Virus record (IMG/VR): IMGVR_UViG_3300044712_001255
Coordinates: 1 to 64,000 of that record
Length of the DNA stretch: 64,000 bases
Reading direction: 5' to 3' (one strand)
Shown: in pieces, positions 1-64,000 of the stretch
Layout: each line of letters opens with the position of its first letter
How positions within the stretch are numbered: position 1 is the first letter of the stretch
The notes under the pieces: generated by a model
The model's input: the letters and a program-made list of their open reading frames with translations, nothing else
Told to the model about the DNA's origin: nothing
The model's database searches: none
Program-made: the position numbers and the translations under genes

Positions 1-919
1 CAATGTTGATATGCTGGCGTGGTACGTTATCACGATCAAATTTCGGTAGAGCACTGGTTATTTGCGTCACATCAATCAACGGTGGATTGTCATAATCTTC
101 AAGCGAATACTCATATGGACATTGCTCGTTAAGCCCAATACCCCAGTCACGTACTATCTCCTTGGTGCCACCATCCAACGAGTGAATTACGGGTAAACCG
201 CAGGCAATTGCCTCAACTACCACGTTTGGACAGTGATCTAACCAAGCAAGGTGCAACATGTAATCAGCTTGACGATACATCTGTAAGCAAGCTTGATGAT
301 TCACATTTCCAGTGAAAAATACGTGTGGTTCACAATCTCTGATGTGACATTTCGTCGGAGAAGAACCCATAACGATCAAACAACTACGTGGATAGAAACT
401 TCTACGTAAGTGAGCAAACATTTCGTAGTTTGATCGAAGACGTTTTTGATTGTGCCAATTTGACGATGCAACAAAAATCTTGTCGTATGATTGACGTATC
501 GGTGTCAAGTCTACAGTTGTCTGATTACGAGGCACCTTGAATACATTGTCAACTTCAAGAAGGTCAATACCATTTGAAATTACGACAAATGACTTTGATT
601 GTCCCCACCACTTGGTGACCTGTGTAGCATTGAATTGTGATTGGAAGATGACTACATTGGCACGATGGTAGGCTGCTTTGATACCCACGTTCTTGTGCAA
701 GAATTCGCGAGGGCTAAACCATACACCATCTAAACGTTGCGCAAATGGTTTTCGTGGGTCTGCTCGAGAAGTCGGCTCAATGAACGTAAGTGAAACGTCA
801 TAATCAACAAGATCTGCGATGACATGACCACGATTAGCTAAAGCTTTTGCTATCCTTCCACCAAACGTATTTGGACCAGAGCGAGACGTAAAGTCAATTC
901 CATCAAACAGAACTTTCAC
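1..919 (-). CDS. Glycosyltransferase, GT4-like (GT-B); partial, runs off the left end
   Basis: Not in ORF track. Manual translation from GTG at 919 (MKVLFDGIDFTSRSGPNTFGGRIAKAL...) is open to the window edge and contains DHCPNVVVEAIACGLPVI, the GT4 C-terminal Rossmann motif. Confidence 0.85.
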   Translation of the reverse strand, partial: MKVLFDGIDFTSRSGPNTFGGRIAKALANRGHVIADLVDYDVSLTFIEPTSRADPRKPFAQRLDGVWFSPREFLHKNVGIKAAYHRANVVIFQSQFNATQVTKWWGQSKSFVVISNGIDLLEVDNVFKVPRNQTTVDLTPIRQSYDKIFVASSNWHNQKRLRSNYEMFAHLRRSFYPRSCLIVMGSSPTKCHIRDCEPHVFFTGNVNHQACLQMYRQADYMLHLAWLDHCPNVVVEAIACGLPVIHSLDGGTKEIVRDWGIGLNEQCPYEYSLEDYDNPPLIDVTQITSALPKFDRDNVPRQHINI

Positions 920-922
920 AAC

Positions 923-1312
923 CTAGTTCCTCTTTTTAATTGCTGCAACGATCTCTGCGGCGACAGGCGTTCCACGTAAAAATAGAGCACAATGAGCAAG
1001 TTCCTTTGTGCTCATGTCACTAGTTTTGGGACGCTTGTCGAAGATATTTGGGTCAAGTGCTTCTTCTCGACCGTTGATGGTGACCATGTCATAATACGCT
1101 TGAGATACGTAATTTACGCCAACGTCTGTCATGTGAGCCTTCAACGCAGGCACAAGAATGACAATTTCCTGCACGGTGAGAAAGATTTTCTGATAGATCT
1201 CAATGCACGCTGCCTTGTCAAGTGAACGATCCTTGTCGACAAATTCCTCGCTCAGCCTATCTTTTAACATCGCAGCTACAAGCTTATGAATCTCTAATGA
1301 TCTATCAGTCAT
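923..1312 (-). CDS. Hypothetical protein
   Basis: ORF 923..1366; start moved to ATG 1312 (MTDRSL) because of a GAGGT SD and overlap with the upstream stop. Confidence 0.7.
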   Translation of the reverse strand: MTDRSLEIHKLVAAMLKDRLSEEFVDKDRSLDKAACIEIYQKIFLTVQEIVILVPALKAHMTDVGVNYVSQAYYDMVTINGREEALDPNIFDKRPKTSDMSTKELAHCALFLRGTPVAAEIVAAIKKRN

Positions 1313-2291
1313 TGCATACCTCTTTGATGTACTCACAATACAAGCGAATACTTTCCTTCCAATCAATCAACACAGAATTGTTTTGTATAGGCAAAGATCT
1401 CAAACAATTGGCTCTTTTGGCGCTTAGATCAATGTCTAGCAATTTCACAAGATGATCAAAATCATCATAAGTGTATGATGAATCATTCACAAATTCAACA
1501 GCACCACCACCATCCTTGTGTACGTAAACGGGCAACTGACACGCTAAAGCTTCAAGAATGTGATTAGGACCAGGATCGAAACGTGATGCTGACACATACG
1601 TGTCGTACTTCCCAAGTTCATCTCCCAAGCGTCGACCAGACAATGGCCCAATCACCTTAGTATTTTTGAAAGTGTTTCGATGACGACCAATGTACGTAAA
1701 CGTAAAATCATCTTGTCTTGACGCAACGAGACGATCAAGGGCATCGTAGATATCAAATCCCTTTAGCTCATTGTTTGACCAATGATGGGCTACGATATTA
1801 AGACGCTGTGTTTCTTGCGTCAAGCTTGCATCATTGATCTTCTCATTCAACTTGAAGATATCACGATCAACTCCATTGATGATTACAGAGTTTTGCTGAC
1901 ATTGCCACCTAGAACCATAATACGATCGCAGCCACCTACTGACCCACACAGTTGCGTCAACGTACTGAGACGCTTTGATCCAAACGTCATCCACCCCTCT
2001 AGTAGCTTTACGTGCATCATTCTCGTTGACTCGTAGAATCAACTTGAATTTTTCGCCTTGACTTTCCTGCAACATCTTGTAACCAATCAAACGACCAACG
2101 CCGAGACCGGTAGTTTGCTGATCATCGTCCAGCGCAATTACGAGCGCAGCATCAGGAGGCGTCATATGATCATCAGGTGGAACAATATGCACATCAAATT
2201 CCTCGGCATATCGATACAGGGCCTGCACAAACATATTGCCACCGCCCCAAGGACCACGAACTGGAGCGCGATTCACGTATAGATTGATCAC
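1305..2291 (-). CDS. Glycosyltransferase, GT4-like
   Basis: N-terminal GPWGGGNMFV; C-terminal YVSASRFDPGPNHILEALACQLPV and KGFD motifs. Confidence 0.88.
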   Translation of the reverse strand: MINLYVNRAPVRGPWGGGNMFVQALYRYAEEFDVHIVPPDDHMTPPDAALVIALDDDQQTTGLGVGRLIGYKMLQESQGEKFKLILRVNENDARKATRGVDDVWIKASQYVDATVWVSRWLRSYYGSRWQCQQNSVIINGVDRDIFKLNEKINDASLTQETQRLNIVAHHWSNNELKGFDIYDALDRLVASRQDDFTFTYIGRHRNTFKNTKVIGPLSGRRLGDELGKYDTYVSASRFDPGPNHILEALACQLPVYVHKDGGGAVEFVNDSSYTYDDFDHLVKLLDIDLSAKRANCLRSLPIQNNSVLIDWKESIRLYCEYIKEVCND

Positions 2292-2533
2292 TTGTCTTTT
2301 CCGTTGTTGATTAGCGTACCCACAGCGGATGCGCTATAGTCGATGTTTGATATAGAAACACGTAGATGCTCATGTACAGCTTGCAACGCAGAAGCAATTC
2401 GCATCGCTGCGTCTCGTTGTTCATCAAGTTTCTTGCGCAAAGAAGCAACCTCACCTTCAAGAACATTGATACGTTGTCGAAGGTTATCAGCTTCTGCCCA
2501 TGCTATTGCAAGGTGCTCATTGTTATCCGACAT
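2288..2533 (-). CDS. Small coiled-coil protein
   Basis: 81 aa with heptad pattern; overlaps both neighbouring genes. Confidence 0.7.
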   Translation of the reverse strand: MSDNNEHLAIAWAEADNLRQRINVLEGEVASLRKKLDEQRDAAMRIASALQAVHEHLRVSISNIDYSASAVGTLINNGKDK

Positions 2534-3263
2534 AACCTCTACCTCTCAAGAACTCTGCCTCTGAGCGCTGGAATTTTGCGTCTGACGTTTGATACGTCTC
2601 AGGCACGTCATCAATCGTATAATGATACATCACACGCGGTATGAACACACGTCGCTTAGCGCGATGTAGACATGGTAAGTAAATTGCTTGGTCACCTGCA
2701 CGGCGTATGTAGGCGCCGTCTTCACCTCTGAAGTTCTCATCATGAACTCCAGAAATTAGACTCTTACGAAATGTCTTTAAATGACTTGACACCCACGGAT
2801 GTTTGTATGGGTCAGCGCCTTCTTGCATTGGTGCGCTGATGTTCTTGTCAGAGAATCCCCATCGATGAGCTGTCCACGCTATATCACAGCCAGTCTGATT
2901 GTAATACTCATTGATGATGTAGAGCGCATCAAGGTCTGTCAGCCAATCATCAGCGTCTATGCGGCAGACGATATCATCTTCTTCACACTCTTTGATTCCA
3001 GAAAGTACGTTTGCAACTTCCCACAATTTTTCCGTATTGAAACGAAGACTAATACGCTTGCAGCCACTTTCTTTGAGGGACTTGAATCGTGTGACAATCC
3101 GAGAACATTCAATACGTTGGTCGTAGTCGGACATATCGTCAATCAATATCAACTTCCAATACGGATACGATTGCCCGACTAACGAATGCAACAATGTTGG
3201 CAACGTGGATGACGCGTTGTAACACGGCGCAATGAAAACAAATTGGTTATTTGTTGTCACCAC
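2523..3263 (-). CDS. Glycosyltransferase family 2 (GT-A)
   Basis: FIAPCYNA...LIDDMSD N-terminus and RIDADDWL DxD motif. Confidence 0.92.
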   Translation of the reverse strand: MVTTNNQFVFIAPCYNASSTLPTLLHSLVGQSYPYWKLILIDDMSDYDQRIECSRIVTRFKSLKESGCKRISLRFNTEKLWEVANVLSGIKECEEDDIVCRIDADDWLTDLDALYIINEYYNQTGCDIAWTAHRWGFSDKNISAPMQEGADPYKHPWVSSHLKTFRKSLISGVHDENFRGEDGAYIRRAGDQAIYLPCLHRAKRRVFIPRVMYHYTIDDVPETYQTSDAKFQRSEAEFLRGRGYVG

Positions 3264-3982
3264 TCTCCCTCAACGCCGGGGGCCGTGAGAAGCACCTGCC
3301 CGTAATCAATTTCATCATCTGATTTGCCTCGTTCATCAAGAAACATTCGCCTGTCCATGATGATGAGTTCCTTACTAGCAAACTCTATCTCATCGATCAA
3401 GCGTTTGCACTCAATATCTGGAGACGGGGGGTTGGTGTGATAGTCGTCAAATAAGACGAACTTCCAATTTCGATCCTTTACCAATTCCCAGTCGAGCTTT
3501 GTAGCTGCGTACGAATGATCACCATCAACGTACGCAAAATCTACGTTCAGATCCTTCAGCTCTCCAGCTAATACGTCGCCAGATTTACCGCGATAGAAGT
3601 TGATGTTCTTAAACCACTCGTGTGGAAAAATACCAGTCAACCCCTTGACGTATTCTTCACTAAGATTTGGATCGATTGTGTAGACTTTACCATCATCTCC
3701 ATTGTCAACCATTGCCTTGGCGGCACACATTGTGCCGTACCCACGACCAAAGCCGATCTCAAGGAAGCTCTTTAGCTTGAACTTTCTGATGAGATAATAG
3801 ATGAGAATTCCTCTTTCATAGTTGCTGCGATAGAACGCACCATACTTTGCGTAGTTGGGTTCATCTGGGCGGCGATTACGCTTTGCTGTAAATTCTGCTA
3901 TTGAGTCAAAGTCGCCCAACACAATAGAATCAAGCGCAACGTCAATTTGAACAAGCTTGTCTTTGATATTGATTCTCTTCAT
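3257..3982 (-). CDS. Class I SAM-dependent methyltransferase (Methyltransf_24-like)
   Basis: FLEIGFGRGYG motif I and FAYVDGDHSY. Start moved to ATG 3982 (TAATG overlap, GAGGAAG SD). Confidence 0.88.
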   Translation of the reverse strand: MKRINIKDKLVQIDVALDSIVLGDFDSIAEFTAKRNRRPDEPNYAKYGAFYRSNYERGILIYYLIRKFKLKSFLEIGFGRGYGTMCAAKAMVDNGDDGKVYTIDPNLSEEYVKGLTGIFPHEWFKNINFYRGKSGDVLAGELKDLNVDFAYVDGDHSYAATKLDWELVKDRNWKFVLFDDYHTNPPSPDIECKRLIDEIEFASKELIIMDRRMFLDERGKSDDEIDYGQVLLTAPGVEGEW

Positions 3983-5925
3983 TACTTCCTCACGATCTTG
4001 GGCTCTGACATTGCGATCTTGATGCTTGGCGTGTGTTGGCCTGTCCACTTGCTGTGGAACACATGACCACCGGTGAGCGCTGACAGAGAAATAGCCAACA
4101 TCTTAATCATTTCATCCGTGACATCTGCCCATGGCACACCGAAAAACATGTTATTCTCAGCGGTATCTGCTGATGACTTATTGTAGAGGTCGTTCCAATG
4201 ATTCTGCCAATAGTCTCGATATAAACGTATCTTCCGTTCCATGTCATACCAGCTGTAGTGGAAGACACTCGGTACATCACGAACAATCTGGTTCATCACT
4301 TCCTGGTACTTCTGCAATGCACCGTCCTGATTATTGAGCGCAGCTTGTCGCAGCCCCTCAAGTTCAGCGTTCCAAAATGTGATGTGTGGAATTGGATCAC
4401 CAGTTTCGGTGTGAATTAGATCACATCCGTCAGTTCCTGGGCGAGCGTAAAGTTCTCCCTTGTCATCTTGCGCACGTAACTGACGTGGAATACCGTGAGT
4501 GATATACGGCTTGTTACGTGTCAAACGCCACTTCCACGGAGTGACGTCGATTCGTACCTTGTCTGCGCTTCCCCAATACTCAACAACAGGGAGACATACG
4601 ACATCAATTCCTGACGTTATTGATCGGCAAACTTCCTTCACCTTTTCTACGTGATCTTCATGGACAATTTCATCGCTGTCCATTTGCCAACAAAATTCCT
4701 TTGTGCACATTTTGCGAGCTTCGGCTTTTTGCATCCCGTCAAAGATTGCATGTCGAGGCGCAGCCCAATCACGAGGAATTTGTTTCACTTTCAAACGTTC
4801 GATTACAGACCCGTCGATTTCGTTAAATCGTTGGTACCCAAGCGCCATTTGTTGTAGAACGCTCCACGTTCCGTCTGTTGATCCACCGTCTACGACGCAA
4901 ACCTCATCGCAAAACTGCAACATAGATTCAATACATTCACGAAATGGATATCCTTGTTGCTTGCAATTGTAAGTCGTTGTGTATCCAGAAATGCTGGGCA
5001 CGTAATCGATGATCTTCTTGATGCTGTTCCAAAAAAGACCTGGAGCTGCATAGAGATATTGTTCGATCTCCTCTAAGTTGTCTGTTGCAAACCACTCTTC
5101 ATCCTTGTGCTGAACGTAGTTGTTAAGCTGCAGCTGACAACCTAAAAGTTTTGCTTCGATGACAAGACGTGGACATGTGTCAGCGCCCATAGGTAAATAC
5201 ACGAGTCCTGTACACGCTGCCAGCGTTGCAAGTAATTCATTGTAAGGCTTGTTCCAAACGACTGTGGTAGGCTTGTCATTGTCCTTTGCCCACTGCATTG
5301 CTTGGGAATACCCCTTAATTGGAGAATTTGAGCCAAGTACTACCCACTCCGGCGAGCGTTCCTTCCCGGCTGAAAGTTCACGTAACACTTTAATCTTTGC
5401 AAGCGTCTCAGCAGAGAGCACTGAGCTCAAGACGATATTGTCTCGTTCTGCGAGAAACGGAAACATTGTATGATAGCGAGCCTGCTGAGCTTCTGACATC
5501 CAATAAAGAGCTTGGGCGCCTAAGAAGAACGCAGATACCATCTTTCCATGCATTTGGTTGTGGCAATCGCATGGAACTTGTTCTGCGGCGAAATGAATCT
5601 CAGGTGACCTGTACTTGCAATATTTGTAGTCATATTCAAGCACTGCGTACTTGATGTTTCCAACGATAGTTGGAATCAACTGCATATTCATCTGCGTCCA
5701 ATTGCCGAAGATCCAAAACTTTTGGTGTGCTTCCTGCAAAAGCTTGATTGTTAGGTCCTTTGAATGAAGCTTAAACACCTTGAAAGGTGAAGAATCGATC
5801 AAAGCCTGAGTTGTTAGTTCGGCACCACCCACGTAGTCTTCAACAAACATGTCTGATACAACGACAATGTCTGTGTCTTCTGGGATGCTGATAGAATCGA
5901 ATAGTTGCTGGGATATGTTGAACAC
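3982..5925 (-). CDS. Bifunctional GT4-like + GT2 glycosyltransferase fusion
   Basis: N-half: SDMFVEDYVGGAELT...DTCPRLVIEAKLLGC. C-half: GYTTTYN...VVDGGSTDGT...QMDSDEIV. Start set at GTG 5925 from promoter geometry; ORF track start is 5982. Confidence 0.85.
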   Translation of the reverse strand: MFNISQQLFDSISIPEDTDIVVVSDMFVEDYVGGAELTTQALIDSSPFKVFKLHSKDLTIKLLQEAHQKFWIFGNWTQMNMQLIPTIVGNIKYAVLEYDYKYCKYRSPEIHFAAEQVPCDCHNQMHGKMVSAFFLGAQALYWMSEAQQARYHTMFPFLAERDNIVLSSVLSAETLAKIKVLRELSAGKERSPEWVVLGSNSPIKGYSQAMQWAKDNDKPTTVVWNKPYNELLATLAACTGLVYLPMGADTCPRLVIEAKLLGCQLQLNNYVQHKDEEWFATDNLEEIEQYLYAAPGLFWNSIKKIIDYVPSISGYTTTYNCKQQGYPFRECIESMLQFCDEVCVVDGGSTDGTWSVLQQMALGYQRFNEIDGSVIERLKVKQIPRDWAAPRHAIFDGMQKAEARKMCTKEFCWQMDSDEIVHEDHVEKVKEVCRSITSGIDVVCLPVVEYWGSADKVRIDVTPWKWRLTRNKPYITHGIPRQLRAQDDKGELYARPGTDGCDLIHTETGDPIPHITFWNAELEGLRQAALNNQDGALQKYQEVMNQIVRDVPSVFHYSWYDMERKIRLYRDYWQNHWNDLYNKSSADTAENNMFFGVPWADVTDEMIKMLAISLSALTGGHVFHSKWTGQHTPSIKIAMSEPKIVRK

Positions 5926-5931
5926 GTTGCT

Positions 5932-5960
5932 ATCGTACACCGTGATGATGTTTGTGTTCA
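5932..5960 (-). promoter_or_regulatory. Sigma70-like promoter TGAACA-17-TACGAT, 6 nt upstream of GTG 5925 (predicted leaderless)
   Basis: Hexamers and spacing read directly; the -35 is identical to that of the primase promoter. Confidence 0.65.
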
Positions 5961-5995
5961 ACCCGCGTCGACGCGGTTTCATCTAGATTTAAATT

Positions 5996-6024
5996 TTGAC
6001 CATTTGCCTTGTCCAGAGTAGAAT
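5996..6024 (+). promoter_or_regulatory. Sigma70-like promoter TTGACC-17-TAGAAT
   Basis: Near-consensus hexamers with 17-nt spacer, upstream of the GroEL-like gene. Confidence 0.7.
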
Positions 6025-6072
6025 CTGATCTAGAGTCTCTTAAAGAGATTTTAAGCTTCTGCTGAGACACAA

Positions 6073-7314
6073 ATGTCAAATACTACTAATCTAGTTAATG
6101 TACTTGCGGACGTGTACGCGGGCGAGGAACTTTCATGCGCAAAACGCAAAGAATTACTTTCGTTATATGATCTCATTCAAGACAAATTGATGCTATCGCA
6201 TGGCGAAGTGTCAATCGCTCAGGGATCTTCATTTGATGTGAAGACTAATGATGCAATACACGCCAGACTGCGTGAAATGATCTTGTCATTTGCCACGAAT
6301 GCTGAGGTGATTGGCCCAGGATCATTTACACATGTGATAAAGAATGCTATTGAACAACGTGGAGATGTGTCTACGTGGAGAAATGCTATTGATGGTGGTG
6401 CCACACGGCCAACGTTACTTGACGTTGAATGGCTCATAAATGAGCTTAATCTTGGTAACCTTCGCCACGCATTTGAAGAAGCTGTCAACTTTGCAGGGTT
6501 TGCCGGCCGAATCAAAGTTGAACAAACATCACATCATTTACCGATTGTTGAAAAATCACGTGGGTATACGTTTGATGTCAACGTCAATTCTACGTTCATT
6601 GGAAAATTTCGTGATGTTCGAGTTGTTGCGATTGACGGATTTCTAGAACATGAGTCTGAGGTTCACGGTCTATTAGAGTCATCTCACAATGCAAAAGAAC
6701 CATTTCTGTTATTCATTCGTGGAATGTCGCAAGATGTGGAACACACAATTTCCGTGAATTGGCAACGTGGAACATTACGTGCTATTCCAATCATTGTTCC
6801 ATTCGATGTTGATGGGATCAACATGATAAATGACATTGCCGTGGTATGCGGTACTGATGTTATTTCTTCTCACAAAGGACAACTAATATCAGCTGTGAAA
6901 TATTCTGACCTTTCGTACGTACCTGAAGTTGATGTTTGGGCAAATAGAATCACGATAATAAATGCTGCAACTCGTGTAGCAGTGAACCTACAAATACAAG
7001 AACTTAGACGTAAGCGTTCTGACGTCAAAGATGAATTGACTTCACTTTATGATAAGCGTATAAAGTCACTGTCGCCTGGACTCGTGACGATCAAAATACC
7101 AGATGGTGTTATGTTTCGCTGTAATCGACAACGAGTGGATTTTGCATTACGAGCGTACAGAAGCCTGGTGAATCACGGCACTGTGATCGTGAATGACGAA
7201 AAAATGTTGCTTGACACAGCGGTGGCAGTGACAACATATGCTCCAAAGTTAGTCGCAGCGCTAGATGATCTTGGTGCAGTGATTAACGTTTGTGCTTCTC
7301 AGGCTTCACAGTAG
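6073..7314 (+). CDS. Degenerate GroEL/chaperonin-60-like protein
   Basis: Apical-domain match (EPFLLFIRGMSQDVEHTISVNWQRGTL...INDIAVVCGTDVIS) and KRIKSLSPGLVTIKI...RVDFALRAYRSLVNHG. ATP motifs are degenerate and the protein is only 413 aa. Confidence 0.8.
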   Translation: MSNTTNLVNVLADVYAGEELSCAKRKELLSLYDLIQDKLMLSHGEVSIAQGSSFDVKTNDAIHARLREMILSFATNAEVIGPGSFTHVIKNAIEQRGDVSTWRNAIDGGATRPTLLDVEWLINELNLGNLRHAFEEAVNFAGFAGRIKVEQTSHHLPIVEKSRGYTFDVNVNSTFIGKFRDVRVVAIDGFLEHESEVHGLLESSHNAKEPFLLFIRGMSQDVEHTISVNWQRGTLRAIPIIVPFDVDGINMINDIAVVCGTDVISSHKGQLISAVKYSDLSYVPEVDVWANRITIINAATRVAVNLQIQELRRKRSDVKDELTSLYDKRIKSLSPGLVTIKIPDGVMFRCNRQRVDFALRAYRSLVNHGTVIVNDEKMLLDTAVAVTTYAPKLVAALDDLGAVINVCASQASQ

Positions 7315-8167
7315 CAACTTGCTGCATGTTACCACCTGCGTATGCCTTGATCACTTCCCCAGCTTCTTCTGGTGGTTTACCCTTTAGATCTTCTACGGCT
7401 TTTCTTGATAGCTTCTTTTGCTTGTCAGGAGATACTGAAGCGCGTTGTTGCGCTTCTTGATGTTTTCTCTCTGATTTTGCCTGCGCTACTTGCTTGTCTA
7501 TTTTGCCTGACAATACCTGTGAATCTTTGTCAAGTTGATCGAATGTCTTTTGCAACTTGATTACAGACATCGGAGAAATACGTAGAATTTCGTCTGGTGA
7601 CGCGTCAACTTCGACATCAAGTTGTTTCAGCTGTGTTGAAATATCATCAACGATACTCTCAATTGTCGTATTTTTTTCATCATCTGACATCTTTGTGTTT
7701 GTTTGCAAAGAAACGTCAATGATATCTTGCAAAGATGAGTTGGTATTTAGTTGTTGCTGTATGCCGATCTTATATGAATCTGTAAGAAACATAGATTTCA
7801 ATCCGGTCAAAATTGTATTGATCTTTTGCATTACTGCGACTAATGACGGGAATGCCGCAGAAACATCTTTGCTTTTGCCAGATTGATCTATTTTCTTGTT
7901 CAGAATCGGAATTTTGTCGTCATTAAATGTCTGAGAGTCAGCCTCTCTCAACGCGGCAAACAATACTTTGTGAATTGCGTCAGATAACGCATCATTCGTA
8001 TCGTTCTTAAGTGAATTGTCAATGTCTAACAATTGCTTGTAGAACTTCTTGAATAACAACGTTGTTTGTGCATCAAAGAATTGTCGAGGCTGTCTAGTTT
8101 CACCAGCTTCTTTCAAAACAATCAGATTACGCATCAATCGTCTAGATCTTAGTGTCTGATGGTCCAT
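7283..8167 (-). CDS. Hypothetical helical protein, possible internal head protein
   Basis: 294-aa ORF with N-terminal VLKEA motif; convergent 32-nt overlap with the GroEL-like gene. Confidence 0.7.
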   Translation of the reverse strand: MDHQTLRSRRLMRNLIVLKEAGETRQPRQFFDAQTTLLFKKFYKQLLDIDNSLKNDTNDALSDAIHKVLFAALREADSQTFNDDKIPILNKKIDQSGKSKDVSAAFPSLVAVMQKINTILTGLKSMFLTDSYKIGIQQQLNTNSSLQDIIDVSLQTNTKMSDDEKNTTIESIVDDISTQLKQLDVEVDASPDEILRISPMSVIKLQKTFDQLDKDSQVLSGKIDKQVAQAKSERKHQEAQQRASVSPDKQKKLSRKAVEDLKGKPPEEAGEVIKAYAGGNMQQVATVKPEKHKR

Positions 8168-8170
8168 GAC

Positions 8171-8199
8171 GTTTACGTAGATAGGTAGGTGGTTAGATT
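8171..8199 (+). promoter_or_regulatory. Sigma70-like promoter GTTTAC-17-TAGATT
   Basis: Same GTTTA(C/T)-17-TAnAnT form recurs at 11514 and 28530, with TTTTAC at 49857. Confidence 0.6.
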
Positions 8200-8218
8200 G
8201 TATCTCAGGAAGACTTCC

Positions 8219-8494
8219 ATGTCAAACACTGAAGCTATTTTGAAAAACTTTCGTGACGTTTCTTTGAATGCAAAGGATTCTACAAAGCAAATGTTTGTAG
8301 CAGCTGTACGATCAAAGAAGCTTACGCTGAGCGACGCTCAACTTGCACTTGTGTTTCAAATCATTGACGCAGGTATCGATAATGCTTGGGGAAATTCCGA
8401 GAAGATGATGAAGAATGTTATCGCAAAGGCGATTACTGAACCAGCTGCGACAACGCCGGCAACAAAGGCACCAGCAAACCCAAAAAAGAAATGA
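8219..8494 (+). CDS. Hypothetical protein with Ala/Pro/Lys tail
   Basis: ORF 8189..8494; ATG 8219 has an AGGAAG SD and lies downstream of the promoter. Confidence 0.7.
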   Translation: MSNTEAILKNFRDVSLNAKDSTKQMFVAAVRSKKLTLSDAQLALVFQIIDAGIDNAWGNSEKMMKNVIAKAITEPAATTPATKAPANPKKK

Positions 8495-8534
8495 ACCGAT
8501 TTGCACTTTGGCACTTATGGATTTTTGAGTTATC

Positions 8535-8996
8535 ATGGCGAACGGCATTAAGCATTTGATTAGATGCAGGTGTGTCCTGCCTCAGTTCAAGAACTCAAAT
8601 TCTCCCCCGCAGCATCGGTTCATTGTGTTTTCTGTAGTAAATGATGATGATTCTGTTGTGCCAAAGTTTGCGCAATGCAACAACTGCGGAATCATTCACA
8701 AGGTCATAGACGTTTGTCGCTCAGAGTTTACGACAAAAGAAGATATGACATCATTAAAAACGATCGAAGATGTTAAAGCTTCGATTCCTGAGAAGGCTGC
8801 GTTAGCCCTTGAACGTCACAGAGCTGATTTAGCTACGTGGGAAGCCGTGCAATTCATTATAGAAAATAAAAAGTGGGGTGAAGTGGTTGTATTGTCAACT
8901 GACGAGGCAGAAGGCTTGCGACAGGGGAAATACATTCACATTCTTGGCGAAAGCTTGTTTAAGATAGAATCTTTCGCATCGGAGTACGCAATATGA
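8535..8996 (+). CDS. Hypothetical protein, putative zinc-binding
   Basis: CRC...CNNCG...C cysteine pattern. Confidence 0.7.
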   Translation: MANGIKHLIRCRCVLPQFKNSNSPPQHRFIVFSVVNDDDSVVPKFAQCNNCGIIHKVIDVCRSEFTTKEDMTSLKTIEDVKASIPEKAALALERHRADLATWEAVQFIIENKKWGEVVVLSTDEAEGLRQGKYIHILGESLFKIESFASEYAI

Positions 8997-9235
8997 ACAT
9001 TGGTGAGTTTTCTTCCGAGCGTGATGCAAAGGAAAATCTAACGGCTCGGCAAATTGTGCAAGAGGTTTTGAACTTTGGTGTGAATGACAGGATGATTTTG
9101 CTGATCATACACCAACTAGCGCTTAATCTCGAGAACGTCGAGCACATGAAAGCAGTCGCTCGAGCTGTGGCAGGACTACAAAGCAACGTGTTTCTGATGG
9201 ATCGAACAGATGACGGAGAACTAAAAGATGGGTAG
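8993..9235 (+). CDS. Hypothetical protein
   Basis: ATGA overlap coupling with the upstream gene. Confidence 0.7.
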   Translation: MNIGEFSSERDAKENLTARQIVQEVLNFGVNDRMILLIIHQLALNLENVEHMKAVARAVAGLQSNVFLMDRTDDGELKDG

Positions 9236-9821
9236 AATTGTCGTAAAATCACAGGCAGGTGTTACACGTCCGAGAATGGCGACAACTATCAAGTTGCCAT
9301 TGATGGCTGGGAATTCTGAATCTAGGCTGGTGTATTTGACTGGAGATGTGACAGAAGAATCTATAGCTGAAGTACAGCGTACCATCTTAGATCTTTCGAC
9401 TCACAGCAAGCAGCCAATTCATCTTGTCGTATCCACATACGGTGGCGCCGTGCATGAAATGTTCTCATTGTATGATGTGATGAAGTTTGTGCCATGTCCC
9501 ATTCACACAGTTGCACTTGGTAAGGTGATGTCTGCTGGTAGCCTAATTTTTGCTGCTGGTGAAAAGGGCAATAGGTTGATTGGTGCGTCAACAAGGGTGA
9601 TGATTCACGCATTGTCGGCTGGATTCTATGGCAATTACTTTGAACTTCTAAACAGCGTTGATGAAGTGAAGGAATTGCAGAGGATGTATGTTGAGCGTTT
9701 GGCAAGGGAGACAAAGATGTCTCCAAAGAAGATTGAAGACTTGCTGAACTCAAAACTCGACATGACGATAACGCCAAAGCAAGCAGTTGAACTTGGTATC
9801 GCAGATCGCATCATTGAGTAA
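9228..9821 (+). CDS. clpP: ClpP protease proteolytic subunit
   Basis: RLVYLTGDV, STYGGAV, GKVMSAGS (Ser), VMIH (His), LDMTITPKQAVELGIAD (Asp); catalytic triad intact. Confidence 0.93.
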   Translation: MGRIVVKSQAGVTRPRMATTIKLPLMAGNSESRLVYLTGDVTEESIAEVQRTILDLSTHSKQPIHLVVSTYGGAVHEMFSLYDVMKFVPCPIHTVALGKVMSAGSLIFAAGEKGNRLIGASTRVMIHALSAGFYGNYFELLNSVDEVKELQRMYVERLARETKMSPKKIEDLLNSKLDMTITPKQAVELGIADRIIE

Positions 9822-9864
9822 TTGTTTGTGTAGAAAATGATCGTGCTAGGTAATGTTGTTCAAC

Positions 9865-11511
9865 ATGCCTAAGCACGATCTTCTGAAATATTTCCCGTTC
9901 TCAACAATCAGGCCACAACAACAAGAAGCAATTGCGTTTGCATTGAATGCATTTGAATCTGGCAAACGATTTGTCGTGTTGGAACTTGGCACAGGCGTTG
10001 GCAAGTCAGCCACAGGAGTCTGTATTTCTAGATACATGCGTTCTCACAGCGTGGCTGACACAACGTATGGCGTTGGATCGTGGTTTCTAACAACGCAAAA
10101 GATCCTGCAGCAGCAATACATGCGTGATTTTGGTGGTCCACGTCCTACTGACATGAAGACCATCAAGTCTTCTACGAGTTTCTGTTGCCAGATGCATGAT
10201 GATTCTGAGGAGTGTGACAAGCTGACATGCGGTGAAATTCACCGTCTGATGAACGCAAATCAGATTTTCAAAATGCTGTACAAGACCTGCGTGACAAAGT
10301 GCAGGTATAAGCAAGAAAAGTCTGTTTGGATGGAGGCATTGGAAAGCTGCACAAATTATGCATACTTCTTTGCAGAATCACAGTATGCAAAGCAAATTCA
10401 GCCTCGAGAGTTGCTTGTGCTTGATGAGGCGCACACCATAGAAGAACAGCTCAGTAGTTTCGTTGAAATCTCCGTTAGCGAGAGATTCGCTCAGCAACAT
10501 CTTGATGTGAAAATGCCACGTTCATTCGCTAACATGGCGGCTGCGGTGTCATGGATTCGATCAAAATATCTCAAGGCATTGCGCAAAAAGGTGGAAGAAA
10601 TGGGCAAAATGCTTGAGGATATGACGGATGCTGCCAAAAAGATAAAGTCATTTCAAGACTTTGCGCAACGCCACGACCTTCTAGATAAACACATGTGTAA
10701 GGTGAACAGGTTCCTCAAGTCGTACAGAGAAGAAAATTGGGTGATGAACGAGGTGGCACCGCAAGGTAAGGCAATGCGGAAGTTGGAGTTTAAACCTGTT
10801 GATGTGAGTGAATTTGCTCATGATCATCTTTTCAACTTCGGAAAGCACGTTTTGCTGATGTCGGCGACAATTCTTGACAAAGACGTGTTCTGCCGTTCTC
10901 TTGGCATAGACGTTACGCAGACAGAATTTTTGAGAATTGGTTCTCCATTTGATGTTTCAAACAGACCGATTCACATTATGCCCGTTGCGTCTATGTCAAA
11001 GGCTCGTATTGACGAGTCTCTTCCAACGATGGTAGAAGCTGTGAAATTCATTGTTGATCAACACAAGAATGACAAGGGAATTATTCACTGCGTAAATTTC
11101 AAAATAGCACAGTATTTGATTGAGCATTGTGGAAATCCGCGTCTTGTGACACATGACTCTACAAATCGAGATCTGATCTTGAAGATGCACGAAGAGTCAC
11201 CGCAACCATCAGTACTTGTCAGTCCTTCTATGATGGAAGGCGTTGATCTAGCTGATGACAAGAGCAGATTCCAGATTCTGTGCAAAGTTCCATTCCCGTA
11301 CTTGGGTGACAAAGTTATTCAGAAACGTATGCAACGTGATTCACGTTGGTATGACTACAAGACAGTAATGATGACAATCCAGGCGTTCGGTCGTTCTGTA
11401 AGAAATGAGGATGATCATGCAATTTCGTATGTGATAGATTCTGATTGGGAACGTTTCTTCCGTAAGACGAAAAGTATGTTTCCTGACGAGTTCATTCAGG
11501 CGATACGTTGA
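9865..11511 (+). CDS. DinG/Rad3/XPD-family SF2 helicase
   Basis: RPQQ Q-motif, LGTGVGKS Walker A, LVLDEAH, MSATI, EGVDL, QAFGRSVR, plus a Cys cluster. ORF track start is 9853; ATG 9865 follows TGTAGA-16-TAATGT. Confidence 0.92.
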   Translation: MPKHDLLKYFPFSTIRPQQQEAIAFALNAFESGKRFVVLELGTGVGKSATGVCISRYMRSHSVADTTYGVGSWFLTTQKILQQQYMRDFGGPRPTDMKTIKSSTSFCCQMHDDSEECDKLTCGEIHRLMNANQIFKMLYKTCVTKCRYKQEKSVWMEALESCTNYAYFFAESQYAKQIQPRELLVLDEAHTIEEQLSSFVEISVSERFAQQHLDVKMPRSFANMAAAVSWIRSKYLKALRKKVEEMGKMLEDMTDAAKKIKSFQDFAQRHDLLDKHMCKVNRFLKSYREENWVMNEVAPQGKAMRKLEFKPVDVSEFAHDHLFNFGKHVLLMSATILDKDVFCRSLGIDVTQTEFLRIGSPFDVSNRPIHIMPVASMSKARIDESLPTMVEAVKFIVDQHKNDKGIIHCVNFKIAQYLIEHCGNPRLVTHDSTNRDLILKMHEESPQPSVLVSPSMMEGVDLADDKSRFQILCKVPFPYLGDKVIQKRMQRDSRWYDYKTVMMTIQAFGRSVRNEDDHAISYVIDSDWERFFRKTKSMFPDEFIQAIR

Positions 11512-11513
11512 TC

Positions 11514-11542
11514 GTTTACGTCTAGATGCTGTTTGATACATT
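11514..11542 (+). promoter_or_regulatory. Sigma70-like promoter GTTTAC-17-TACATT with TGn extension
   Basis: Hexamers and spacing read directly. Confidence 0.6.
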
Positions 11543-11563
11543 TCAAACCGAACCGGAGATACT

Positions 11564-11785
11564 ATGACTACAAAAGACAGCACTACAGACAACGAACTTC
11601 TTGGAATGTGGAATGAGATTCGTCAGCTTGTCGATGATATTGACGTTGATGCGCTGAAGAATGCAAATGGCGTTGCGTCAGCAGGCGTTCGACTTCGCAA
11701 GGGCCTACGATTGCTCAAGGCAAAGGCTAGTAAGCTTGTGAAGCTGTCTGTTGAAAAGGGCAAGGCCGAACACGCAAAGAAGTAA
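11564..11785 (+). CDS. Histone H1-like Hc1-family protein
   Basis: NGVASAGVRLRKGLRLLKAKASKLVKLSVE resembles the Hc1 core KGNKAAGTRARKASLEL; basic C-terminus. Confidence 0.65.
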   Translation: MTTKDSTTDNELLGMWNEIRQLVDDIDVDALKNANGVASAGVRLRKGLRLLKAKASKLVKLSVEKGKAEHAKK

Positions 11786-11804
11786 CGCGTGAGTTTCATA
11801 AAGC

Positions 11805-11830
11805 CGAGCCTGCCAATGCTGGTGGGCTCG
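11805..11830 (+). terminator. Stem-loop, possible terminator
   Basis: CGAGCCTGCCA-ATGC-TGGTGGGCTCG: 11-bp stem with two G-U pairs and a weak U tract. Confidence 0.5.
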
Positions 11831-11874
11831 ATGCCATTTTGTGACCAAGTTGCCTAGATATAGCTGAGGAAAAT

Positions 11875-12231
11875 ATGCCCGCACCCAGAGCAGTTCTATA
11901 TGATGTTCATCATAAAGGTTTGAAGATTCATGTTCCGCACACAAAAATATCTGCAAGTGGAATGTTGAAGTCGGGCGCACCAGTAGACGAACTTGATGAA
12001 GTGATCGTAACGCAAATTGTCGTTCCTCCTCCCACGCCTGTTTATGTTCCCGTAGAGGTTCCAGTCGTTGAACCAATCGTGACGCAGGCCATTGAAGAGC
12101 CAGTTGTCGCAGAACAGATTGTTCAGGAGCCAGCACCAGTTATTGATGACCCAGCTCCAGAACAGACGCCAGAAGTTACTAATGATGATGCTGATAAGAA
12201 GGTCGTAAAGAAGAAGTTTGGTCGTAAGTGA
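11875..12231 (+). CDS. Pro/Val/Glu-rich hypothetical protein
   Basis: GAGGA SD; low-complexity C-half ending KKKFGRK. Confidence 0.7.
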   Translation: MPAPRAVLYDVHHKGLKIHVPHTKISASGMLKSGAPVDELDEVIVTQIVVPPPTPVYVPVEVPVVEPIVTQAIEEPVVAEQIVQEPAPVIDDPAPEQTPEVTNDDADKKVVKKKFGRK

Positions 12232-12492
12232 TCACAGTTCTAACGACTCTCTTATCTTAGTCTTGATCCCTTTCTCAATTTGACAAATTCTCATACGAGA
12301 TACATTGAACATTTGTCCAATCTTTTCAAGGGTATAGGGTCCGTCTTCTGCGGCTATGACGCTGCAATTTTGTTTCTCTTCCATAGAGACCCAATGACTA
12401 CACGTTTTACGTTCGCAAGAAATGCAACGATCTCTGTGCTCTTTGAAACAAGTCGTGCCGACTACGGGAAGTTTTTTGATAGTTGTTGGCAT
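12232..12492 (-). CDS. Cys-rich protein with sigma70 region-4-like HTH
   Basis: YTLEKIGQMFNVSRMRICQIEK matches the region 4.2 TLxEIGxxxxVSRERIRQIE pattern. Confidence 0.75.
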   Translation of the reverse strand: MPTTIKKLPVVGTTCFKEHRDRCISCERKTCSHWVSMEEKQNCSVIAAEDGPYTLEKIGQMFNVSRMRICQIEKGIKTKIRESLEL

Positions 12493-12572
12493 AAGGAAGA
12501 CAATTCCTCTTTTCTATGTTAGAATGTAATCACAAGCCGATTGCATGTACAAAACGATCGCGCAGGGAACAA

Positions 12573-13958
12573 ATGCAGAAAACGTACGTCATCGATACAA
12601 ATGTGTTGCTAAGTGATCCCAATGCTCTTCAATCATTTGAAGACAACTCTCTCATAGTTCCTCTCGCAGTATTAGAGGAACTTGATAGGCATAAGAATAG
12701 ACAAGATGATGTTGGCGCTTGCGCACGTCAAGTGAACAGAAATCTTGACAAGTTGCGAGAAAAAGGAAACTTGCTAGAAGGCGTTAAGACTGCCGGTGGT
12801 GGTACATTACGCATAGCAAGCATCGATCCAAACGCAACGTTACAGTTACTACCTCCAGAACTTGAGGGCGCAAAGGTCGACAATTTGATCATTGCGTTTA
12901 TGTTACAACAACGTGCATCAGGTAATCAGTCAATTTTGGTGTCAAAAGACATCAACGTTAGAATAAAGTGCGATGCGCTTGGAATCAAATGCGAAGATTA
13001 CAAGAAGATGCGTGTTGCCGATGATCCTAAAAAGTTCTATCGTGGCGTTGTTGTACACGAAGTATCAAAAGAGTTCATCAATCAATTCTACGCTGATGGT
13101 GGCATCACGCCAGATCCTTCTTGGGAATTGTTTCCAAATCAGATCGTTGTGTTGAAGAATGTCAGTGGAAATCAGACGCAATCTTCTGCGATTGCACGAT
13201 TTGTTTCTGTTGAGGAAAATGATCGTTGGCTACGGCCCACCCTAAAAATCGAATCTAGTTTTGGGTTGAGGCCTAGAAACAAGGAACAGAATTTTTCTCT
13301 CGACCTCCTGTATGACCCAAGCATCAAGTTGGTGACGCTTGTTGGCCCGTCTGGTACTGGTAAGACATTATTGGCAATTGCTGCCGGCCTTGAACAGAAT
13401 GTTCATATCGGTGATAAGAAGCTAGCAAGGTACGGTAGACTTGTTGTCACCCGTCCAGTTCAGCCAGTGGGTAGAGATATCGGTTTCTTGCCGGGTTCTT
13501 TGTATGAAAAAATGGAGCCTTGGCTCGCTCCTGTGCGTGACAACTTGGCGTTTCTGATGTCAAGTGGAGGCAAAAAGAAGCCTCAGATGAAAGCGACTGA
13601 TGCCTCTGGACAACGCATTGATCCGTACATGTCATTGATGATCGAAAAGGGTGTCATTGAGATCGAGGCGATCTCGTACATCAGAGGCAGATCAATCCCA
13701 GATTCTTATATCGTGATTGATGAAGCACAAAATTTGACGATTCATGAATTGAAGACAATCATCACACGTGTGGGAGAGAACACCAAGATCATTCTTACGG
13801 GTGATATTGAGCAGATCGACAACGTAAACGTCGATGTTTTTAGCAATGGGTTGTCTTATGCTATCGAGAAGTTCAAGAACACACCCATCGCTGCACACGT
13901 TACGCTTCTAAAGGGCGAGCGCAGCGAGTTAGCTACAATAGCAGCACAACTTCTATAA
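12573..13958 (+). CDS. phoH: PIN-domain + PhoH-family ATPase (YlaK/PhoH2-like)
   Basis: VIDTNVLL...EELDRHK...SKDINVR (PIN); GPSGTGKT, GFLPG, YIRGRS, IDEAQN, GDIEQID (PhoH). Confidence 0.93.
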   Translation: MQKTYVIDTNVLLSDPNALQSFEDNSLIVPLAVLEELDRHKNRQDDVGACARQVNRNLDKLREKGNLLEGVKTAGGGTLRIASIDPNATLQLLPPELEGAKVDNLIIAFMLQQRASGNQSILVSKDINVRIKCDALGIKCEDYKKMRVADDPKKFYRGVVVHEVSKEFINQFYADGGITPDPSWELFPNQIVVLKNVSGNQTQSSAIARFVSVEENDRWLRPTLKIESSFGLRPRNKEQNFSLDLLYDPSIKLVTLVGPSGTGKTLLAIAAGLEQNVHIGDKKLARYGRLVVTRPVQPVGRDIGFLPGSLYEKMEPWLAPVRDNLAFLMSSGGKKKPQMKATDASGQRIDPYMSLMIEKGVIEIEAISYIRGRSIPDSYIVIDEAQNLTIHELKTIITRVGENTKIILTGDIEQIDNVNVDVFSNGLSYAIEKFKNTPIAAHVTLLKGERSELATIAAQLL

Positions 13959-14015
13959 TTCAAGCGTTGATTCGGTACCTACATCGCCGCCTGCTGTATA
14001 TTTGTCTCAGACGGC

Positions 14016-15011
14016 ATGAGCGGTATTCTCGACAGCAAGACAAGAGTTTTAGACGTAGTTCTAACAGATGAGGGTCGTCGACAACTTGCATCTGGTAAGC
14101 TACGTCTAAAATATGCGTCATTCACGGATGACGGTGCGTTCTATCGTGCAGATGACGACGGTGTGACTGCTGATGACGCCACGCAAAGATTGTACCTTGA
14201 GAATTGTGAGCTCCCTCAGGACCAGGTGACGTTTCAATCAAACGTTGCAGGTAAAGTGACTCCGTTTAAAAACATCAGCGGTATTACGATAGCTGACGGC
14301 AAGATCATTTCAAATATCTCAAGCTCATTGCTGACGGGATCTAATGATGGATTGATTCTGTCTGGCAGTGATCTTGTTGTGTCTGTTGACGAGTTGCTCA
14401 ACGCATCTATTGACAGCTTCACAAAGCTACGAACTATTGGCACGGTGAATCATCTTCTAGATGATTTCAACTTCGCCGTTTCAGAGAATTCAATACGTTT
14501 TGTTATCACCAATGACAAGCCATTAGCAAAAACGCAACGAAAGATAGCTAACATCACTCAACTCGAGGGGTTGATAGCAGATCCACGCTTTAGTAATCAA
14601 GCAAATTTCCAGTTTTTGCCACCCATACAACGTATGTCTTCTGTCATTGACAAAAAGGACGTTGCTACAATCATTAAAACTTATGGCGTAGGTGACTATG
14701 TTCCTTGGGGGCTTACTTCTCCATTGACGATTTCAAACATAAATGATGAATTGTCGTCGTACGCCAATTTAGGTTTCAGCAAACGTATCAAGTTTGATCC
14801 AACTTCATATGATAATACGTTGTTTGGACAATTCTTTGAACAAACGGAGAATGAATTACGTAAGCTTGACGTGATTGATTACGGAACACATGCGTACGTT
14901 GGCGAGAGCGGACGTGATGTTTGGCAACACGTATTTTTTGCCGGTCGTATGTTGGTGGATGATAACGGAGATGATACGTTCATTCACTACTTTACGTTAG
15001 TGTTTTCTTGA
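14016..15011 (+). CDS. Putative baseplate/tail structural protein
   Basis: N-terminus GILDSKTRVLDVVLTDEGRRQLA is paralogous to that of 23612; lies in the virion cluster. Confidence 0.6.
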   Translation: MSGILDSKTRVLDVVLTDEGRRQLASGKLRLKYASFTDDGAFYRADDDGVTADDATQRLYLENCELPQDQVTFQSNVAGKVTPFKNISGITIADGKIISNISSSLLTGSNDGLILSGSDLVVSVDELLNASIDSFTKLRTIGTVNHLLDDFNFAVSENSIRFVITNDKPLAKTQRKIANITQLEGLIADPRFSNQANFQFLPPIQRMSSVIDKKDVATIIKTYGVGDYVPWGLTSPLTISNINDELSSYANLGFSKRIKFDPTSYDNTLFGQFFEQTENELRKLDVIDYGTHAYVGESGRDVWQHVFFAGRMLVDDNGDDTFIHYFTLVFS

Positions 15012-15019
15012 GGTGAACG

Positions 15020-17503
15020 GTGTCAATCATATACAGCGCAGACGCTCTCAGTCATGGCATCATATCGATAGATGAGCAACGATTTGCAAAACTCTATAAT
15101 GTCATGGATTCACAGGCTGGCAAGGTGCTATGCTTTAGGATGTGGTGTTCTGTTGACATTAATCGTGTATTTCAACAAAAAGCATTCATCATCAGGACTA
15201 CAGTATCTTCTCAACTAGTGCCATCGCCGTCTGTTACAGTGAATTTAGAAGGTCAAATAGATAATCAACAGGTTGTACAAAATATGTTGTTGCGTATGGC
15301 AAGACTACGTAACAGCCGTTCACAGATAAAATCATATCAATTGGCTAAGGTTGAAAGCGACATCTCAGCGTTCGTAAATAACGAGTCAGTTCAAGCATTA
15401 AACGCTGGAGTATCTGTTGAAAATGTTCCATCGCAATGGAATAAACAACTTGTTAATCGACAAGTTGCTAATCTACATGAAGCGGGCGATGAGACCGCCG
15501 TGCTTGATAAGTTGGCGTGGTCTACTGGTACGGTACGGAATGCAACTACAACAGCTGCAACAAGAAAATTGATGCTCGACATGATCATGCGTAGCGGGAT
15601 TGATCCAAGTTATGTAGCTGTTATGCATGATCGATCGTTAACGTCAAAACAACAAGTTGATGGTACGGTTCGACAAGCACCGCTTGCGAAAACAAATGAT
15701 GAAGATCATACATCGCAAACAAGACTATTGAACTTTCATGTTGCATCAAACGTAGAAACAACACCAAATACATCTGGTGATATAAGAAATACGTCAAAGA
15801 TAGTGCAAGTATTGGAAAGCACATTACAAAAATCATACGTTATCCCTATTGATGTGCAATTTTCAATTGCAGATCTTCCGTATGATGTTGTTGAGGTTAA
15901 ATTTGAACTTTTGAATGCAAAACGTCAAGCAATCGATACTGTTGTGGTTAGATTACCAGTTCACAATCATTATTCAAGCTATCGTTATCCCATAAAGGCG
16001 CCAAAAGTAAGCCTGTCTCGTGGTAAAGATGATAGTGATGTCACGTTAGAGATAACAAATCTTGACGATAAGACAAGCGGCATCAAGTTGCTACGCAAGA
16101 CGATACAACGTACCATATCTTCTATTGATGATTACGCTGAAGTTGGTGATTTTGATCTATCGCCGGGATCAAAAAGAATAAGCATTCCTGTTGTTGGAAC
16201 ATGGAATTCATATGTGATTTTACGTGTTATCCCATACGGAGTTCAAGGTGAATTATCTAATGAATTCACTAACGTAGTCATTCGACCAAAAAAGGTGTAT
16301 CAACTAACTTCAATTTCGTTAGTTACGAAGATTGTTGATACGGGTATTCAACTTGAGCTTAGGCGCATTCCTTACAACGTTACGTCAGTGCAATTCCTAG
16401 TTCGTAATAAGACATTGCATGAAACTCGATGGTCATTTCTTGGATCTCCACAAGTGATATCTGAAGAGACACGTGCAATTGACACGATATCAGTTGTTGA
16501 TACGCATGTCAAGAATCAACGCATTTACGAGTATTCAGCAAAGCTTTTCTATGATAACGGCGAAGAAGAGCAATGTGGTAGCGCGTTGTTAGAGTTCATC
16601 AAACCACAAGCAAACATAGTTGATACGAAGGTTACTAACGTTACGACACATACGCGTGATGATGATGGCGAAACGAATGTATCATTTTTGATTAATACAC
16701 AGCTTCTAGATAACAACTTCGATATGTTACATGGGTTGTTGAAGGTGCGTGAGATTGACGCCTTTTTTAGCAATGAAGTTGAAAAGGAACGTGCACTTTT
16801 CAAAAAGCTTGTTGCTCATAACGTACAACGAGTGAATATTGTTACGGGTGAACGAGAAGATTTTGGTGTGATTACGAGCGAATCATTTGATGATGCAAAG
16901 ATGCGTGTCAATAGCTCAGTAAAACCGCTGGATGAAGATTACGCGTATCGATACGAGATTTATCCTCTGCTAAGATCGCCTGAAACATTGTTCAAGACGT
17001 TCAATAAGCAGGTAGTTGATCAACGATCAAAGAGACCGTACGTGTTCAATCCAGCAAAATTCTTGCATCCACTGGCACATGATACTGGTACGTTGTATAC
17101 ACCTCTTGGAACACAAATGCTAAGTTCAAAGAGTGATTTTTCACACGGTGTTTTAGGAAATGTTGTAGCAGTAGACGCTACGTTTGGTACGAATACATTC
17201 AATATAGAAAATGTTGATTATTCCTGGAACGATCACGATACGATTAAGCTGTCTTGGCAAACTGAGGGTGATATGACAGCTATCGATCATTTTCTAGTGT
17301 CGAAAGATGTTATGGGCATTCGTACGATCATAGGAAAGACACATTCATCTTATTTGCACAATAACGTTGTGTTTTTGCATCATCTTAACAAGAATGATAT
17401 TGGTGCGTTTCGATATGTTGTGACGGCTATCACAAATGATTATCAAGTCGTTGGTAACGTTGGAGTTAGTGACGTCGTGGAGGTTACAAATGTCAACGGC
17501 TAA
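15020..17503 (+). CDS. Large putative virion protein, beta-rich
   Basis: 827 aa with Ig/Fn3-like YEY/YRY strands; operon context. Confidence 0.55.
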   Translation: MSIIYSADALSHGIISIDEQRFAKLYNVMDSQAGKVLCFRMWCSVDINRVFQQKAFIIRTTVSSQLVPSPSVTVNLEGQIDNQQVVQNMLLRMARLRNSRSQIKSYQLAKVESDISAFVNNESVQALNAGVSVENVPSQWNKQLVNRQVANLHEAGDETAVLDKLAWSTGTVRNATTTAATRKLMLDMIMRSGIDPSYVAVMHDRSLTSKQQVDGTVRQAPLAKTNDEDHTSQTRLLNFHVASNVETTPNTSGDIRNTSKIVQVLESTLQKSYVIPIDVQFSIADLPYDVVEVKFELLNAKRQAIDTVVVRLPVHNHYSSYRYPIKAPKVSLSRGKDDSDVTLEITNLDDKTSGIKLLRKTIQRTISSIDDYAEVGDFDLSPGSKRISIPVVGTWNSYVILRVIPYGVQGELSNEFTNVVIRPKKVYQLTSISLVTKIVDTGIQLELRRIPYNVTSVQFLVRNKTLHETRWSFLGSPQVISEETRAIDTISVVDTHVKNQRIYEYSAKLFYDNGEEEQCGSALLEFIKPQANIVDTKVTNVTTHTRDDDGETNVSFLINTQLLDNNFDMLHGLLKVREIDAFFSNEVEKERALFKKLVAHNVQRVNIVTGEREDFGVITSESFDDAKMRVNSSVKPLDEDYAYRYEIYPLLRSPETLFKTFNKQVVDQRSKRPYVFNPAKFLHPLAHDTGTLYTPLGTQMLSSKSDFSHGVLGNVVAVDATFGTNTFNIENVDYSWNDHDTIKLSWQTEGDMTAIDHFLVSKDVMGIRTIIGKTHSSYLHNNVVFLHHLNKNDIGAFRYVVTAITNDYQVVGNVGVSDVVEVTNVNG

Positions 17504-20500
17504 TACGAAAGCAAACGTTTCACTTAACGTTAACATTGCGACAATAGTGCCCTGGAACGTCGCCAATAGCACGCCAAATACGACATCAGTGACTACGTCT
17601 GTTTCAAAGACTAAGTCTGAGACGTACTTGTTAGCCACAAATCGTCATTTTTCTGGTGGTACATTAGGATCACAATTCTCAACAATATCACAAATCATTA
17701 CGAATATTGCTGATTTTAAGATTAGCACATCAAGTCCGGGCACGGACTCTAAGAGGGCGTACTTGAGTTACACGCATCGTGGTAACAATGTCATTCCAAA
17801 TAAACCTCTAACTGTGCGTCAATTTGATAACGTTGAAAAACTACTTGGTGTTGTACGAACGAGACCGGAAGTTATCATGGTCTCAGAATTCGTACCGCTG
17901 TATAACAAGTTAGATAACACAAATGGTACACGTACACAAACAGATGCAGGCGCATACGTAGACGCTAAGTTTGATTGGCACTCCATACAAAGACAAAAGC
18001 TTAGCAACATCTTGAATGGTGTTTTTTCAACTGCAAATGAGCAAGATACTAATGAGATAACAACGCAATTTGCAGACTATTCAAAGAAGATTGATCAAAT
18101 CATAACAGTTGCTCAAGATCTACAGGCGATCATTAACAAGGCGAATACAACAAAAAAGCAATTTGACTTCAGGAATCTACCATATCCAAGCATTGAGAAT
18201 ACTTTGCAAGGCAACTGGAGCACGTACGACACATACGTCGACCCAAATAACAAAAGTGTAACGCTAACAAAGAAATCAGCGCTATTGAGTTTTGCGCAAG
18301 CTTCATGGGGCGACAGCGTATCACTTGCGCAGTTTCTAGGATTGATGGGATATCAGAATGACAACATTGAACAACAATACACTTCCACCAAGGTATGGTT
18401 GCAAGCGTTGTATGAAGCAAAGTCAATGTTTGAAACGCATTCTTTGTCGTTAGCTGATCTGTCAAAAGTACAACAAGCAAGAGACACAAATTCATCAAAG
18501 TTATTGAAACCACCAGGGCGTTTCATGTTTAATGATACGTCAAATAGCTTCGATAAGGAATCAATACCAACCATCACTGAGATCATCAGTATGACGACAA
18601 CGTCAAATCTGAGCAGAAGATCTTACTTTTCAAATGTAATAGCTGGCGCATATGTCAGTTTGTTTCGTGAAATCCCGGGTGGTGATGTCATTAACGCGTC
18701 AACGTATTTGACATTGCTTAGCAAGGAATTTCGTTACAGCTATGGGTTAGCGACCAACAACGGACTAGGATCATTTTTTCGTAACATAGGATTTATCTCT
18801 CAAACAGCTGCGGCTCCTGGCGCAAATTTGAGCGTTTTTGCAAACATATTTGGTACGCTATTTGATTTTCCAACTACTGATCGTATCTTGATTGAAAACA
18901 ATTTCAATAATCAGTCGCTAGCGTCAATGTGTTGGACGTTTGACAAAACGCGTAATAACGGGCTCGTATTGAACACGCAGGCAATTGCAACAAATGGTGT
19001 GCAATCTGGCGCAGAATACTACGTTGACAGCGTGTTTGACATTGCAAATATTGTAGACGCTAATAAAGCATTTGATTTGACACGTGTCAAAGATTACGTT
19101 ACTGTAATCGATCAGAAGCTTACCAATTTACGTGGCGCTGCCCGAGCAATGAATTGGTTGTCAGAAAAGTATGATGAGAAAAAGGTCAACGCGGGCGGCA
19201 TAGAAGACCCGGCATTATACTATGATTATGTTTGGAAATTCTTTGTAGACAAAGATTCACAAATGATTCGTACGAATGACGGTATAGTTTCAGCGTTGAT
19301 GCGTTTAGCGAGGGATGATTATGAAATACGATCATGCTTGTTTGTGCTTATTCTAAACTTAATTTCAAGAGCAAATTTTGGTGGCACGTTTCCACCATGT
19401 ACCAACACGGCAGAACGCGATAACACAATCACACAGTTGTCACAAAAAATCATTTATCTGCTTGGACGAAAAGCGAATGTGTCATCAAAGAAGATAACTG
19501 TGAGAAATACGTCAATTGATTATGAAGCTAGGGCGTATGCTAAAAATAATAGTGGATGTTCAGAGGATGACATTCATGAAATTTTGACGCTACGAACGAA
19601 GGATTCAACGCTCGATTCGCTCATAATCTTTATGAAGTCCGTTTACTCAGCATTCAAAAGAAGCGGTGTGATATCTGGCGAAAATCGTACCATGTATTCT
19701 GGCGCAAAGGACACGGTTGTGTTAATGACCGTATTTCATGTTATTTGCATGATCTTTAAGCGTCATTCAAATTTCAAATTTGATATATCGAATCGTGTCA
19801 ATCTAACGGTGATTTCAGAAAAAAATCAACCACGCACATATGATGTTATTGTTGACAACTATGTTGTAGGACCAAATCTCATTAGCGTCAAGAGCGGACA
19901 AAAAATCGTCAAAAAGACGTACGATGCGTGGGTGTTCTCAGCATCAAAGGTGAAGCAAATCTTTACGTTAACAAATGATCAAGCAGTTTCTCAACAAGCA
20001 ACGACGAATCTTTACAACGCTCGTGTTCTAAATCAACAAATGATCACAAGCAAGTTGAATGCAGAGAAAGCTTTGCACATAGCTGGGTACGTTGCGTTGT
20101 TTGGTACGATAAAGCAATTTAGAGACAATCTACAATCGTTCATCTCTTTCGTAGAGATGCGTGAGACTACAAATGGATTCCAGAATATCTTGACACTCAT
20201 ATCAGGGTTGAGGCCAGAATATCGTAACATTCTGTTCTCAGAACAACAATTAATGTTGTTGATTTCTTCAGCATATGATGCATTTGGGGCAAATCAATTG
20301 CAACAACGCGCGCACCGTCACTGGACAGAGCCCGCAATCAACCAGCCTAGATTTGAGCTTAATTCTCTTGAAGAGAACGTTGTTGATACAAACTTACGTA
20401 ATATGTTCAACGCAACGTTCAATGACGGCATGTTCGCGTCAAAAACAGCAGCGAATAAACACATTATCACTGTTGGTTTACCAACGGGATTCATTGAAAA

Positions 20501-21656
20501 GCTCAAACACGACACAGCTGTTAGCACAAATCCAAATGCAAAACCGGTTGTTCGACAAAATGATTTGATTCGATTGAGCGTGTACAAGGTAGACTTGCGC
20601 TTCCCGGACATAGCATTTGTGCCACAACATTTTGTGTTTGAAACTACTAGATTTGCTATCAAAGATCCAACAAAGCGTTTTTACATCAGCGATTACGCAA
20701 CAATAGACGATGTGATAGATGCATTCCCAACACGCGATTTGCTGCAAAATAGCTTTACTAACAGTCCAAATTCAGTGTTTTACGGCGGCAAAATATTCCA
20801 AAGCGTTGAAGTTGCAATGGATACACCTGATTACAGCTTTTTGACAACTGCACAAAAGCGCCGCATTCAGTTGAATCATGTTGTAAGCTACATGCTTGAG
20901 ATCTACCTTAAGGCGCTTACAGATCTCAACGTTTCTGAACGAGCGTTTTGTTTCAATCCTGATGACAATAAAAAACAAGTGAATGCAAAGTTGCTAGACA
21001 TTCTTGTACGTTGTAGATTGCAATCAATCATTTCAACAGGAACACCAGCGTCAATAGTGAATAACACCCAACGTGCTGACACGTCTGGTTACTTGTTTGC
21101 CAATAGCTGCAATGTTGCGTTAGACTACACACAGAATCTTCTTTCACTGCGAGATAATTCAAGGGCAACAGTATCAGGAGACATACAAACTATCCTGAAC
21201 GGTTTAAATGACACTAATCTCGATACAGTGATGCATGAATTAAGAATGATCAATGAGCTGGCAAACACGTACAGCGGCCTTACAAACGCAGACGCAATTA
21301 CGAGATCATACTTTTCGCCACGAATGTACGACAGAATTTTCAATATTATCGTAGATCCTGATGATTTTGAAGTTGACGTTGATAAGACAAATCAATCAAA
21401 ATACGGTAGCAAACTGTTAGGTAGACTTGTTAATCCCGGCGACTCCACACAGGCGGAATTTGAAGACGTACGAAATGTGCCATATCGTAATTCAACGGCA
21501 CGAATTGTTGGTGGTGAATCATTTGTGAATAGATCACATTCATATATGTCATATGAACCAATCTATAAACAGCGCTTTCGTGATAAGAGTTCTGGTGATG
21601 TTACATTTGAGAAATATTTCATTGTTGCGTCAACTTATGATCAGGTGATTTCATGA
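17490..21656 (+). CDS. Very large putative virion protein (about 1390 aa)
   Basis: Uninterrupted ORF; start moved to ATG 17490 because of a GGAGGT SD. Confidence 0.6.
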   Translation: MSTANTKANVSLNVNIATIVPWNVANSTPNTTSVTTSVSKTKSETYLLATNRHFSGGTLGSQFSTISQIITNIADFKISTSSPGTDSKRAYLSYTHRGNNVIPNKPLTVRQFDNVEKLLGVVRTRPEVIMVSEFVPLYNKLDNTNGTRTQTDAGAYVDAKFDWHSIQRQKLSNILNGVFSTANEQDTNEITTQFADYSKKIDQIITVAQDLQAIINKANTTKKQFDFRNLPYPSIENTLQGNWSTYDTYVDPNNKSVTLTKKSALLSFAQASWGDSVSLAQFLGLMGYQNDNIEQQYTSTKVWLQALYEAKSMFETHSLSLADLSKVQQARDTNSSKLLKPPGRFMFNDTSNSFDKESIPTITEIISMTTTSNLSRRSYFSNVIAGAYVSLFREIPGGDVINASTYLTLLSKEFRYSYGLATNNGLGSFFRNIGFISQTAAAPGANLSVFANIFGTLFDFPTTDRILIENNFNNQSLASMCWTFDKTRNNGLVLNTQAIATNGVQSGAEYYVDSVFDIANIVDANKAFDLTRVKDYVTVIDQKLTNLRGAARAMNWLSEKYDEKKVNAGGIEDPALYYDYVWKFFVDKDSQMIRTNDGIVSALMRLARDDYEIRSCLFVLILNLISRANFGGTFPPCTNTAERDNTITQLSQKIIYLLGRKANVSSKKITVRNTSIDYEARAYAKNNSGCSEDDIHEILTLRTKDSTLDSLIIFMKSVYSAFKRSGVISGENRTMYSGAKDTVVLMTVFHVICMIFKRHSNFKFDISNRVNLTVISEKNQPRTYDVIVDNYVVGPNLISVKSGQKIVKKTYDAWVFSASKVKQIFTLTNDQAVSQQATTNLYNARVLNQQMITSKLNAEKALHIAGYVALFGTIKQFRDNLQSFISFVEMRETTNGFQNILTLISGLRPEYRNILFSEQQLMLLISSAYDAFGANQLQQRAHRHWTEPAINQPRFELNSLEENVVDTNLRNMFNATFNDGMFASKTAANKHIITVGLPTGFIEKLKHDTAVSTNPNAKPVVRQNDLIRLSVYKVDLRFPDIAFVPQHFVFETTRFAIKDPTKRFYISDYATIDDVIDAFPTRDLLQNSFTNSPNSVFYGGKIFQSVEVAMDTPDYSFLTTAQKRRIQLNHVVSYMLEIYLKALTDLNVSERAFCFNPDDNKKQVNAKLLDILVRCRLQSIISTGTPASIVNNTQRADTSGYLFANSCNVALDYTQNLLSLRDNSRATVSGDIQTILNGLNDTNLDTVMHELRMINELANTYSGLTNADAITRSYFSPRMYDRIFNIIVDPDDFEVDVDKTNQSKYGSKLLGRLVNPGDSTQAEFEDVRNVPYRNSTARIVGGESFVNRSHSYMSYEPIYKQRFRDKSSGDVTFEKYFIVASTYDQVIS

Positions 21657-23509
21657 GTGTATCTCAACCCTCTAAGTCAGTACACATTGTTGAATTGCCA
21701 CGTCCCGACAATTTCGCAGTACAGTTTCGATACAACTATTTCGTTTCAGACGAAAGCGTCGTAGAGAACGACACAACATCAAAATATGCAACGAAAAAGG
21801 TGTCAGATACGCCTGATTCTGTATTTGAACAAATCGTTACGTCAAAGGTGCCACGTTGCAACATTTTACGTTGGTCGATGGTGAACTTGAGAATGTTTGG
21901 TGCATCAAATACGTCAACAGAAGACAACACGGGTCTGATTACAAAGAACTTTCAAAAGATTGTCAATGAAGACACGTGTTCAGCGTATGATTTTGTTGCC
22001 ATCCTATTTCAGGACCCTGGCATAGCGCAAAAGATATATGACGCCGTTTCTGGGTCATATTTGCAACAAGGCATTGATACGCCACGCAGTATGATTGATA
22101 ATGTGTATCGTTCTTCGTTGAAGGTTGAACTATCGGCGCCAGCTGACATCAATCCGACATTTGTGAACAACGCTATGGTGCAACCGCTGCGTGGTCATGG
22201 CGTAATAACAGAATCACAGAATCCATTTGGACGTGACGCAAAGGTTGCGTCGTATCTTAAATCGTTGGAAAAGGTGAATGTCAACGCATCGATAAATGCG
22301 CGATTGTTGCCTCAAATGCTGCAAAACGCAGTGAATGACCCAACCGTTGATGATCCTGCTGATTTTAACGCATTGTTAGAATCTGCGCAATCTATTGCGG
22401 CAAATACACAAGGAAATACTGGAGACGTTGCTGACCAAGATTTTGATACATTCGTAACGCACTTTGATGTGCACATCACAGAAGATCCTACATCACAGGA
22501 TACGCCACAACAATTCATTCGAAATGTTGGGTATGTTATTGAAAAGTTTGAATTGCGTTCTGACGGGTCATTTGATAACAAGGATCCTATCATCATTGAA
22601 AATCCACGTATAAGTGAATTCATAGATTTGCAGGCTCGCTACGGCGCAACGTACGCTTACAAGATTCGAACGATATATGAGATTCGGCTCACGGCAATTG
22701 ACGCAATAACCAACCAATTCGTGTTGCTAAGGTCTTTGATAAGCTCAAAATCTACAAAGTTGAATTACGTTGGATGCGTTGAAAACATACCTCCGCCCCC
22801 GCCAGGCGACGTGAATTTTGTGTACGATCGAACTCGTATCAACCCAAATGTTGGTAAACCTGGTTCATTGATGATTCATTGGTCATTTCCCGTGAATTCG
22901 CAAAGAGACATCAAGCAATTCCAGGTTTTGCGTCGACGCTCGATTGATGTGCCATTCGAGGTACTGAAGATATATGACTTCGATGATTCTGTAGTCAAGG
23001 CGACATCACAGGAATCTTATGATGTCAACATCATAGAAAAATTCACGTCACCTCGCACCTTTTGGTATGATGATGACTTCTTACGTGGCTCTCACTACAT
23101 CTATGCAATATGTTGCGTCGATGCTCACGGCTATATTTCAAAATACAGCGCTCAATTTGAAGTGTGGTTCGATTCATACAAGAATGAATTACAGAAACGT
23201 ATTATAAGTCACCAGGGCGCCCCTCGTCCGTATCCAAATCTGTATCTCGAGAATGAGCTATTTGTTGACACTATCCGTGTCAAAGGGCAGAGATCAAAGA
23301 ATCTTGAGATCTTCTTCAATCCTGAGTACTACGAAATCACCAATAACTCAGGACGATCAATTGCATCGTTGGCTACCTCGGCAAACGGTAGATACATTTT
23401 GCAGTTTATCAACGTCGATAATCAAAAACAGCAAACGATTGAAATCAACATTGACGATAACGATCGACAGGTTGGAATGTATCGTCAGATCCCAACAAAC
23501 GTAAGATAA
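21653..23509 (+). CDS. Putative virion protein with Fn3-like C-terminal part
   Basis: PPPPGDV...LMIHWSFP...QFQVLRR...YIYAICCVDAHG pattern. Confidence 0.55.
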   Translation: MSVSQPSKSVHIVELPRPDNFAVQFRYNYFVSDESVVENDTTSKYATKKVSDTPDSVFEQIVTSKVPRCNILRWSMVNLRMFGASNTSTEDNTGLITKNFQKIVNEDTCSAYDFVAILFQDPGIAQKIYDAVSGSYLQQGIDTPRSMIDNVYRSSLKVELSAPADINPTFVNNAMVQPLRGHGVITESQNPFGRDAKVASYLKSLEKVNVNASINARLLPQMLQNAVNDPTVDDPADFNALLESAQSIAANTQGNTGDVADQDFDTFVTHFDVHITEDPTSQDTPQQFIRNVGYVIEKFELRSDGSFDNKDPIIIENPRISEFIDLQARYGATYAYKIRTIYEIRLTAIDAITNQFVLLRSLISSKSTKLNYVGCVENIPPPPPGDVNFVYDRTRINPNVGKPGSLMIHWSFPVNSQRDIKQFQVLRRRSIDVPFEVLKIYDFDDSVVKATSQESYDVNIIEKFTSPRTFWYDDDFLRGSHYIYAICCVDAHGYISKYSAQFEVWFDSYKNELQKRIISHQGAPRPYPNLYLENELFVDTIRVKGQRSKNLEIFFNPEYYEITNNSGRSIASLATSANGRYILQFINVDNQKQQTIEINIDDNDRQVGMYRQIPTNVR

Positions 23510-23611
23510 ACTGCATGTTGCGATTGAGTACGATATGTTTGATTGGCTGGTATCTCGAGCGTAAGGGATACATATTGGTGCGGTTGAAGCAGCAAAGGAC
23601 TAGATAACAAC

Positions 23612-24328
23612 ATGGGGTTTCTTGATAATAGCACAAATAACCTGATTCTTGACGCTGTGTTAACTGACACAGGGCGTCAGTTTCTTGCGCGTAATGATGG
23701 AAGCTTTTCAATTCACAAGTTTGCGCTTGGTGATGATGAGGTGAATTACGGTATCATCACCAAGTACGGACGCACCGTGGGTAAAGAGAAGATCGAAAAA
23801 AATACACCGATCTTTGAAGCGTTGACTAGCCCAACGCATGCCCTGAAGTACAAGATGGTTTCTGTCAGTAATCCCAATCTAATTCGATTGCCTAATTTTT
23901 CGTTGACAGGTGATCAGAACGTTGATGGATTGAACCAGACAATCACGCTTGGCCGCAATACGTCTAAAACCGCAACGCTGACGATTCAGCAGGTGATCAA
24001 GAATGAATCTCAGATTGACGTAGAACTAAGAGATTCTACGTTTATTGTTGAGATCCCGAACCTATTCGTTGAAATATCTCGTGATACGCCAGAGAACATC
24101 GATGGCCAGCAGCGTGCTACGTACATTATCCCACGTTCTCCGACTGAAAACTCATTCGGTGGATCTGCGGTTCAATTCACGCTTGCCGTCAAGTCGTTGA
24201 CGGACGCAACGTTTACGGTGTATGGTTCAACCGCAAATAAAAACAAGATCAATGCATTCATGAAGGTAACAGGTGTTCAATCGGGCGCCGTAATGGATGT
24301 TTCACTCATCATCGATAAGCTGCTGTAA
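23612..24328 (+). CDS. Putative baseplate/tail structural protein
   Basis: MGFLDNSTNNLILDAVLTDTGRQFLA...FALGDDEVNY; paralog of 14016. Confidence 0.6.
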   Translation: MGFLDNSTNNLILDAVLTDTGRQFLARNDGSFSIHKFALGDDEVNYGIITKYGRTVGKEKIEKNTPIFEALTSPTHALKYKMVSVSNPNLIRLPNFSLTGDQNVDGLNQTITLGRNTSKTATLTIQQVIKNESQIDVELRDSTFIVEIPNLFVEISRDTPENIDGQQRATYIIPRSPTENSFGGSAVQFTLAVKSLTDATFTVYGSTANKNKINAFMKVTGVQSGAVMDVSLIIDKLL

Positions 24329-24339
24329 GGAGTTAGAAA

Positions 24340-25578
24340 GTGCCCATCTTCAAAGAAATTTTGCCATCTGACGTCAAGACGACTCGCACGTTTTTGAATC
24401 AGCTTATCGACGTATTACAGGAAGACGTCAGCGCATCAGTATCTCGTAGAAAATACCAAGTGTTCGTCACTGGCGGTGTGGGTCCAGGAGTGACAAGCTC
24501 ACTTTTCCAAACCGTGTATGATCAAGATTTTACGCTTCAAACGGCAAATCCAATCTTTGATATCACATTTGGTATTCGTCCTGGTGGCACAATTGTGGGC
24601 ACCGCACAGACTGGAACTGACGCCGCTGGTAAGGAGCTGTTCAGAAGCTCTTCTTTGATGATGAGGGAAAAGCTCGATAACTATAGACAGTTTGCAAAGG
24701 CTTTGTTAGGAACCACTGACGGCATTTTCACTGCGCCATTTGATTCCAGTACTACAACTGATCAAATGGATGCTGCGCTATTCATACCATTCAAGCGTCT
24801 TTTTGCGAGAGACTCCATTAAGCGTGAAACTTTCGCGATGAAGTTCTACGTGTCAGCATCAGCTGTTGGCCCAAGTGGTCAGACTGATTCATATTCGTTC
24901 AATCCTGGCACAAATTGGGGTACTAATTTATATGTGCCTTCAACTAGCGGTTCAACGATCTATACAGATGTAGGGTCGTCAGCTAACAAACTGTTTACGT
25001 TCGGTGGTCAGGTAGGAAATATCGTAAACTCTGCCGATACATCGCAAAATGTTGGGTTGATGTTCTACGATCGTGGCGTTGCTGTATTTGATCTTGAAAA
25101 GATTACAAGCGCAAGTCAGTTCATGTCTGGTACCATTGATGCAATGTCTCCATTGGGACTCACGGTGTTGGGTGGAGCTAGCACGGAGACTTGGAAGAGA
25201 TCAAAGTTCTCTCCAGATTTTCTTGTGTCTGCTAGTATTGATAACGTAATTGATCATCTTTGCTACTCCAGATTCGGTAGTGGTAATGCTACGGCAATCA
25301 CGTTCCAAAATATCACAAATATCAATTCAACCTTGATCTTTTGTAGGGCGGCCGCTGATGAATTCAATTATTCATCAAACCCAACGTACATTGATTCTGA
25401 CAATCGTATTGTTGTAATTGACAATGGACAGGAAGACACACAACAATCATTTACGTTCATTACGTCTGTTGGACTATATGATGCAAATGATAACTTGTTG
25501 GCCGTAGCAAAGTTGAGTCGTCCAGTTGAGAAATCGCCCGAGAGAGATCTCACGTTACGTATCAGACTAGACTTCTAA
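24340..25578 (+). CDS. Putative baseplate/tail protein
   Basis: C-terminal ITSVGLYDANDNLLAVAKLSRPVEK...RIRLDF, a tail-fibre-attachment-like motif. Confidence 0.65.
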   Translation: MPIFKEILPSDVKTTRTFLNQLIDVLQEDVSASVSRRKYQVFVTGGVGPGVTSSLFQTVYDQDFTLQTANPIFDITFGIRPGGTIVGTAQTGTDAAGKELFRSSSLMMREKLDNYRQFAKALLGTTDGIFTAPFDSSTTTDQMDAALFIPFKRLFARDSIKRETFAMKFYVSASAVGPSGQTDSYSFNPGTNWGTNLYVPSTSGSTIYTDVGSSANKLFTFGGQVGNIVNSADTSQNVGLMFYDRGVAVFDLEKITSASQFMSGTIDAMSPLGLTVLGGASTETWKRSKFSPDFLVSASIDNVIDHLCYSRFGSGNATAITFQNITNINSTLIFCRAAADEFNYSSNPTYIDSDNRIVVIDNGQEDTQQSFTFITSVGLYDANDNLLAVAKLSRPVEKSPERDLTLRIRLDF

Positions 25579-25601
25579 CGTTGCCATGTGCGTTGTGAAC
25601 G

Positions 25602-28121
25602 ATGACAATCGTATCTATAAAGGATGATGACGTCACAGCATTTTCTGTTGTAACCACGCCTACGCGCTATTACGCGTCTAGTTCAACTGGTGGTGTCACT
25701 GGCTCAGTACATCTCTATACACATCGATCAACAATCGAAAAGGAACTTCATCCGTTAGATGCATTCATCGATCTTACACACGATGATGCAAATATCGAGG
25801 CGATGATTGAAGACATACAATCTGCTGTAAAAGTTGATCCAACGATCAACTTTTCTTCTAGAATGCAGGAGTATCTCACAAAAGTTCATCAACAATCATC
25901 GTCGGCTCGATTGGCACAAACGCATGATGTGATTCGATTTACTCCCTCTGTGTCATTTACGTCCAACACAGCACGTAAGCTTATCGTAAAGAACATTTTG
26001 AATGCGTATTACAGGGTGGTGTATCCATCTGCCCAGTGGGCGTATACAAACTACAATAGCCTAAACTTTTTCACATCATCAACTGTTCCTGAATCAACTG
26101 CTTTGTTGTACCCGATGCAACCTAGTCCTGTTGAGCACATTGATCACGTAACTGGCACATACATTCCAAGCGGGGCGTTTAGTTTTGACTTCTACATCAA
26201 TGCTCACCACGCAACAAATCGTGCAGGCACAATCTTACATGTTTCATCAACATACGCGTTATCGTTAGTGCCTGGATCGTATCTGGACGCTAATGGCCAA
26301 GCCGAAGCGTTCCGATTGATGTTACAACTAAGCCACTCGGCTGACGTACCACCTTCACGTGCAATGTCTTTGGCTGGGTCTGGGTACCCTAATGACTTGA
26401 TATTTTTGTCGAATAACAATTCTATTAAGAAAGACAATTGGCATCATGTGATTGTTCGTTGGGGAACGAAATTTATCAATGATGGAACAGGATCATTCGT
26501 AATTGATGGCGTAGAGTCTGGACAATTCTCATTACCGTCTGGAACAATTGCGCCGCTTGAATATGCTTCGCCTCAAGGTGATCCTGACATTCTTGTTGTC
26601 GGTAACTACTATGAAGGTAAGAACACCGGGAATGATGCGCAAGCACTATTCTTTGCTACAAGTCCAGCAAAGCGTGATGGGTTAGCAGAACTTGTTGGCG
26701 CGATTGAATCAATTGATGAACCTGCAGATTATTGGTTGCGCCACCCACTCAACGCTGAATTACATGACGTTGCAATACGTCGTCGGTATTTGACAGATAC
26801 TGAAATCACGATATCTGGTAATAAGGCACCTGAATCGTTAGACAATTCATTTGCGTTCTACCTTCCACCATTTTTCGTGCAAAGTTCTTCTTTCCGCCAA
26901 TATGTCTTCGGTCACGGTGGTATCATGCAAACGCCGTTCTTTGAAGTTGACGGAACAACGGACGACCCATTCAATATTGCGCTATCATTTGGTGTAAATG
27001 GACATTACATCAACCTTGAAAACTTTGTCAAGGATTTTGCGTCACATACATTCCCGCGCATCTTGGATTTGACTGGGTCCACTATAGATCATACCACAGA
27101 AGCGCGACCAGCTAATGAATTTTTGTATGATCAGATGTCAGTACGTAAGCGTAATCTGACGTTGTTACCATGTGATGATGGCAACTTCATACCTGGATGG
27201 GAGTTGCTACAAAATGAGACTCGTGCCACGAAGTTAGTTGATGATCTTGGTAATCAAGATCTTTCATTGATTCACATTGACAACATGGTAAACGAAAAGT
27301 CATTGTTGTTTGGTACAGAATTCACTGACATTTTCAACACGAGTTATGATAACGCCGTAGCTCAGGCAGCGTGGGCAACTGGTACAACGTCTCTTGATGA
27401 AAAATCAACGCAGTTCATTAATGAGTTGATTGGATTCACGCCAGAACAACCTGGCATGCTACCTGGTTCTGCGTTTACTCATTACGCTAAATCTGTTGAT
27501 GCGTTAGTCGCGTCCGGTACATATGAACCAGGCGTTGCAGCTGATTCACCACTGACAATTTTCAATCGAACGAGAGACCCAAGCAGCAATCAGGTGACGT
27601 TCTTTGATATTAGCAATCTATTTTATGGTGATCGTATCTCGCCAAAGTCATTGTCAATAACAGACAACAACATGACAGGTTCGGGCGGCGCCATTTCTAT
27701 TACGTTGAAAGACAATGGAAATGGTGGGTTGTATCGTTGCGATTGTTTGACGCCAGCTGCTACGTGGAACAATGTTGGTAATGTTTACTACGATGAAGGC
27801 ATTGTTTTGATCAAGAGCCCTCACCTCTATTTCTTCGGCAAAGACCAGTATCAACTACAGTTTAAGGGTGAGAGAAAAGTACATGTGATGAATACTAGCG
27901 TGATCGCTGACCGAAATCATATCAATTCATCTTCGAATCCAAATTGGATGGCGTTATCAGCGTCATCTGCGCCGGCAGATCCAGATCCACAGTTTGTTTA
28001 TATCACTGGATTGAACTTTCATGATGAGAACTTGAATGTTGTCATGAAAACACAACTTGCACAACCCATCATGAAGCGTCACAGGGATCGCCTGGTATTT
28101 CGAGTAAAGTACGATTTTTAG
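25602..28121 (+). CDS. Putative baseplate/tail protein with LamG-like domain
   Basis: FSFDFYI...WHHVIVRW...FVIDGV (LamG-like); C-terminus paralogous to 24340. Confidence 0.65.
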   Translation: MTIVSIKDDDVTAFSVVTTPTRYYASSSTGGVTGSVHLYTHRSTIEKELHPLDAFIDLTHDDANIEAMIEDIQSAVKVDPTINFSSRMQEYLTKVHQQSSSARLAQTHDVIRFTPSVSFTSNTARKLIVKNILNAYYRVVYPSAQWAYTNYNSLNFFTSSTVPESTALLYPMQPSPVEHIDHVTGTYIPSGAFSFDFYINAHHATNRAGTILHVSSTYALSLVPGSYLDANGQAEAFRLMLQLSHSADVPPSRAMSLAGSGYPNDLIFLSNNNSIKKDNWHHVIVRWGTKFINDGTGSFVIDGVESGQFSLPSGTIAPLEYASPQGDPDILVVGNYYEGKNTGNDAQALFFATSPAKRDGLAELVGAIESIDEPADYWLRHPLNAELHDVAIRRRYLTDTEITISGNKAPESLDNSFAFYLPPFFVQSSSFRQYVFGHGGIMQTPFFEVDGTTDDPFNIALSFGVNGHYINLENFVKDFASHTFPRILDLTGSTIDHTTEARPANEFLYDQMSVRKRNLTLLPCDDGNFIPGWELLQNETRATKLVDDLGNQDLSLIHIDNMVNEKSLLFGTEFTDIFNTSYDNAVAQAAWATGTTSLDEKSTQFINELIGFTPEQPGMLPGSAFTHYAKSVDALVASGTYEPGVAADSPLTIFNRTRDPSSNQVTFFDISNLFYGDRISPKSLSITDNNMTGSGGAISITLKDNGNGGLYRCDCLTPAATWNNVGNVYYDEGIVLIKSPHLYFFGKDQYQLQFKGERKVHVMNTSVIADRNHINSSSNPNWMALSASSAPADPDPQFVYITGLNFHDENLNVVMKTQLAQPIMKRHRDRLVFRVKYDF

Positions 28122-28128
28122 TGATGTC

Positions 28129-28527
28129 ATGCCAAAACGCAAACGTCGTAGACGTAGCAGATATCATAGAGGTCTACATCAATCGACAAAATTGACGAAT
28201 GGACCGGCGAAGTACCGCAGTGGCTGGGAGCTTGCGTATATGCAATGGCTCGATACAGAACCCTCTGTATTGAATTACGCATATGAAGTCATGAAGATTC
28301 CTTACTTGAGCAACGTGCGTACAGGTAAGATGCGCAACTATTTCCCTGATCTATTGGTGAGTTACGTAGACGGTCACCAAGAATTGATTGAGATTAAACC
28401 GTCTCGTAAGGTGAAACAGGCCACTAACGTGAAGAAGGCTAAGGCTGCTCAAGTATGGTGCAGTGCCCACGGTGTCACACTGAAAATATTGACAGAGCAC
28501 GAATTGAAGAGCCTAGGCGTGTTATAA
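28129..28527 (+). CDS. T4 gp4-like head completion nuclease (TnsA-like PD-(D/E)xK)
   Basis: YRSGWELAYMQWLD...YEVMKIPY...YFPDL...IEIKP. Confidence 0.85.
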   Translation: MPKRKRRRRSRYHRGLHQSTKLTNGPAKYRSGWELAYMQWLDTEPSVLNYAYEVMKIPYLSNVRTGKMRNYFPDLLVSYVDGHQELIEIKPSRKVKQATNVKKAKAAQVWCSAHGVTLKILTEHELKSLGVL

Positions 28528-28529
28528 CG

Positions 28530-28558
28530 GTTTATCTACGAAGTACTGGTGTTACAGT
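28530..28558 (+). promoter_or_regulatory. Promoter GTTTAT-17-TACAGT, 6 nt before ATG 28565 (predicted leaderless)
   Basis: Hexamers and spacing read directly; no SD. Confidence 0.6.
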
Positions 28559-28564
28559 GGCATC

Positions 28565-29149
28565 ATGTTAGTTTTAGGCATTGATGCTTCTACAACAATC
28601 ACTGCGTTTTCTGTGATTGACGCAAACAACAATTATGATCCCAAGAAGCATTTTGTTGACTACTGGGTTGAAGACTTTAAGGGGTGTTCTACGTTTTGGG
28701 AGAAGTGTGACAAGATTGTTGCCAAGTTAGTTGACATAGACAATGATATCAAGAACTGCGCGCCAGCATTTGATAAACCAAAAATTGAGGCGTTCTACAT
28801 AGAAGAACCCATGAAGCGATTCTCACCTGGAATGTCATCTGCCGAAACCATAAGCACGTTGCAACGTTTCAATGGCATCGTATGTTACCTAACGCGTGAA
28901 AGATTTGGTATTGACGTGAAGTATGTCAACGTGTCAGCTGCACGTAAGGCGTCTGGTGTTCGTGTTGTGCAGACTAAAAAGGATCCATTGGGTCGTAATG
29001 CAAAACATCAGACTTTTGATCACATGCTTGTCAACGATTTGTCTCACATTCAATGGCCAACAAAGAAATCAGGTAAGCCTAAGGACTGGGCATATGATGT
29101 CACAGATTCATATGTGGTAGCTCGCGGTGGCAGTATACTGAACAAGTAA
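28565..29149 (+). CDS. RuvC-like Holliday junction resolvase
   Basis: VLGIDAST, FYIEEP and YDVTDSYVVA supply the acidic tetrad. Confidence 0.82.
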   Translation: MLVLGIDASTTITAFSVIDANNNYDPKKHFVDYWVEDFKGCSTFWEKCDKIVAKLVDIDNDIKNCAPAFDKPKIEAFYIEEPMKRFSPGMSSAETISTLQRFNGIVCYLTRERFGIDVKYVNVSAARKASGVRVVQTKKDPLGRNAKHQTFDHMLVNDLSHIQWPTKKSGKPKDWAYDVTDSYVVARGGSILNK

Positions 29150-29167
29150 ACAGACGCAGTTTACAAT
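29139..29167 (+). promoter_or_regulatory. Promoter TGAACA-17-TACAAT, 6 nt before GTG 29174 (predicted leaderless)
   Basis: Hexamers and spacing read directly; no SD. Confidence 0.65.
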
Positions 29168-29173
29168 TGTTAC

Positions 29174-30142
29174 GTGCATACTCTCACCGAAAAGGTGAAC
29201 TTCATTCGGCGTGTTTTTGGGCAATATGAACTTGCTCGAAATGAAAAGAACATTGCCGTTAAGTGCCCATTTTGTAGCAAGATTACGTCAGACAAGAAAA
29301 AGCTTGTCATACGATTGTCTGACGATGCGTGTCATTGTTGGGTTTGTGGGTATAAATCACGTTCTCTTGTGAAGGTTCTTAAAAAGAAATCTCCCAATGA
29401 CGTACGTGAATACGTTGACAAGTTCTATCCAGAACTTCGAACGAAGTACCAAAAACAAGATGTTGCTCCACAACAAGAAGTTGTGCAGTTACCAAAAGAT
29501 TTTGTGTTGTTGCAGCTTGCTTCAATGTCAAACCCAGATTACCGAGCCGTGAAGAAGTACGTCGAAGATCGCAACATTTCAGATAGAGACATGTGGTTCT
29601 ATAAGCTTGGTGTTTCTAACGAACCACGTTGGCAACGTCGAGTGATAATTCCTTCTTTTGACGACATTGGGCTGTTAAATGATTACGTAGGTAGAGCAAT
29701 CAACCCGAACGTCTATAACAAATATGATTCTCCAACTGACGATAAGCTCTCGCACATTTTCAATGAGATGTACATTGATTGGAAAAAGCAGCTAGTTCTT
29801 TGCGAGGGACCATTTGACATGATGAAATGTGGTGAGAACACTGTTCCACTATTGGGTTCTGAGCTGAATGAGGAATCATTGTTATTTGAACGTATCATAG
29901 TCAACAATACGCCGATTGCTTTGGCACTCGATTCTGATATGCTTGAAACAAAGGTTCCTAAGATGTCACGAGTCCTTCAAGAATATGATATAGATGTGAA
30001 GGTTGTTCGTGTGCCAGATGATCCTGGTGCTCTTACGAAAGAAGAATTTCAAGAGTGTTTGATGAACGCAACGCCGCTTACGTGGGAGTCAAATCTCAAG
30101 AGCAGGCTCAAAAAGATGGCGTCATTACGTTTGACACTTTGA
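29174..30142 (+). CDS. DNA primase (gp61/DnaG-like, Zn finger + Toprim)
   Basis: CPFC...CHCWVCG zinc finger; LCEGPFD and LALDSD Toprim motifs. Confidence 0.9.
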   Translation: MHTLTEKVNFIRRVFGQYELARNEKNIAVKCPFCSKITSDKKKLVIRLSDDACHCWVCGYKSRSLVKVLKKKSPNDVREYVDKFYPELRTKYQKQDVAPQQEVVQLPKDFVLLQLASMSNPDYRAVKKYVEDRNISDRDMWFYKLGVSNEPRWQRRVIIPSFDDIGLLNDYVGRAINPNVYNKYDSPTDDKLSHIFNEMYIDWKKQLVLCEGPFDMMKCGENTVPLLGSELNEESLLFERIIVNNTPIALALDSDMLETKVPKMSRVLQEYDIDVKVVRVPDDPGALTKEEFQECLMNATPLTWESNLKSRLKKMASLRLTL

Positions 30143-30144
30143 AT

Positions 30145-30173
30145 TGTAAATGGTTGAATTTACTTGGTAGTAT
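30145..30173 (+). promoter_or_regulatory. Promoter TGTAAA-17-TAGTAT, 8 nt before ATG 30182
   Basis: Hexamers and spacing read directly. Confidence 0.5.
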
Positions 30174-30181
30174 GGAGTCCG

Positions 30182-33100
30182 ATGGTACGTGTAGCTCACC
30201 TTGCTGATGTTCATTTTAGGGGTTTGTCACGGCACTCAGAATACAGAGAAGTATTTGATGCCTTCGCAGAAGATGCTAAGCAGGCGAAGGTAGATGCTAT
30301 ATTAGTAGCAGGCGATATTTTTCACACGAAAACAACGGGTATAAGCCCTGAGTACATTCAAGAGATTTCTCGTTGGATGACACTGTTATCTACAATTGCA
30401 CCAACGCATATTACGCTTGGTAATCACGACGGCAACTTGGTCAATATGTCACGTCAAGATGCCGTGACGCCCATCTATGACATCGTTCAAGCAAACGTAC
30501 CTGCGGGTCGTCTGTTTTTGCACAAGTTTAGTGGCGTGTATGATTTCTTGCCTGGCATAAAACTGTGCGTATTGAGTATCTTTGATGAAGACAACTGGAA
30601 GGTAGTGAATCCGGTTGACGGACACATCAACATTGCAACTTATCATGGTCCTGTCAAAGGTGCTCAGACTGAATCAGATTGGACCATTGACGATGGGTTG
30701 TTGGTGGATTCGTTCTCTAGATACGATTTCGCAATGCTGGGTGATATTCACAAGACACAATTCCTTGGATATCGAAAAACTAAGAACGGTGAAAAGCCAT
30801 GGATAGCGTACCCCGGGTCAACGCTTCAGCAGACATACAAGGAATCGCTAGACCACGGTTATTTGCTATGGAACATTGAATCACGTGATGATTTTAATGT
30901 TGAGTTTCGCATTCTTCCCAATCCACGTCCATTTGTAACGCTGAATTGGCATGATGACGTTGAAGCAACTGCCAATGATGCGTTTAAGTACGAAAAGGGA
31001 TCTAGATTTCGTATCAAAAGCGATGTGCATCTTACGCAAAAAGACATTCAGGGATTGTCATCAATCCTCAAGAATGATCGTAACGCATCTGAGGTTACTT
31101 TCAAAATTGACGTGGCTGAGAAGATAAGTGCGCAGGCTCAATATGGTTCTCTTGACTTAGCACACGAAGATATTAGAAATCCTGAGGCTATTGTGAAACT
31201 TATTATGAAGTTTCACGAAAACACAAAGCTTGATGACGATGAGTCAAAGCAAATCAAAGACTTAGTACGAACATACCTCCAGCAAGCTACCTTAGGAGAT
31301 GAAGTATCTCGAGGTTCAAAGTGGTCTCTGCGTCAGCTTAAGTTTGATAACACGTTCACATATGGGCCAAATAACGTAATCAATTTTGACAAGTTGTCTG
31401 GTGTGACTGGAATTTTTGGGCCAAATCGTGTTGGTAAATCTTCAATACCTGGAACTCTTGCATATGTGCTGTACAATGATACAGACCGTGGTTCGATAAA
31501 GAATCAATACGTGTGTAACATTCGCAAGCCCTTTTGTTATGGAAGGGCGTTGATTGCGGTAAATGGCGTTGATTATGTGATTGAACGACAAACAACAAAG
31601 TTTGAGTCAAAGAGCGGCGTTGAACATGCTATCACTTCATTGAATGCTTGGCGAGTTCTACCAAATGGTGAGCTTGAAGATCTTGCTGGTGAAGCCCGCA
31701 ATGATACTGAAAAGGTGATTCGTAGGTTACTTGGTACGTCTGATGATTTTTTGATTACCGCGTTGTCGTCACAGGGTGATGCTGATTCATACGTCAAGTA
31801 TGGGTCAACAAGACGCTGGCAAGTACTTGCAAGATTTCTTGACATTGATGTCTTTGCCAAGATGGCAGATCTTGTGAAAGAAGACATCAAGGTTGCAAAG
31901 GCACAACTACGTAACTACCCAGAAAAGAATTGGTCTGAGCTTGCCGTTGCGCTAAAGGCCGATTTTAAAAGCTGTGATCACGATCTAGCACAAAAGGTAG
32001 CAGATTTGCTCGTTGTGCAGAATCAACTTGCGTTGTTGCGAGCGCAACTGGCAAAATACGATGACATCACGCCAGTTACTGAAGATGAACTTTCTTCTGC
32101 TAAGACAAAGAAAGTAACTCTCACAAGTAGATTAGGAAAGCTACAACGGCAAATTGACACGTGCAACGCATCAATTAAAACTATCAATGATGATAGTGAT
32201 AAACTACGAGATGAATTGCAAACATATGATGTTGAAACTCTCAACACAAGATTGGTATTATTGAAGTCGCTACGTGAACAACTTGCAACGTTGCGTCACA
32301 ATAGTGAAAAGCAACAAACGGCATCATCTACTGCAAAGAAATCTGTGAAGTTGCTTGATACTGTTCCTTGTGGAGACACGTTTCCAACGTGCAGATTCAT
32401 CAAAGATGCTCACGAAAATCGTAAAAATTTAGCTACGCTTGAAGCTACGACAAAGGCTGCGCTCGATGCAGTCTCAGAAGCTGAAGACACATTACAGACT
32501 CTAATAGCTGAAAGGGTTGAAGACGCGTTGTCTAACATTCAACGAATTCAGGAACAAATTAAGACATTCGATATTGATCTCTTGAAAAAAGAGAATGAAA
32601 TCGTTCGCCTGCAAGCTGAGTTTGATGCAACCACGATCGCCCTACGTGATGCTACGGCTGCTCTTGGCAAGCTTGAAGAGTCTGTACACAATGATCAGAA
32701 CACGGCAATCATCGACCTACAACAACAAATAGATGCTCTCGATGCTGAGGCTCATGCAATTGATAAAGAAAAACTTGCGCTTGCTTCTCGAAAGGGACGC
32801 ATCGAATCAGACGTATTGAAGTTAGCAGATGAAAGACGTCAACGCGAAAAGATTCTAAAGAGCATGAAGGTACATGAGTTGTTGTTCTTGGCGTTTTCAA
32901 AGAAGGGCATTCCAAGAATGATCATCAGCACGCAGTTGCCTGCGATCAATGCAGAGATTTCAAAAATCTTGTCTGGCATCGTGAATTACACTGTTGAATT
33001 TGAAAATGATGAAGATTCTGACAAGCTTGATCTATACCTCAACTACGGAGATTCTCGTCGTATCATTGAGCTTGGTTCTGGCATGGAGAAGATGATGGCG

Positions 33101-33349
33101 TCAATAGCCATTCGTGTCGCAATGACAAATGTATCTTCTTTACCGCGACCAGATATTTTCATCATTGATGAAGGATTTGGTAATCTTGATGAGAGTAATC
33201 TTGAATCATGCACTCGCTTGTTGCGGTCACTCACCCAATACTTCAGGAATGTGCTTGTCATTAGCCATGTTGATGCTATCAAGGATGCAATTGATAACAT
33301 GATCGAGATTACAAGGGACGAACGTGAGTCTCGAGTGGTGTATGATTGA
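30182..33349 (+). CDS. Fused Mre11/SbcD nuclease - Rad50/SbcC ATPase (gp47-gp46-like)
   Basis: HLADVH, AGDIFH, GNHD, GDIH; GPNRVGKS Walker A; coiled coil; GSGMEK signature; IIDEGFGNLD Walker B; all in one frame. Confidence 0.93.
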   Translation: MVRVAHLADVHFRGLSRHSEYREVFDAFAEDAKQAKVDAILVAGDIFHTKTTGISPEYIQEISRWMTLLSTIAPTHITLGNHDGNLVNMSRQDAVTPIYDIVQANVPAGRLFLHKFSGVYDFLPGIKLCVLSIFDEDNWKVVNPVDGHINIATYHGPVKGAQTESDWTIDDGLLVDSFSRYDFAMLGDIHKTQFLGYRKTKNGEKPWIAYPGSTLQQTYKESLDHGYLLWNIESRDDFNVEFRILPNPRPFVTLNWHDDVEATANDAFKYEKGSRFRIKSDVHLTQKDIQGLSSILKNDRNASEVTFKIDVAEKISAQAQYGSLDLAHEDIRNPEAIVKLIMKFHENTKLDDDESKQIKDLVRTYLQQATLGDEVSRGSKWSLRQLKFDNTFTYGPNNVINFDKLSGVTGIFGPNRVGKSSIPGTLAYVLYNDTDRGSIKNQYVCNIRKPFCYGRALIAVNGVDYVIERQTTKFESKSGVEHAITSLNAWRVLPNGELEDLAGEARNDTEKVIRRLLGTSDDFLITALSSQGDADSYVKYGSTRRWQVLARFLDIDVFAKMADLVKEDIKVAKAQLRNYPEKNWSELAVALKADFKSCDHDLAQKVADLLVVQNQLALLRAQLAKYDDITPVTEDELSSAKTKKVTLTSRLGKLQRQIDTCNASIKTINDDSDKLRDELQTYDVETLNTRLVLLKSLREQLATLRHNSEKQQTASSTAKKSVKLLDTVPCGDTFPTCRFIKDAHENRKNLATLEATTKAALDAVSEAEDTLQTLIAERVEDALSNIQRIQEQIKTFDIDLLKKENEIVRLQAEFDATTIALRDATAALGKLEESVHNDQNTAIIDLQQQIDALDAEAHAIDKEKLALASRKGRIESDVLKLADERRQREKILKSMKVHELLFLAFSKKGIPRMIISTQLPAINAEISKILSGIVNYTVEFENDEDSDKLDLYLNYGDSRRIIELGSGMEKMMASIAIRVAMTNVSSLPRPDIFIIDEGFGNLDESNLESCTRLLRSLTQYFRNVLVISHVDAIKDAIDNMIEITRDERESRVVYD

Positions 33350-33352
33350 TTA

Positions 33353-33637
33353 GTGAAAATAAGCAATGACAGAATCGTTGTAGAACACGATAGTCACCTA
33401 ACGATCTATCCAGATGAGATGGGTGAATTGATTCCCGCCGCGTGTCCTGTGTGTGATCATTTGCTACGTACGTCTGATGATGAAATGATGTACGTAAAAT
33501 TTGGTTGCTGTGATGCGTGTGCAGCGGAATGGGCCTGGCGTGACACGAAATCGTGGAATGATGGAATTCGTCCTACAAAAGACGATATTGAAAAGCGATG
33601 CGCCTGTAGACCAAAGTTGTTTTTAAGCGTGGCGTGA
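33353..33637 (+). CDS. Small zinc-finger-like protein
   Basis: CPVC...CCDAC; preceded by TATGAT-N6-GTG. Confidence 0.7.
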   Translation: MKISNDRIVVEHDSHLTIYPDEMGELIPAACPVCDHLLRTSDDEMMYVKFGCCDACAAEWAWRDTKSWNDGIRPTKDDIEKRCACRPKLFLSVA

Positions 33638-33646
33638 TATCGGTGT

Positions 33647-33653
33647 ATAGTTA
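33647..33653 (+). promoter_or_regulatory. Candidate late promoter ATAGTTA (terminase operon)
   Basis: ATA(G/C)TTA recurs before head/virion genes at 35721, 48280, 53751 and 63480. Confidence 0.45.
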
Positions 33654-33671
33654 TTGCAGGAGTCACAGCAC

Positions 33672-34073
33672 ATGCCGACAAGCAAAGAGATCGATATCAA
33701 TGCACTGGGTCAGGCCATTGATACAACGTGGGGTCGTTCGTCTACGCCCCTCACTGCTACAACGTCTGTCAAAATGCAATTGATGGGTGCTGGCCTGTTA
33801 AAGGTAGTATTCAATAACGTAGTCACATTCAGGTCACAAGAAAGTTTTTCTCGTGTCAAGGCGTCGTGTGCCGATGAGGCAACTCGCATCATCAATGAAA
33901 CGATGAAGAATGTCAAGGCTTCGTACAAAGATCTCGCGCACCCTGATTGCAAGGCAACAATAACCTTGAAAGAAACGTCTTCAAACGACAGCGTTGAGAT
34001 GCTTTCAATGAATGTGTATAACCCAAAGCGCACTGCGAAGTATTGTCGGACGGCTGTGTTTGAATTTGCATGA
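33672..34073 (+). CDS. Hypothetical protein upstream of terminase
   Basis: CAGGAG SD before ATG 33672; ATGA overlap with terminase. Not recognisable as a small terminase. Confidence 0.7.
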   Translation: MPTSKEIDINALGQAIDTTWGRSSTPLTATTSVKMQLMGAGLLKVVFNNVVTFRSQESFSRVKASCADEATRIINETMKNVKASYKDLAHPDCKATITLKETSSNDSVEMLSMNVYNPKRTAKYCRTAVFEFA

Positions 34074-35716
34074 GCACACCGATAAGTCAAAAACAACAAG
34101 TCGCAGAAATCGTAAAATGTGGTAAAGATCCGGCATATTTCATTCGAAAGTATGTCAAGATCCAGCATCCTCTAAAGGGATTGATCCCATTTGAGATGTA
34201 CCCATACCAGGATACGTGCCTCGAAGATTTTGAGAAGCATCGTTTCAATATTGTTCTTAAGTCAAGGCAGCTTGGCTTGTCAACGTTAGGCGCAGCGTAT
34301 GCTTTGTGGCTAGCGATATTCTATCGTGAAAAGAACATTCTTGTTATTGCAACGAAGCTTTCTACCGCAATCAACTTCATCAAGAAGGTGAAAGTTGCTC
34401 TGGCGGCACTGCCTGCTTGGCTGAAGATTCCCAAGGAGATTGGCATTGCAAAGTCGGAAGTATCATTTGATAATGGCTCGCAGATCAAGGCAGTGCCCAC
34501 TGCGGAAGACGCTGGACGTTCAGAGGCTTTGTCGTTATTGATTGTCGATGAGGCTGCATTCATTAGAGATTTCGGGGAGATCTGGACAGGTCTTTTCCCA
34601 ACTCTCAGTACTGGCGGACGTGCGTTGATCATTTCAACGCCAAATGGCGTAGCAGGTGTCGGGGCACAATACTACCGGATGTGGACTGAGGGTGAGGCGG
34701 GACAAAACGATTTCAATACAGTGCGTCTTGAGTGGACAATTCATCCAGAGCACGACAAGAAATGGTACGACGATCAGTGTCGTCAGTTAGGTGATCCAAA
34801 GCGCATTGCGCAGGAGTTGCTATGTGACTTCTTATCGTCAGGAGACACGTACCTTCAACCAGAAGATTTGTCATGGGTACGAAGCCAAATCAAGGATCCC
34901 ATTTCAAGGGAGGGCCCGTCTCATAATGTGTGGATCTGGCACCGCCCAAACCCAGCACACAAGTACATCATATCAGCAGACGTAGCTCGTGGCGATGGAG
35001 CTGACTATTCAACGTTTCACATCTATGATTTTGAAGGATGTGAGATGGTCGCAGAATTTATGGGTAAGTTGCCGCCAGATCGTTTCGCAGAATTGCTTGA
35101 AACGTGGGGACACACGTATAATGATGCATTGATAGCGCCAGAGGTAAACACATATGGGTACATGACATGTGTTAAGCTTCGTGATGATGGATATCCCAAG
35201 TTATTCTACAAAAAGAACAAGGGTGATCCGTTCAACTATCTTCCAAAACAGGACGAGCTTCCAGGTTTCGATAATCAACAAAAGTCACGTACTCAAGTAC
35301 TATCAAAGCTTGAGGAGATGATTCGTAACAAACAACTGTGGATTCATTCTCGACGCCTGTATGAGCAGCTCAATACGTTTGTTTGGAATAACGGCAAGGC
35401 AATGGCGTCATCAGATAGCCACGATGATCTTGTTATCTCCGCTGCTATTGGCGCGTGGTTGTGTGGTGACGGCGGCAAAGTAAGCGAAACAGAACTACAA
35501 ATGATGTACGCAATGTTGAATGCGTCGAAGGTTGAATCCTCAGGCAGAGGATCAAAGTTGGAGGACATTGATCGCATCAAACCGCTTACGAGCGCAAACA
35601 TGTCTGCGTACAACTCTGCAAACATTGGAAAGCCACGAGATCCAACGGCTGTGCAGAGAAATTCATCTCGTAAGATGGGAAATGAACTTTCTGACTTCAC
35701 GTGGCTTCTTAGGTGA
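34070..35716 (+). CDS. terL: Terminase large subunit (T4 gp17-like)
   Basis: MYPYQ, LKSRQLGLST Walker A, LIVDEAAF Walker B, ISTPNG, ADVARGDGADYS, HDDLV. Confidence 0.95.
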   Translation: MSTPISQKQQVAEIVKCGKDPAYFIRKYVKIQHPLKGLIPFEMYPYQDTCLEDFEKHRFNIVLKSRQLGLSTLGAAYALWLAIFYREKNILVIATKLSTAINFIKKVKVALAALPAWLKIPKEIGIAKSEVSFDNGSQIKAVPTAEDAGRSEALSLLIVDEAAFIRDFGEIWTGLFPTLSTGGRALIISTPNGVAGVGAQYYRMWTEGEAGQNDFNTVRLEWTIHPEHDKKWYDDQCRQLGDPKRIAQELLCDFLSSGDTYLQPEDLSWVRSQIKDPISREGPSHNVWIWHRPNPAHKYIISADVARGDGADYSTFHIYDFEGCEMVAEFMGKLPPDRFAELLETWGHTYNDALIAPEVNTYGYMTCVKLRDDGYPKLFYKKNKGDPFNYLPKQDELPGFDNQQKSRTQVLSKLEEMIRNKQLWIHSRRLYEQLNTFVWNNGKAMASSDSHDDLVISAAIGAWLCGDGGKVSETELQMMYAMLNASKVESSGRGSKLEDIDRIKPLTSANMSAYNSANIGKPRDPTAVQRNSSRKMGNELSDFTWLLR

Positions 35717-35720
35717 TACT

Positions 35721-35727
35721 ATACTTA
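35721..35727 (+). promoter_or_regulatory. Candidate late promoter ATACTTA
   Basis: Recurrent motif in a short intergenic gap. Confidence 0.45.
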
Positions 35728-35749
35728 TAACGTTAGCGAGGCCCAACAA

Positions 35750-36217
35750 ATGAAGACTCAGATCAGCCGAAAGCGGATAAATCAGATCGTCAGCGAAGAA
35801 CTTGCAAAATTTCTTGTTGAGGAAGATGAAAAGAAGGGCAAAGAAACACCACCTCACGCCATCTCCAAGGCTGCTAGTGAATTCAAGGCCGCCGTTAGCA
35901 AGTCTCTCAAGCAGGCTGTGAAAGAATCTCTTGAGGGCTTCAAGGCTTCCGTGAAGAAGTTTGATGAGTCTGGCATTCCAAAAATGCCCGATGAACTCAC
36001 TGAAAAGCTCGCTGGTATTTCTGACGGTATGAATCAAATGAGCGAATTGCTCGATCAGCTTGATCCCGTCATCTCAGAAATTGAAGAGATACTCGATCAC
36101 ATGATCAATAACCCAGGCGAATATATCGTAAAGCCTGAAGAGAAGTCGTTTGCTCAAGAATACCCAGCTGCAGTTGACGTCAAGTCGCCTGCTGATGGTC
36201 CTATGATCTCTGGCTGA
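35750..36217 (+). CDS. Hypothetical head-module protein
   Basis: Between terminase and portal; contains LVEE and VKES motifs. Confidence 0.7.
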   Translation: MKTQISRKRINQIVSEELAKFLVEEDEKKGKETPPHAISKAASEFKAAVSKSLKQAVKESLEGFKASVKKFDESGIPKMPDELTEKLAGISDGMNQMSELLDQLDPVISEIEEILDHMINNPGEYIVKPEEKSFAQEYPAAVDVKSPADGPMISG

Positions 36218-36286
36218 AATATACGTTCGATTGATCCTTGGTAGGATCTAGACAGCTGACCTTACCAATGGGCCAGCGAGGTAAAG

Positions 36287-39200
36287 ATGACAAAAAAGAA
36301 AGAAGACGCATCGCTGTTTCAACGTTTGACTCGCCTGTTTCGTTCAGGTGGCAAACTACGTCGTAAGGTAAAGACGTCTGATACGTTGCAAGCGGTGCCA
36401 GATAAGACAAAGTCGTCTGGCGTTCTTCTTTTTCAAAAGTCGATGTCTCCGACGTATGCGACTGTAACAAGCAACGCATACAATCTTTCTGAACGCCTGA
36501 TGCGATATCAGGATTTTCAAGAGATGGAATACACCGCTGAATTAGCATCAGCGCTTGACATATACGCTGATGAGTCTGTTCCACAAGATGACAAGGGACG
36601 CGTTCTTCACATCCATTCAGAGAACGAGAAAATCAAAGAGATTCTTGAGGACTTGTTCTACAATGTGTTGAACATCAGTTTTAACGGGCGTCCATGGGTA
36701 AGAAATCTTTGTAAGTACGGATGCTTCTTTTTGTATCTTGACGTATCGCCAGAATATGGCGTGATGAATGCTTTCCCAATCCCGGTGAACGAGATTGAGC
36801 GTGAGGAAAATTACGATAGAGAAGATCCGTTCGCTGTAAGATTTCGTTGGGTGACGCTTGGCAACAAGACGTTAGAGAATTGGGAAGTTGCTCACTTTAG
36901 GCTTTTGGGCAATGACATGTTCTTGCCTTACGGCTCTTCTGTTTTGGAACCAGCTCGACGCATTTGGCGACAGCTAATTCTTGCTGAGGACGCGATGCTT
37001 GTGTATCGTGTCGTAAGAGCTCCAGAACGTCGAGTATTCTACATTGACGTTGGTAATATCCCGGCAGACGAAGTTGATGCTTACATGGAGAAGCAGAAAA
37101 CACAGCTTCGTTCCAGCAGCGTTGTTGAGAACACCACCGGAAAACAAGATCTGCGGTACAACCCCATGCCGGTGCATAAAGATACACCCGTACCATTATT
37201 GGATGGTCGTACGGTGACGATAGAAAACTTAGCGCAAGAAATATCAGAGAACCCAAATAATGATGTGTGGGTTTATTCTGTGAATGACAGTGATCATAGA
37301 ATTGTTCCCGGTAGAGTTATATGGTGTGGTAAGAACTACTCCGCAGAAAAACTCATAAAAGTATGGTTAGATAACGACAGTTATGTCACGACTGCGCCTG
37401 AGCATCCATTTGTAATGCGTGACGGGTCAAATAAGAGAGCAGACGAACTTGTCGTGAATGACAGTTTAATGCCATTCTATCGTATAGAAACTAATAACGG
37501 GTATGAAGAAATTTATGACCCTCGTAGCAATGCATACGTCAAAACTCATAAAGTTGTTGCTAGTAATGTTTTAGTTGAGGAGTGGAATAACACAGAACAT
37601 AAGGTTGTTCATCACAAACATCCTGAGATCATTGGGAATAAGAGAAATAATCATCCAGATAATTTGCAAGTGATGTCATTTTGGGATCATCGAAGGTGGC
37701 ATATTGATAGATTACCATTGACATTACACAGACCTGATGTTTTACAAAAGACGCGTGAACGTTTGACGGCATGGAATAAGAGCTCGATAAAGAAACAACG
37801 TGTTTCTGAACTGAATAAGGAACGTAATTCTGTTGTAGCTATGGCAGGCTATAATGGAAGTGAGCTTCATAAATCACATAATGAAAATCGTCGTCAAGGC
37901 CAGAAGCGATCATGGGCAACAAATAAACAACAACGTTCACAAACTATGAAATGGATCATACCCGATGAATTTTTTGTCATCGGCGCACAGAAATTGCGTG
38001 AAGATCCTACGCTTAATAGACAAAGATTTCATGCTACAATGATGGCTGATTCTAATGTGATACGTTTGCTTAGAAGGGCGCAAATTACTAAGCGTGACGT
38101 CAATAAGATGTCAGAGGCAGCGTGGATTCGTCAATTACAAGAAAACACCGGCGCAACGTTTGGCACATTTAAGAGAACGACATTGGGCGATGCGTATGTT
38201 GCTCGCAAAAATCATAAAGTTTCACGAGTTGAGCATCTTGATGTGCAAGGTGAAGACGTCTATTGCATGACAGTTGTTGGACCAAACGGAGAAAATGACA
38301 GACACAACTTTGCAGTTTGTGGTTTGACGCCTTCAACTGATGGATCAACAAATGTAACGCAAGTAGATGGAATTATTCTTAAAAACTCAATTGAAGAGGA
38401 CTACTTCATAGCTGTTCGTGGCGGTGATACTGGCACAAAGATTGATACTCTCGCCGGCGGGCAAAATGCTGCCGCCGTTGAAGACGTCGAGTACATTCAG
38501 AAGAAGATGATTGCTGCTATCAAGATTCCACGTGCGTATCTTGGATATGATGACATGCTTTCGTCAAAGGCAACGCTGGCGCAAGAGGACATTCGTTTTG
38601 CGCGTACCATCAATTCAATTCAAAAGACCGTTGTTGCTGAGTTCAATAAGATCGCAATCATTCACCTATTTTCACATGGATATGATGGCGAAGATTTGAT
38701 GAACTTTACGCTAAGGCTGACCAACCCTTCGTCAATCGCAGAACAACAGAAGCTTGAGCTTTGGCGCGCAAGATTCGATATTGCTGGCACGGCGCCAGAT
38801 GGTATGCTATCAAAGCGCTGGATTGGAAAGACAATTCTCAACCTCACGGATTCTGAAATTCGTGAGATTCGCGAGGACATAGTCGCTGAAGGAGGAGAAG
38901 CTGAAGCCGGTGGCGGCGGAGGTGGAGGAGGCGGCGGTGGAGGGGGTCTGTTTGGTGGTGGAGGTGACCTTGGTGGTGGCGAAGGCGAAGCCGGTGGTGA
39001 AGAAGCCGCAGGCGGTGAAGAAGCAGCGCCAGAAGAAACAGAAGAGACTGAGGGCGATGTTCTCAAATCATCTGAAGATCACTCAGGTACGCCTATAAAG
39101 GTGACTGCTCGCGTAAAGTTACCGTCCGATAACGGATACGCAGGTACTGGAACGTATCAAAATTCTTCTGATATTTCCTCATCGAGATCTCAGCCCACAG

Positions 39201-39592
39201 ACGCAAAGAGCAAGCGTCATTCCAATTACGTCAATCGTGAAAAGAAAGGCCCAGAAGGTGGGTATCGAGATTTTGAAGGTGTTATATCTGCCCAACAAAA
39301 GGTGGGAGATCATACAGATATGAACTCTTTCAAAACATTGTTTGGCACGAAGGTATCTCGTCGTTATGGCGAATCAGTTGAACAGCCAGAGCGTACTATG
39401 TTGGCGATGGCACCTGATATGATTTCCTTATTTGAAAAGATGTCTCATGTCGGATTCGGTCGCAAGAAGGCGACGTTACGTCAAGGTGTCAATAGTGACA
39501 TCATCAGAGACAGCGTTGATATCCAAGATGAGATTGACGCAGGCGCAGGAGTCTTGTTAGAGGACCTAGATATTGTTGAGAACGAGGACTAA
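36287..39592 (+). CDS. Portal protein (T4 gp20-like) with an intein and a Gly/Glu-rich C-terminal extension
   Basis: ASALDIYADE, VAHFRLLG, PYGSSVLE, RAPERRVFYIDVGNIP, EEDYFIAVRGG...IDTLAGG, FARTINSIQ. Confidence 0.95.
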   Translation: MTKKKEDASLFQRLTRLFRSGGKLRRKVKTSDTLQAVPDKTKSSGVLLFQKSMSPTYATVTSNAYNLSERLMRYQDFQEMEYTAELASALDIYADESVPQDDKGRVLHIHSENEKIKEILEDLFYNVLNISFNGRPWVRNLCKYGCFFLYLDVSPEYGVMNAFPIPVNEIEREENYDREDPFAVRFRWVTLGNKTLENWEVAHFRLLGNDMFLPYGSSVLEPARRIWRQLILAEDAMLVYRVVRAPERRVFYIDVGNIPADEVDAYMEKQKTQLRSSSVVENTTGKQDLRYNPMPVHKDTPVPLLDGRTVTIENLAQEISENPNNDVWVYSVNDSDHRIVPGRVIWCGKNYSAEKLIKVWLDNDSYVTTAPEHPFVMRDGSNKRADELVVNDSLMPFYRIETNNGYEEIYDPRSNAYVKTHKVVASNVLVEEWNNTEHKVVHHKHPEIIGNKRNNHPDNLQVMSFWDHRRWHIDRLPLTLHRPDVLQKTRERLTAWNKSSIKKQRVSELNKERNSVVAMAGYNGSELHKSHNENRRQGQKRSWATNKQQRSQTMKWIIPDEFFVIGAQKLREDPTLNRQRFHATMMADSNVIRLLRRAQITKRDVNKMSEAAWIRQLQENTGATFGTFKRTTLGDAYVARKNHKVSRVEHLDVQGEDVYCMTVVGPNGENDRHNFAVCGLTPSTDGSTNVTQVDGIILKNSIEEDYFIAVRGGDTGTKIDTLAGGQNAAAVEDVEYIQKKMIAAIKIPRAYLGYDDMLSSKATLAQEDIRFARTINSIQKTVVAEFNKIAIIHLFSHGYDGEDLMNFTLRLTNPSSIAEQQKLELWRARFDIAGTAPDGMLSKRWIGKTILNLTDSEIREIREDIVAEGGEAEAGGGGGGGGGGGGGLFGGGGDLGGGEGEAGGEEAAGGEEAAPEETEETEGDVLKSSEDHSGTPIKVTARVKLPSDNGYAGTGTYQNSSDISSSRSQPTDAKSKRHSNYVNREKKGPEGGYRDFEGVISAQQKVGDHTDMNSFKTLFGTKVSRRYGESVEQPERTMLAMAPDMISLFEKMSHVGFGRKKATLRQGVNSDIIRDSVDIQDEIDAGAGVLLEDLDIVENED
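37169..38386 (+). mobile_element. Intein (406 aa) with HNH homing endonuclease and atypical Pro1
   Basis: Interrupts portal YNPM|SIEEDYF. Block A PVHKDTPVPLLDG, block B TAPEHPF, HNH VVHHKH...GNKRNNHPDNL, block F VYCMTV...HNF, block G ILKN|S. Confidence 0.93.
38888..39054 (+). repeat. Poly-Gly (13 Gly) and GGE(E/A) low-complexity tract in the portal
   Basis: Mixed GGN codons, so protein-level low complexity rather than a DNA microsatellite. Confidence 0.85.
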
Positions 39593-39595
39593 GAA

Positions 39596-40453
39596 ATGAG
39601 CACACGACATCGTAAGAAGCGCAATGCTGGACTCATGTATGAGTTTTTGGTTCGCACAATTTCTCGTGCGTTGTTGGACGACGACAAGCGTCGTCAGGCC
39701 ATTTCTCTTCGCATACTAAAACGTCATTTCAAGCCAGGATCTGAGCTATTCAGGGAGTTTCGTATTGCGAACGCCTTGTATAAGTCTACTGTATCATCAC
39801 CTGCCGTAGCTGCATCAATTATGCAAGAGGCAAAGGTTGCCGTGAAGGCTCTTGATGGTGCTCGCCTGGAACGAGAAAAATCAATTCTCATACGTGAGGT
39901 AAACCACAACCTGCAAGATCCTACATTCTACGATCAATCGATCAAGGACTATAAGGTGCTTGCTACGATTCAAACTCTGTTTGATGAATGGCGTGAACCT
40001 ACTGACATCGCCCTCCTTGCCGAGTACGAAGATAAGGTGAATCAGTGGCTTGTTACAAATAAGCAGATTGCCGAGTCGATTGATACAGACGCTGATCCTG
40101 GTACGGTGCGTCTTGTTTCACGAATAATGACACAGCGACTCAACGAAAAGTATTCTGATGCGTTGAATGAAGATCAGAAGGCTCTTGTGAGGGCGTACGC
40201 ATTGAGTGAAGCTGTTGGTAGTTCTGATACGATTAGACAACACCTTGAATCTGTCAGAACAAGATTACTACAGCAGATTAGAGAGCACGAAAGTGCCGCA
40301 GGGGGCGACAGGGAAAAGATAAATGAAGTGAAGCAAATGTTGCTGGATGAAAACATCACAACAATTGATGATGATACCGTAACACGTTTTATGCTTTACT
40401 CGAAGTTGTGTGCTGATCTTGCGCTCTCAGAGGTGCAGAATGCAAAAGTCTAA
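39596..40453 (+). CDS. Head-module protein (putative prohead core)
   Basis: RHRKKRNAGLMYEFL; located between portal and prohead protease. Confidence 0.7.
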   Translation: MSTRHRKKRNAGLMYEFLVRTISRALLDDDKRRQAISLRILKRHFKPGSELFREFRIANALYKSTVSSPAVAASIMQEAKVAVKALDGARLEREKSILIREVNHNLQDPTFYDQSIKDYKVLATIQTLFDEWREPTDIALLAEYEDKVNQWLVTNKQIAESIDTDADPGTVRLVSRIMTQRLNEKYSDALNEDQKALVRAYALSEAVGSSDTIRQHLESVRTRLLQQIREHESAAGGDREKINEVKQMLLDENITTIDDDTVTRFMLYSKLCADLALSEVQNAKV

Positions 40454-41108
40454 TAGACAACGGCTTCTAAGATCCTGGCCAACAAACTTCAACTTTTCTG
40501 TTGACAAGTTGAATGAATCATCTGGATTTGGCGTTGTTTCCGCTGATCAAGAACGCACCATTCTACGTGGTATCATACAAAAAGCAGATACTCTCAACCA
40601 AAATGGAAGAATCTATCCACGTGCAATCTTGATGCGTGAGGTACAAAACTATCAGAAGTACATTGCTGAACGTAGGTCAACTGGTGAATTAGATCATCCA
40701 GATTCATCTGTTGTCAGCCTGAAAAATGCATCGCACCTTATCACTAAGGCGTGGATGGAAGGTGACGTTGTCTATGGAGAGTTGATGGTACTGTCAACCC
40801 CGTCAGGACAGATTCTGATGAATCTTCTAGCAGATGGCGTGAAGCTTGGTATTTCATCACGCGGTGTGGGTACAACGAAACGTGATGGTGATTATCACGT
40901 TGTGCAGGATGATTTTCAAATCATCTGCTGGGATATGGTGAGCGAACCCTCAACGCCAGATGCGTTCATGTTGCCCACTAATTCTGCATATATGCCAGAA
41001 GGAAGAGAACTTGTTGGCATGCCGTCGATCTCCGAAAATATCGATTCGCATCAACCACGAATTTCTTTGCATTCTACTTTGGATGATATCCTATCATTTC
41101 GAAAGTGA
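40440..41108 (+). CDS. Prohead core protease (T4 gp21-like)
   Basis: NQNGRIYP, GELDHP, SLKNASH, LGISSRGVG, DMVSEPSTPDAF. Start moved to ATG 40440 (GAGGT SD). Confidence 0.95.
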   Translation: MQKSNRQRLLRSWPTNFNFSVDKLNESSGFGVVSADQERTILRGIIQKADTLNQNGRIYPRAILMREVQNYQKYIAERRSTGELDHPDSSVVSLKNASHLITKAWMEGDVVYGELMVLSTPSGQILMNLLADGVKLGISSRGVGTTKRDGDYHVVQDDFQIICWDMVSEPSTPDAFMLPTNSAYMPEGRELVGMPSISENIDSHQPRISLHSTLDDILSFRK

Positions 41109-41123
41109 TGACGGTCATGTCTT

Positions 41124-41609
41124 ATGAGCGGTCACTTTGATGATGGAATTCTGGATGCAGTTTGTGCGCTTATCACAGACGTAGCGTCGGCAAAAGTAAC
41201 CGCTGCTCACATGATTGACGTGATGCGGCACACAAATTGTATTGGGCTGTCTGCGCCACAAATAGGCGTAACATCACGTATGATATTGTTGAACGGTCAT
41301 GTTCTTGACATGACACGTCAAGAGATCATTATGCTCAATCCAAACATCATAGTCAAAGCTGATGAATGGCGATCAATGTCTGAGACGTGTACATCATTCC
41401 CAGGATTCAGCGCAACAATTCCTCGAGCAAAGAGTGTCTTTGTTGAGTACATTGATTTGAGTGGAACAGTGCGCCGTGAAGAATTTCAAGACATTGCCGC
41501 TCGCGTTGTTCAACATGAAATTGATCACCTTGACGGAATCACGATACTGGATCGAGCACCGAGACCCATCAGGAAGAAATATATTTCATCTAAGAGGAGT
41601 CGCCAATGA
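41124..41609 (+). CDS. def: Peptide deformylase
   Basis: GLSAPQIG, ETCTS (variant of EGCLS) and QHEIDHLDG. Confidence 0.92.
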   Translation: MSGHFDDGILDAVCALITDVASAKVTAAHMIDVMRHTNCIGLSAPQIGVTSRMILLNGHVLDMTRQEIIMLNPNIIVKADEWRSMSETCTSFPGFSATIPRAKSVFVEYIDLSGTVRREEFQDIAARVVQHEIDHLDGITILDRAPRPIRKKYISSKRSRQ

Positions 41610-42064
41610 AGGTAACTAAAGAATGGTTGAAGGGTCTTATCAAGGAATGCCTCGTAGAGATCTTACGAGATGGGCTTAATGAATCAGCTGCGCCATTAGC
41701 TGAAGCTGCACGTCGTCCTGTGCAGCAGCAACGACAACTTCCAAAACAAAATGTTCAGCAACGACCACCACAACAACGAATGAATCAAACATTGGCGATG
41801 GCAGTAAAACAATCAGCGGGTGGAAATCCAGTGATGGAGTCAATCCTTGCCGATACGGCTGCAACAACCTTACAGCAACAAATTCAAGCAGACGGTATGT
41901 CACGACCTAATGTTCCACCAGCGGCTTATGCAGGCGATGAACCTGATATCGCCGCGTTGCAAGAAGCGGCAAATAAAGACGGTGATAGTCCATGGGCAGC
42001 GTTGGCATTTGATACACCAAAGCCTGACGCAACATCATTGTTGGCTATGGGATTTAAACCGTAA
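41606..42064 (+). CDS. Gln/Ala-rich hypothetical head-module protein
   Basis: LIKE and LNES motifs; ATGA overlap with def. Confidence 0.7.
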   Translation: MKVTKEWLKGLIKECLVEILRDGLNESAAPLAEAARRPVQQQRQLPKQNVQQRPPQQRMNQTLAMAVKQSAGGNPVMESILADTAATTLQQQIQADGMSRPNVPPAAYAGDEPDIAALQEAANKDGDSPWAALAFDTPKPDATSLLAMGFKP

Positions 42065-42142
42065 CGCTGTTGTCAAACGCAATTCTAAGCATTCTTTGTG
42101 AGTGTGCCTATTTACTTCTAGCACTTTTGCTGAGAGGTATCC

Positions 42143-42412
42143 ATGCAATTGAACGACAACATGTTACGTAAGCTAATCCTTCAAGAGGCCGCGAAGTTTG
42201 GCAAGATGAAGCCAGCTGATTCCGTGAAGGCCAAGGAAACTGGTCCTGATGAGCTTGCTGATTCTCTTGAGAAGCACGAAGATTTCACCGTAAAGGAGCA
42301 CCTCCAACAGGCACGTGACCTGCGACTCGAGGAAGCTCGCTTGACTCGTCGACTGGAGTCTGTCCGTCGTCGCCGCAAGAGCATCATTGAGTCGTTGCTG
42401 AAGCGCGTATAA
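42143..42412 (+). CDS. Hypothetical head-module protein
   Basis: GAGAGG SD; ILQEA motif; preceded by CTATTTA at 42108. Confidence 0.75.
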   Translation: MQLNDNMLRKLILQEAAKFGKMKPADSVKAKETGPDELADSLEKHEDFTVKEHLQQARDLRLEEARLTRRLESVRRRRKSIIESLLKRV

Positions 42413-42423
42413 GGAGCTGAACA

Positions 42424-42987
42424 ATGGCACTCGGAGACGGAATTCACACGACATATTACGATGGCGTTTCTTGGTCAGTTGCTGACAGAGAAAAAGTCAA
42501 CAAGGATATGTTTGAAAAATTGTTCAAGACAAGTCCTTTTGTTAACAAAGGATACGATAAAAGTGTTGTCTTGGATACTGCTCGTAAGTACATGTTTGGA
42601 CATAAATCAGGTTACGTCCAGGGTGTGCCGGCTTCTGGCGGCGTAAATGCCATGTTTCCGAATGGTGTCAACATGGCGTTCCAGGGCGTTGGAGACATTG
42701 CAAAGGATGTTGTGCACAAAGTTGCAGGTGATCCTGCTAATGCATACGTACCTGATGTAAGATCACCCGGCGCTAATGAAGACGGAAGCGTTAACATAAC
42801 ACCTCAGGATAGTGATCCGAAGATTGAGTTCAAGGATATCAAGCCAAATTACCAGGTTGGTACAGATGGTACTCGCGATCCAGCAAATACTGGTAAGTCA
42901 ATTCATGACGCAATTATTGGCGCTACGCAGGAGCAACAAGTGACTTTGAAGTTGGGCGCCGCATTTGCAGGTGAGTGGAAATCATAA
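42424..42987 (+). CDS. Hypothetical head-module protein
   Basis: AAGGAG SD; located upstream of the scaffold gene. Confidence 0.75.
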   Translation: MALGDGIHTTYYDGVSWSVADREKVNKDMFEKLFKTSPFVNKGYDKSVVLDTARKYMFGHKSGYVQGVPASGGVNAMFPNGVNMAFQGVGDIAKDVVHKVAGDPANAYVPDVRSPGANEDGSVNITPQDSDPKIEFKDIKPNYQVGTDGTRDPANTGKSIHDAIIGATQEQQVTLKLGAAFAGEWKS

Positions 42988-43002
42988 TCAGGAGTGAAAT
43001 AG

Positions 43003-44793
43003 ATGTCAAAGGAACTCTACAAAGAAGCACTCGCAGACGCAAAGCGTCTTCGTGATATTGCAACCAAGGATGCAGAGAATGCTTTGCTCGAGGCGCTCGC
43101 TCCAAGAATCAAGTCATTGATCGATGAACAGATTCTTAACGAGGCTGAGCAGCTTCCTCCTGTCATTAGCAAGCGCCAGACTGTACCGCCAGGTGCGTCT
43201 GTTGTTGCTGATGAAACATGTGATGATGAATGCGTAGCGGCAGAAGAAGAAATTGCTGCCACTGAGGAATGTGAACCAGTGGCACAAGAAATTGATGTCA
43301 TGGTCGCTGCACCTGAGGTTGCTGCCTTGGGGAATCCTAAATTGGGCGCTGCACTACAAACATGCTCAAAGAATATTGAACAGCTAACGTCCTTGGCGAA
43401 GGCTGGTTTCAAGACCACACGCATATTCGAAAGTAAAATCGCAAAAACGATTGCATGTGTGGAGAATACATATGACTACGTGCAAGAGGTTGTTTCTGAT
43501 CTTGCACTCAAGTCAAAGCTTGAAGAAGCGCTGGAAGGCCAGTACGAAAATCTGAAACAACTTCGAGAGGACGCAATGAAGAACCGCAAACAACTGACTG
43601 AAGCTGATGACCTTGACCTCGGCGGTGATGCCGGTGGTGATGACCTCGATCTCGGTGGAGAAGAGGATGTTTCCGGCGGCGACGAGGGCGGTGAGGGCAA
43701 GAAGGTTGAACTCACGGTTAGTTTCGACGCTCCTGGTGATTTTGATACCGATATGCTGAAGGACCTTCAGGTCACTGTCGGCGACGGCGAAGAGGAAGAT
43801 GAGGGCGCTGAGGGTGAGCCCGATGGTGATGAAGGTGGCGACCTTGATCTTGGTGGAGACACTGAGGCTGAGGCTCCTACACTTGAGTCGCTTAGTCATC
43901 TGTCTGATGACACGATCATTGAGCTCGATGAGAACATGCTTCGCCGCGAATTGCGCCGTATGCGTGCCATCAACGAGGAAGGCTTCCCGGTTCCGTCTGT
44001 TGACGGCAACGGCGTAGACGATGCAGCGATGGACGATTTCGGTGGTGGCGATGACGAGGGCGAGCCCCTTGACGTCGACGTTGAAACTGCTGAAAATCAG
44101 AAGGAAGGACGCACTCGTTCTCGTACGGCATCTCGTAGGGCAACCAACGAGTCACGCATCTTCGAAGAAGCAGATGCTGATATGGAGACAGAGGAAGATC
44201 CCGAGAAGAAGACTGAGGAAGTCGCCGAGGGTCTGAAGCGTCGTCTTGCATATGAGCAGCGCATTCAGGCAGCAGCACAGTCTAAGGGTGCTCAGCTGAA
44301 GCGTGAAGGAATCAAGGCTCGCAAGGCAAATGATTCTAAGCGTTATGAGACACTGCGTAAGGCATACGTTGCCGAGTCTCGCCGATTCTCTGAGTCGGTT
44401 CGTAGAACAGAACAGATTAAGGCACGCCTCACTGAGGCTGCTCGTAGCAATCGCTCAAATAGCGGTAGCGCAAAGGCGGATGTCCTCCGCAGAAAGTTGG
44501 AAGAGTCAAATCTCGACAACGTGAAGCTGCAGCTTGCAAACAAGCTGTTGCAGATGTCAAACATTCCGAATGACAAGAAGCTCAAGATCGTTGAGCAGCT
44601 CGATACTGTTAGGTCAGCTCGCGAAGCCAATCTGGTTTTCGAGAGTGCAACCAAGCTCATTGACGCAGCTCCCGCTCCTCGCCGAGTCGGCGCAGGATCA
44701 TCTTCTCGCCCCACCACTTCGGGTGGAGCGTCAACGCTGATGACTGAGGGCTTCGAGGTCAACCGCTGGTCACGATTGGCGGGTCTCAAGTAA
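43003..44793 (+). CDS. Prohead scaffolding/core protein (gp22-like position)
   Basis: Acidic Gly/Asp/Glu tracts, coiled coils, several LxE sites, C-terminal RWSRLAGLK; immediately upstream of MCP. Confidence 0.8.
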   Translation: MSKELYKEALADAKRLRDIATKDAENALLEALAPRIKSLIDEQILNEAEQLPPVISKRQTVPPGASVVADETCDDECVAAEEEIAATEECEPVAQEIDVMVAAPEVAALGNPKLGAALQTCSKNIEQLTSLAKAGFKTTRIFESKIAKTIACVENTYDYVQEVVSDLALKSKLEEALEGQYENLKQLREDAMKNRKQLTEADDLDLGGDAGGDDLDLGGEEDVSGGDEGGEGKKVELTVSFDAPGDFDTDMLKDLQVTVGDGEEEDEGAEGEPDGDEGGDLDLGGDTEAEAPTLESLSHLSDDTIIELDENMLRRELRRMRAINEEGFPVPSVDGNGVDDAAMDDFGGGDDEGEPLDVDVETAENQKEGRTRSRTASRRATNESRIFEEADADMETEEDPEKKTEEVAEGLKRRLAYEQRIQAAAQSKGAQLKREGIKARKANDSKRYETLRKAYVAESRRFSESVRRTEQIKARLTEAARSNRSNSGSAKADVLRRKLEESNLDNVKLQLANKLLQMSNIPNDKKLKIVEQLDTVRSAREANLVFESATKLIDAAPAPRRVGAGSSSRPTTSGGASTLMTEGFEVNRWSRLAGLK

Positions 44794-44828
44794 TCGCTCT
44801 TTCCAACACTCACACAAACGGAGAAACA

Positions 44829-46736
44829 ATGTCTAGATACTTTACACTCAATCAGCTCGCTGAGGGCATCAAGCAGAAGCACGTCGGTGCAGAGCGTGCT
44901 CGTCTCATCGAGAAATGGGCCCGTACGGGTCTTCTGCGTGGCCTTGATGGCCGCAAGCGCGAAAACATGGCGCAGCTCCTGGAAAACCAGGCTGGTCAGG
45001 TGCTCCTCGAGAGCAACGCCCTGTCGACAGGCGGCGGTGGTCTGACTTCCTCGGGACAGATCCAGGGTTTCAGCAACATCGCATTCCCGATCGTTCGTCG
45101 TGTATTCGGTGGCCTTGTTGCCAACGAGCTCGTGTCGATCCAGCCGATGTCCTTGCCTTCTGGTCTGATCTTCTATATCGACTACACCTACGGCAGCAAT
45201 GTCGGTGGTACAGCCGGTATCGGTCTGTCCAATACGGCGACGGCAGACACATATGCCCGTGGCCAGTCACTCTACAACAACCCCGCAGGTAAGGGAATCC
45301 AGTCTGGATCTCTTGCAACGGGTGGTCAGTATGACCTTGTTGGCACTGGATACACCAAGCTTCACACTGGATCAACTTTGATCTCCGTGAATGCAAACGC
45401 AATCGGTGCATGGTCCGGAGCATCCGACACCTTCGTGTCTGGTACGACCGTGGCGGCTCTCACTGACTTCTCTGGCTCGAATGCTCGCTTCGCTAACTAC
45501 GATCCGCAACTTCAGACTGACCTGTCTCTGAACACGCTCGATTACTGCTTCGCCCACTTCGCAGTTGCTGACATCGTGTCTGCTCTGCCGACAGCGAACG
45601 TTGCTGATGTTGATCAGTTCGCAGTGACCGGTTTCACAACGGCTGGAAGCTCCCAGGCATGGGGACAGGCATATCAGGCAGGAACTGGTGTGTTGAACCT
45701 CCGTCGCCTCAACAAGCGCGGCGATTTCTCTGGCGGCGTGTTCACTCCGAATCCGCTGAACGGAACTCACATCCAGACGGTTGTTCGTCTGTCTGCTGCT
45801 GGCGGTAAGCCAGGTCCAGCAACCACTGGTACCGAGACAACTACCTGCTCCATCACGGTGGCGGATGTTGTGAAGGCTGGTGACTCTGTTGGAGCAACCC
45901 TGACGATTCCGTCGTTTGAGTCTGACTTCGGTTCGACTCCTTCGCCGGCAATCCCGGACATCGACATCAAGATCGAGACCATCTCGATCACCGCAACCAC
46001 ACGCAAGCTGCGTGCTCGTTGGACTCCCGAGCTTGCTCAGGACCTCAACGCGTACCACAGCACTGACGCTGAGGTTGAGCTCACCAGCATTCTCTCCGAG
46101 CAGATCGCTCTTGAAATCGACCGCGAGATCTTGAACGAGCTTCTCCTTGAGGCAAACGGTGCGAACTACTACTGGAGCCGTGCTCCTGGCCGCTTCGTGG
46201 ACAAGACCACTGGCGCTCCGATCCAGCTCGCCAACGCGCTGTCAATCGGTCCGGCCTTCACCGGTACTGTTCAGGATTGGTACCAGACACTTGTCGAGAC
46301 CGTCATCGACGTTGCGAACACCATTCATAGGAAGACCCTCCGTGGAGCGGCAAACTTCTGCGTGACTGGCCCCGACGTTGCCACGATCTTCGAGGCATCG
46401 ATCCTCTACAAGCCGAAGTACACCATCGATGGTGAGGGGCAGATCGCTTCCCCGTTCACTGTCGGAGCCGAGGCTGTTGGAACGCTGTCGAATCGTTTCA
46501 CTGTCTACAAGGATCCTTACTTCCCTCGCAACCGCATCCTAGTCGGTTTCAAGGGTGGAAGCTACCTGGAGACAGGATTCGTGTACGCTCCTTACGTCCC
46601 GCTGATTGTCACCCCGACGATCTACGCGCCAGAGGACTTTACGCCTCGCAAGGGTGTGATGACTCGCTATGGCAAGAAGATGGTCAGAAGCGATTTTTAC
46701 GGCACCGTGACCATATTGGACATGAACATCGTCTAA
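44829..46736 (+). CDS. Major capsid protein (T4 gp23-like)
   Basis: EKW.RTGLL, FPIVRRVF, VQPMSLPSGLIF, RKLRARWTPELAQDL..YH..DAE.EL, EIDREI, YAPYVPL, MTRYG. Confidence 0.97.
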   Translation: MSRYFTLNQLAEGIKQKHVGAERARLIEKWARTGLLRGLDGRKRENMAQLLENQAGQVLLESNALSTGGGGLTSSGQIQGFSNIAFPIVRRVFGGLVANELVSIQPMSLPSGLIFYIDYTYGSNVGGTAGIGLSNTATADTYARGQSLYNNPAGKGIQSGSLATGGQYDLVGTGYTKLHTGSTLISVNANAIGAWSGASDTFVSGTTVAALTDFSGSNARFANYDPQLQTDLSLNTLDYCFAHFAVADIVSALPTANVADVDQFAVTGFTTAGSSQAWGQAYQAGTGVLNLRRLNKRGDFSGGVFTPNPLNGTHIQTVVRLSAAGGKPGPATTGTETTTCSITVADVVKAGDSVGATLTIPSFESDFGSTPSPAIPDIDIKIETISITATTRKLRARWTPELAQDLNAYHSTDAEVELTSILSEQIALEIDREILNELLLEANGANYYWSRAPGRFVDKTTGAPIQLANALSIGPAFTGTVQDWYQTLVETVIDVANTIHRKTLRGAANFCVTGPDVATIFEASILYKPKYTIDGEGQIASPFTVGAEAVGTLSNRFTVYKDPYFPRNRILVGFKGGSYLETGFVYAPYVPLIVTPTIYAPEDFTPRKGVMTRYGKKMVRSDFYGTVTILDMNIV

Positions 46737-46760
46737 TAGAAACAACCACTTAGGTGGTCA

Positions 46761-46791
46761 AAGGGCTCGGGCAACCGAGCCCTTGTCGTTT
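46761..46791 (+). terminator. Rho-independent terminator after MCP
   Basis: AAGGGCTCGG-GCAA-CCGAGCCCTT, a perfect 10-bp stem with GNRA loop followed by GTCGTTT; a smaller ACCAC-TTAG-GTGGT hairpin lies at 46745-46758. Confidence 0.85.
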
Positions 46792-46793
46792 AA

Positions 46794-46822
46794 TGTACTA
46801 GACACAACGTACCATGTATAAT
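46794..46822 (+). promoter_or_regulatory. Promoter TGTACT-17-TATAAT, 6 nt before ATG 46829 (predicted leaderless)
   Basis: Perfect -10 hexamer; no convincing SD. Confidence 0.7.
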
Positions 46823-46828
46823 TGAGAC

Positions 46829-47692
46829 ATGATCAAGTGTAAAGAGTGTGGATATGAATGCTCGGCACAAAATGCGTTAGGCTATCACTTACGTTCTCAT
46901 GGAATGTCTTACGATGATTACGTTGTGAAACATGATCACAATGGTGTTTGGCCAATATGCTCATGTGGCAAACGATTGCAACGTAAAAAGGGAGGGTTTA
47001 GCAAACATTGCGGCAAATCATGTGCGTCAAAAGGCGCTAACAACGGAATGTTTGGTAAGAAGGGCGACGATTCTCCGAACTTTGGGTTGATTCGTTCAGA
47101 GCAACAACGTAAGAATTATTCGAAAGGCGCAAAGAAACGTTGGGAATTACACGGCGATAACCTTCGATCTATGATGAAGACACCAGAATATCGACAATCC
47201 CAAAGAGATGCAAACATAATATCGTATGCAACAACAGATCGTGCTGAGAAAACATCTCAATCTGTTAGAAAATTTTGGCAATCTGATTCTGAGATCACTA
47301 AACAACGTCGTAAAGAAGCGTCTAACAGAGCGATTCAATTGCTAGAGATTGGAAAGATTGGTCCACAAGCTCCGTTCAAGGCAGAGTGGATATTAAATCC
47401 TTTCACAAATCAACAAGAATACATGCATTCGTCTTGGGAAACTTTGTTCTTAAATGAATGCATAAAATCAAACTTTCCAGTTACAAAGGCGCATTTAATT
47501 CGTATTGCATATCTTTTGCCAGATGGTAGCGAACATATTTACGTACCTGATTTTGTTTCAATCGATGGTTCGAATTTGTTGATTGAAATCAAGGGTCGAC
47601 GTACAGAAGTTGATGATATCAAATTCAAAGCTTGCAAAGCATGGTGTGTTCAAAATGGATATGAAGTTGTAATGATTGGTGATGCACGATAA
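46829..47692 (+). CDS. Putative free-standing homing endonuclease (C2H2 Zn finger, NUMOD3-like, C-terminal PD-(D/E)xK)
   Basis: CKEC...HLRSH; CSCG...HCGKSC; NGMFGKK; HSSWE...YVPDF...IEIKG. Confidence 0.75.
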   Translation: MIKCKECGYECSAQNALGYHLRSHGMSYDDYVVKHDHNGVWPICSCGKRLQRKKGGFSKHCGKSCASKGANNGMFGKKGDDSPNFGLIRSEQQRKNYSKGAKKRWELHGDNLRSMMKTPEYRQSQRDANIISYATTDRAEKTSQSVRKFWQSDSEITKQRRKEASNRAIQLLEIGKIGPQAPFKAEWILNPFTNQQEYMHSSWETLFLNECIKSNFPVTKAHLIRIAYLLPDGSEHIYVPDFVSIDGSNLLIEIKGRRTEVDDIKFKACKAWCVQNGYEVVMIGDAR

Positions 47693-47717
47693 TTCGTGTG
47701 TTAGATATTGGGTAACC

Positions 47718-48287
47718 ATGGACGAGCTAACACAGTTTATCAGAGAGACGGTGGATGACCACCTGCGGTCTCGTGGTATGGACTCTGCCAAAACGTATGT
47801 TGTGGTGGACGAAGCATCAAATGTTGCGACGTTTCTGCTGTTCAATTTGACGGGTCAACTCGTTGGGTATCAACAGTATCGTCCTGACGCAGATAAAAAG
47901 GTTGGCAATGATCCATCACTTGCTCGATACTTCACATACGTCGGGTCAGAAGGCAAGGGCAAGAAGCTTGCTGTGTGGGGGTTAGAAACAGTTGAATGGA
48001 CTGATGATTACCTGTTTGTTGTTGAAGGCATTTTTGATGCCGTAAAGGTGCATAACGCAGGTCACCCTTGCATTGCTGTATTGTGTAATGACCCTCGACC
48101 GATGAAAGCATGGTTCAAGGCAATGGGCAAACACGTGATCGCCGTGTTAGATCGTGACGCAGCTGGTAATAAGCTGCGAAATATTGCAAACGCTAATGTT
48201 GTCGTACCTGAACCATACAAGGATTTGGGTGATATGCCACAGGAAGAGGCAACTCGTTTCATTGACCATGCATTGACGAATACTTAG
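47718..48287 (+). CDS. Toprim-domain primase-like protein without Zn finger
   Basis: FVVEGIFD, VLDRDAAG, YKDLGD. ORF track start is 47676. Confidence 0.8.
   Translation: MDELTQFIRETVDDHLRSRGMDSAKTYVVVDEASNVATFLLFNLTGQLVGYQQYRPDADKKVGNDPSLARYFTYVGSEGKGKKLAVWGLETVEWTDDYLFVVEGIFDAVKVHNAGHPCIAVLCNDPRPMKAWFKAMGKHVIAVLDRDAAGNKLRNIANANVVVPEPYKDLGDMPQEEATRFIDHALTNT
48280..48286 (+). promoter_or_regulatory. Candidate late promoter ATACTTA
   Basis: Recurrent motif, 6 nt before ATG 48293. Confidence 0.4.
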
Positions 48288-48292
48288 AAAGC

Positions 48293-49015
48293 ATGGGTTT
48301 GTTGTCTGAAGGGCTTATGGAGCCAGAGGCGATTATCGAAGCGTATATCAAGCAACATGCTTCTGAACTTGCGACATTGCAAGGATGGTTGAGCATTGGA
48401 ACATTTCTACGAAGAGTAGCATCCGAATATTTTACGCCCAAGAAACCAGCTGAGCCACGAGTGAATAGACCATTAAACGCACGTCAGCAACAGGCGTCAA
48501 GAAGCATTTATGAAGTATCAGCCGAGGAACAAAGAATCGCTGAAAGAATTGTCAAGAACAGCGCAAAGATCGCCACTCACTTGTGGGGCATTGTACAAAT
48601 AGCCTCAAAGAAACAAGCAACCGAGATAGACGGCGCAATATCAAATGCGTTAAATACGATGTGGCCAATAATCATAGGGCGACAAAATTCATCATTAGAT
48701 AAGGTAAAATCTTACTTGCAATTGTTATTGTCTGAGGCAGACAATGGTGACAAGGGCGATGATAAGAAGACAACTTCTGGTCCATCAAAAGATCGTGACA
48801 CTGGCGAAATTCTATATCACCTTGACATGGCAACTCGTCACCTTGATGTGTTGGTGGATTATACGCTTGTGATGGGTCATGAAGAAGAGATCGTAAGCAT
48901 TTCTTCGTCTGTCCAAGAACTTGCCCAGAGATTACGTTCTGAGCTTGAGGCTGCTCGTGTTCCTCTTGATGAACGTGAGCCAGAAGGCGGAGAACCGCCC
49001 GCTGGTCCTGGGTGA
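48293..49015 (+). CDS. Hypothetical protein, possible internal head protein
   Basis: N-terminal LLSEG and LME motifs. Confidence 0.7.
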   Translation: MGLLSEGLMEPEAIIEAYIKQHASELATLQGWLSIGTFLRRVASEYFTPKKPAEPRVNRPLNARQQQASRSIYEVSAEEQRIAERIVKNSAKIATHLWGIVQIASKKQATEIDGAISNALNTMWPIIIGRQNSSLDKVKSYLQLLLSEADNGDKGDDKKTTSGPSKDRDTGEILYHLDMATRHLDVLVDYTLVMGHEEEIVSISSSVQELAQRLRSELEAARVPLDEREPEGGEPPAGPG

Positions 49016-49061
49016 TACATCTTTCATACAGTAGTGTATAGTCTCTTCAATTAGGAGAGAC

Positions 49062-49469
49062 ATGAGTTTGAAGCTTAAACTGACGCCGGCTGAGACGCTT
49101 GCGCTTTATGACATTGTAACGTTGTTAGATCATGCCAAGGATCTTCCTGAGGATCACCCGCTTGTAGCAGAAACTATCTTGGGAGGCGTGAGACGTAAGC
49201 TTCGATTTCTGATTGAGAAGACTCTTAATACTAGTAAGAGCGACGAGGCAGAACCATTTTACGTTGACGCTGGGAACTTGAAAAAGGAGAAACTTGAGGA
49301 GTGGTTGTCAATTCAACACGAAAAGCTTGCGTCATTGCAAGATAAGCGTGTGGGTCTACCACAACAAGCCGCAGACCAATCTGTAGATGTTGTTCTGGAC
49401 GACCTACAGAATCGACCAGATTATCCAAAGAACTTTGTTCGTCGCGACAAGAAACGTCGTGGACGATAG
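49062..49469 (+). CDS. Hypothetical protein abutting tmRNA
   Basis: AGGAGA SD; basic tail RRDKKRRGR; stop codon 3 nt before the tmRNA. Confidence 0.75.
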   Translation: MSLKLKLTPAETLALYDIVTLLDHAKDLPEDHPLVAETILGGVRRKLRFLIEKTLNTSKSDEAEPFYVDAGNLKKEKLEEWLSIQHEKLASLQDKRVGLPQQAADQSVDVVLDDLQNRPDYPKNFVRRDKKRRGR

Positions 49470-49472
49470 AAT

Positions 49473-49830
49473 GGGACCGACAGGATTCGACGGAGGTAAT
49501 AACTAAACAATTGCACGCAGGCGGTGCTCGCGTCCGCCTCAAACAATGTGAGCAAACGTTCAGTTGCAAACGACAACGCAACAGTTCTTCGGGCTGCGGC
49601 TTGAGAACCGATCCTAAGATGAGATAGTTCTTGTAATCTGTGGATCGTCAACCCACCAGAGCTTGGCCAAGCGGTAATTGTGTGATAGGCCGATGGCGAG
49701 AAAAATACACACAGGCCTCCTTTGGCAGCACAAAGGAACTCACCCGTCAGGGATATGATGGGCAAGCGTGTGAATGAAATTGAATAGAGAAGACTTGCGG
49801 ACGGTGGTTCAAATCCACCCGGTTCCACTA
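49473..49830 (+). ncRNA. ssrA: tmRNA (transfer-messenger RNA), tag ANDNATVLRAAA
   Basis: 5' GGGACCG pairs with 3' CGGTTCC-A including the G3-U wobble; GGATTCGAC D-loop mimic; T arm GGTGG-TTCAAAT-CCACC; pk1 GCAC/GTGC with AGGCG/CGCCT; tag ORF 49566-49604. Confidence 0.97.
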
Positions 49831-49856
49831 TGATCAATTTTCATTAGTTCCACCAT

Positions 49857-49885
49857 TTTTACGTTTCATAAGAGAAGCGTACAGT
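49857..49885 (+). promoter_or_regulatory. Promoter TTTTAC-17-TACAGT
   Basis: Same form as 8171, 11514 and 28530. Confidence 0.5.
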
Positions 49886-49901
49886 TATTAGCGAGGACAC
49901 T

Positions 49902-50087
49902 ATGTCAGCACAAACAGATATTTTGGCAGAGAAGATCAGAGAAATTGAAACGCAGCTAACGGAGGCTAAGACTTCCGGGAATGCGGATCGCATCACAGAG
50001 TTGCAGACACGCAAGGATGATCTCGCAAAGCAGCTTGCTACTGCAAATTCATCGTTGAATGAGGGACGTCAACTTTTGAAGGGGTAA
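49902..50087 (+). CDS. Small helical-hairpin protein
   Basis: GAGGA SD; 61 aa. Confidence 0.75.
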   Translation: MSAQTDILAEKIREIETQLTEAKTSGNADRITELQTRKDDLAKQLATANSSLNEGRQLLKG

Positions 50088-50088
50088 T

Positions 50089-50316
50089 ATGCCACAGAAT
50101 CCTCCCGTAGATCTATATCAGCCGCTTGTTGCAAATCGTGTTGGGCCACCGCCTGTTGTGATTCGTGCGATTGTAACACCTCATCAGGCAGGCCTCGTAG
50201 AAGGTGTGCCAGCGTCAACTACGCGTGGTGAACATTACGTGTTGCTGTCAATTCTACCAACGGAACTGCGTCGTCGTGTTGAGCTTGCAGTACAGACAGT
50301 TACGCAGGGTCAGTGA
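50089..50316 (+). CDS. Hypothetical protein
   Basis: Starts 1 nt after the upstream stop; 75 aa. Confidence 0.7.
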   Translation: MPQNPPVDLYQPLVANRVGPPPVVIRAIVTPHQAGLVEGVPASTTRGEHYVLLSILPTELRRRVELAVQTVTQGQ

Positions 50317-50333
50317 TACAGTGATATGATACT

Positions 50334-50342
50334 TGATACGAT
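50334..50342 (+). promoter_or_regulatory. Extended -10 TGA-TACGAT, 6 nt before ATG 50349 (predicted leaderless)
   Basis: Motif and spacing read directly. Confidence 0.5.
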
Positions 50343-50348
50343 GCCAGG

Positions 50349-50939
50349 ATGGCGTATCATGGGTATTTGCAACTGGTAAAGGAATTTTTATATTCCAAGG
50401 AAACACCTACGTTTCTTGAAATAGGTGTTGATAACGGCGCCTCATTGGTGCCGTTGGTCGTTTTCCTTACACGCACAAAGCAACGTTTCTTCGTATCGGG
50501 AATTGATGTTCGATTTCATGAGCATCTAAAGATCATTCTTGGTAACATCGACTTGTCAGAGGGACAAGTCATTCAGATGTTCGAAGAGAGTAGCCTCAAG
50601 GTTCTTCCAGCGCTTGTAGAAGCAAAGGCAAAGTTTGATCTTCTACTCATAGACGGCGATCACAACTATTACACAGTTGCGCAGGAATTGCAATATGTGC
50701 CAGACCTCACCCACGATCATAGCATGATTATCATTGATGATTATGCAGGTCGATGGTCAGATAAGGACCTTTGGTATTCGCAGCGAGACGGATATCAGAA
50801 TGTGACATCTGCAACAACACCCGTTGATACTGAAAAACACGGTGTGAAAGCAGCTGTTGATGAATTTGTTGCTGCACATCCAGAGTGGAAGATTCATACA
50901 CCAATTCCTGGAGAGCCTGTTCTACTCGTTAAACAGTGA
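50349..50939 (+). CDS. Class I SAM methyltransferase (Methyltransf_24-like)
   Basis: FLEIGVDNGAS and FDLLLIDGDHNY...IIDDY. Confidence 0.88.
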   Translation: MAYHGYLQLVKEFLYSKETPTFLEIGVDNGASLVPLVVFLTRTKQRFFVSGIDVRFHEHLKIILGNIDLSEGQVIQMFEESSLKVLPALVEAKAKFDLLLIDGDHNYYTVAQELQYVPDLTHDHSMIIIDDYAGRWSDKDLWYSQRDGYQNVTSATTPVDTEKHGVKAAVDEFVAAHPEWKIHTPIPGEPVLLVKQ

Positions 50940-50957
50940 TCTCTCAAGGCATACAAT
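50929..50957 (+). promoter_or_regulatory. Promoter TTAAAC-17-TACAAT, 6 nt before ATG 50964 (predicted leaderless)
   Basis: Motif and spacing read directly; no SD. Confidence 0.55.
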
Positions 50958-50963
50958 AGACGT

Positions 50964-51620
50964 ATGCATAAGGTAATTGAATACGTTGATGACTCTGATA
51001 ATGAGCGCCAGACTGAAAGTTGGCAATCAAAGCGCATCGAACAGTACGTGTCTATTGACACTGCGTCCGGACCAATTTTGGTGCGTTCTTCTGCGATAGA
51101 TGAAGCAGTCAGTCGACCTGCTACTGGAAATTCTCCCGACATTCACAATGAGCAAAAGCTATTTCAGCGTCAACAGGCAGACAAGGAATTTCAGACTTTT
51201 CGCGAGGCGGTGAATGAAAGCGTAAAGACTGTTCCCGCTATTGTGTCCGAACAGACTATTACTGATCTACGGGCGCCAATCTATTCAAATATTACAAGCG
51301 ATGATGTTCCTACAGCGCTACACGTTAAGTGTGTAAAGAGGAATGATATGTCTGAAGACACGCTGTTTGATTGGCAGAATCAGACGTATGTGCACCTTGA
51401 ATCTATGCCACCCGAGCTTCGTGATGTGGTTGTTGCGTACACAAGATTGTTGGTGATGAATGACATCGCAGTAAGGATTGGGTCAAAGAACGTTTACTTC
51501 GAAAAGCTAACTGTTGCCGTTGATAACTTTCGTCAAGCAATTCAGTCTCTAAATCGTGCGCATGATCTGCACGAGTATGCCACGCTGGATGAGATCTATG
51601 AGCAGTGTGGCGTACGGTAA
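50964..51620 (+). CDS. Hypothetical protein
   Basis: 218-aa ORF with promoter support. Confidence 0.75.
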   Translation: MHKVIEYVDDSDNERQTESWQSKRIEQYVSIDTASGPILVRSSAIDEAVSRPATGNSPDIHNEQKLFQRQQADKEFQTFREAVNESVKTVPAIVSEQTITDLRAPIYSNITSDDVPTALHVKCVKRNDMSEDTLFDWQNQTYVHLESMPPELRDVVVAYTRLLVMNDIAVRIGSKNVYFEKLTVAVDNFRQAIQSLNRAHDLHEYATLDEIYEQCGVR

Positions 51621-52356
51621 TGCGTTAGATGAGCTTCGTAAGTTACCTGACGCAAGCATAGATCTCATATACACTGACCCTCCGTTCAACACAGGACAGC
51701 ACCAAAAATCTGCAAGATCAGGGTTAAGTTACCTTGATAAGCACGATGATTATATGTCTTGGGTGAAGCAGTGGGTCAGTGAATGTCATCGTGTGTTGGC
51801 AGATCATGGTACAATCTATTTGCATTTGGACGAAAGAGAAGCTTACAAGGTACGTTTGCTTGTCTTAGATGCCATTTTTGGTGAGCAAAATTATCTATCA
51901 ACAGTGATATGGGCATATGATTTTGGAGGTCGCGGCAAAGATAGGTGGCCAGCAAAACACGATGTCATCCTAGTGTATGCAAAGTTAAAGGGAAAGCACA
52001 CATTCAATTGGGACGCCATTGAACGTATCCCGTACATGGCGCCTGGCCTGCAAAAGGATCAAACCCGCGCTACAGCTGGCAAAGTTCCAACAGACGTGTG
52101 GTGGATGTCAATTGTTGGTACGAATTCAAAAGAACGTATTGGATATCCCAATCAGAAACCACGTAAGTTGATTGAACGAGCAATACAGGCGTCATCCAAC
52201 CCAGGTGCAATTGTATTAGACCCATTCGCTGGATCTGGTACAACTGGAGATGCCGCTGCGTCTCTTGGACGCAAGTTTATGCTATTTGACAATAATCCTG
52301 ATGCAATCAAGGTGATGAATGAGCGTCTTGCAGGGTACCTAACTTGTTCGAGTTGA
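51598..52356 (+). CDS. Beta-class N4-C/N6-A DNA methyltransferase
   Basis: IYTDPPFN (motif IV) precedes YPNQKP and VLDPFAGSGTT (motif I). Confidence 0.93.
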   Translation: MSSVAYGNALDELRKLPDASIDLIYTDPPFNTGQHQKSARSGLSYLDKHDDYMSWVKQWVSECHRVLADHGTIYLHLDEREAYKVRLLVLDAIFGEQNYLSTVIWAYDFGGRGKDRWPAKHDVILVYAKLKGKHTFNWDAIERIPYMAPGLQKDQTRATAGKVPTDVWWMSIVGTNSKERIGYPNQKPRKLIERAIQASSNPGAIVLDPFAGSGTTGDAAASLGRKFMLFDNNPDAIKVMNERLAGYLTCSS

Positions 52357-52375
52357 ACGCTGGAGGACTAGTTAA

Positions 52376-53182
52376 ATGACCATGAGAACCATCGGCAAAG
52401 GAACATCAGGAGATGATGTTTCACAATGGCAAACATTTTTACGTGGTCTTGAATACAACGTTGTTATCAACGGAGAATTTGATGATGCAACAGAAACTGC
52501 AACGATAGCGTTTCAAGGTAATGTTGGGTTATATGCTGATGGACTTGTCGGAGACGATACATACAAGGCTGCAATAGATGCAGGATTTCATGTCGTTCTC
52601 GATGATTTTGATAACGAATTTGGCACGAAGTGGCCGCCGCAATCAATCAATTACATCACGCCAGCAGAGAGAGAACAACTATTTGGAAAGTTTAGCTATA
52701 AGTCAACACCCGTAGCAGGAATGCCTGAGGCTATCACAATCACGGATGGGTGGGCTTCTCGCAACATTGCTGTGTATGAAATCCCTCAGTTAGCAGGTAT
52801 CTTGGGTGCTCCGAAAAATTGTAAGGTAGAAATCAACAAGAAAGCTGCACCTCAAATCATCAAAACATTTCAAGATTGGGAAGACGCTGGACTAAAAGAT
52901 CGTGTGATAGCATGGGCAGGATGTTGGGCTCCACGATTCATAAGGGGTTCAACTACTACGCTGTCAAATCACTCTTGGGCAACTGCATTTGATATCAACG
53001 CTGGCCAAAATGGATTGGGTTGTACGCCTGCGCTAAAGGGAAAGTTGGGTTGCGTAAGAGAATTAGTACAGATAGCTGCAAGCAATGGGTTATTCTGGGG
53101 CGGGTGGTGGGGATATTCAAATTCCGGCTCTGGAAGATCTGACGGTATGCATTTTGAGGTTGCTTATCTAATTGAAAGCTAA
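52376..53182 (+). CDS. Endolysin: peptidoglycan-binding domain + M15 peptidase
   Basis: DVSQWQTFL...FQGNVGLYADGLVG (PG-binding); R...SNHSWATAFDIN...DGMHFE (M15). Confidence 0.9.
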   Translation: MTMRTIGKGTSGDDVSQWQTFLRGLEYNVVINGEFDDATETATIAFQGNVGLYADGLVGDDTYKAAIDAGFHVVLDDFDNEFGTKWPPQSINYITPAEREQLFGKFSYKSTPVAGMPEAITITDGWASRNIAVYEIPQLAGILGAPKNCKVEINKKAAPQIIKTFQDWEDAGLKDRVIAWAGCWAPRFIRGSTTTLSNHSWATAFDINAGQNGLGCTPALKGKLGCVRELVQIAASNGLFWGGWWGYSNSGSGRSDGMHFEVAYLIES

Positions 53183-53185
53183 TAG

Positions 53186-53644
53186 ATGACTGCTATTCGG
53201 GTCACAGAGGGCGTTGTTGACGCCCAATACGTAATACTGCAACCCGACCCAGATTTACCCAACGCTCGGCAGCTCATCACAGGGTCTGGAATCATACTAA
53301 CGGACAACCCAGCGTCTGGAACTTTAACAATCTCAATAGATTCTGCGTACATTCAAACTTTAGTTTCTGCGTCCACTCGAACGGTATCAAGAGCAAGTGT
53401 TACGCAAAGAGTCCCTGCGGGTACAAATGTGACATTTGGATCCAACCTTGACGCGTCATTAGCAAATTACACAGGGAAAAATTTCTCAACAAACGTAGAC
53501 GTATTTTTGAATGGTAGATTTCTTTGGCCTGGCATATTGTCGTCTTCGTGCGACGTTTATCCTGGAGATTCTCCTGCGTCTGGAGATCTAAAGTTCACTG
53601 ATGATTTAATGTCGGGATCTGTTGTTAGTCTTATCGTGTATTGA
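53186..53644 (+). CDS. Putative virion/fibre-associated protein
   Basis: DAQYVIL...LPNARQLITGSGI motif shared with 54239; VDVFLNG motif. Confidence 0.6.
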   Translation: MTAIRVTEGVVDAQYVILQPDPDLPNARQLITGSGIILTDNPASGTLTISIDSAYIQTLVSASTRTVSRASVTQRVPAGTNVTFGSNLDASLANYTGKNFSTNVDVFLNGRFLWPGILSSSCDVYPGDSPASGDLKFTDDLMSGSVVSLIVY

Positions 53645-53672
53645 CACAGAATAATCGAGTTATTCTTGTGTT
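53643..53672 (+). terminator. Stem-loop after 53644
   Basis: GACACAGAATAA-TCGAG-TTATTC(T)TGTGTT with one bulge. Confidence 0.5.
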
Positions 53673-53750
53673 GGCTTCTTCATTTACGCACAATGAAAAA
53701 ACTAACCATTTCCTGAAGACACGAATGCTCAATTGCAAGTGTTGTGTCTG

Positions 53751-53757
53751 ATAGTTA
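53751..53757 (+). promoter_or_regulatory. Candidate late promoter ATAGTTA (fibre operon)
   Basis: Recurrent motif, 8 nt before ATG 53766. Confidence 0.45.
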
Positions 53758-53765
53758 CTCGTTGA

Positions 53766-54239
53766 ATGACATTCAAAACACCAGATCAATTTCCTGGCGT
53801 GTCTATCGAAGAAGGACAAATCTTTGAAGACGTAGGCGTTGTTCCAACACAACAGGGCGAAGTACGTTATTTGTCTGGGTCATTCATTATGAGTGATTCA
53901 TTGGGCGCATTCAATCCGCGTCATACTGGATCAACGTTTGATGAACAACAACATGAAGGATTATATACACTTACGCATTTTCAAACTATGAATACGTTTG
54001 ACGAAGTGATCTACACAGGGTTGCCACGACGAATTTCAAATGTAATTTCTTGGGATAGTCCATCAAAAATTCGTAAGGTGCGTGAGCAACGTTACATATA
54101 CACGCAACACAGGGTAACGCAGTTGATAGATGCACAATATGATGCTATTGGTACACTAAAATACGTACTCACAGAAAGTGTTTCATATGTTGATTCACTT
54201 AGCTTTTATGTTTCAAATATCAACAGGACAAGAAACTGA
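53766..54239 (+). CDS. Putative virion protein
   Basis: TGATG overlap coupling; fibre operon context. Confidence 0.6.
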   Translation: MTFKTPDQFPGVSIEEGQIFEDVGVVPTQQGEVRYLSGSFIMSDSLGAFNPRHTGSTFDEQQHEGLYTLTHFQTMNTFDEVIYTGLPRRISNVISWDSPSKIRKVREQRYIYTQHRVTQLIDAQYDAIGTLKYVLTESVSYVDSLSFYVSNINRTRN

Positions 54240-54895
54240 TGCCGTCAACAGTAGCAATCATTCAAATTGATGATTCGTCTGACAAGACGATTCATGGCAT
54301 TTGGCAATTCGACAAGAGTCTTGGTGGTACAATCGTCTTGCCATTTGTTACGGGCGCTTTACCTGCGTCTGGTATGACACACGAAGTCATCATATCTGGT
54401 ACATATATGTACACCTGGGATGGCGTTGCGTGGGTACCACTGCAGACAGTGTGTCCCGCCGGCGCCGATCCAAACGCTCAATATCTTGTATTATCATCGT
54501 CGACATTTAATCCGAATGAACGTGTATTAGTTTTGGGAACGGGGCTGTCAGGATCAGATGGCGGCCCGACATCTGTATTTTCAGCAAGTGTTGATTTCCG
54601 TCAAACATCATTTGTGAATGATACAGGACCATTTGAATTATTGGCGCAAGCAGAATCAGCGTACAAGGTGACGCAAAATACAGTATTTCCGCTGACTGTT
54701 TCGTGGTACGCAGACGCTGGACACACTACACTATTACAACGCAAAACTATGGTACGTAATGCGCAACAAAATCCAACAACAATAAATTGGTTCTTATATG
54801 AAGCTGATGGCGTGTCATTGCGGCGGCAATATCAGGAAACCATTACTTATACAGGCGTAAATGAGACGAACCGAATCCGTACAAGGATACTATGA
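54239..54895 (+). CDS. Putative virion protein
   Basis: NAQYLVL...NPNERVLVLGTGL motif; C-terminal domain resembles 53766. Confidence 0.6.
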   Translation: MPSTVAIIQIDDSSDKTIHGIWQFDKSLGGTIVLPFVTGALPASGMTHEVIISGTYMYTWDGVAWVPLQTVCPAGADPNAQYLVLSSSTFNPNERVLVLGTGLSGSDGGPTSVFSASVDFRQTSFVNDTGPFELLAQAESAYKVTQNTVFPLTVSWYADAGHTTLLQRKTMVRNAQQNPTTINWFLYEADGVSLRRQYQETITYTGVNETNRIRTRIL

Positions 54896-57800
54896 GCATT
54901 GATTCACCTGCATCAATACTGTTTGACACGAATGGCACAGAACTAGCCGTTACTGGCTCGACACCTATTCCATCTGGAACTCGTGGATTGTTAGTGCTTG
55001 GAGTCGATTCTTCTGGTAATGCTCAATTTTTAGCAATAGATTCTTCTGGTAATCAAGTCATTGTAGGGGATGGACTTAGCGGGTCAATTCGTGTTCAGGG
55101 CGTAGTGGGTGGCGCGCCACTCATCGCTACGTTGTCGGGATCAAATACGATTACTGGCTCAGTTGGAATTACAAATTGGCCGATTACGCAGAATGTTACA
55201 GGTTCTGTTCTGATTTTGAATCAAGTGAGCATAACTACGACAGGCTCATTACCCGTTGCGATAATAAGTCAACCAAATATCACCGGATCGGTGAATATCA
55301 CAAATCAACTGTTGAACGTAACGGGTTCAGTTGGAATCAATGGCATAACGTTCCCATCATCACAGACGGTGACTGGCTCGGTTGCAATTCTGAATCAAGT
55401 ATCAATCACAACATCTGGAACATTGCCAACGACTATTGTCGGCGTTTCTACGATCACAGGCTCAGTGAGTGTAACAGGGTCTGTTGGAATTACCAATTTC
55501 CCTGTTGTGCAACGAATAACGGGATCGGTGGGCGTTGACGGAATCACATTTCCAGAATCGATTGTTGTTACGTCCACTGGTTCTCTAGCCGTCGCAGTAC
55601 AAAGCCTACCAAATATCACAGGTTCAGTAAATGTTACAAATTCATTATTGAATGTAGCCGGTAATGTAATTGTTACGTCTACTGGTTCATTGCCTGTGGT
55701 GATTCAAGGAACACCAACGATAACGGGATCAGTCGCTGTAGTTACGCCGATAAGCATAGCAGGTGTTGTATCTGTCACAACTACTGGATCCTTGTCTGTA
55801 GCTGTTCAATCATTGCCTAACATTACCGGTTCTGTCAATATCACAAATCAGGTGCTCAATGTCACAGGTTCAGTTGGCGTCGATGGAATCACATTCCCAG
55901 AATCGATCGCAGTTACATCAACAGGATCACTTGCTGTAGCCGTACAGACGTTACCAAATATAACAGGGTCTGTCAATGTAACAAATTCTGTATTAACGAT
56001 CACAGGATCGGTGGGAGTGAATGGCATTACATTCCCGTCTTCACAGACAGTGACTGGTTCTGTTAGTATCACAAACCAAGTCACTGTTACATCGACGGGT
56101 TCACTGGCTGTTTCGCTTTCAGGGGTAGACGTAATCTCTGGCGCATTGTCGACTGGATTTATCAATTCAGTTGATCTAAGTAACTCGACTTCCACGCCGA
56201 TGACTGGTAGCGGAATCTTTCAAGGGTCCACTATTGATCTATTGGGATACGCATCATTAGCTTATTCTGTCTTCTCTGATAAGGATAGCGCAACAAATGG
56301 CGTAATTGTACAGTTTAGTCCGAATGGGAACGACTGGGATGATCGCGTCAAGAACACGTATACAGCCGACGGCACGGTATCTGATCTCGTCGTTCGCCCT
56401 CACGACAGGTACGCGAGAATCAAGTATATCAATGGTAATCAGGCACAGTCTACGTTTCGTTTCCAGACGATCCTGAGCAGGATACCAACAATGGGAGATT
56501 CGATTGGCATCGATCATCCGCCAACATCAGGCGATGATGCGATGCTTGTCAAGGCGATCATATCAGGTAAATCGAGTGCAGGTGGAGGCGCATACGTTGA
56601 CGTGAAGGTCAACCCAGCAGGATCTTTGTTGCTGGGCGGGGGTGTTACACCAACTGATACGTACGCGAATCCAACAGACGCTTTACCTTCCGTCGCGTTC
56701 AACATGGGATGGAATGGCACAAGTTGGGATCGTATCACAAGTGATGGTATTAACACTGATGCAACGGTGCAATATACGTCCGGTACTTTACATGTTCGTT
56801 CATTCCCGCAACTATTCAACGGAACAACATGGGATCGTCAACGTGGCACGATTGCGAACGGTCTGCTGGTAGATGTATCACGCATCATCAGCGGCGTGTC
56901 TGTATATACGACGGGAACATTGCAGACTACTGGTTCAGTAGGAATCACCAATCAAGTTGTTATCACCACAACGGGATCTTTGCCTGTGTCTGTGGGTAAC
57001 TTTCCGACATCATATTCAATCACAAGCACGGGATCGCTTGCAGTCGCAATACAGTCACAGCCAAATATCACAGGTAGTGTAAACGTCACAAATAGTTTAT
57101 TCAATGTCACTGGGTCTGTTGGCGTCAATGGCATCGTGTTTCCAACAACACAGACAGTGACGGGTTCTGTTGCCATATTAAACCAAGTTGTTATAACATC
57201 AACAGGATCATTACCAGTTACGTTTTCTGGTGTTTCAAATATTACTGGTTCCGTAGACGTAACAGGAAGTGTTGGTGTTACTAACTGGCCAGCTACATTG
57301 ACTGTAACTGGTTCTGTGTTATCATTGCCTGCCGGCATTCAACCCATCACCGGGTCGGTTGCGATCTTGAATCAAGTATCAATTACGACATCTGGAACAT
57401 TGCCTGTAACATTTTCTGGTACGTCTACAATTACTGGTTCAGTTGGAATATCACAGGAAGTCGCAGTAACTGTTCAAGACAAAATAACATCATATACCTT
57501 TAACGCAATAAATTCATCTGTAACGTTAGCGGTGAATGGTCGTCAGGGTATCGCGATTCGTGTACCCGCAGGAAATACACATGATGGCTCAATAAACATT
57601 CAATATTCAATGGATGATGGTGCAACATGGTTAGGTCTTGCTGCGTATTACGCAGGTGATCTACAATATACTCTTGATTCTACAAAATCAAGTGCCATCT
57701 ATCCGGCGGCGTGGGTGGCGCAAGGACAAACGTACGTGTGTGATGTGCCGTCAGGTATTACACATGTCAGATTGAATACAAATACTTGGACATCAGGCGC

Positions 57801-60360
57801 GGTGACAGTGTCTATTTCATTGACAGCTGCGCATACCGTGTTTCCATATCACAGATTTGAGGCTCAAAATCATGCTGCGGCTCCGACGACATGCGCAGTG
57901 ATTGGTGGCGTTGTTGCAAATGATTCAAGCACAGTGCGTTTTGCAACTGTAAAAGAACCGAATACGACAGCATTAATGTCAGATCCTGCGCTTGTCGTAG
58001 CAATCAACCCGACTACGACAGCGTCCGTAAATGTGTTAAACAGTGTATCTGTCACTGGTTCTGTGGGTATCACGAACTGGCCAGTCGTGCAACAGGTGAC
58101 GGGTTCTGTTGAACTCGTCGGTTCAATCACAGCAACAAACCCATCGGTACTATTGACAGGTAGCACAGAACCGAGCTATGCTACGCTCGTTGCCGGTCTC
58201 GACGAAGACACAGGTCAGGTGATTCCTATCAATGTGGGTCCCATGGGCCACCTTGGCATCGCAGGCAACACAATGGTTGGGTACGCGGGTGAAGTGACTG
58301 TTTGGTCGGCAACAGGTAATACAGCGCCGGCAGTTGACGCATATGGAGGTCTTTACACACGTGGTCAGGTGATGACTGACGAAGGTAGCTTCAATGAAGA
58401 TTTTCGTCTGACGCTGAGTAGTTCGCTTGCGGGTACTGTGATTTTCACAAGTGGGTCTAGCACAGTTACAGGTACTGGCACGTCTTTCTTGACGCAAGTA
58501 AACTACTATTCGTTCATCAAAGCCGAATCAGATACAGACGCCTTTTGGATTCCTGTCGATAACGTGACATCTGATTCAGAACTTACGTTGACAGCACCTT
58601 ACGCTTCCGCGACCGTCACAGGTTCTGCCGTTGTATCGAACTGGCAGCCTCACGTTGGTGCGGGTGGTCTCATTGCGATGTCAGGTTCGTCGGTGAACGT
58701 CGGTGCCGGTCCGACGAGCGGGTCTGTGACTGGGTTTCACACGATCGCTGACTATATCCCAGTCTTGGGAACAATGAAGTTCTCTCTGTCACAGCGAATC
58801 GCCAACCAACAACTGTTCTTTGGGTTCTTCAATGACATCGACAACCCGCAGATGACAGCAGGGTTCCTCTTTGATGGCACCACAAATACAACAGTCAAGA
58901 CAGTGTCTTCAACGACGTCATACGATCTAGACACGCAGACGACACCCGTCACGCTTCCCAACGGCGTGACATCAGCGGTCCAGAACACGTATCAGGTCAT
59001 CGCCCGTCAGGGTAACCTAGCGTTTCTTGTCAACGGGTATCAGGTCTCGACTCATAACCAACACGTGCTGTCGCCCTACGCTGACCTGAAGTTCGGTTTC
59101 TACGCTCGCAACCTTGCCAACGTTTCAAATGCTACGACGGCGTCAATCGATTCGGCGATCTTTGAGTCGATCGACAGGCTAGACGCTCAGGTCTGGAACA
59201 CCAACCCAGACTGGTTGCAGACAACAGTAAACGGTAAGACGACCACAGGTGTCACTGTACCGATCCAGGTTAGCACTGCCGGTATCGTCACAGTCGCAGG
59301 CGCCGTCACTGTCACAAATGCGACAGCCGCAAACCTCAACGCTCGTGTTGTTGGGCCCAATACACCATCTGACGCATTTGCTAACCCAACAACAGCAGTG
59401 CCAGATCAAGCATTTCTACAAATTTGGAATGCATCTGGTAACTCTTGGACTCGTGCCCGTGGCATGAATACCAACGTTGACTCAGTTGCTGTAACAACAG
59501 GATCTACGGCGTTAGCTGTTGGGGCTCATTTGTTCGGATATAACGATACGTCAACAGCATGGGATCGCATTCGTACTGTTAATGGTGCGCTTACAGTAGA
59601 TTTGACATGTTCAGTGGCAACGGGTTCAACTGCGCCGCAACAAGCAATTGCTCTCGGTGCAGTTGATTCTGGTAACATTATTCGTGGTCTTCAGGTCACA
59701 AATTCATCAGCATCATTCTGGTTGAAGACACAAAATCCAAGTGAGTATTTGACAGGCTCTGGCGCACCACAATACGCAACATTAATTGGTGGCTCTGATA
59801 ATGGAACAATGAGAGCGTTCCATGTTGAGTCGGATGGTACGTTACGTATTGACCCAACTGGGACGACTACACAACCAATATCCGGTGCTGTGAACGTAAC
59901 AAACACAGTTCTTACCGTCACAGGCTCAGTGCTTTCGCTCCCAGCTGGTACGCAATCAATCACCGGTTCAGTTGCAATTCTGAATCAAGTATCAATTACT
60001 ACGTCAGGCTCGTTGCCAGTTACTCTTGTAGGCGTATCAACGATAACTGGTTCAGTAGCTACACTACCAATACGTGCGAATAATCAGACAACAACGTCAG
60101 TGTCTGCGTCAACAGGCGCAGTGACTTTGTTAGCGGCAAATGGAAGTCGTTTGGCGGCATCAATCTATAACAACACCAACCAAGATTTGTACGTAAAGTA
60201 TGGTTCTGGTGCATCACTAACGCCAGCGTTGTGGAAGGTACGTATTACCAAGAGTGGTGGGTACTTTGAATTTCCACAGCCGGTATTCACGGGTCTAGTA
60301 TCAGGCGTATGGGCGGCGTCCGGATCAGGTTCTGCATTGATATCAGAAGAGACGCCGTAA
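54892..60360 (+). CDS. Long tail-fibre-like protein with TGS(V/L) repeats
   Basis: 1822 aa, Thr/Ser/Gly/Val-rich; repeat blocks alternate with globular modules. Confidence 0.75.
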   Translation: MSIDSPASILFDTNGTELAVTGSTPIPSGTRGLLVLGVDSSGNAQFLAIDSSGNQVIVGDGLSGSIRVQGVVGGAPLIATLSGSNTITGSVGITNWPITQNVTGSVLILNQVSITTTGSLPVAIISQPNITGSVNITNQLLNVTGSVGINGITFPSSQTVTGSVAILNQVSITTSGTLPTTIVGVSTITGSVSVTGSVGITNFPVVQRITGSVGVDGITFPESIVVTSTGSLAVAVQSLPNITGSVNVTNSLLNVAGNVIVTSTGSLPVVIQGTPTITGSVAVVTPISIAGVVSVTTTGSLSVAVQSLPNITGSVNITNQVLNVTGSVGVDGITFPESIAVTSTGSLAVAVQTLPNITGSVNVTNSVLTITGSVGVNGITFPSSQTVTGSVSITNQVTVTSTGSLAVSLSGVDVISGALSTGFINSVDLSNSTSTPMTGSGIFQGSTIDLLGYASLAYSVFSDKDSATNGVIVQFSPNGNDWDDRVKNTYTADGTVSDLVVRPHDRYARIKYINGNQAQSTFRFQTILSRIPTMGDSIGIDHPPTSGDDAMLVKAIISGKSSAGGGAYVDVKVNPAGSLLLGGGVTPTDTYANPTDALPSVAFNMGWNGTSWDRITSDGINTDATVQYTSGTLHVRSFPQLFNGTTWDRQRGTIANGLLVDVSRIISGVSVYTTGTLQTTGSVGITNQVVITTTGSLPVSVGNFPTSYSITSTGSLAVAIQSQPNITGSVNVTNSLFNVTGSVGVNGIVFPTTQTVTGSVAILNQVVITSTGSLPVTFSGVSNITGSVDVTGSVGVTNWPATLTVTGSVLSLPAGIQPITGSVAILNQVSITTSGTLPVTFSGTSTITGSVGISQEVAVTVQDKITSYTFNAINSSVTLAVNGRQGIAIRVPAGNTHDGSINIQYSMDDGATWLGLAAYYAGDLQYTLDSTKSSAIYPAAWVAQGQTYVCDVPSGITHVRLNTNTWTSGAVTVSISLTAAHTVFPYHRFEAQNHAAAPTTCAVIGGVVANDSSTVRFATVKEPNTTALMSDPALVVAINPTTTASVNVLNSVSVTGSVGITNWPVVQQVTGSVELVGSITATNPSVLLTGSTEPSYATLVAGLDEDTGQVIPINVGPMGHLGIAGNTMVGYAGEVTVWSATGNTAPAVDAYGGLYTRGQVMTDEGSFNEDFRLTLSSSLAGTVIFTSGSSTVTGTGTSFLTQVNYYSFIKAESDTDAFWIPVDNVTSDSELTLTAPYASATVTGSAVVSNWQPHVGAGGLIAMSGSSVNVGAGPTSGSVTGFHTIADYIPVLGTMKFSLSQRIANQQLFFGFFNDIDNPQMTAGFLFDGTTNTTVKTVSSTTSYDLDTQTTPVTLPNGVTSAVQNTYQVIARQGNLAFLVNGYQVSTHNQHVLSPYADLKFGFYARNLANVSNATTASIDSAIFESIDRLDAQVWNTNPDWLQTTVNGKTTTGVTVPIQVSTAGIVTVAGAVTVTNATAANLNARVVGPNTPSDAFANPTTAVPDQAFLQIWNASGNSWTRARGMNTNVDSVAVTTGSTALAVGAHLFGYNDTSTAWDRIRTVNGALTVDLTCSVATGSTAPQQAIALGAVDSGNIIRGLQVTNSSASFWLKTQNPSEYLTGSGAPQYATLIGGSDNGTMRAFHVESDGTLRIDPTGTTTQPISGAVNVTNTVLTVTGSVLSLPAGTQSITGSVAILNQVSITTSGSLPVTLVGVSTITGSVATLPIRANNQTTTSVSASTGAVTLLAANGSRLAASIYNNTNQDLYVKYGSGASLTPALWKVRITKSGGYFEFPQPVFTGLVSGVWAASGSGSALISEETP
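55147..56121 (+). repeat. TGSV repeat block 1; further blocks at about 56926-57450, 58045-58165 and 59890-60065
   Basis: Units such as NITGSVNVTN, TVTGSVAILNQVSITT and STGSLAV; DNA copies of GTTGCAATTCTGAATCAAGTATCAAT at 55381 and 59971. Confidence 0.9.
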
Positions 60361-60378
60361 TTTAGAATAGGAAAGAAT

Positions 60379-61932
60379 ATGCCTCTTTTTCCATCTGTTG
60401 ACGCACAAACCGTATTCAATAACGCCCAAGAGCCTTCCGGGTGGCGACCTACCGGCGGCATGGGTACGACGGAGACATATGCAAGTTCATCGTCAGCAAT
60501 CAGCGTAAATGATGGTACACGTACTTTTTCTATCACGCCTATTGGAAATTCATTCACATTCTACGTGTATGGCGTGCCATTCACAAAATTCTCAGCAGAT
60601 TCCATAACATTCACAAATACTGAGGGCACTTGGTTTTTCTACTATGATATAAACGGCGTATTACAATCTACGCAGAATAACGCTAATTGGACTAATACGT
60701 TACTCGGTAATGGCGCGTTAGTTGCATCAATCTATTGGGACGCTCAAAACGCTCAAACAATTTTGTTTTCTGAGGAGCGACATGGGTTCATGCAAGGTGA
60801 TATCCATCTTGAAATGCATAATACGTTTGGTACGGAATGGGTATCTGGTGGCGTAATCACTAATAGCGTCTCTGGCTCAGGCAACGTAGCGGCCGACGCA
60901 CAATTAGATGTTTCAACCGTAACAATCTATGATGAAGACATTAGAATGACATGGGCAAATGGGTTGCCACAAAAGTTAGCAACGCCAGCTAGAATTCCGA
61001 TTTATTATCGTTATGGTAATCTAGGTGTTTGGCGTAAAAAAGCGGCTGATGATTACCCAATGATTTATCCAGGCGCCGCACCATTTGCTACGGGATCAAG
61101 AGTGCCATATAATCAGAACACTGGTACAAATTGGCAACTTACGGATATTGGTAATGCGAATTACGTATTGATACACTATTACGCAACGAACGATATTCGT
61201 GAGCCAATTATCGGTATTCAAGGACAATCTGTATATACTACGTTAGCGTCTGCACAATCCGGTGTTCAGACTGAACTTTTGAGAATTTCGTCAATAAACA
61301 AGACGTTAAGCGCTGAGATTGCACCGTTAGGTAGTGTTATAGTGCAATCAGCAAATGCATATGCAAATACACCAAAGGCGAGATTTGTTGCTGTAGATGC
61401 TTCAAATAACACATATGTCGATTTTCGTGGTAACACGTATCGAGGGGGAGCGTCTGCTGGCATCACAGTGCACGGGCAATTGTCTGGGCTGTCAGCAGAT
61501 GATCACCAACAATACATCTTGGTTGACGGTAGTCGTCCGTTCACTGGTCCTCAATCAATGGGCAACAATAACTTGTCTAATATCAAGGTTGCTTATTACA
61601 ATACGTGGCAAGTGATTACAGCATCAACAGCAACGACAACTGTAGATTTTTCTTCATATCAACAGGCTACAGTGTTGTTGGCAACAAGCTCAACAACAAT
61701 TACGCTTGCACAACCACCTGGGCCTGGCACGTTTCGCTTGACACTGATTCAAGATACAACTGGTTCACGTAGCGTATCATGGGCGGTATCTGGTACTGGC
61801 GTGCAGCTGTGGGGTGTTTCAGGATCACTACAAATTGCAACGTCAGCGTCAGCTCGTACCGCTGTAGGGCTTTGGTATGACAACTTTCTTTGGACGGGTG
61901 TTGCTTCGTCACCAATGCAGAGGATTGTCTAA
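60379..61932 (+). CDS. Putative tail fibre/virion protein
   Basis: HGQLSGLSADDHQQY and C-terminal FRLTLIQDTTGSRSVSW motifs, typical of phage fibres. Confidence 0.65.
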   Translation: MPLFPSVDAQTVFNNAQEPSGWRPTGGMGTTETYASSSSAISVNDGTRTFSITPIGNSFTFYVYGVPFTKFSADSITFTNTEGTWFFYYDINGVLQSTQNNANWTNTLLGNGALVASIYWDAQNAQTILFSEERHGFMQGDIHLEMHNTFGTEWVSGGVITNSVSGSGNVAADAQLDVSTVTIYDEDIRMTWANGLPQKLATPARIPIYYRYGNLGVWRKKAADDYPMIYPGAAPFATGSRVPYNQNTGTNWQLTDIGNANYVLIHYYATNDIREPIIGIQGQSVYTTLASAQSGVQTELLRISSINKTLSAEIAPLGSVIVQSANAYANTPKARFVAVDASNNTYVDFRGNTYRGGASAGITVHGQLSGLSADDHQQYILVDGSRPFTGPQSMGNNNLSNIKVAYYNTWQVITASTATTTVDFSSYQQATVLLATSSTTITLAQPPGPGTFRLTLIQDTTGSRSVSWAVSGTGVQLWGVSGSLQIATSASARTAVGLWYDNFLWTGVASSPMQRIV

Positions 61933-62645
61933 TGGCAATTACAATAGGCACCGCGGCGTCAATAGGCGCGTATCCATTAAATCCAGTGAGCGTAAGTCAT
62001 ACGTTAGGATCGAGCACTAACAGAGCTGTCATCGCGTTTTTTTGTCTTCACGGTGCAACATCATACACAATAACGCAAGCAAAATACAATAATGTCAATA
62101 TGGTGTTAGCTGGTTCAGGAATTTGTCCTGCTCTTTACAGCCGAGCAATTGCTATTTACGCGTACTATTTGCTTGAGGCAAATTTACCGGCGGCAGGCAC
62201 ATATACATGCACATTTCAGTCAAGTGCGGGATATGCTGGTGGTCTCTTGGTACTTGATTTGGCCGGCGTCGTTCAATCAGCCCCTAGCTACACAGCAACA
62301 GGAAATAGTAGAAATCCTGATTTGACTGGCGCATACAATTATACGATAAATGCAGCAGCATCAACTACGTTGATTCTTGATGCAACATCAACTGAGATTA
62401 ACAACACAAATACGCCCGATGCAGGACAAACAGACGTATTTGGTACCGTCAATGAAACTGGTAGCACATATTGTTGGGGGTCACGAAAGTTCGCCTCAGG
62501 TGCTGGATCTCAAACAATGGGATGGACTCCTGGTGGTCAATATTCTCACTACGAACAATTGTTACTTGCAATAGACGCATATGCTACGCCAGCACCCCCA
62601 GGAAACCCTGCGCTTGATAATGCTTGTTTCATGAGTGGCTTTTGA
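61932..62645 (+). CDS. Putative virion beta-sandwich protein
   Basis: TAATG overlap with the upstream gene; start moved from 61890. Confidence 0.6.
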   Translation: MAITIGTAASIGAYPLNPVSVSHTLGSSTNRAVIAFFCLHGATSYTITQAKYNNVNMVLAGSGICPALYSRAIAIYAYYLLEANLPAAGTYTCTFQSSAGYAGGLLVLDLAGVVQSAPSYTATGNSRNPDLTGAYNYTINAAASTTLILDATSTEINNTNTPDAGQTDVFGTVNETGSTYCWGSRKFASGAGSQTMGWTPGGQYSHYEQLLLAIDAYATPAPPGNPALDNACFMSGF

Positions 62646-62671
62646 TGTAGTATACTTGCCTACATATCGTT

Positions 62672-63121
62672 ATGACGATTCAACAACTTCGTAACTGTAA
62701 TATGGGTCGTCGGTTAGCGAATGCAACCGGGTCGAATGGTGTTGGGTACACGTTGATCAATTACGATGGAAGCACATATCAACCACGTACTGTATCGGGC
62801 GTATACCAACTCGCTATTGATAGTGGAATTTATTCAGCATACATCACTTTTCCTGATCAATGGCGAGGTCAGATTTTGTGGGATACGGGGACGTTTTTTT
62901 CTGGATCTGTTCCATATTTTGCGACAGAACAATACAACTACGAAGAAAATAACCCACGAGTCGATAGCATCTACAATATCGAATATGGTCGCTGGCGAAT
63001 TGTTGCAAATCAGATGATTTTTTATAAAGATGATAACGTCACAGAAGTTGCACGCTTTAACTTGTTTGATGAGAACGGTGCGCCGACGATGGACGCTGTG
63101 TTCGAGCGTCAGAAAGCTTGA
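62672..63121 (+). CDS. Putative virion protein
   Basis: C-terminal GRWRIVANQMIFY...VARFNLFD...FER. Confidence 0.6.
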   Translation: MTIQQLRNCNMGRRLANATGSNGVGYTLINYDGSTYQPRTVSGVYQLAIDSGIYSAYITFPDQWRGQILWDTGTFFSGSVPYFATEQYNYEENNPRVDSIYNIEYGRWRIVANQMIFYKDDNVTEVARFNLFDENGAPTMDAVFERQKA

Positions 63122-63124
63122 TGT

Positions 63125-63472
63125 GTGGGTATTGTTAATAAAATCATCACTAGAGGATTTGGATTTGCTCGTGATGGCATAGGAAATCGAGCGGGTCCTG
63201 TCACTCGTGGGTATGGCGGCAAGTTCATTGAACAAATAGTTGAACTTGTTCGTCACCGAGTTTTAGGCGGAAAAGCAAAGCGTCGCTATGAAGACATTGA
63301 TGAAATTATCGTGCATGCAAAACTGATTGACGTGAATGACGCTCCACCATCGCATAAAATTGAGGGATGGGTGCGAGTCAAGGTGTCAGGTGAGTACGTT
63401 CGATCGTTGGTGAAGTTGGTGACTAGCAGAGTAAAATCGTACCTAGTTAAGGCAACTCGCATCAAGCGATAG
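63125..63472 (+). CDS. Hypothetical protein
   Basis: IITRGFG...VTRGYG internal repeat. Confidence 0.65.
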   Translation: MGIVNKIITRGFGFARDGIGNRAGPVTRGYGGKFIEQIVELVRHRVLGGKAKRRYEDIDEIIVHAKLIDVNDAPPSHKIEGWVRVKVSGEYVRSLVKLVTSRVKSYLVKATRIKR

Positions 63473-63479
63473 GAACGAC

Positions 63480-63486
63480 ATAGTTA
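63480..63486 (+). promoter_or_regulatory. Candidate late promoter ATAGTTA
   Basis: Recurrent motif, 9 nt before ATG 63496. Confidence 0.45.
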
Positions 63487-63495
63487 TTGGGAGCT

Positions 63496-64000
63496 ATGCA
63501 ACCACTTAAAGAATCAATAGATCTTGATGTCGATAGCGTCAATGAGTTACTGTTCAAGGTTCAGGTTGAAGGAACTGATGTCGCGCCTGCTCGCGTAAGG
63601 TTGGCAGTTGAAGGCGATGATGTGTCATATATGTTCAAAGGACATAGCACAGAACAACCAGGAATAGTGCAATTTGACATTCCAAACATGGCAGGTCGTT
63701 TGAAGGAGGGGCTTTATTCGTCTAGGGTTGAAGTATTCATCGACAATCGATACTTTGCGCCAGTTGAATTTGACATAAACTTCAAGCAACCTCTTAAGGT
63801 ATCCGCAGAAAGCATAGTCGTCAATCGACCGCGAAAACAGGATGTATCGGTAAAGGTTACGCCTGTCATTATCGAACAGCCTGTTCAACAACGACCACAA
63901 GTTACCAGACATGTTGGCCCACAACCCGTCAAAATCGAAGAAGATACGCCAGTCAAACCACGCGTAAGCCAACAACAAAGAACTCCAGTAGTTGAAACAA
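63496..64000 (+). CDS. Hypothetical protein; partial, runs off the right end
   Basis: Not in ORF track. MQPLKESIDLDVDSVNELLFKVQVEG... is open to the window edge; GGAG SD. Confidence 0.75.
   Translation, partial: MQPLKESIDLDVDSVNELLFKVQVEGTDVAPARVRLAVEGDDVSYMFKGHSTEQPGIVQFDIPNMAGRLKEGLYSSRVEVFIDNRYFAPVEFDINFKQPLKVSAESIVVNRPRKQDVSVKVTPVIIEQPVQQRPQVTRHVGPQPVKIEEDTPVKPRVSQQQRTPVVET

What the first reader, a model, noticed from the sequence alone, without database searches (positions are those of the whole stretch)
37169..38386. Atypical Pro1 intein in the essential portal: class-3-like Cys without the WCT triplet
Seen: the intein starts with Pro (non-nucleophilic), has Cys at block F position 4 (VYCMTV), Ala at B7, Phe at B12, Leu-Lys-Asn at the C-terminus, Ser at +1, and an extra segment between blocks F and G. 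Established: class 1 inteins need Cys/Ser at position 1; class 2 (KlbA) have Ala1 with +1 Cys; class 3 use the F4 Cys and typically carry Trp-B12, Cys-F4 and Thr-G5; a penultimate His is usual. Only the Cys is kept here. Because the portal is essential and excision restores YNPM-SIEEDYF, the element should still splice. Inference: a variant class-3 mechanism, and possibly a redox- or condition-dependent switch on head assembly through the single catalytic Cys.
Basis: partly seen in the sequence, partly recalled or inferred. Interest (0 to 1): 0.82.

Follow-up and report, generated by a model that had tools for sequence, protein, structure and literature searches.

The report
Pro1 two-cysteine intein in phage portal
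The portal gene of this 324-kb phage carries a real self-splicing protein insert that lacks the usual first-residue nucleophile; it belongs to a large, undescribed lineage that seems to have reached internal-cysteine splicing from ordinary inteins at the same site.

Summary
Window 37169-38386 encodes a 406-aa HINT-fold intein with an HNH endonuclease inside a T4-type portal. Removing it rejoins the Pfam portal profile exactly (position 252|253).

Its features are Pro1, Ala-B7, His-B10, Phe-B12, Cys-F4 (C366), Leu-Lys-Asn and Ser+1. These are lineage traits, not errors: 184 Pro1 relatives were found at three portal sites, and F4 Cys is kept in 224 of 225.

The most likely mechanism is class-3-type splicing, with C366 attacking the Met-Pro bond. 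This is inferred, not shown.

- Pro1 is the state of the class 3 prototype, so it is not atypical.
- An "FCV" triplet is already listed in a published census of class 3 inteins.
- C366 is not the only candidate cysteine. Cys53 is kept in 180 of 184 Pro1 members and is Ala in the Cys1 relatives.

New here: the lineage is homologous end to end with class 1 HNH inteins at the same portal site, and a Cys1 + F4-Cys group lies between them. It shows no detectable relation to the class 3 prototype. That suggests a separate, stepwise origin. The redox-switch idea is untested, but a Cys-Cys precedent exists.

The parts
36287..39592 (+). T4-type (gp20-like) portal gene, 1101 codons plus stop; the host of the intein
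   Evidence: Pfam Portal_T4 E 1.5e-70. Matches T4 gp20 structures 3JA7 and 6UZC.
36287..37168 (+). N-extein (portal residues 1-294), ending ...DLRYNPM
   Evidence: The Portal_T4 profile match ends at position 252 at residue 294.
37169..38386 (+). Intein, 406 aa: HINT splicing domain split by an HNH endonuclease domain
   Evidence: Pfam Intein_splicing E 1.9e-10. AF2 model pLDDT 91.1. Foldseek hits to inteins. 737 homologues.
37169..37207 (+). Block A (PVHKDTPVPLLDG). Pro1 (CCG 37169-37171) stands in place of the Cys/Ser nucleophile.
   Evidence: Sequence. Pro in 184 family members; Cys in 15 relatives.
37322..37333 (+). W52-C53-G54-K55 motif. Cys53 (TGT 37325-37327) is a second, lineage-specific conserved cysteine.
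   Evidence: C in 180/184 Pro1 members at sites a, b and c; Ala in 14/15 Cys1 relatives. K55 is K in 156 Pro1 members and V/I/E in the Cys1 group. The HMM alignment puts it opposite the His of the DnaE 'WHD' motif.
37376..37417 (+). Block B (…VTTAPEHPFVMR). Ala76 = B7, His79 = B10, Pro80 = B11, Phe81 = B12.
   Evidence: Sequence. His invariant 184/184. B7 is Ala in 157, Thr in 17, Ser in 8. B12 is Phe in 147, Tyr in 16, Val in 9, Trp in 6. hhalign aligns F81 with Trp67 of MP-Be.
37481..38203 (+). Endonuclease insert, with the HNH core around 37604-37708 (VHHKHPEIIGNKRNNHPDNLQVMSFWDHRRWH)
   Evidence: The family profile hits I-HmuI HNH homing endonuclease 1U3E at E 9.7e-5. His/Asn columns are invariant in alignment A1. 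Homologues carry Pfam HNH_3. Pfam gave no HNH hit for the window copy itself at E<=1.
38210..38221 (+). N348-H349-K-V motif just upstream of block F, invariant in the family and shared with the class 1 sister inteins
   Evidence: Invariant columns N356/H357 of alignment A1. Present in the class 1 sisters. Role unknown.
38255..38317 (+). Block F (DVYCMTVVGPNGENDRHNFAV). Cys366 = F4 (TGC 38264-38266). Contains a 6-residue insert (GPNGEN) before the invariant His379-Asn-Phe.
   Evidence: F4 Cys in 224/225; His379 in 225/225. F4-to-His spacing is 13 in the Pro1 clade and 7 in the Cys1 relatives and class 1 sisters.
38318..38365 (+). Extra segment between blocks F and G (CGLTPSTDGSTNVTQV), including the non-conserved Cys384
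   Evidence: His-to-Asn spacing is 27 here, family mode 22-23, class 1 sisters 12. Position 384 is Cys in only 59 of about 225. Model pLDDT is 73-89 here.
38366..38386 (+). Block G (DGIILKN). Leu404 = G5, Lys405 = G6 (no penultimate His), Asn406 = G7.
   Evidence: Sequence. Family G5 is V 106, L 78, I 15, T 2. G6 is variable, with His in only 11. G7 is Asn in 197 and Gln in 5.
38387..38389 (+). Ser+1 (TCA), the first C-extein residue. Aligns with Ser329 of T4 gp20.
   Evidence: Sequence. Family +1 residues are S 147, C 35, T 18. Alignment to 6UZC starts at residue 329.
38387..39592 (+). C-extein (SIEEDYF…), including a Gly/Glu-rich low-complexity stretch and a long C-terminal tail
   Evidence: The Portal_T4 profile resumes at position 253 at the first C-extein residue.

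Best explanation
This is a functional, mobile HNH-type intein that must splice out of the portal precursor before the dodecameric portal can form.

Residue 1 is Pro, so the usual N-S acyl shift is impossible. I propose the following route:
1. An internal cysteine, most likely Cys366 at block F position 4, attacks the Met(-1)-Pro1 peptide bond. His79 (B10) activates that bond. This gives a thioester-branched intermediate.
2. The N-extein is passed to Ser+1.
3. Asn406 cyclises and releases the intein.
4. An O-to-N shift leaves ...YNPM-SIEEDYF....

This is the class 3 route, but run on a different scaffold:
- no Trp-B12, no Thr-G5 and no penultimate His;
- two lineage-specific insertions around block F;
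- a second near-invariant cysteine, Cys53. I take Cys53 to be an auxiliary active-site residue, either positioning or activating Cys366 or acting as a possible disulfide partner.

The element is one member of a large lineage confined to T4-type portals. That lineage descends from class 1 HNH inteins at the same insertion site.

Shown: the anatomy, the boundaries, the conservation and the relationships. Inferred: every chemical step.
For: **It is an intein with exact boundaries.**
- Pfam hits, and profile continuity at 252|253.
- Intein-free alleles exist, including the closest portal relative L004, which is 79% identical in the C-extein.
- The AF2 model is confident: pLDDT 91.1 with a HINT fold.

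**Splicing residues are under selection.** The lineage has only 30% mean column identity, yet it keeps:
- His-B10 in 184/184, F4 Cys in 224/225, HNF His in 225/225;
- terminal Asn in 197 (Gln in 5), and a +1 residue that is always S, T or C.
- Natural mini-inteins of 165-200 aa have lost the endonuclease but keep P1, C53, H79, C366, HNF and N.

**Published support for the mechanism.**
- F4 Cys is the obligate nucleophile in class 3 inteins. The prototype has Pro1, and it still splices as W67F/Y, T339A/S/V or H340A (PMC2807308).
- The AceL NrdHF intein (MCT triplet, no F13 or G6 His) uses the class 3 route (PMC7891396).
- Even a natural Cys+1 cannot replace F4 Cys (PMC5222942).

**Mobility.**
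- The HNH residues are invariant and the profile hits I-HmuI.
- GC drops to 0.37-0.39 inside the intein against 0.45 in the flanks.
- The lineage occupies three portal sites.
- P0037, the closest intein-bearing portal relative in hand (exteins 79-86% identical), carries an intein only 49% identical.
Against: - No biochemical data exist for any member of this lineage.
- Thr-G5 is part of the proposed Cys-His-Thr triad of class 3 inteins (PMC7664689). It is replaced here by Leu/Val/Ile.
- Trp-B12 to Ala blocks splicing in three class 3 inteins.
- F4 Cys is also present in the Cys1 relatives. Its presence therefore does not by itself mark the nucleophile.
- Cys53 appears on the same branch as Pro1. 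It could be the real replacement for Cys1.
- The tools return no model coordinates, so the distances from C366 and C53 to the scissile bond were not measured.
- Only the 64-kb window of a 324-kb contig was examined, so a second portal gene elsewhere is not excluded.
Confidence: 0.55

Rival explanations
1. Cys53 is the initiating nucleophile, or an obligatory first station of a thiol relay C53 -> C366 -> Ser+1. On this view the nucleophile moved from position 1 to position 53 when Cys1 became Pro. That would be a mechanism distinct from classes 1-3.
For: - C53 is Cys in 180/184 Pro1 members at all three sites and Ala in 14/15 Cys1 relatives. It therefore arose on the same branch as Pro1, whereas F4 Cys is older.
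- C53 lies 26 residues before the B10 His. This is the same spacing as Hedgehog D303 before H329. D303 is an active-site residue that binds Zn together with Cys258 (position 1) and His329 (PMC9163320).
- The HMM alignment places C53 opposite the His of the DnaE 'WHD' motif.
- The usual class 3 helpers W-B12 and T-G5 are absent.
Against: - The Pro1/C53 co-occurrence rests on essentially one evolutionary event, because the Cys1 group is one clan.
- Equivalence with the Hedgehog D303 slot rests on spacing only. It was not tested by a structural alignment.
- In Msm DnaBi1 a second Cys (C48) is essential yet reported as not directly catalytic.
- F4 Cys is the proven nucleophile wherever class 3 inteins have been tested.
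Confidence: 0.2
2. Class-2-like route: Ser+1 attacks the Met-Pro amide directly, and Cys366 only tunes the active site as F4 Asp does in class 1.
For: - No nucleophile at position 1.
- The class 3 signature is incomplete.
- Site-a members of the lineage have Cys+1.
Against: - Known class 2 inteins are all KlbA orthologues with Cys+1.
- Ser+1 could not initiate splicing in the class 3 inteins tested, and even a natural Cys+1 could not.
- Near-absolute conservation of F4 Cys across S, T and C at +1 is hard to explain by a tuning role.
Confidence: 0.07
3. The insert is a decayed or non-splicing intein. The portal either tolerates it or is a pseudogene.
For: - No experimental evidence of splicing.
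- Pfam detected no HNH domain in the window copy itself.
- Only part of the 324-kb genome was seen.
Against: - The 1101-codon frame is open.
- All splicing residues are intact and conserved in hundreds of relatives.
- The insertion breaks the most conserved portal motif, at T4 gp20 Ser329.
- Endonuclease-free mini-inteins still keep the splicing residues.
Confidence: 0.04
4. Pro1 is a sequencing or assembly error for a Cys or Ser codon.
For: None found.
Against: - Pro1 occurs in 184 relatives from independent data sets, together with its co-varying states Ala-B7, Cys53 and a non-His G6.
- The window is identical to the IMG/VR contig.
- CCG to TGY or TCN would need at least one specific change, and the co-varying residues are all of the Pro1 type.
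Confidence: 0.01

Closest known systems
Class 3 inteins, prototype mycobacteriophage Bethlehem 'DnaB' intein (in the terminase gene, L002:7680-8702)
   Same: - Pro1, His-B10, Cys at F4, Ser/Thr at +1 and a terminal Asn.
- Phage host gene.
- Presumed thioester branch at block F.
   Different: - Phe instead of Trp at B12, Leu instead of Thr at G5, Lys instead of His at G6.
- A 6-residue insert inside block F and a segment about 10-15 residues longer between F and G.
- An HNH endonuclease; 82.5% of class 3 inteins carry LAGLIDADG.
- The extra conserved Cys53.
- No BLAST similarity at E<=10, and hhalign gives only E 0.068 over blocks A-B.
- Class 3 structures rank only 44th and 49th in the fold search.
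'FCV' entries in the class 3 census of Hoffmann et al. 2020 (Table S1, PMC7891396)
   Same: The same type of B12/F4/G5 triplet as the commonest state of this lineage (F-C-V; the window copy is F-C-L). Under that paper's working definition (no Cys at position 1, Cys at C2:4) the window intein counts as class 3.
   Different: Only 7 of 1702 entries are listed, and the paper does not describe or test them. Whether they are portal inteins was not checked.
AceL NrdHF split class 3 intein (PDB 6ZGQ)
   Same: It deviates from WCT and lacks the block F and G histidines, yet it was shown experimentally to use the class 3 route. It comes from a metagenomic phage.
   Different: It keeps Thr-G5, has Met at B12 and Ala1, and is naturally split with a GIY-YIG gene between the halves. 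There is no sequence relation.
Msm DnaBi1 class 3 intein (PDB 6BS8)
   Same: A second cysteine lies between blocks A and B (Cys48). It is indispensable for splicing, and under oxidative stress it forms a reversible disulfide with the F4 Cys. This is the obvious model for the C53/C366 pair.
   Different: Cys48 is described as non-conserved among class 3 inteins, whereas C53 is near-invariant in this lineage. DnaBi1 has a canonical WCT triplet, is a mini-intein and sits in a bacterial helicase. Structural equivalence of C48 and C53 was not tested.
Class 1 HNH inteins at the same portal site (e.g. P0216:1051-1416, P0222:460-858) and the Cys1 + F4-Cys group (e.g. P0018:507-900)
   Same: - Same insertion point (…RYNPx|…|S-x-[DE]-E-D).
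- Same HNH domain, same NHKV and DSLMP motifs.
- End-to-end alignment: 28-32% identity with E 1e-31 to 1e-42, and about 26-37% identity with E down to 1e-80.
   Different: - They have Cys1, Thr-B7, Lys/Arg-B11 and Ala53.
- The class 1 sisters have Thr, Asp or Asn at F4 (two sequences that first fell outside the family C-terminal profile carry G-D and G-C here, the latter with Cys at F4) and a short F-G distance of 12.
- The intermediate group has F4 Cys, a penultimate His and the long F-G segment, but lacks the block F insert.
Hedgehog Hint domain, Asp303
   Same: An active-site residue 26 positions before the TXXH His. C53 lies 26 positions before His79.
   Different: It is an aspartate that acts as general base for cholesterol. 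Hedgehog undergoes autoprocessing, not splicing. The equivalence is inferred from spacing only.

Membership tests
Intein (HINT-fold protein-splicing element) | HINT splicing domain with blocks A, B, F and G | tested here: met
   Pfam PF14890 E 1.9e-10, above the cut-off. AF2 pLDDT 91.1 and Foldseek probability 1.00 to many intein structures. Blocks located.
Intein (HINT-fold protein-splicing element) | In-frame insertion whose exact removal restores a conserved host protein | tested here: met
   Portal_T4 profile positions 252|253 meet at the junction. Intein-free homologues read DLRYNPL-SVDEDYF.
Intein (HINT-fold protein-splicing element) | C-terminal Asn (or Gln) followed by Cys, Ser or Thr at +1 | tested here: met
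   Asn406 and Ser+1. Family values: N 197, Q 5; +1 is S, T or C.
Intein (HINT-fold protein-splicing element) | Demonstrated protein splicing | not testable with these tools
   Needs a reporter assay or virion mass spectrometry.
Class 3 inteins | No Cys, Ser or Thr at intein position 1 | tested here: met
   Pro1 (CCG 37169-37171). The prototype also has Pro1.
Class 3 inteins | Cys at block F position 4 | tested here: met
   Cys366 in VYCMTV. 224/225 in the family.
Class 3 inteins | Trp at block B position 12 | tested here: not met
   Phe81, aligned with Trp67 of MP-Be. Family values: F 147, Y 16, V 9, W 6.
Class 3 inteins | Thr at block G position 5 | tested here: not met
   Leu404. Family values: V 106, L 78, I 15, T 2.
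Class 3 inteins | Ser or Thr at +1 | tested here: met
   Ser+1. Members at portal site a instead have Cys+1.
Class 3 inteins | Membership of the single (monophyletic) class 3 lineage described in the literature | tested here: not met
   No BLAST hit to the prototype at E<=10. No class 3 structure among the PDB profile hits at E<=10. The nearest relatives are class 1 inteins at the same site. A deep relationship cannot be excluded.
Class 3 inteins | Block F thioester-branched intermediate; splicing abolished by F4 Cys mutation | not testable with these tools
   A biochemical criterion.
Class 1 inteins | Cys, Ser or Thr at position 1 performing an N-S/O acyl shift, with Thr-B7 as helper | tested here: not met
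   Pro1 and Ala76.
Class 2 (KlbA-type) inteins | Ala1, Cys+1 attacking the N-terminal amide directly, KlbA orthology | tested here: not met
   Pro1, Ser+1, portal host gene. The KlbA structure 2JMZ is only a distant fold hit.
HNH homing endonuclease domain | HNH (beta-beta-alpha-metal) motif with conserved His, Asn and His | tested here: inconclusive
   The family profile matches I-HmuI 1U3E at E 9.7e-5. His/Asn columns are invariant and homologues carry PF13392. Pfam reported no HNH family for the window copy at E<=1. Activity is untested.

The most novel reading that the evidence does not exclude
Internal-cysteine (class-3-type) protein splicing arose a second time, stepwise, inside a lineage of class 1 HNH inteins of T4-type portals. 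The proposed order is: class 1 (Cys1, F4 Thr/Asp/Asn), then Cys1 + F4 Cys, then Pro1 + Cys53 + F4 Cys. The new Cys53 is catalytically required, either as first nucleophile or relay or as the disulfide partner of Cys366. That would make this a two-cysteine mechanism with a built-in redox trap, not a plain class 3 intein. It would contradict two published views: that class 3 arose in a single event, and that class 3 cannot evolve directly from class 1.
Probability: 0.3. Interest if true: 0.8.

Novelty: new variant of a known kind. Interest (0 to 1): 0.6.

Why it matters
**Mechanism.** Class 3 splicing is currently defined by the WCT triplet and explained by a Cys-His-Thr triad. Here is a lineage with 184 Pro1 members among the proteins retrieved (308 database cluster representatives match the intein at E<=1e-30) that keeps only the Cys and the His, adds another Cys, and still sits in an essential gene. 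It is a natural test of which residues the mechanism really needs.

**Evolution.** Published work holds that class 3 inteins arose once (PMC4031507) and cannot evolve directly from class 1, because several compensating changes would be needed at once (PMC7664689). At this one portal site, class 1 inteins, a Cys1 + F4-Cys group and the Pro1 lineage coexist as clear homologues. This gives a ready series of natural intermediates that can be cloned and assayed.

**Practical.** The natural mini-inteins of 165-200 aa with Ser, Thr or Cys at +1 are candidates for protein-engineering tools. The C53/C366 pair could give redox-controlled splicing.

**Phage biology.** Portal genes of these large phages carry inteins at eight or more sites (read from the junction contexts). 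Head assembly therefore depends on several splicing reactions.

Tried and rejected

No read-level check of the CCG codon or of intein-free variants was possible, and read laying was therefore not used.
- Megablast of the portal against GenBank phages found no match.
- tblastn of the intein against the same collection found only partial, weak hits to other inteins. No deposited phage in that collection carries this lineage.
- Pfam on the endonuclease part of the window intein gave no HNH hit at E<=1. The HNH assignment rests on the family profile.
- The structure tools return no coordinates, so the C53-C366 and C366-scissile-bond distances could not be measured.

**Comparison with the class 3 prototype.**
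- Bethlehem gp51 turned out to hold a different intein.
- The real prototype sits in the terminase gene.
- It gave no BLAST hit and only a weak hhalign match.

**Literature.**
- Two searches aimed at confirming my recollection that Ssp DnaE His48 binds zinc together with F4 Asp and Cys+1 found nothing. A look through one further paper also found nothing. That recollection is not used as evidence.
- My memory that Arg50 replaces the penultimate His was contradicted by a review that names Arg-B11, so I dropped it.
- Tori & Perler 2011 is not held.
- No paper was found that describes Pro1 inteins in T4-type portals.

**Other checks.**
- A scan of the window for further inteins of this kind found none.
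- The sequencing-error explanation was rejected.
Full report
**1. What is at the coordinates**

The window equals the first 64 kb of IMG/VR contig UViG_3300044712_001255, which is 324,468 bp long. This makes it a jumbo phage (locus L003 is 100% identical at the same coordinates).

ORF 36287-39592 (+) encodes 1101 aa and is a T4-type portal (Pfam Portal_T4, E 1.5e-70). It sits among head and packaging genes:
- large terminase, 34070-35716;
- prohead protease, 40410-41108;
- Gp23-type capsid protein, 44829-46736.

Portal residues 295-700 (window 37169-38386) match Pfam Intein_splicing (E 1.9e-10, above the curated cut-off).

**2. Boundaries**

Scanned separately, the N-extein ends at Portal_T4 profile position 252 and the C-extein begins at position 253. 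Excision of exactly these 406 residues therefore restores an unbroken portal.

Portals with an empty site read DLRYNPL-SVDEDYF. There are 16 such proteins. The window's closest portal relative, L004 (79% identical in the C-extein), is also intein-free. Ser+1 aligns with Ser329 of T4 gp20.

**3. Structure**

An AlphaFold2 model of the intein with 8 flanking residues per side, built on a 68-sequence alignment, has mean pLDDT 91.1. It shows beta-rich N- and C-terminal parts with a helical middle domain.
- Foldseek finds intein HINT domains with probability 1.00.
- The family profile also matches the HNH homing endonuclease I-HmuI (1U3E, E 9.7e-5).
- The HNH His and Asn columns are invariant in the family.
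- Pfam itself reported no HNH family for the window copy.

**4. It is one member of a large lineage**

- A word-indexed search found 737 homologues, essentially all in proteins carrying Portal_T4 plus Intein_splicing, and often HNH_3.
- An exhaustive HMMER search found 3080 cluster representatives at E<=1e-3 and 308 at E<=1e-30.
- Among the 228 proteins retrieved I located about 200 family inteins.

They occupy three different conserved portal motifs:
- site a: W-x-R-N-L | C-K-Y-G-D, with Cys at +1;
- site b: D-L-R-Y-N-P-x | S-V-D-E-D-Y-F, the window's site, with Ser or Thr at +1;
- site c: T-L-P-G-G-Q-F | T-G-D-I-E-D, with Thr at +1.

The window portal has sites a (36710) and c (38468) empty. 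At site c it has Ala where the occupied alleles have Thr.

Conservation in the lineage is as follows.

| Position | State in the lineage |
|---|---|
| Residue 1 | Pro in 184 |
| B10 | His 184/184 |
| B7 | Ala 157, Thr 17, Ser 8 |
| B12 | Phe 147, Tyr 16, Val 9, Trp 6 |
| F4 | Cys 224/225 |
| HNF His | 225/225 |
| G5 | Val 106, Leu 78, Ile 15, Thr 2 |
| G6 | Variable; His in only 11 |
| G7 | Asn 197, Gln 5 |
| +1 | Ser 147, Cys 35, Thr 18 |

The window's "odd" residues are therefore the norm of its lineage, and a sequencing error at CCG is excluded.

Natural mini-inteins of 165-200 aa have lost the endonuclease but keep P1, C53, H79, C366, HNF and N. That is what selection for splicing would produce.

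**5. A second conserved cysteine**

Cys53 (W52-C53-G54-K55; TGT at 37325-37327) is Cys in 180 of 184 Pro1 members at all three sites. It is Ala in 14 of 15 relatives that begin with Cys. Several other positions change together with residue 1:

| Position | Pro1 members | Cys1 relatives |
|---|---|---|
| B7 | Ala | Thr |
| B11 | Pro | Arg/Lys |
| Residue 55 | Lys | Val/Ile/Glu |
| G6 | non-His | His |

The Cys1 relatives form one clan, so this covariation amounts to roughly one evolutionary event and has no statistical weight.

On where C53 sits:
- The HMM alignment places it opposite the His of the DnaE "WHD" motif.
- It lies 26 residues before the B10 His, the spacing of Hedgehog Asp303 before His329. 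Asp303 is an active-site residue that binds zinc with Cys258 and His329 (PMC9163320).

This equivalence is an inference from spacing. I could not measure distances, because the models' coordinates are not returned.

**6. Relationship to other inteins**

At site b there are also ordinary class 1 inteins. They have Cys1, Thr-B7, Ala53, Thr/Asp/Asn at F4 and a short block F-G distance. They share the HNH domain and the NHKV and DSLMP motifs.
- The window intein aligns with them from residue 5 to about 385 at 28-32% identity, E 1e-31 to 1e-42.
- It aligns with the Cys1 + F4-Cys group at about 26-37% identity, with E as low as 1e-80.
- The class 3 prototype (mycobacteriophage Bethlehem, L002:7680-8702; junctions as published) gives no hit at E<=10.
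- hhalign against the prototype reaches only E 0.068 over blocks A-B. It does align Phe81 with Trp67.

Profile searches of the PDB return only class 1 inteins and a BIL domain at E<=10, and no class 3 structure. For a confident model of a natural mini-intein of the lineage (pLDDT 91.3), the best fold matches are class 1 inteins, with target-normalised TM-scores up to 0.84. The class 3 structures 6ZGQ and 6RIX rank 44th and 49th.

In an IQ-TREE (quick) tree of the splicing domains:
- all Pro1 inteins from sites a, b and c form one clan (SH-aLRT 97);
- the Cys1 + F4-Cys group forms a neighbouring clan (93);
- the class 1 sisters lie on the other side;
- one Cys1 sequence (P0195:146) is nested in a site-a Pro1 clade, an apparent reversal.

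Indels follow the same order:

| Group | F4-to-His spacing | His-to-Asn spacing |
|---|---|---|
| Class 1 sisters | 7 | 12 |
| Cys1 + F4-Cys group | 7 | 22-29 |
| Pro1 clade | 13 | 22-23 (27 in the window) |

The simplest reading is a stepwise path: class 1, then gain of F4 Cys, then a longer F-G segment, then Pro1 + Cys53 + a block F insert. The tree is unrooted apart from the assumed class 1 outgroup. It used a short search, and deep intein phylogeny is weak. Independence from canonical class 3 is therefore likely but not proven.

**7. What the literature already knows**

- Class 3 inteins were defined by a non-nucleophilic residue 1 co-varying with Trp-B12, Cys-F4 and Thr-G5, and by Ser/Thr at +1. 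The prototype has Pro1. Only the Cys is absolutely required: W67F/Y splice well at 15 °C, and T339A/S/V and H340A splice (PMC2807308).
- Trp-B12 to Ala blocks three other class 3 inteins, and Cys+1 cannot replace F4 Cys (PMC5222942).
- The AceL NrdHF intein has an MCT triplet and lacks both block F/G histidines, yet it uses the class 3 route. The same paper defines class 3 operationally (no Cys at position 1, Cys at C2:4). It lists the triplets among 1702 inteins as WCT 1685 and FCV 7, without comment (PMC7891396). The window intein (F-C-L) belongs with those FCV entries by type.
- Reviews state that class 3 is monophyletic and arose once (PMC4031507). A structural study proposes a Cys-His-Thr(G5) triad and argues that class 3 cannot evolve directly from class 1 (PMC7664689).
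- In the class 3 Msm DnaBi1 intein, a non-block Cys48 is indispensable. Under oxidative stress it forms a reversible disulfide with F4 Cys118 that blocks splicing (PMC6195587).
- I found no paper describing Pro1 inteins in T4-type portals.

**8. Most likely mechanism**

The intein splices, because the lineage preserves exactly the residues needed for splicing in an essential gene.

With Pro at position 1, the first nucleophile must be internal or at +1. By analogy with every tested intein that combines a non-nucleophilic residue 1 with F4 Cys, Cys366 attacks the Met-Pro bond, which His79 activates. The acyl group then moves to Ser+1, Asn406 cyclises, and an O-N shift completes ligation.

Thr-G5, Trp-B12 and His-G6 are replaced by a different local architecture: the block F insert, the longer F-G hairpin and Cys53/Lys55. 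I rate this at 0.55.

The main rival, at 0.2, is that Cys53 itself took over from Cys1 as first nucleophile or relay. A class-2-like direct attack by Ser+1 (0.07), a dead intein (0.04) and a sequencing error (0.01) are unlikely.

**9. The redox or conditional-switch idea**

Nothing in the sequence shows regulation. Catalytic thiols are intrinsically oxidant-sensitive, and the Msm DnaBi1 precedent makes a C53-C366 disulfide trap a concrete, testable hypothesis. It remains speculation for a phage protein made in a reducing cytoplasm.

**10. Mobility**

- The HNH residues are conserved.
- GC falls to 0.37-0.39 inside the intein against about 0.45 around it.
- The closest portal relative has no intein.
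- P0037, the closest intein-bearing portal relative in hand (exteins 79-86% identical), carries an intein only 49% identical.
- The lineage has moved between three portal sites.

All of this fits an active or recently active homing element.

**11. Verdict**

The element is best described as a new variant of class-3-type inteins: it works like class 3 by inference, but it fails two signature features and does not group with the known class 3 lineage.

What makes it worth follow-up is not the window copy alone. It is the lineage it reveals: abundant, uncharacterised, two-cysteine, and linked by natural intermediates to class 1 inteins.

**Limits**

- No biochemistry.
- No model coordinates.
- Only 228 of several thousand homologues were examined.
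- Trees were built by quick methods.

Noticed in passing
window 1-64000 (whole window); L003: The window is identical in sequence and coordinates to the first 64 kb of IMG/VR contig UViG_3300044712_001255, which is 324,468 bp long. The host is therefore a jumbo phage. Megablast of the portal gene found no DNA-level relative among GenBank phages.
   Followed up: partly
window 36704-36715 and 38447-38485: Portal sites a (…RNL|CKYG…, Cys codon at 36710-36712) and c (…TLAGGQN|AAAVED…, 38468) are occupied by inteins of the same lineage in other phages. Both are empty here. At site c this portal has Ala where the intein-bearing alleles have the Thr+1 nucleophile.
   Followed up: partly
related proteins P0121, P0122 and others: Portal proteins of related phages reach 2800-2900 aa. 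They carry inteins at eight or more different insertion contexts, mostly class 1, and several per protein. Portal genes of this phage group are an intein hot spot.
   Followed up: partly
P0195:146-567 (site a): One intein nested inside a Pro1 site-a clade (SH-aLRT 98) begins with Cys and has Thr-B7, while keeping F4 Cys and grouping with the Pro1 clade. This looks like a reversal from Pro1 to Cys1, or a recombinant.
   Followed up: no
site-a members, e.g. P0018:179-353 and P0123:518-922: 32 Pro1 + F4-Cys inteins have Cys at +1, and some have Trp at B12. [quoted passage not shown]
   Followed up: no
window 38210-38221: An Asn-His-Lys-Val motif just before block F is invariant in the whole superfamily, class 1 sisters included. 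It is not one of the named splicing blocks, and its role is unknown.
   Followed up: no
window 38880-39592: The portal C-terminus has a Gly/Glu-rich low-complexity run (about 38890-39060, GC up to 0.54). It is followed by a tail of roughly 220 residues beyond the Portal_T4 profile.
   Followed up: no
window 30164-33349: One 1061-aa ORF combines an SbcD/Mre11-type phosphoesterase (N-terminal part) with an SbcC/Rad50-type ATPase. In T4 these are two separate genes, gp47 and gp46.
   Followed up: no
window 41124-41609: A peptide deformylase gene (Pfam Pep_deformylase, E 1.7e-39) lies among the head-morphogenesis genes, directly after the prohead protease.
   Followed up: no
window 44829-46736: The Gp23-type major capsid protein is 635 aa. 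The best-matching stretch to the Pfam and PHROG profiles begins only near residue 365, so much of the N-terminal part may be extra. It showed no match to this intein's N- and C-terminal pieces.
   Followed up: no
L001:7578-9296 (-), mycobacteriophage Bethlehem gp51: The metallophosphoesterase of phage Bethlehem holds an intein that begins with Cys1 but has Cys at the F4-like position (EVWCLRV) and ends …HLTGN|S. This is another Cys1 + F4-Cys combination, in the same phage that carries the class 3 prototype.
   Followed up: no
window 37100-38300: GC content falls to 0.37-0.39 inside the intein, against about 0.45 in the flanking portal sequence.
   Followed up: partly

What the first reader, a model, noticed from the sequence alone, without database searches (positions are those of the whole stretch)
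49473..49830. Complete phage tmRNA without an encoded CCA
The alanine identity elements (G3-U pair, discriminator A) and pk1 are intact. The tag ANDNATVLRAAA ends in the Ala-Ala ClpX degron but has an unusual basic residue, and a small hairpin (AATGT/ACGTT) may lie between pk1 and the resume codon. The gene ends ACTA rather than ACCA, so it needs trimming and CCA addition. Phage tmRNAs are known but uncommon, and the tag may help identify the host lineage.
Basis: partly seen in the sequence, partly recalled or inferred. Interest (0 to 1): 0.6.

Follow-up and report, generated by a model that had tools for sequence, protein, structure and literature searches.

The report
Phage tmRNA gene lacking encoded CCA
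A 324-kb soil (rhizosphere) phage carries its own, apparently working copy of the ribosome-rescue RNA tmRNA; phage tmRNAs are already known, so this is a well-supported new example and not a new kind of thing.

Summary
ARAGORN and Rfam RF00023 (97.1 bits, cut-off 47, E 1e-36, full length) both call a one-piece tmRNA at 49473-49830 (+) with the tag ANDNATVLRAAA and a 3' end ...CGGTTCC-A-CTA. The window is the first 64 kb of a 324-kb T4-like jumbo phage from a rhizosphere metagenome. That phage has 47 tRNA genes, none with an encoded CCA, and no SmpB, CCA-adding enzyme or integrase was found in it.

The gene is not a one-off. Thirteen of 50 related phage contigs carry a homologous tmRNA, mostly 2-8 kb downstream of the capsid gene. 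The helices covary (30 of 41 pairs show compensatory changes), and presence of the gene is clustered on the capsid tree. A sediment metatranscriptome holds two contigs that lie only inside the tmRNA.

Two side claims fail. The AATGT/ACGTT hairpin is not conserved and clashes with pk1. The basic residue is normal for alphaproteobacterial tags, of which 27 of 29 sampled start ANDN and 3 end RAAA.

The one twist is that the tag looks alphaproteobacterial while the gene is one-piece. Sampled Alphaproteobacteria and the Sphingobium phage Lacusarx have only the permuted two-piece form.

Verdict: a real, probably functional gene and a new member of a known kind.

The parts
49473..49830 (+). tmRNA (ssrA) gene, standard one-piece form. 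The mature RNA probably ends at A49827 or C49828, with the rest of CCA added after transcription.
   Evidence: ARAGORN; Rfam RF00023 97.1 bits, E 1.2e-36, full model; no match to the permuted alpha_tmRNA model RF01849
49473..49479 (+). 5' strand of the acceptor stem (GGGACCG); G3 forms the G.U alanine identity pair
   Evidence: Sequence; the acceptor stem covaries in 13 homologues
49483..49491 (+). Conserved D-loop-like element GGATTCGAC of the tRNA-like domain
   Evidence: Invariant or near-invariant columns in alignment A1; Rfam alignment
49491..49518 (+). Helix 2, 5' strand; pairs with 49766-49799
   Evidence: Minimum-free-energy fold; compensatory changes in RNAalifold pairs 21-49 with 381-414
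49519..49554 (+). Pseudoknot pk1. Stem 1 is AGGCGG 49519-24 with CCGCCT 49534-39. Stem 2 is TGCTC 49525-29 with GAGCA 49550-54.
   Evidence: Direct reading; both stems are kept in relatives with several pair types
49556..49565 (+). Single-stranded stretch before the resume codon (ACGTTCAGTT). The ACGU...A(-4)..U(-1) pattern is conserved in the family.
   Evidence: Its role in frame setting is inferred from E. coli A86 work (established knowledge).
49566..49604 (+). Tag reading frame: resume codon GCA, 12 codons (ANDNATVLRAAA), stop TGA at 49602-49604
   Evidence: ARAGORN; translation
49584..49608 (+). Helix 5 (GTTCT 49584-88 with AGAAC 49604-08), which holds the stop codon
   Evidence: Rfam alignment
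49609..49647 (+). Hairpin in the pk2 position (CGATCC with GGATCG, and inner AGAT with ATCT). I found no second pseudoknot stem.
49663..49713 (+). H-type pseudoknot in the pk3 position: TTGGCC 49663-68 with GGCCGA 49688-93, and TGTGTG 49679-84 with CACACA 49708-13
   Evidence: Direct reading, verified; not tested by covariation because the alignment is poor here
49719..49762 (+). Two hairpins in the pk4 position: CCTTTG with CAAAGG, and CCCGTCA with TGATGGG
   Evidence: Minimum-free-energy fold
49766..49799 (+). Helix 2, 3' strand
49803..49819 (+). T arm: GGTGG, loop TTCAAAT, CCACC
   Evidence: all 5 pairs are kept, with compensatory changes in 4 of them
49820..49830 (+). 3' acceptor strand CGGTTCC, discriminator A49827, then CTA where CCA would be
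   Evidence: Sequence. In relatives the same position is CCA in 3, CCG in 1, and a single C followed by other bases in most of the rest.
49847..49855 (+). Downstream repeat GTTCCACCA of the tmRNA 3' end, here followed by CA. Its meaning is unknown.
   Evidence: the nearest relative has an imperfect counterpart; no other family member does
49062..49469 (+). Upstream ORF (135 aa, no family match) whose stop codon lies 3 nt before the tmRNA 5' end. This suggests co-transcription followed by RNase P cleavage.
   Evidence: the processing step is inferred

Best explanation
This is a functional, phage-encoded, standard one-piece tmRNA of a T4-like jumbo phage.

Inferred life cycle:
1. It is transcribed with, or just after, the upstream late-region genes.
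2. RNase P cuts its 5' end.
3. Its 3' trailer is trimmed back to A73 or C74, and the host CCA-adding enzyme completes the CCA, as must also happen for all 47 of the phage's tRNAs.
4. Host AlaRS charges it through G3.U70 and A73.
5. With host SmpB and EF-Tu it enters ribosomes stalled on broken or stop-less mRNAs.
6. Translation resumes at GCA 49566, adds ANDNATVLRAAA, and ends at UGA. This frees the ribosome and marks the peptide for host proteases.

The benefit to the phage would be to keep ribosomes recycling during a long infection, when host transcription (and so host tmRNA supply) falls and mRNA cleavage is heavy.

The tag is alphaproteobacterial in style, which suggests it is matched to the host's degradation machinery.

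What is shown: the gene, its structure, its conservation and covariation in a phage clade, and its presence in an RNA library. What is inferred: processing, charging, the partners and the benefit.
For: Identity and completeness.

Phage context.

Conservation:
- 13 of 50 related phage records have an RF00023 match over the cut-off, mostly 2-8 kb downstream of the capsid gene.
- Mean column identity is only 55%, yet 30 of 41 predicted pairs show compensatory changes.
- pk1 is kept.
- Tags keep the ANDN head and the Ala-Ala tail while the middle varies.
- tmRNA presence is clustered on the capsid tree: 4 changes against 9.6 in shuffles, with 0 of 500 shuffles as low.

RNA: in a sediment metatranscriptome the only two contigs on a 1.4-kb stretch lie at 49481-49631 and 49640-49790, inside the tmRNA.

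CCA-less style shared with the phage's tRNAs: 0 of 47 encode CCA and 43 of 47 have C74.

Dependence on the host: no SmpB, CCA-adding enzyme or integrase was found in the 324-kb record.

Tag style: 27 of 29 sampled alphaproteobacterial tags start ANDN, against 2 of 32 in the Gamma/Beta class. The RAAA and AP-x-A-x-AA endings occur only in the alpha sample. The Sphingobium phage Lacusarx has the tag ANDNDVVTAEVRLAA.
Against: - There is no direct evidence of aminoacylation, SmpB binding or tagging.
- The RNA evidence is two low-depth contigs from another habitat, one of them with 3 differences. DNA carry-over in that library cannot be excluded, and the 3' end is not covered.
- The tail ...RAAA lacks the Leu of the canonical LAA ClpX signal, so it may be a weak degron.
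- The record is an estimated 86% complete, so a phage SmpB or CCA-adding enzyme could lie in the missing part.
- Many relatives lack the gene, so it is dispensable.
- The host is unknown. The nearest cultured phages (38-47% identity) infect Microcystis and Flavobacterium and have no tmRNA.
Confidence: 0.72

Rival explanations
1. The RNA works as a competitor and not as a helper. It displaces host tmRNA, or titrates host SmpB, so that rescued peptides get a phage-chosen tag (...RAAA) that host ClpXP handles poorly. This would spare the proteases or change what is degraded.
For: - The window's tail RAAA departs from the family's usual LAA.
- No phage SmpB was found, so it must share the host's.
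- The literature reports that a TLD-only phage tmRNA (DS6A type) inhibits host tmRNA (PMC4131195, PMC11915505).
- The Lacusarx authors suggested counteracting host tagging (PMC5648845).
Against: - RAAA tails also occur in 3 of 29 sampled bacterial alphaproteobacterial tmRNAs, so they are native working tags somewhere.
- Most relatives keep a canonical LAA tail.
- A pure inhibitor would not need a conserved pk1, resume context, reading frame and in-helix stop codon.
Confidence: 0.18
2. It is a passenger: a tmRNA gene picked up from a bacterium and now neutral or decaying. The missing CCA would be a first sign of decay.
For: - CCA is not encoded.
- The gene is absent from many relatives.
- The pk2 and pk4 positions look like plain hairpins.
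Against: - Homologues in at least 12 other phage contigs keep the fold through compensatory changes at 55% identity.
- CCA-less ends are the rule for all 47 tRNAs of this phage and for most family members.
- No blastn-level similarity to any phage record was found. One exact-pattern scan of 185,579 bacterial species for a window-like tag found no tmRNA, though overall similarity to bacterial tmRNAs was not searched. Together these argue against a recent capture.
- RNA contigs exist.
- tmRNA genes do not always encode CCA (PMC11915505).
Confidence: 0.06
3. It is not a phage gene in function: either bacterial DNA joined to the phage by mis-assembly, or an attachment site for integration into a host ssrA gene.
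For: - tmRNA 3' ends are classic integration sites.
- A 9-nt repeat of the 3' end lies 17 nt downstream.
Against: - One DNA contig of the source run covers the whole stretch with no differences.
- Phage genes lie on both sides, and the gene sits at the same place in related phages.
- It is a full-length gene and not a 3' fragment.
- No integrase was found in 324 kb.
- T4-like jumbo phages are lytic (established knowledge).
Confidence: 0.03

Closest known systems
Standard one-piece bacterial tmRNA (SsrA, Rfam RF00023)
   Same: It has a tRNA-like domain with G3.U70, A73 and a T arm. It has helix 2, pk1, an Ala resume codon, a short tag ending Ala-Ala, a stop codon in helix 5, and further 3' pseudoknots or hairpins. 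It scores 97 bits against the model.
   Different: It is encoded by a phage. CCA is not encoded. The pk2 and pk4 positions look like hairpins. The score is far below that of typical proteobacterial genes (about 160-240 bits).
tmRNAs of jumbo and huge phages (Al-Shayeb 2020, PMC7162821; Bacillus phage G; cluster C mycobacteriophages, PMC4131195)
   Same: A complete tmRNA in a very large phage genome, alongside a large tRNA set.
   Different: It belongs to a different, uncultured T4-like clade with no blastn similarity to any of 50,697 phage records. Some huge phages also carry SmpB, but this one shows none. A more distant 224-kb phage found here (G050) does carry SmpB.
Permuted (two-piece) tmRNAs of phages that infect Alphaproteobacteria or their relatives: Sphingobium phage Lacusarx, and the Melnitz phage and pelagimyophages (PMC9004378)
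   Same: The tag style is the same: an ANDN head and an Arg near an Ala-Ala tail (Lacusarx tag ANDNDVVTAEVRLAA). These are also lytic phages that carry tRNAs.
   Different: Those genes are circularly permuted, like their hosts' (RF01849 at 79.5 bits in Lacusarx). The window's gene is one-piece and does not match RF01849 at all.
TLD-only mini-tmRNA of mycobacteriophage DS6A
   Same: A phage-borne tRNA-like domain that would use host SmpB.
   Different: DS6A lacks the mRNA part and acts as an inhibitor (PMC4131195). The window's gene has a complete, conserved reading frame.
CCA-less tRNA genes of phage T4 (established knowledge, not tested here)
   Same: The 3' ends must be trimmed and then finished by the host CCA-adding enzyme.
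   Different: Here the rule covers all 47 tRNAs plus the tmRNA, and 43 of 47 keep just the first C.

Membership tests
tmRNA, standard one-piece form (RF00023) | Covariance-model score at or above the curated gathering score over the full model | tested here: met
   97.1 bits against 47, E 1.2e-36, model positions 1-374; ARAGORN agrees
tmRNA, standard one-piece form (RF00023) | tRNA-Ala-like domain: 7-bp acceptor stem with G3.U70, discriminator A, T arm with a 7-nt loop | tested here: met
   GGGACCG with CGGTTCC, A49827, and GGTGG/TTCAAAT/CCACC; the stems covary
tmRNA, standard one-piece form (RF00023) | Pseudoknot pk1 between helix 2 and the resume codon | tested here: met
   Stems of 6 bp and 5 bp; both are kept in relatives
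tmRNA, standard one-piece form (RF00023) | Short tag frame that starts at an Ala resume codon, ends in Ala-Ala, and has its stop codon in helix 5 | tested here: met
   GCA...ANDNATVLRAAA-TGA, with the stop inside the GTTCT/AGAAC helix
tmRNA, standard one-piece form (RF00023) | Encoded 3' CCA (common but not defining: 'not always encoding CCA', PMC11915505) | tested here: not met
   It ends A-CTA. In the family CCA is encoded in 3 of 13. 0 of 47 phage tRNAs encode it.
tmRNA, standard one-piece form (RF00023) | The RNA is made and accumulates | tested here: inconclusive
   Two 151-nt metatranscriptome contigs lie only within the gene. They are at low depth, come from another habitat, and do not cover the 3' end.
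tmRNA, standard one-piece form (RF00023) | Alanylation, SmpB binding, and tagging of stalled peptides | not testable with these tools
   This needs biochemistry or genetics. No SmpB gene was found in the phage record, so a host SmpB is assumed.
Permuted two-piece alphaproteobacterial tmRNA (RF01849) | Circularly permuted gene order (acceptor piece before coding piece) that matches the alpha_tmRNA model | tested here: not met
   There is no RF01849 match in the whole phage genome, and ARAGORN calls the gene non-permuted. For comparison, 60 of 61 sampled Alphaproteobacteria match RF01849 and 0 of 61 match RF00023 over the cut-off.
ssrA-derived attachment site of a temperate phage | A 3' fragment of ssrA next to an integrase | tested here: not met
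   The gene is full length, and there is no PF00589 integrase in 324 kb

The most novel reading that the evidence does not exclude
This clade of T4-like jumbo phages infects Alphaproteobacteria, whose own tmRNA is always the permuted two-piece form. Yet the phages maintain a one-piece tmRNA with an alphaproteobacterial-style tag (ANDN head, AP-x-A-x-AA or R-AAA tails). That would mean either that the tag converged on the host's adaptor and protease signals while the RNA body came from elsewhere, or that the phages preserve a pre-permutation alphaproteobacterial tmRNA. Either way it would give a natural experiment on whether a one-piece tmRNA can work with the SmpB and processing system of a two-piece host.
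Probability: 0.3. Interest if true: 0.55.

Novelty: new member of a known kind. Interest (0 to 1): 0.3.

Why it matters
The finding adds a well-supported, structurally conserved tmRNA lineage from an uncultured clade of soil and freshwater jumbo phages to the small set of known phage tmRNAs. It shows that the missing CCA is a house style shared with all of this phage's tRNAs and not a defect. This implies wholesale reliance on the host's 3' trimming and CCA-adding enzymes.

The tag comparison is a useful, testable host clue pointing to Alphaproteobacteria. The mismatch between tag style and gene architecture is a modest evolutionary puzzle. Nothing here changes what is known about how trans-translation works.

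Tried and rejected
1. blastn of the window tmRNA and of a typical family member against 50,697 phage records found no match.
2. A scan of 185,579 species genomes for a frame coding ANDNAxxxRAAA-stop gave 4 hits, none of them a tmRNA (ARAGORN and Rfam found nothing). The Brucella hit is the C-terminus of an ordinary 259-aa ORF. So the tag does not pinpoint a host.
4. The attachment-site and mis-assembly readings are rejected.
5. The neighbouring N6_N4 DNA methylase is only 31-33% identical to the CcrM-sized genes of four alphaproteobacterial genomes, which is not informative about the host.
6. The nearest cultured phages (Microcystis Mel-JY01, Flavobacterium immuto) have no tmRNA, so they could not serve as a tag-host control. 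The uncultured phage LR756508 has one, but its tag is unclear.
7. phiCbK has no tmRNA under either model.
8. No accession is printed for the Sinorhizobium jumbo phage AP-J-162, and Mao et al. 2009 is not held in the library.
9. No clear promoter or terminator was found. A weak sigma-70-like match abuts the 5' end and is too close to serve as its promoter.
10. Phyla other than Pseudomonadota could not be sampled for tags because I had no genome handles for them.

The tallies each include one unpublished genome (G093 or G152). No sequence or tag from those genomes is used here.

Full report
OBSERVATION. ARAGORN finds a single tmRNA in the window, at 49473-49828 on the + strand, with the tag ANDNATVLRAAA*. 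Rfam's tmRNA model RF00023 matches 49473-49830 over its full length at 97.1 bits, against a gathering score of 47, with E 1.2e-36. The main features were read directly and checked by script:
- The acceptor stem is GGGACCG with CGGTTCC, giving G3.U70.
- The discriminator is A49827, and CTA stands where CCA would be.
- The T arm is GGTGG/TTCAAAT/CCACC.
- The D-loop-like element is GGATTCGAC.
- pk1 has a 6-bp stem (AGGCGG with CCGCCT) and a 5-bp stem (TGCTC with GAGCA).
- The resume codon GCA is at 49566, followed by twelve codons, and the stop UGA lies inside helix 5.
- Downstream there is a hairpin, a clear H-type pseudoknot (TTGGCC with GGCCGA, and TGTGTG with CACACA) and two more hairpins.
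The single-sequence fold is more stable than shuffles (z = -3.7).

CONTEXT. The window is the first 64 kb of a 324,468-bp virus record, estimated 86% complete. Around the gene lie a gp23-type major capsid protein (44829-46736), an HNH-like endonuclease, a primase-like fragment, two ORFs with no family match, two methyltransferases and an endolysin. Further upstream are TerL, a helicase and PhoH. The capsid and terminase proteins are only 37-47% identical to the nearest cultured phages, Microcystis phage Mel-JY01 and the Flavobacterium 'immuto' phages. This is therefore an uncultured, distant T4-like jumbo phage. The stretch is held identically by a rhizosphere metagenome, which is probably its source. 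The upstream ORF stops 3 nt before the tmRNA 5' end. No convincing promoter or terminator flanks the gene. Co-transcription followed by RNase P cleavage is therefore inferred, not shown.

THE MISSING CCA IS THE RULE IN THIS GENOME. The whole genome has 47 tRNA genes. None encodes CCA, but 43 of 47 have C directly after the discriminator, while the genome's C frequency is 0.22. The tmRNA has the same ending (A-C, then TA). No CCA-adding enzyme (PF01743), SmpB (PF01668) or integrase (PF00589) was found in the record. The phage therefore appears to rely on host 3' trimming, the host CCA-adding enzyme and host SmpB. The tmRNA database authors note that the CCA position is 'not always encoding CCA' (PMC11915505), so this is not a defect.

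A CONSERVED PHAGE LINEAGE. IMG/VR holds hundreds of contigs with a capsid protein 62-80% identical to this one. ARAGORN found a tmRNA 2-8 kb downstream of the capsid gene in ten of them. Rfam found a match over the cut-off in 13 of 50 whole records. One of the 13, G050, was not found through the capsid search but through a T-arm pattern scan. The 13 distinct sequences share only 55% mean column identity. Even so, 30 of 41 RNAalifold pairs are kept through changes on both sides, in the acceptor stem, helix 2, pk1, the first 3' hairpin and the T arm. pk1 stem 1 pairs in 42 of 52 cells with six pair types. The tags keep an ANDN head and an Ala-Ala tail while the middle varies: ANDNAFADVPRAIAA, ANDNAVAPLALAA, ANDNGTAPLALAA, ANDNGLTSLRLAA and others. 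On a capsid tree of 30 phages, tmRNA presence needs 4 changes against 9.6 in label shuffles, and 0 of 500 shuffles were as low. This points to inheritance within the clade with some gains or losses. The 'absent' labels come from fragments, so some may be wrong. At the 3' end three relatives encode CCA, one has CCG, and most of the others have a single C followed by other bases.

RNA EVIDENCE. One sediment metatranscriptome holds two 151-nt contigs on the 1.4-kb stretch I laid. One covers 49481-49631 with no differences and the other 49640-49790 with three differences. Both lie inside the tmRNA and none touches the flanking coding DNA. That fits a stable, abundant RNA from this phage or a near relative. 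It is weak evidence, though: the depth is low, these are contigs and not reads, DNA carry-over cannot be excluded, and the last 40 nt are not covered. It therefore says nothing about CCA.

The AATGT/ACGTT hairpin can be drawn, but its loop is the GAGCA strand of pk1 stem 2. In the family only 28 of 65 cells pair, and the inner two pairs form in 2 of 13 sequences. I reject it. What is conserved there is a single-stranded ACGU...A(-4)..U(-1) stretch before the resume codon. It is comparable to the U-A-G-U-C context of E. coli, where A86 matters for frame choice (established knowledge).

The 'unusual basic residue' is not unusual. I scanned 185,579 species genomes for a frame coding ANDNAxxxRAAA-stop. 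The four hits are not tmRNAs, and one is the end of an ordinary 259-aa Brucella ORF. They did give me genome handles into two classes. In an evenly drawn sample of Alphaproteobacteria, 60 of 61 genomes have the permuted alpha_tmRNA. Of 29 tags read there, 27 start ANDN, 8 have Arg or Lys in the last six residues, and 3 end RAAA: ANDNVALRAAA, ANDNFAEVRAAA and ANDNFAEARAAA. In the class that holds Gamma- and Betaproteobacteria, 2 of 32 tags start ANDN, none ends AAA, and 1 has a late basic residue. The AP-x-A-x-AA endings of several phage relatives also occur only in the alpha sample. As a control with a known host, the Sphingobium phage Lacusarx has the tag ANDNDVVTAEVRLAA.

THE TWIST. The tag is alphaproteobacterial in style, but the gene is not. 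It is one-piece and does not match RF01849 at all. Conversely, 0 of 61 sampled Alphaproteobacteria have an RF00023 match over the cut-off; all the sub-threshold hits are tRNA-sized. Lacusarx's gene is permuted (79.5 bits to RF01849), and so are the tmRNAs of the Melnitz phage and the pelagimyophages according to PMC9004378. There are two readings:
(a) The host is an alphaproteobacterium, and the phage keeps a one-piece RNA with a host-style tag.
(b) The host belongs to a one-piece lineage with ANDN-type tags that I could not sample, since I could reach only two classes of one phylum.
I put (a) at about 0.3 as a full statement. The habitat fits it (rhizosphere). So does the low G+C of known jumbo rhizobiophages: 37-47% in PMC11242549, against 44% here. 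Neither point is proof.

MECHANISM. The best explanation (0.72) is a working trans-translation RNA that uses the host's RNase P, 3' exonucleases or RNase Z, CCA-adding enzyme, AlaRS, SmpB and EF-Tu. It would keep ribosomes recycling late in a long infection and tag truncated peptides for host proteases. The main rival (0.18) is a competitor role, in which the phage substitutes a tag (RAAA, lacking the Leu of LAA) that ClpXP handles differently, or titrates SmpB. RAAA tails do occur in bacterial tmRNAs, and most relatives keep LAA, which weakens that rival. Covariation, the family-wide CCA-less style, the synteny, the identical DNA contig and the lack of an integrase argue strongly against a decaying passenger (0.06), mis-assembly or an attachment site (0.03).

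KNOWN OR NEW. Phage tmRNAs are on record in several groups:
- Cluster C mycobacteriophages and Bacillus phage G (PMC4131195, PMC12484599).
- Huge phages, some of them with SmpB (PMC7162821).
- Lacusarx (PMC5648845).
- A Sinorhizobium jumbo phage (PMC11242549).
- 2.3% of isolate phage genomes overall (PMC9004378).
This gene passes every structural membership test for the standard tmRNA family. It is a new member of a known kind, from a clade with no cultured representative. The tag-versus-architecture mismatch is the only point a specialist might find mildly surprising.

CAVEATS. No biochemical property was tested. The host is unknown. The virus records are fragments, so an absence in them is soft evidence. 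The samples each include one unpublished genome (G093 or G152), from which no sequence is used.

Noticed in passing
Outside the window: G000 213410-283308 and c313007-313079: There are 47 tRNA genes. None encodes CCA, yet 43 of 47 have C at position 74, against a genome C frequency of 0.22. Many are packed head to tail, so that the next tRNA starts right after that C.
   Followed up: partly
Outside the window: G000 c313007-313079: A well-formed tRNA with anticodon UUA, which would read the UAA stop codon, sits apart from the tRNA arrays. ORF stop codons are TGA 145, TAA 80 and TAG 33, and ORFs of at least 100 aa cover 86% of the genome under code 11. There is no sign of recoding. The tmRNA tag ends in UGA, which this tRNA would not read.
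   Followed up: partly
window 49847-49855: GTTCCACCA repeats the last bases of the tmRNA 17 nt downstream, this time with the CA that the gene itself lacks. The nearest relative (G001, locus L096) has AACGGTTCCA 14 nt after its own 3' end. No other family member shows this. It could be a duplication scar or chance.
   Followed up: partly
L096:1501-1856 (record G001, nearest relative): Its acceptor stem GGGGCCG with CGGTCCC gives G3-C70 with G4.U69 and discriminator G, and CCA is encoded. This departs from the alanine identity rule unless the true 5' end is shifted by one base.
   Followed up: no
window 46829-48287: An HNH-like endonuclease ORF (46829-47692) lies between the capsid gene and a 203-aa primase-like ORF. 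That ORF matches only positions 148-340 of a 435-position primase family. It may be a gene split by a homing endonuclease.
   Followed up: no
L178 and L179 (LR756508.1, 484-kb uncultured phage): This record holds both a full tmRNA (72 bits, tag unclear) and a separate 112-nt tmRNA-like gene (58 bits) that is little more than the tRNA-like domain, like mycobacteriophage DS6A.
   Followed up: partly
L186 (record G050, 163040-163474): A 224-kb phage found through a T-arm pattern scan carries both a tmRNA (115 bits, tag ANTKLYIPQTARVAA, CCA encoded) and an SmpB gene (164 bits).
   Followed up: no
L111:35-814 (Brucella pseudogrignonensis) and L113 (Xylophilus MAG): An ordinary 259-aa ORF ends ...AANDNAESQRAAA*. 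This is a genome-encoded C-terminus that looks like an alphaproteobacterial ssrA tag, and a terminator-like hairpin follows it. It is not a tmRNA.
   Followed up: partly
Outside the window: G000 200001-210000: Only 28% of this 10-kb stretch is covered by ORFs of at least 100 aa, against 74-100% elsewhere in the genome.
   Followed up: no
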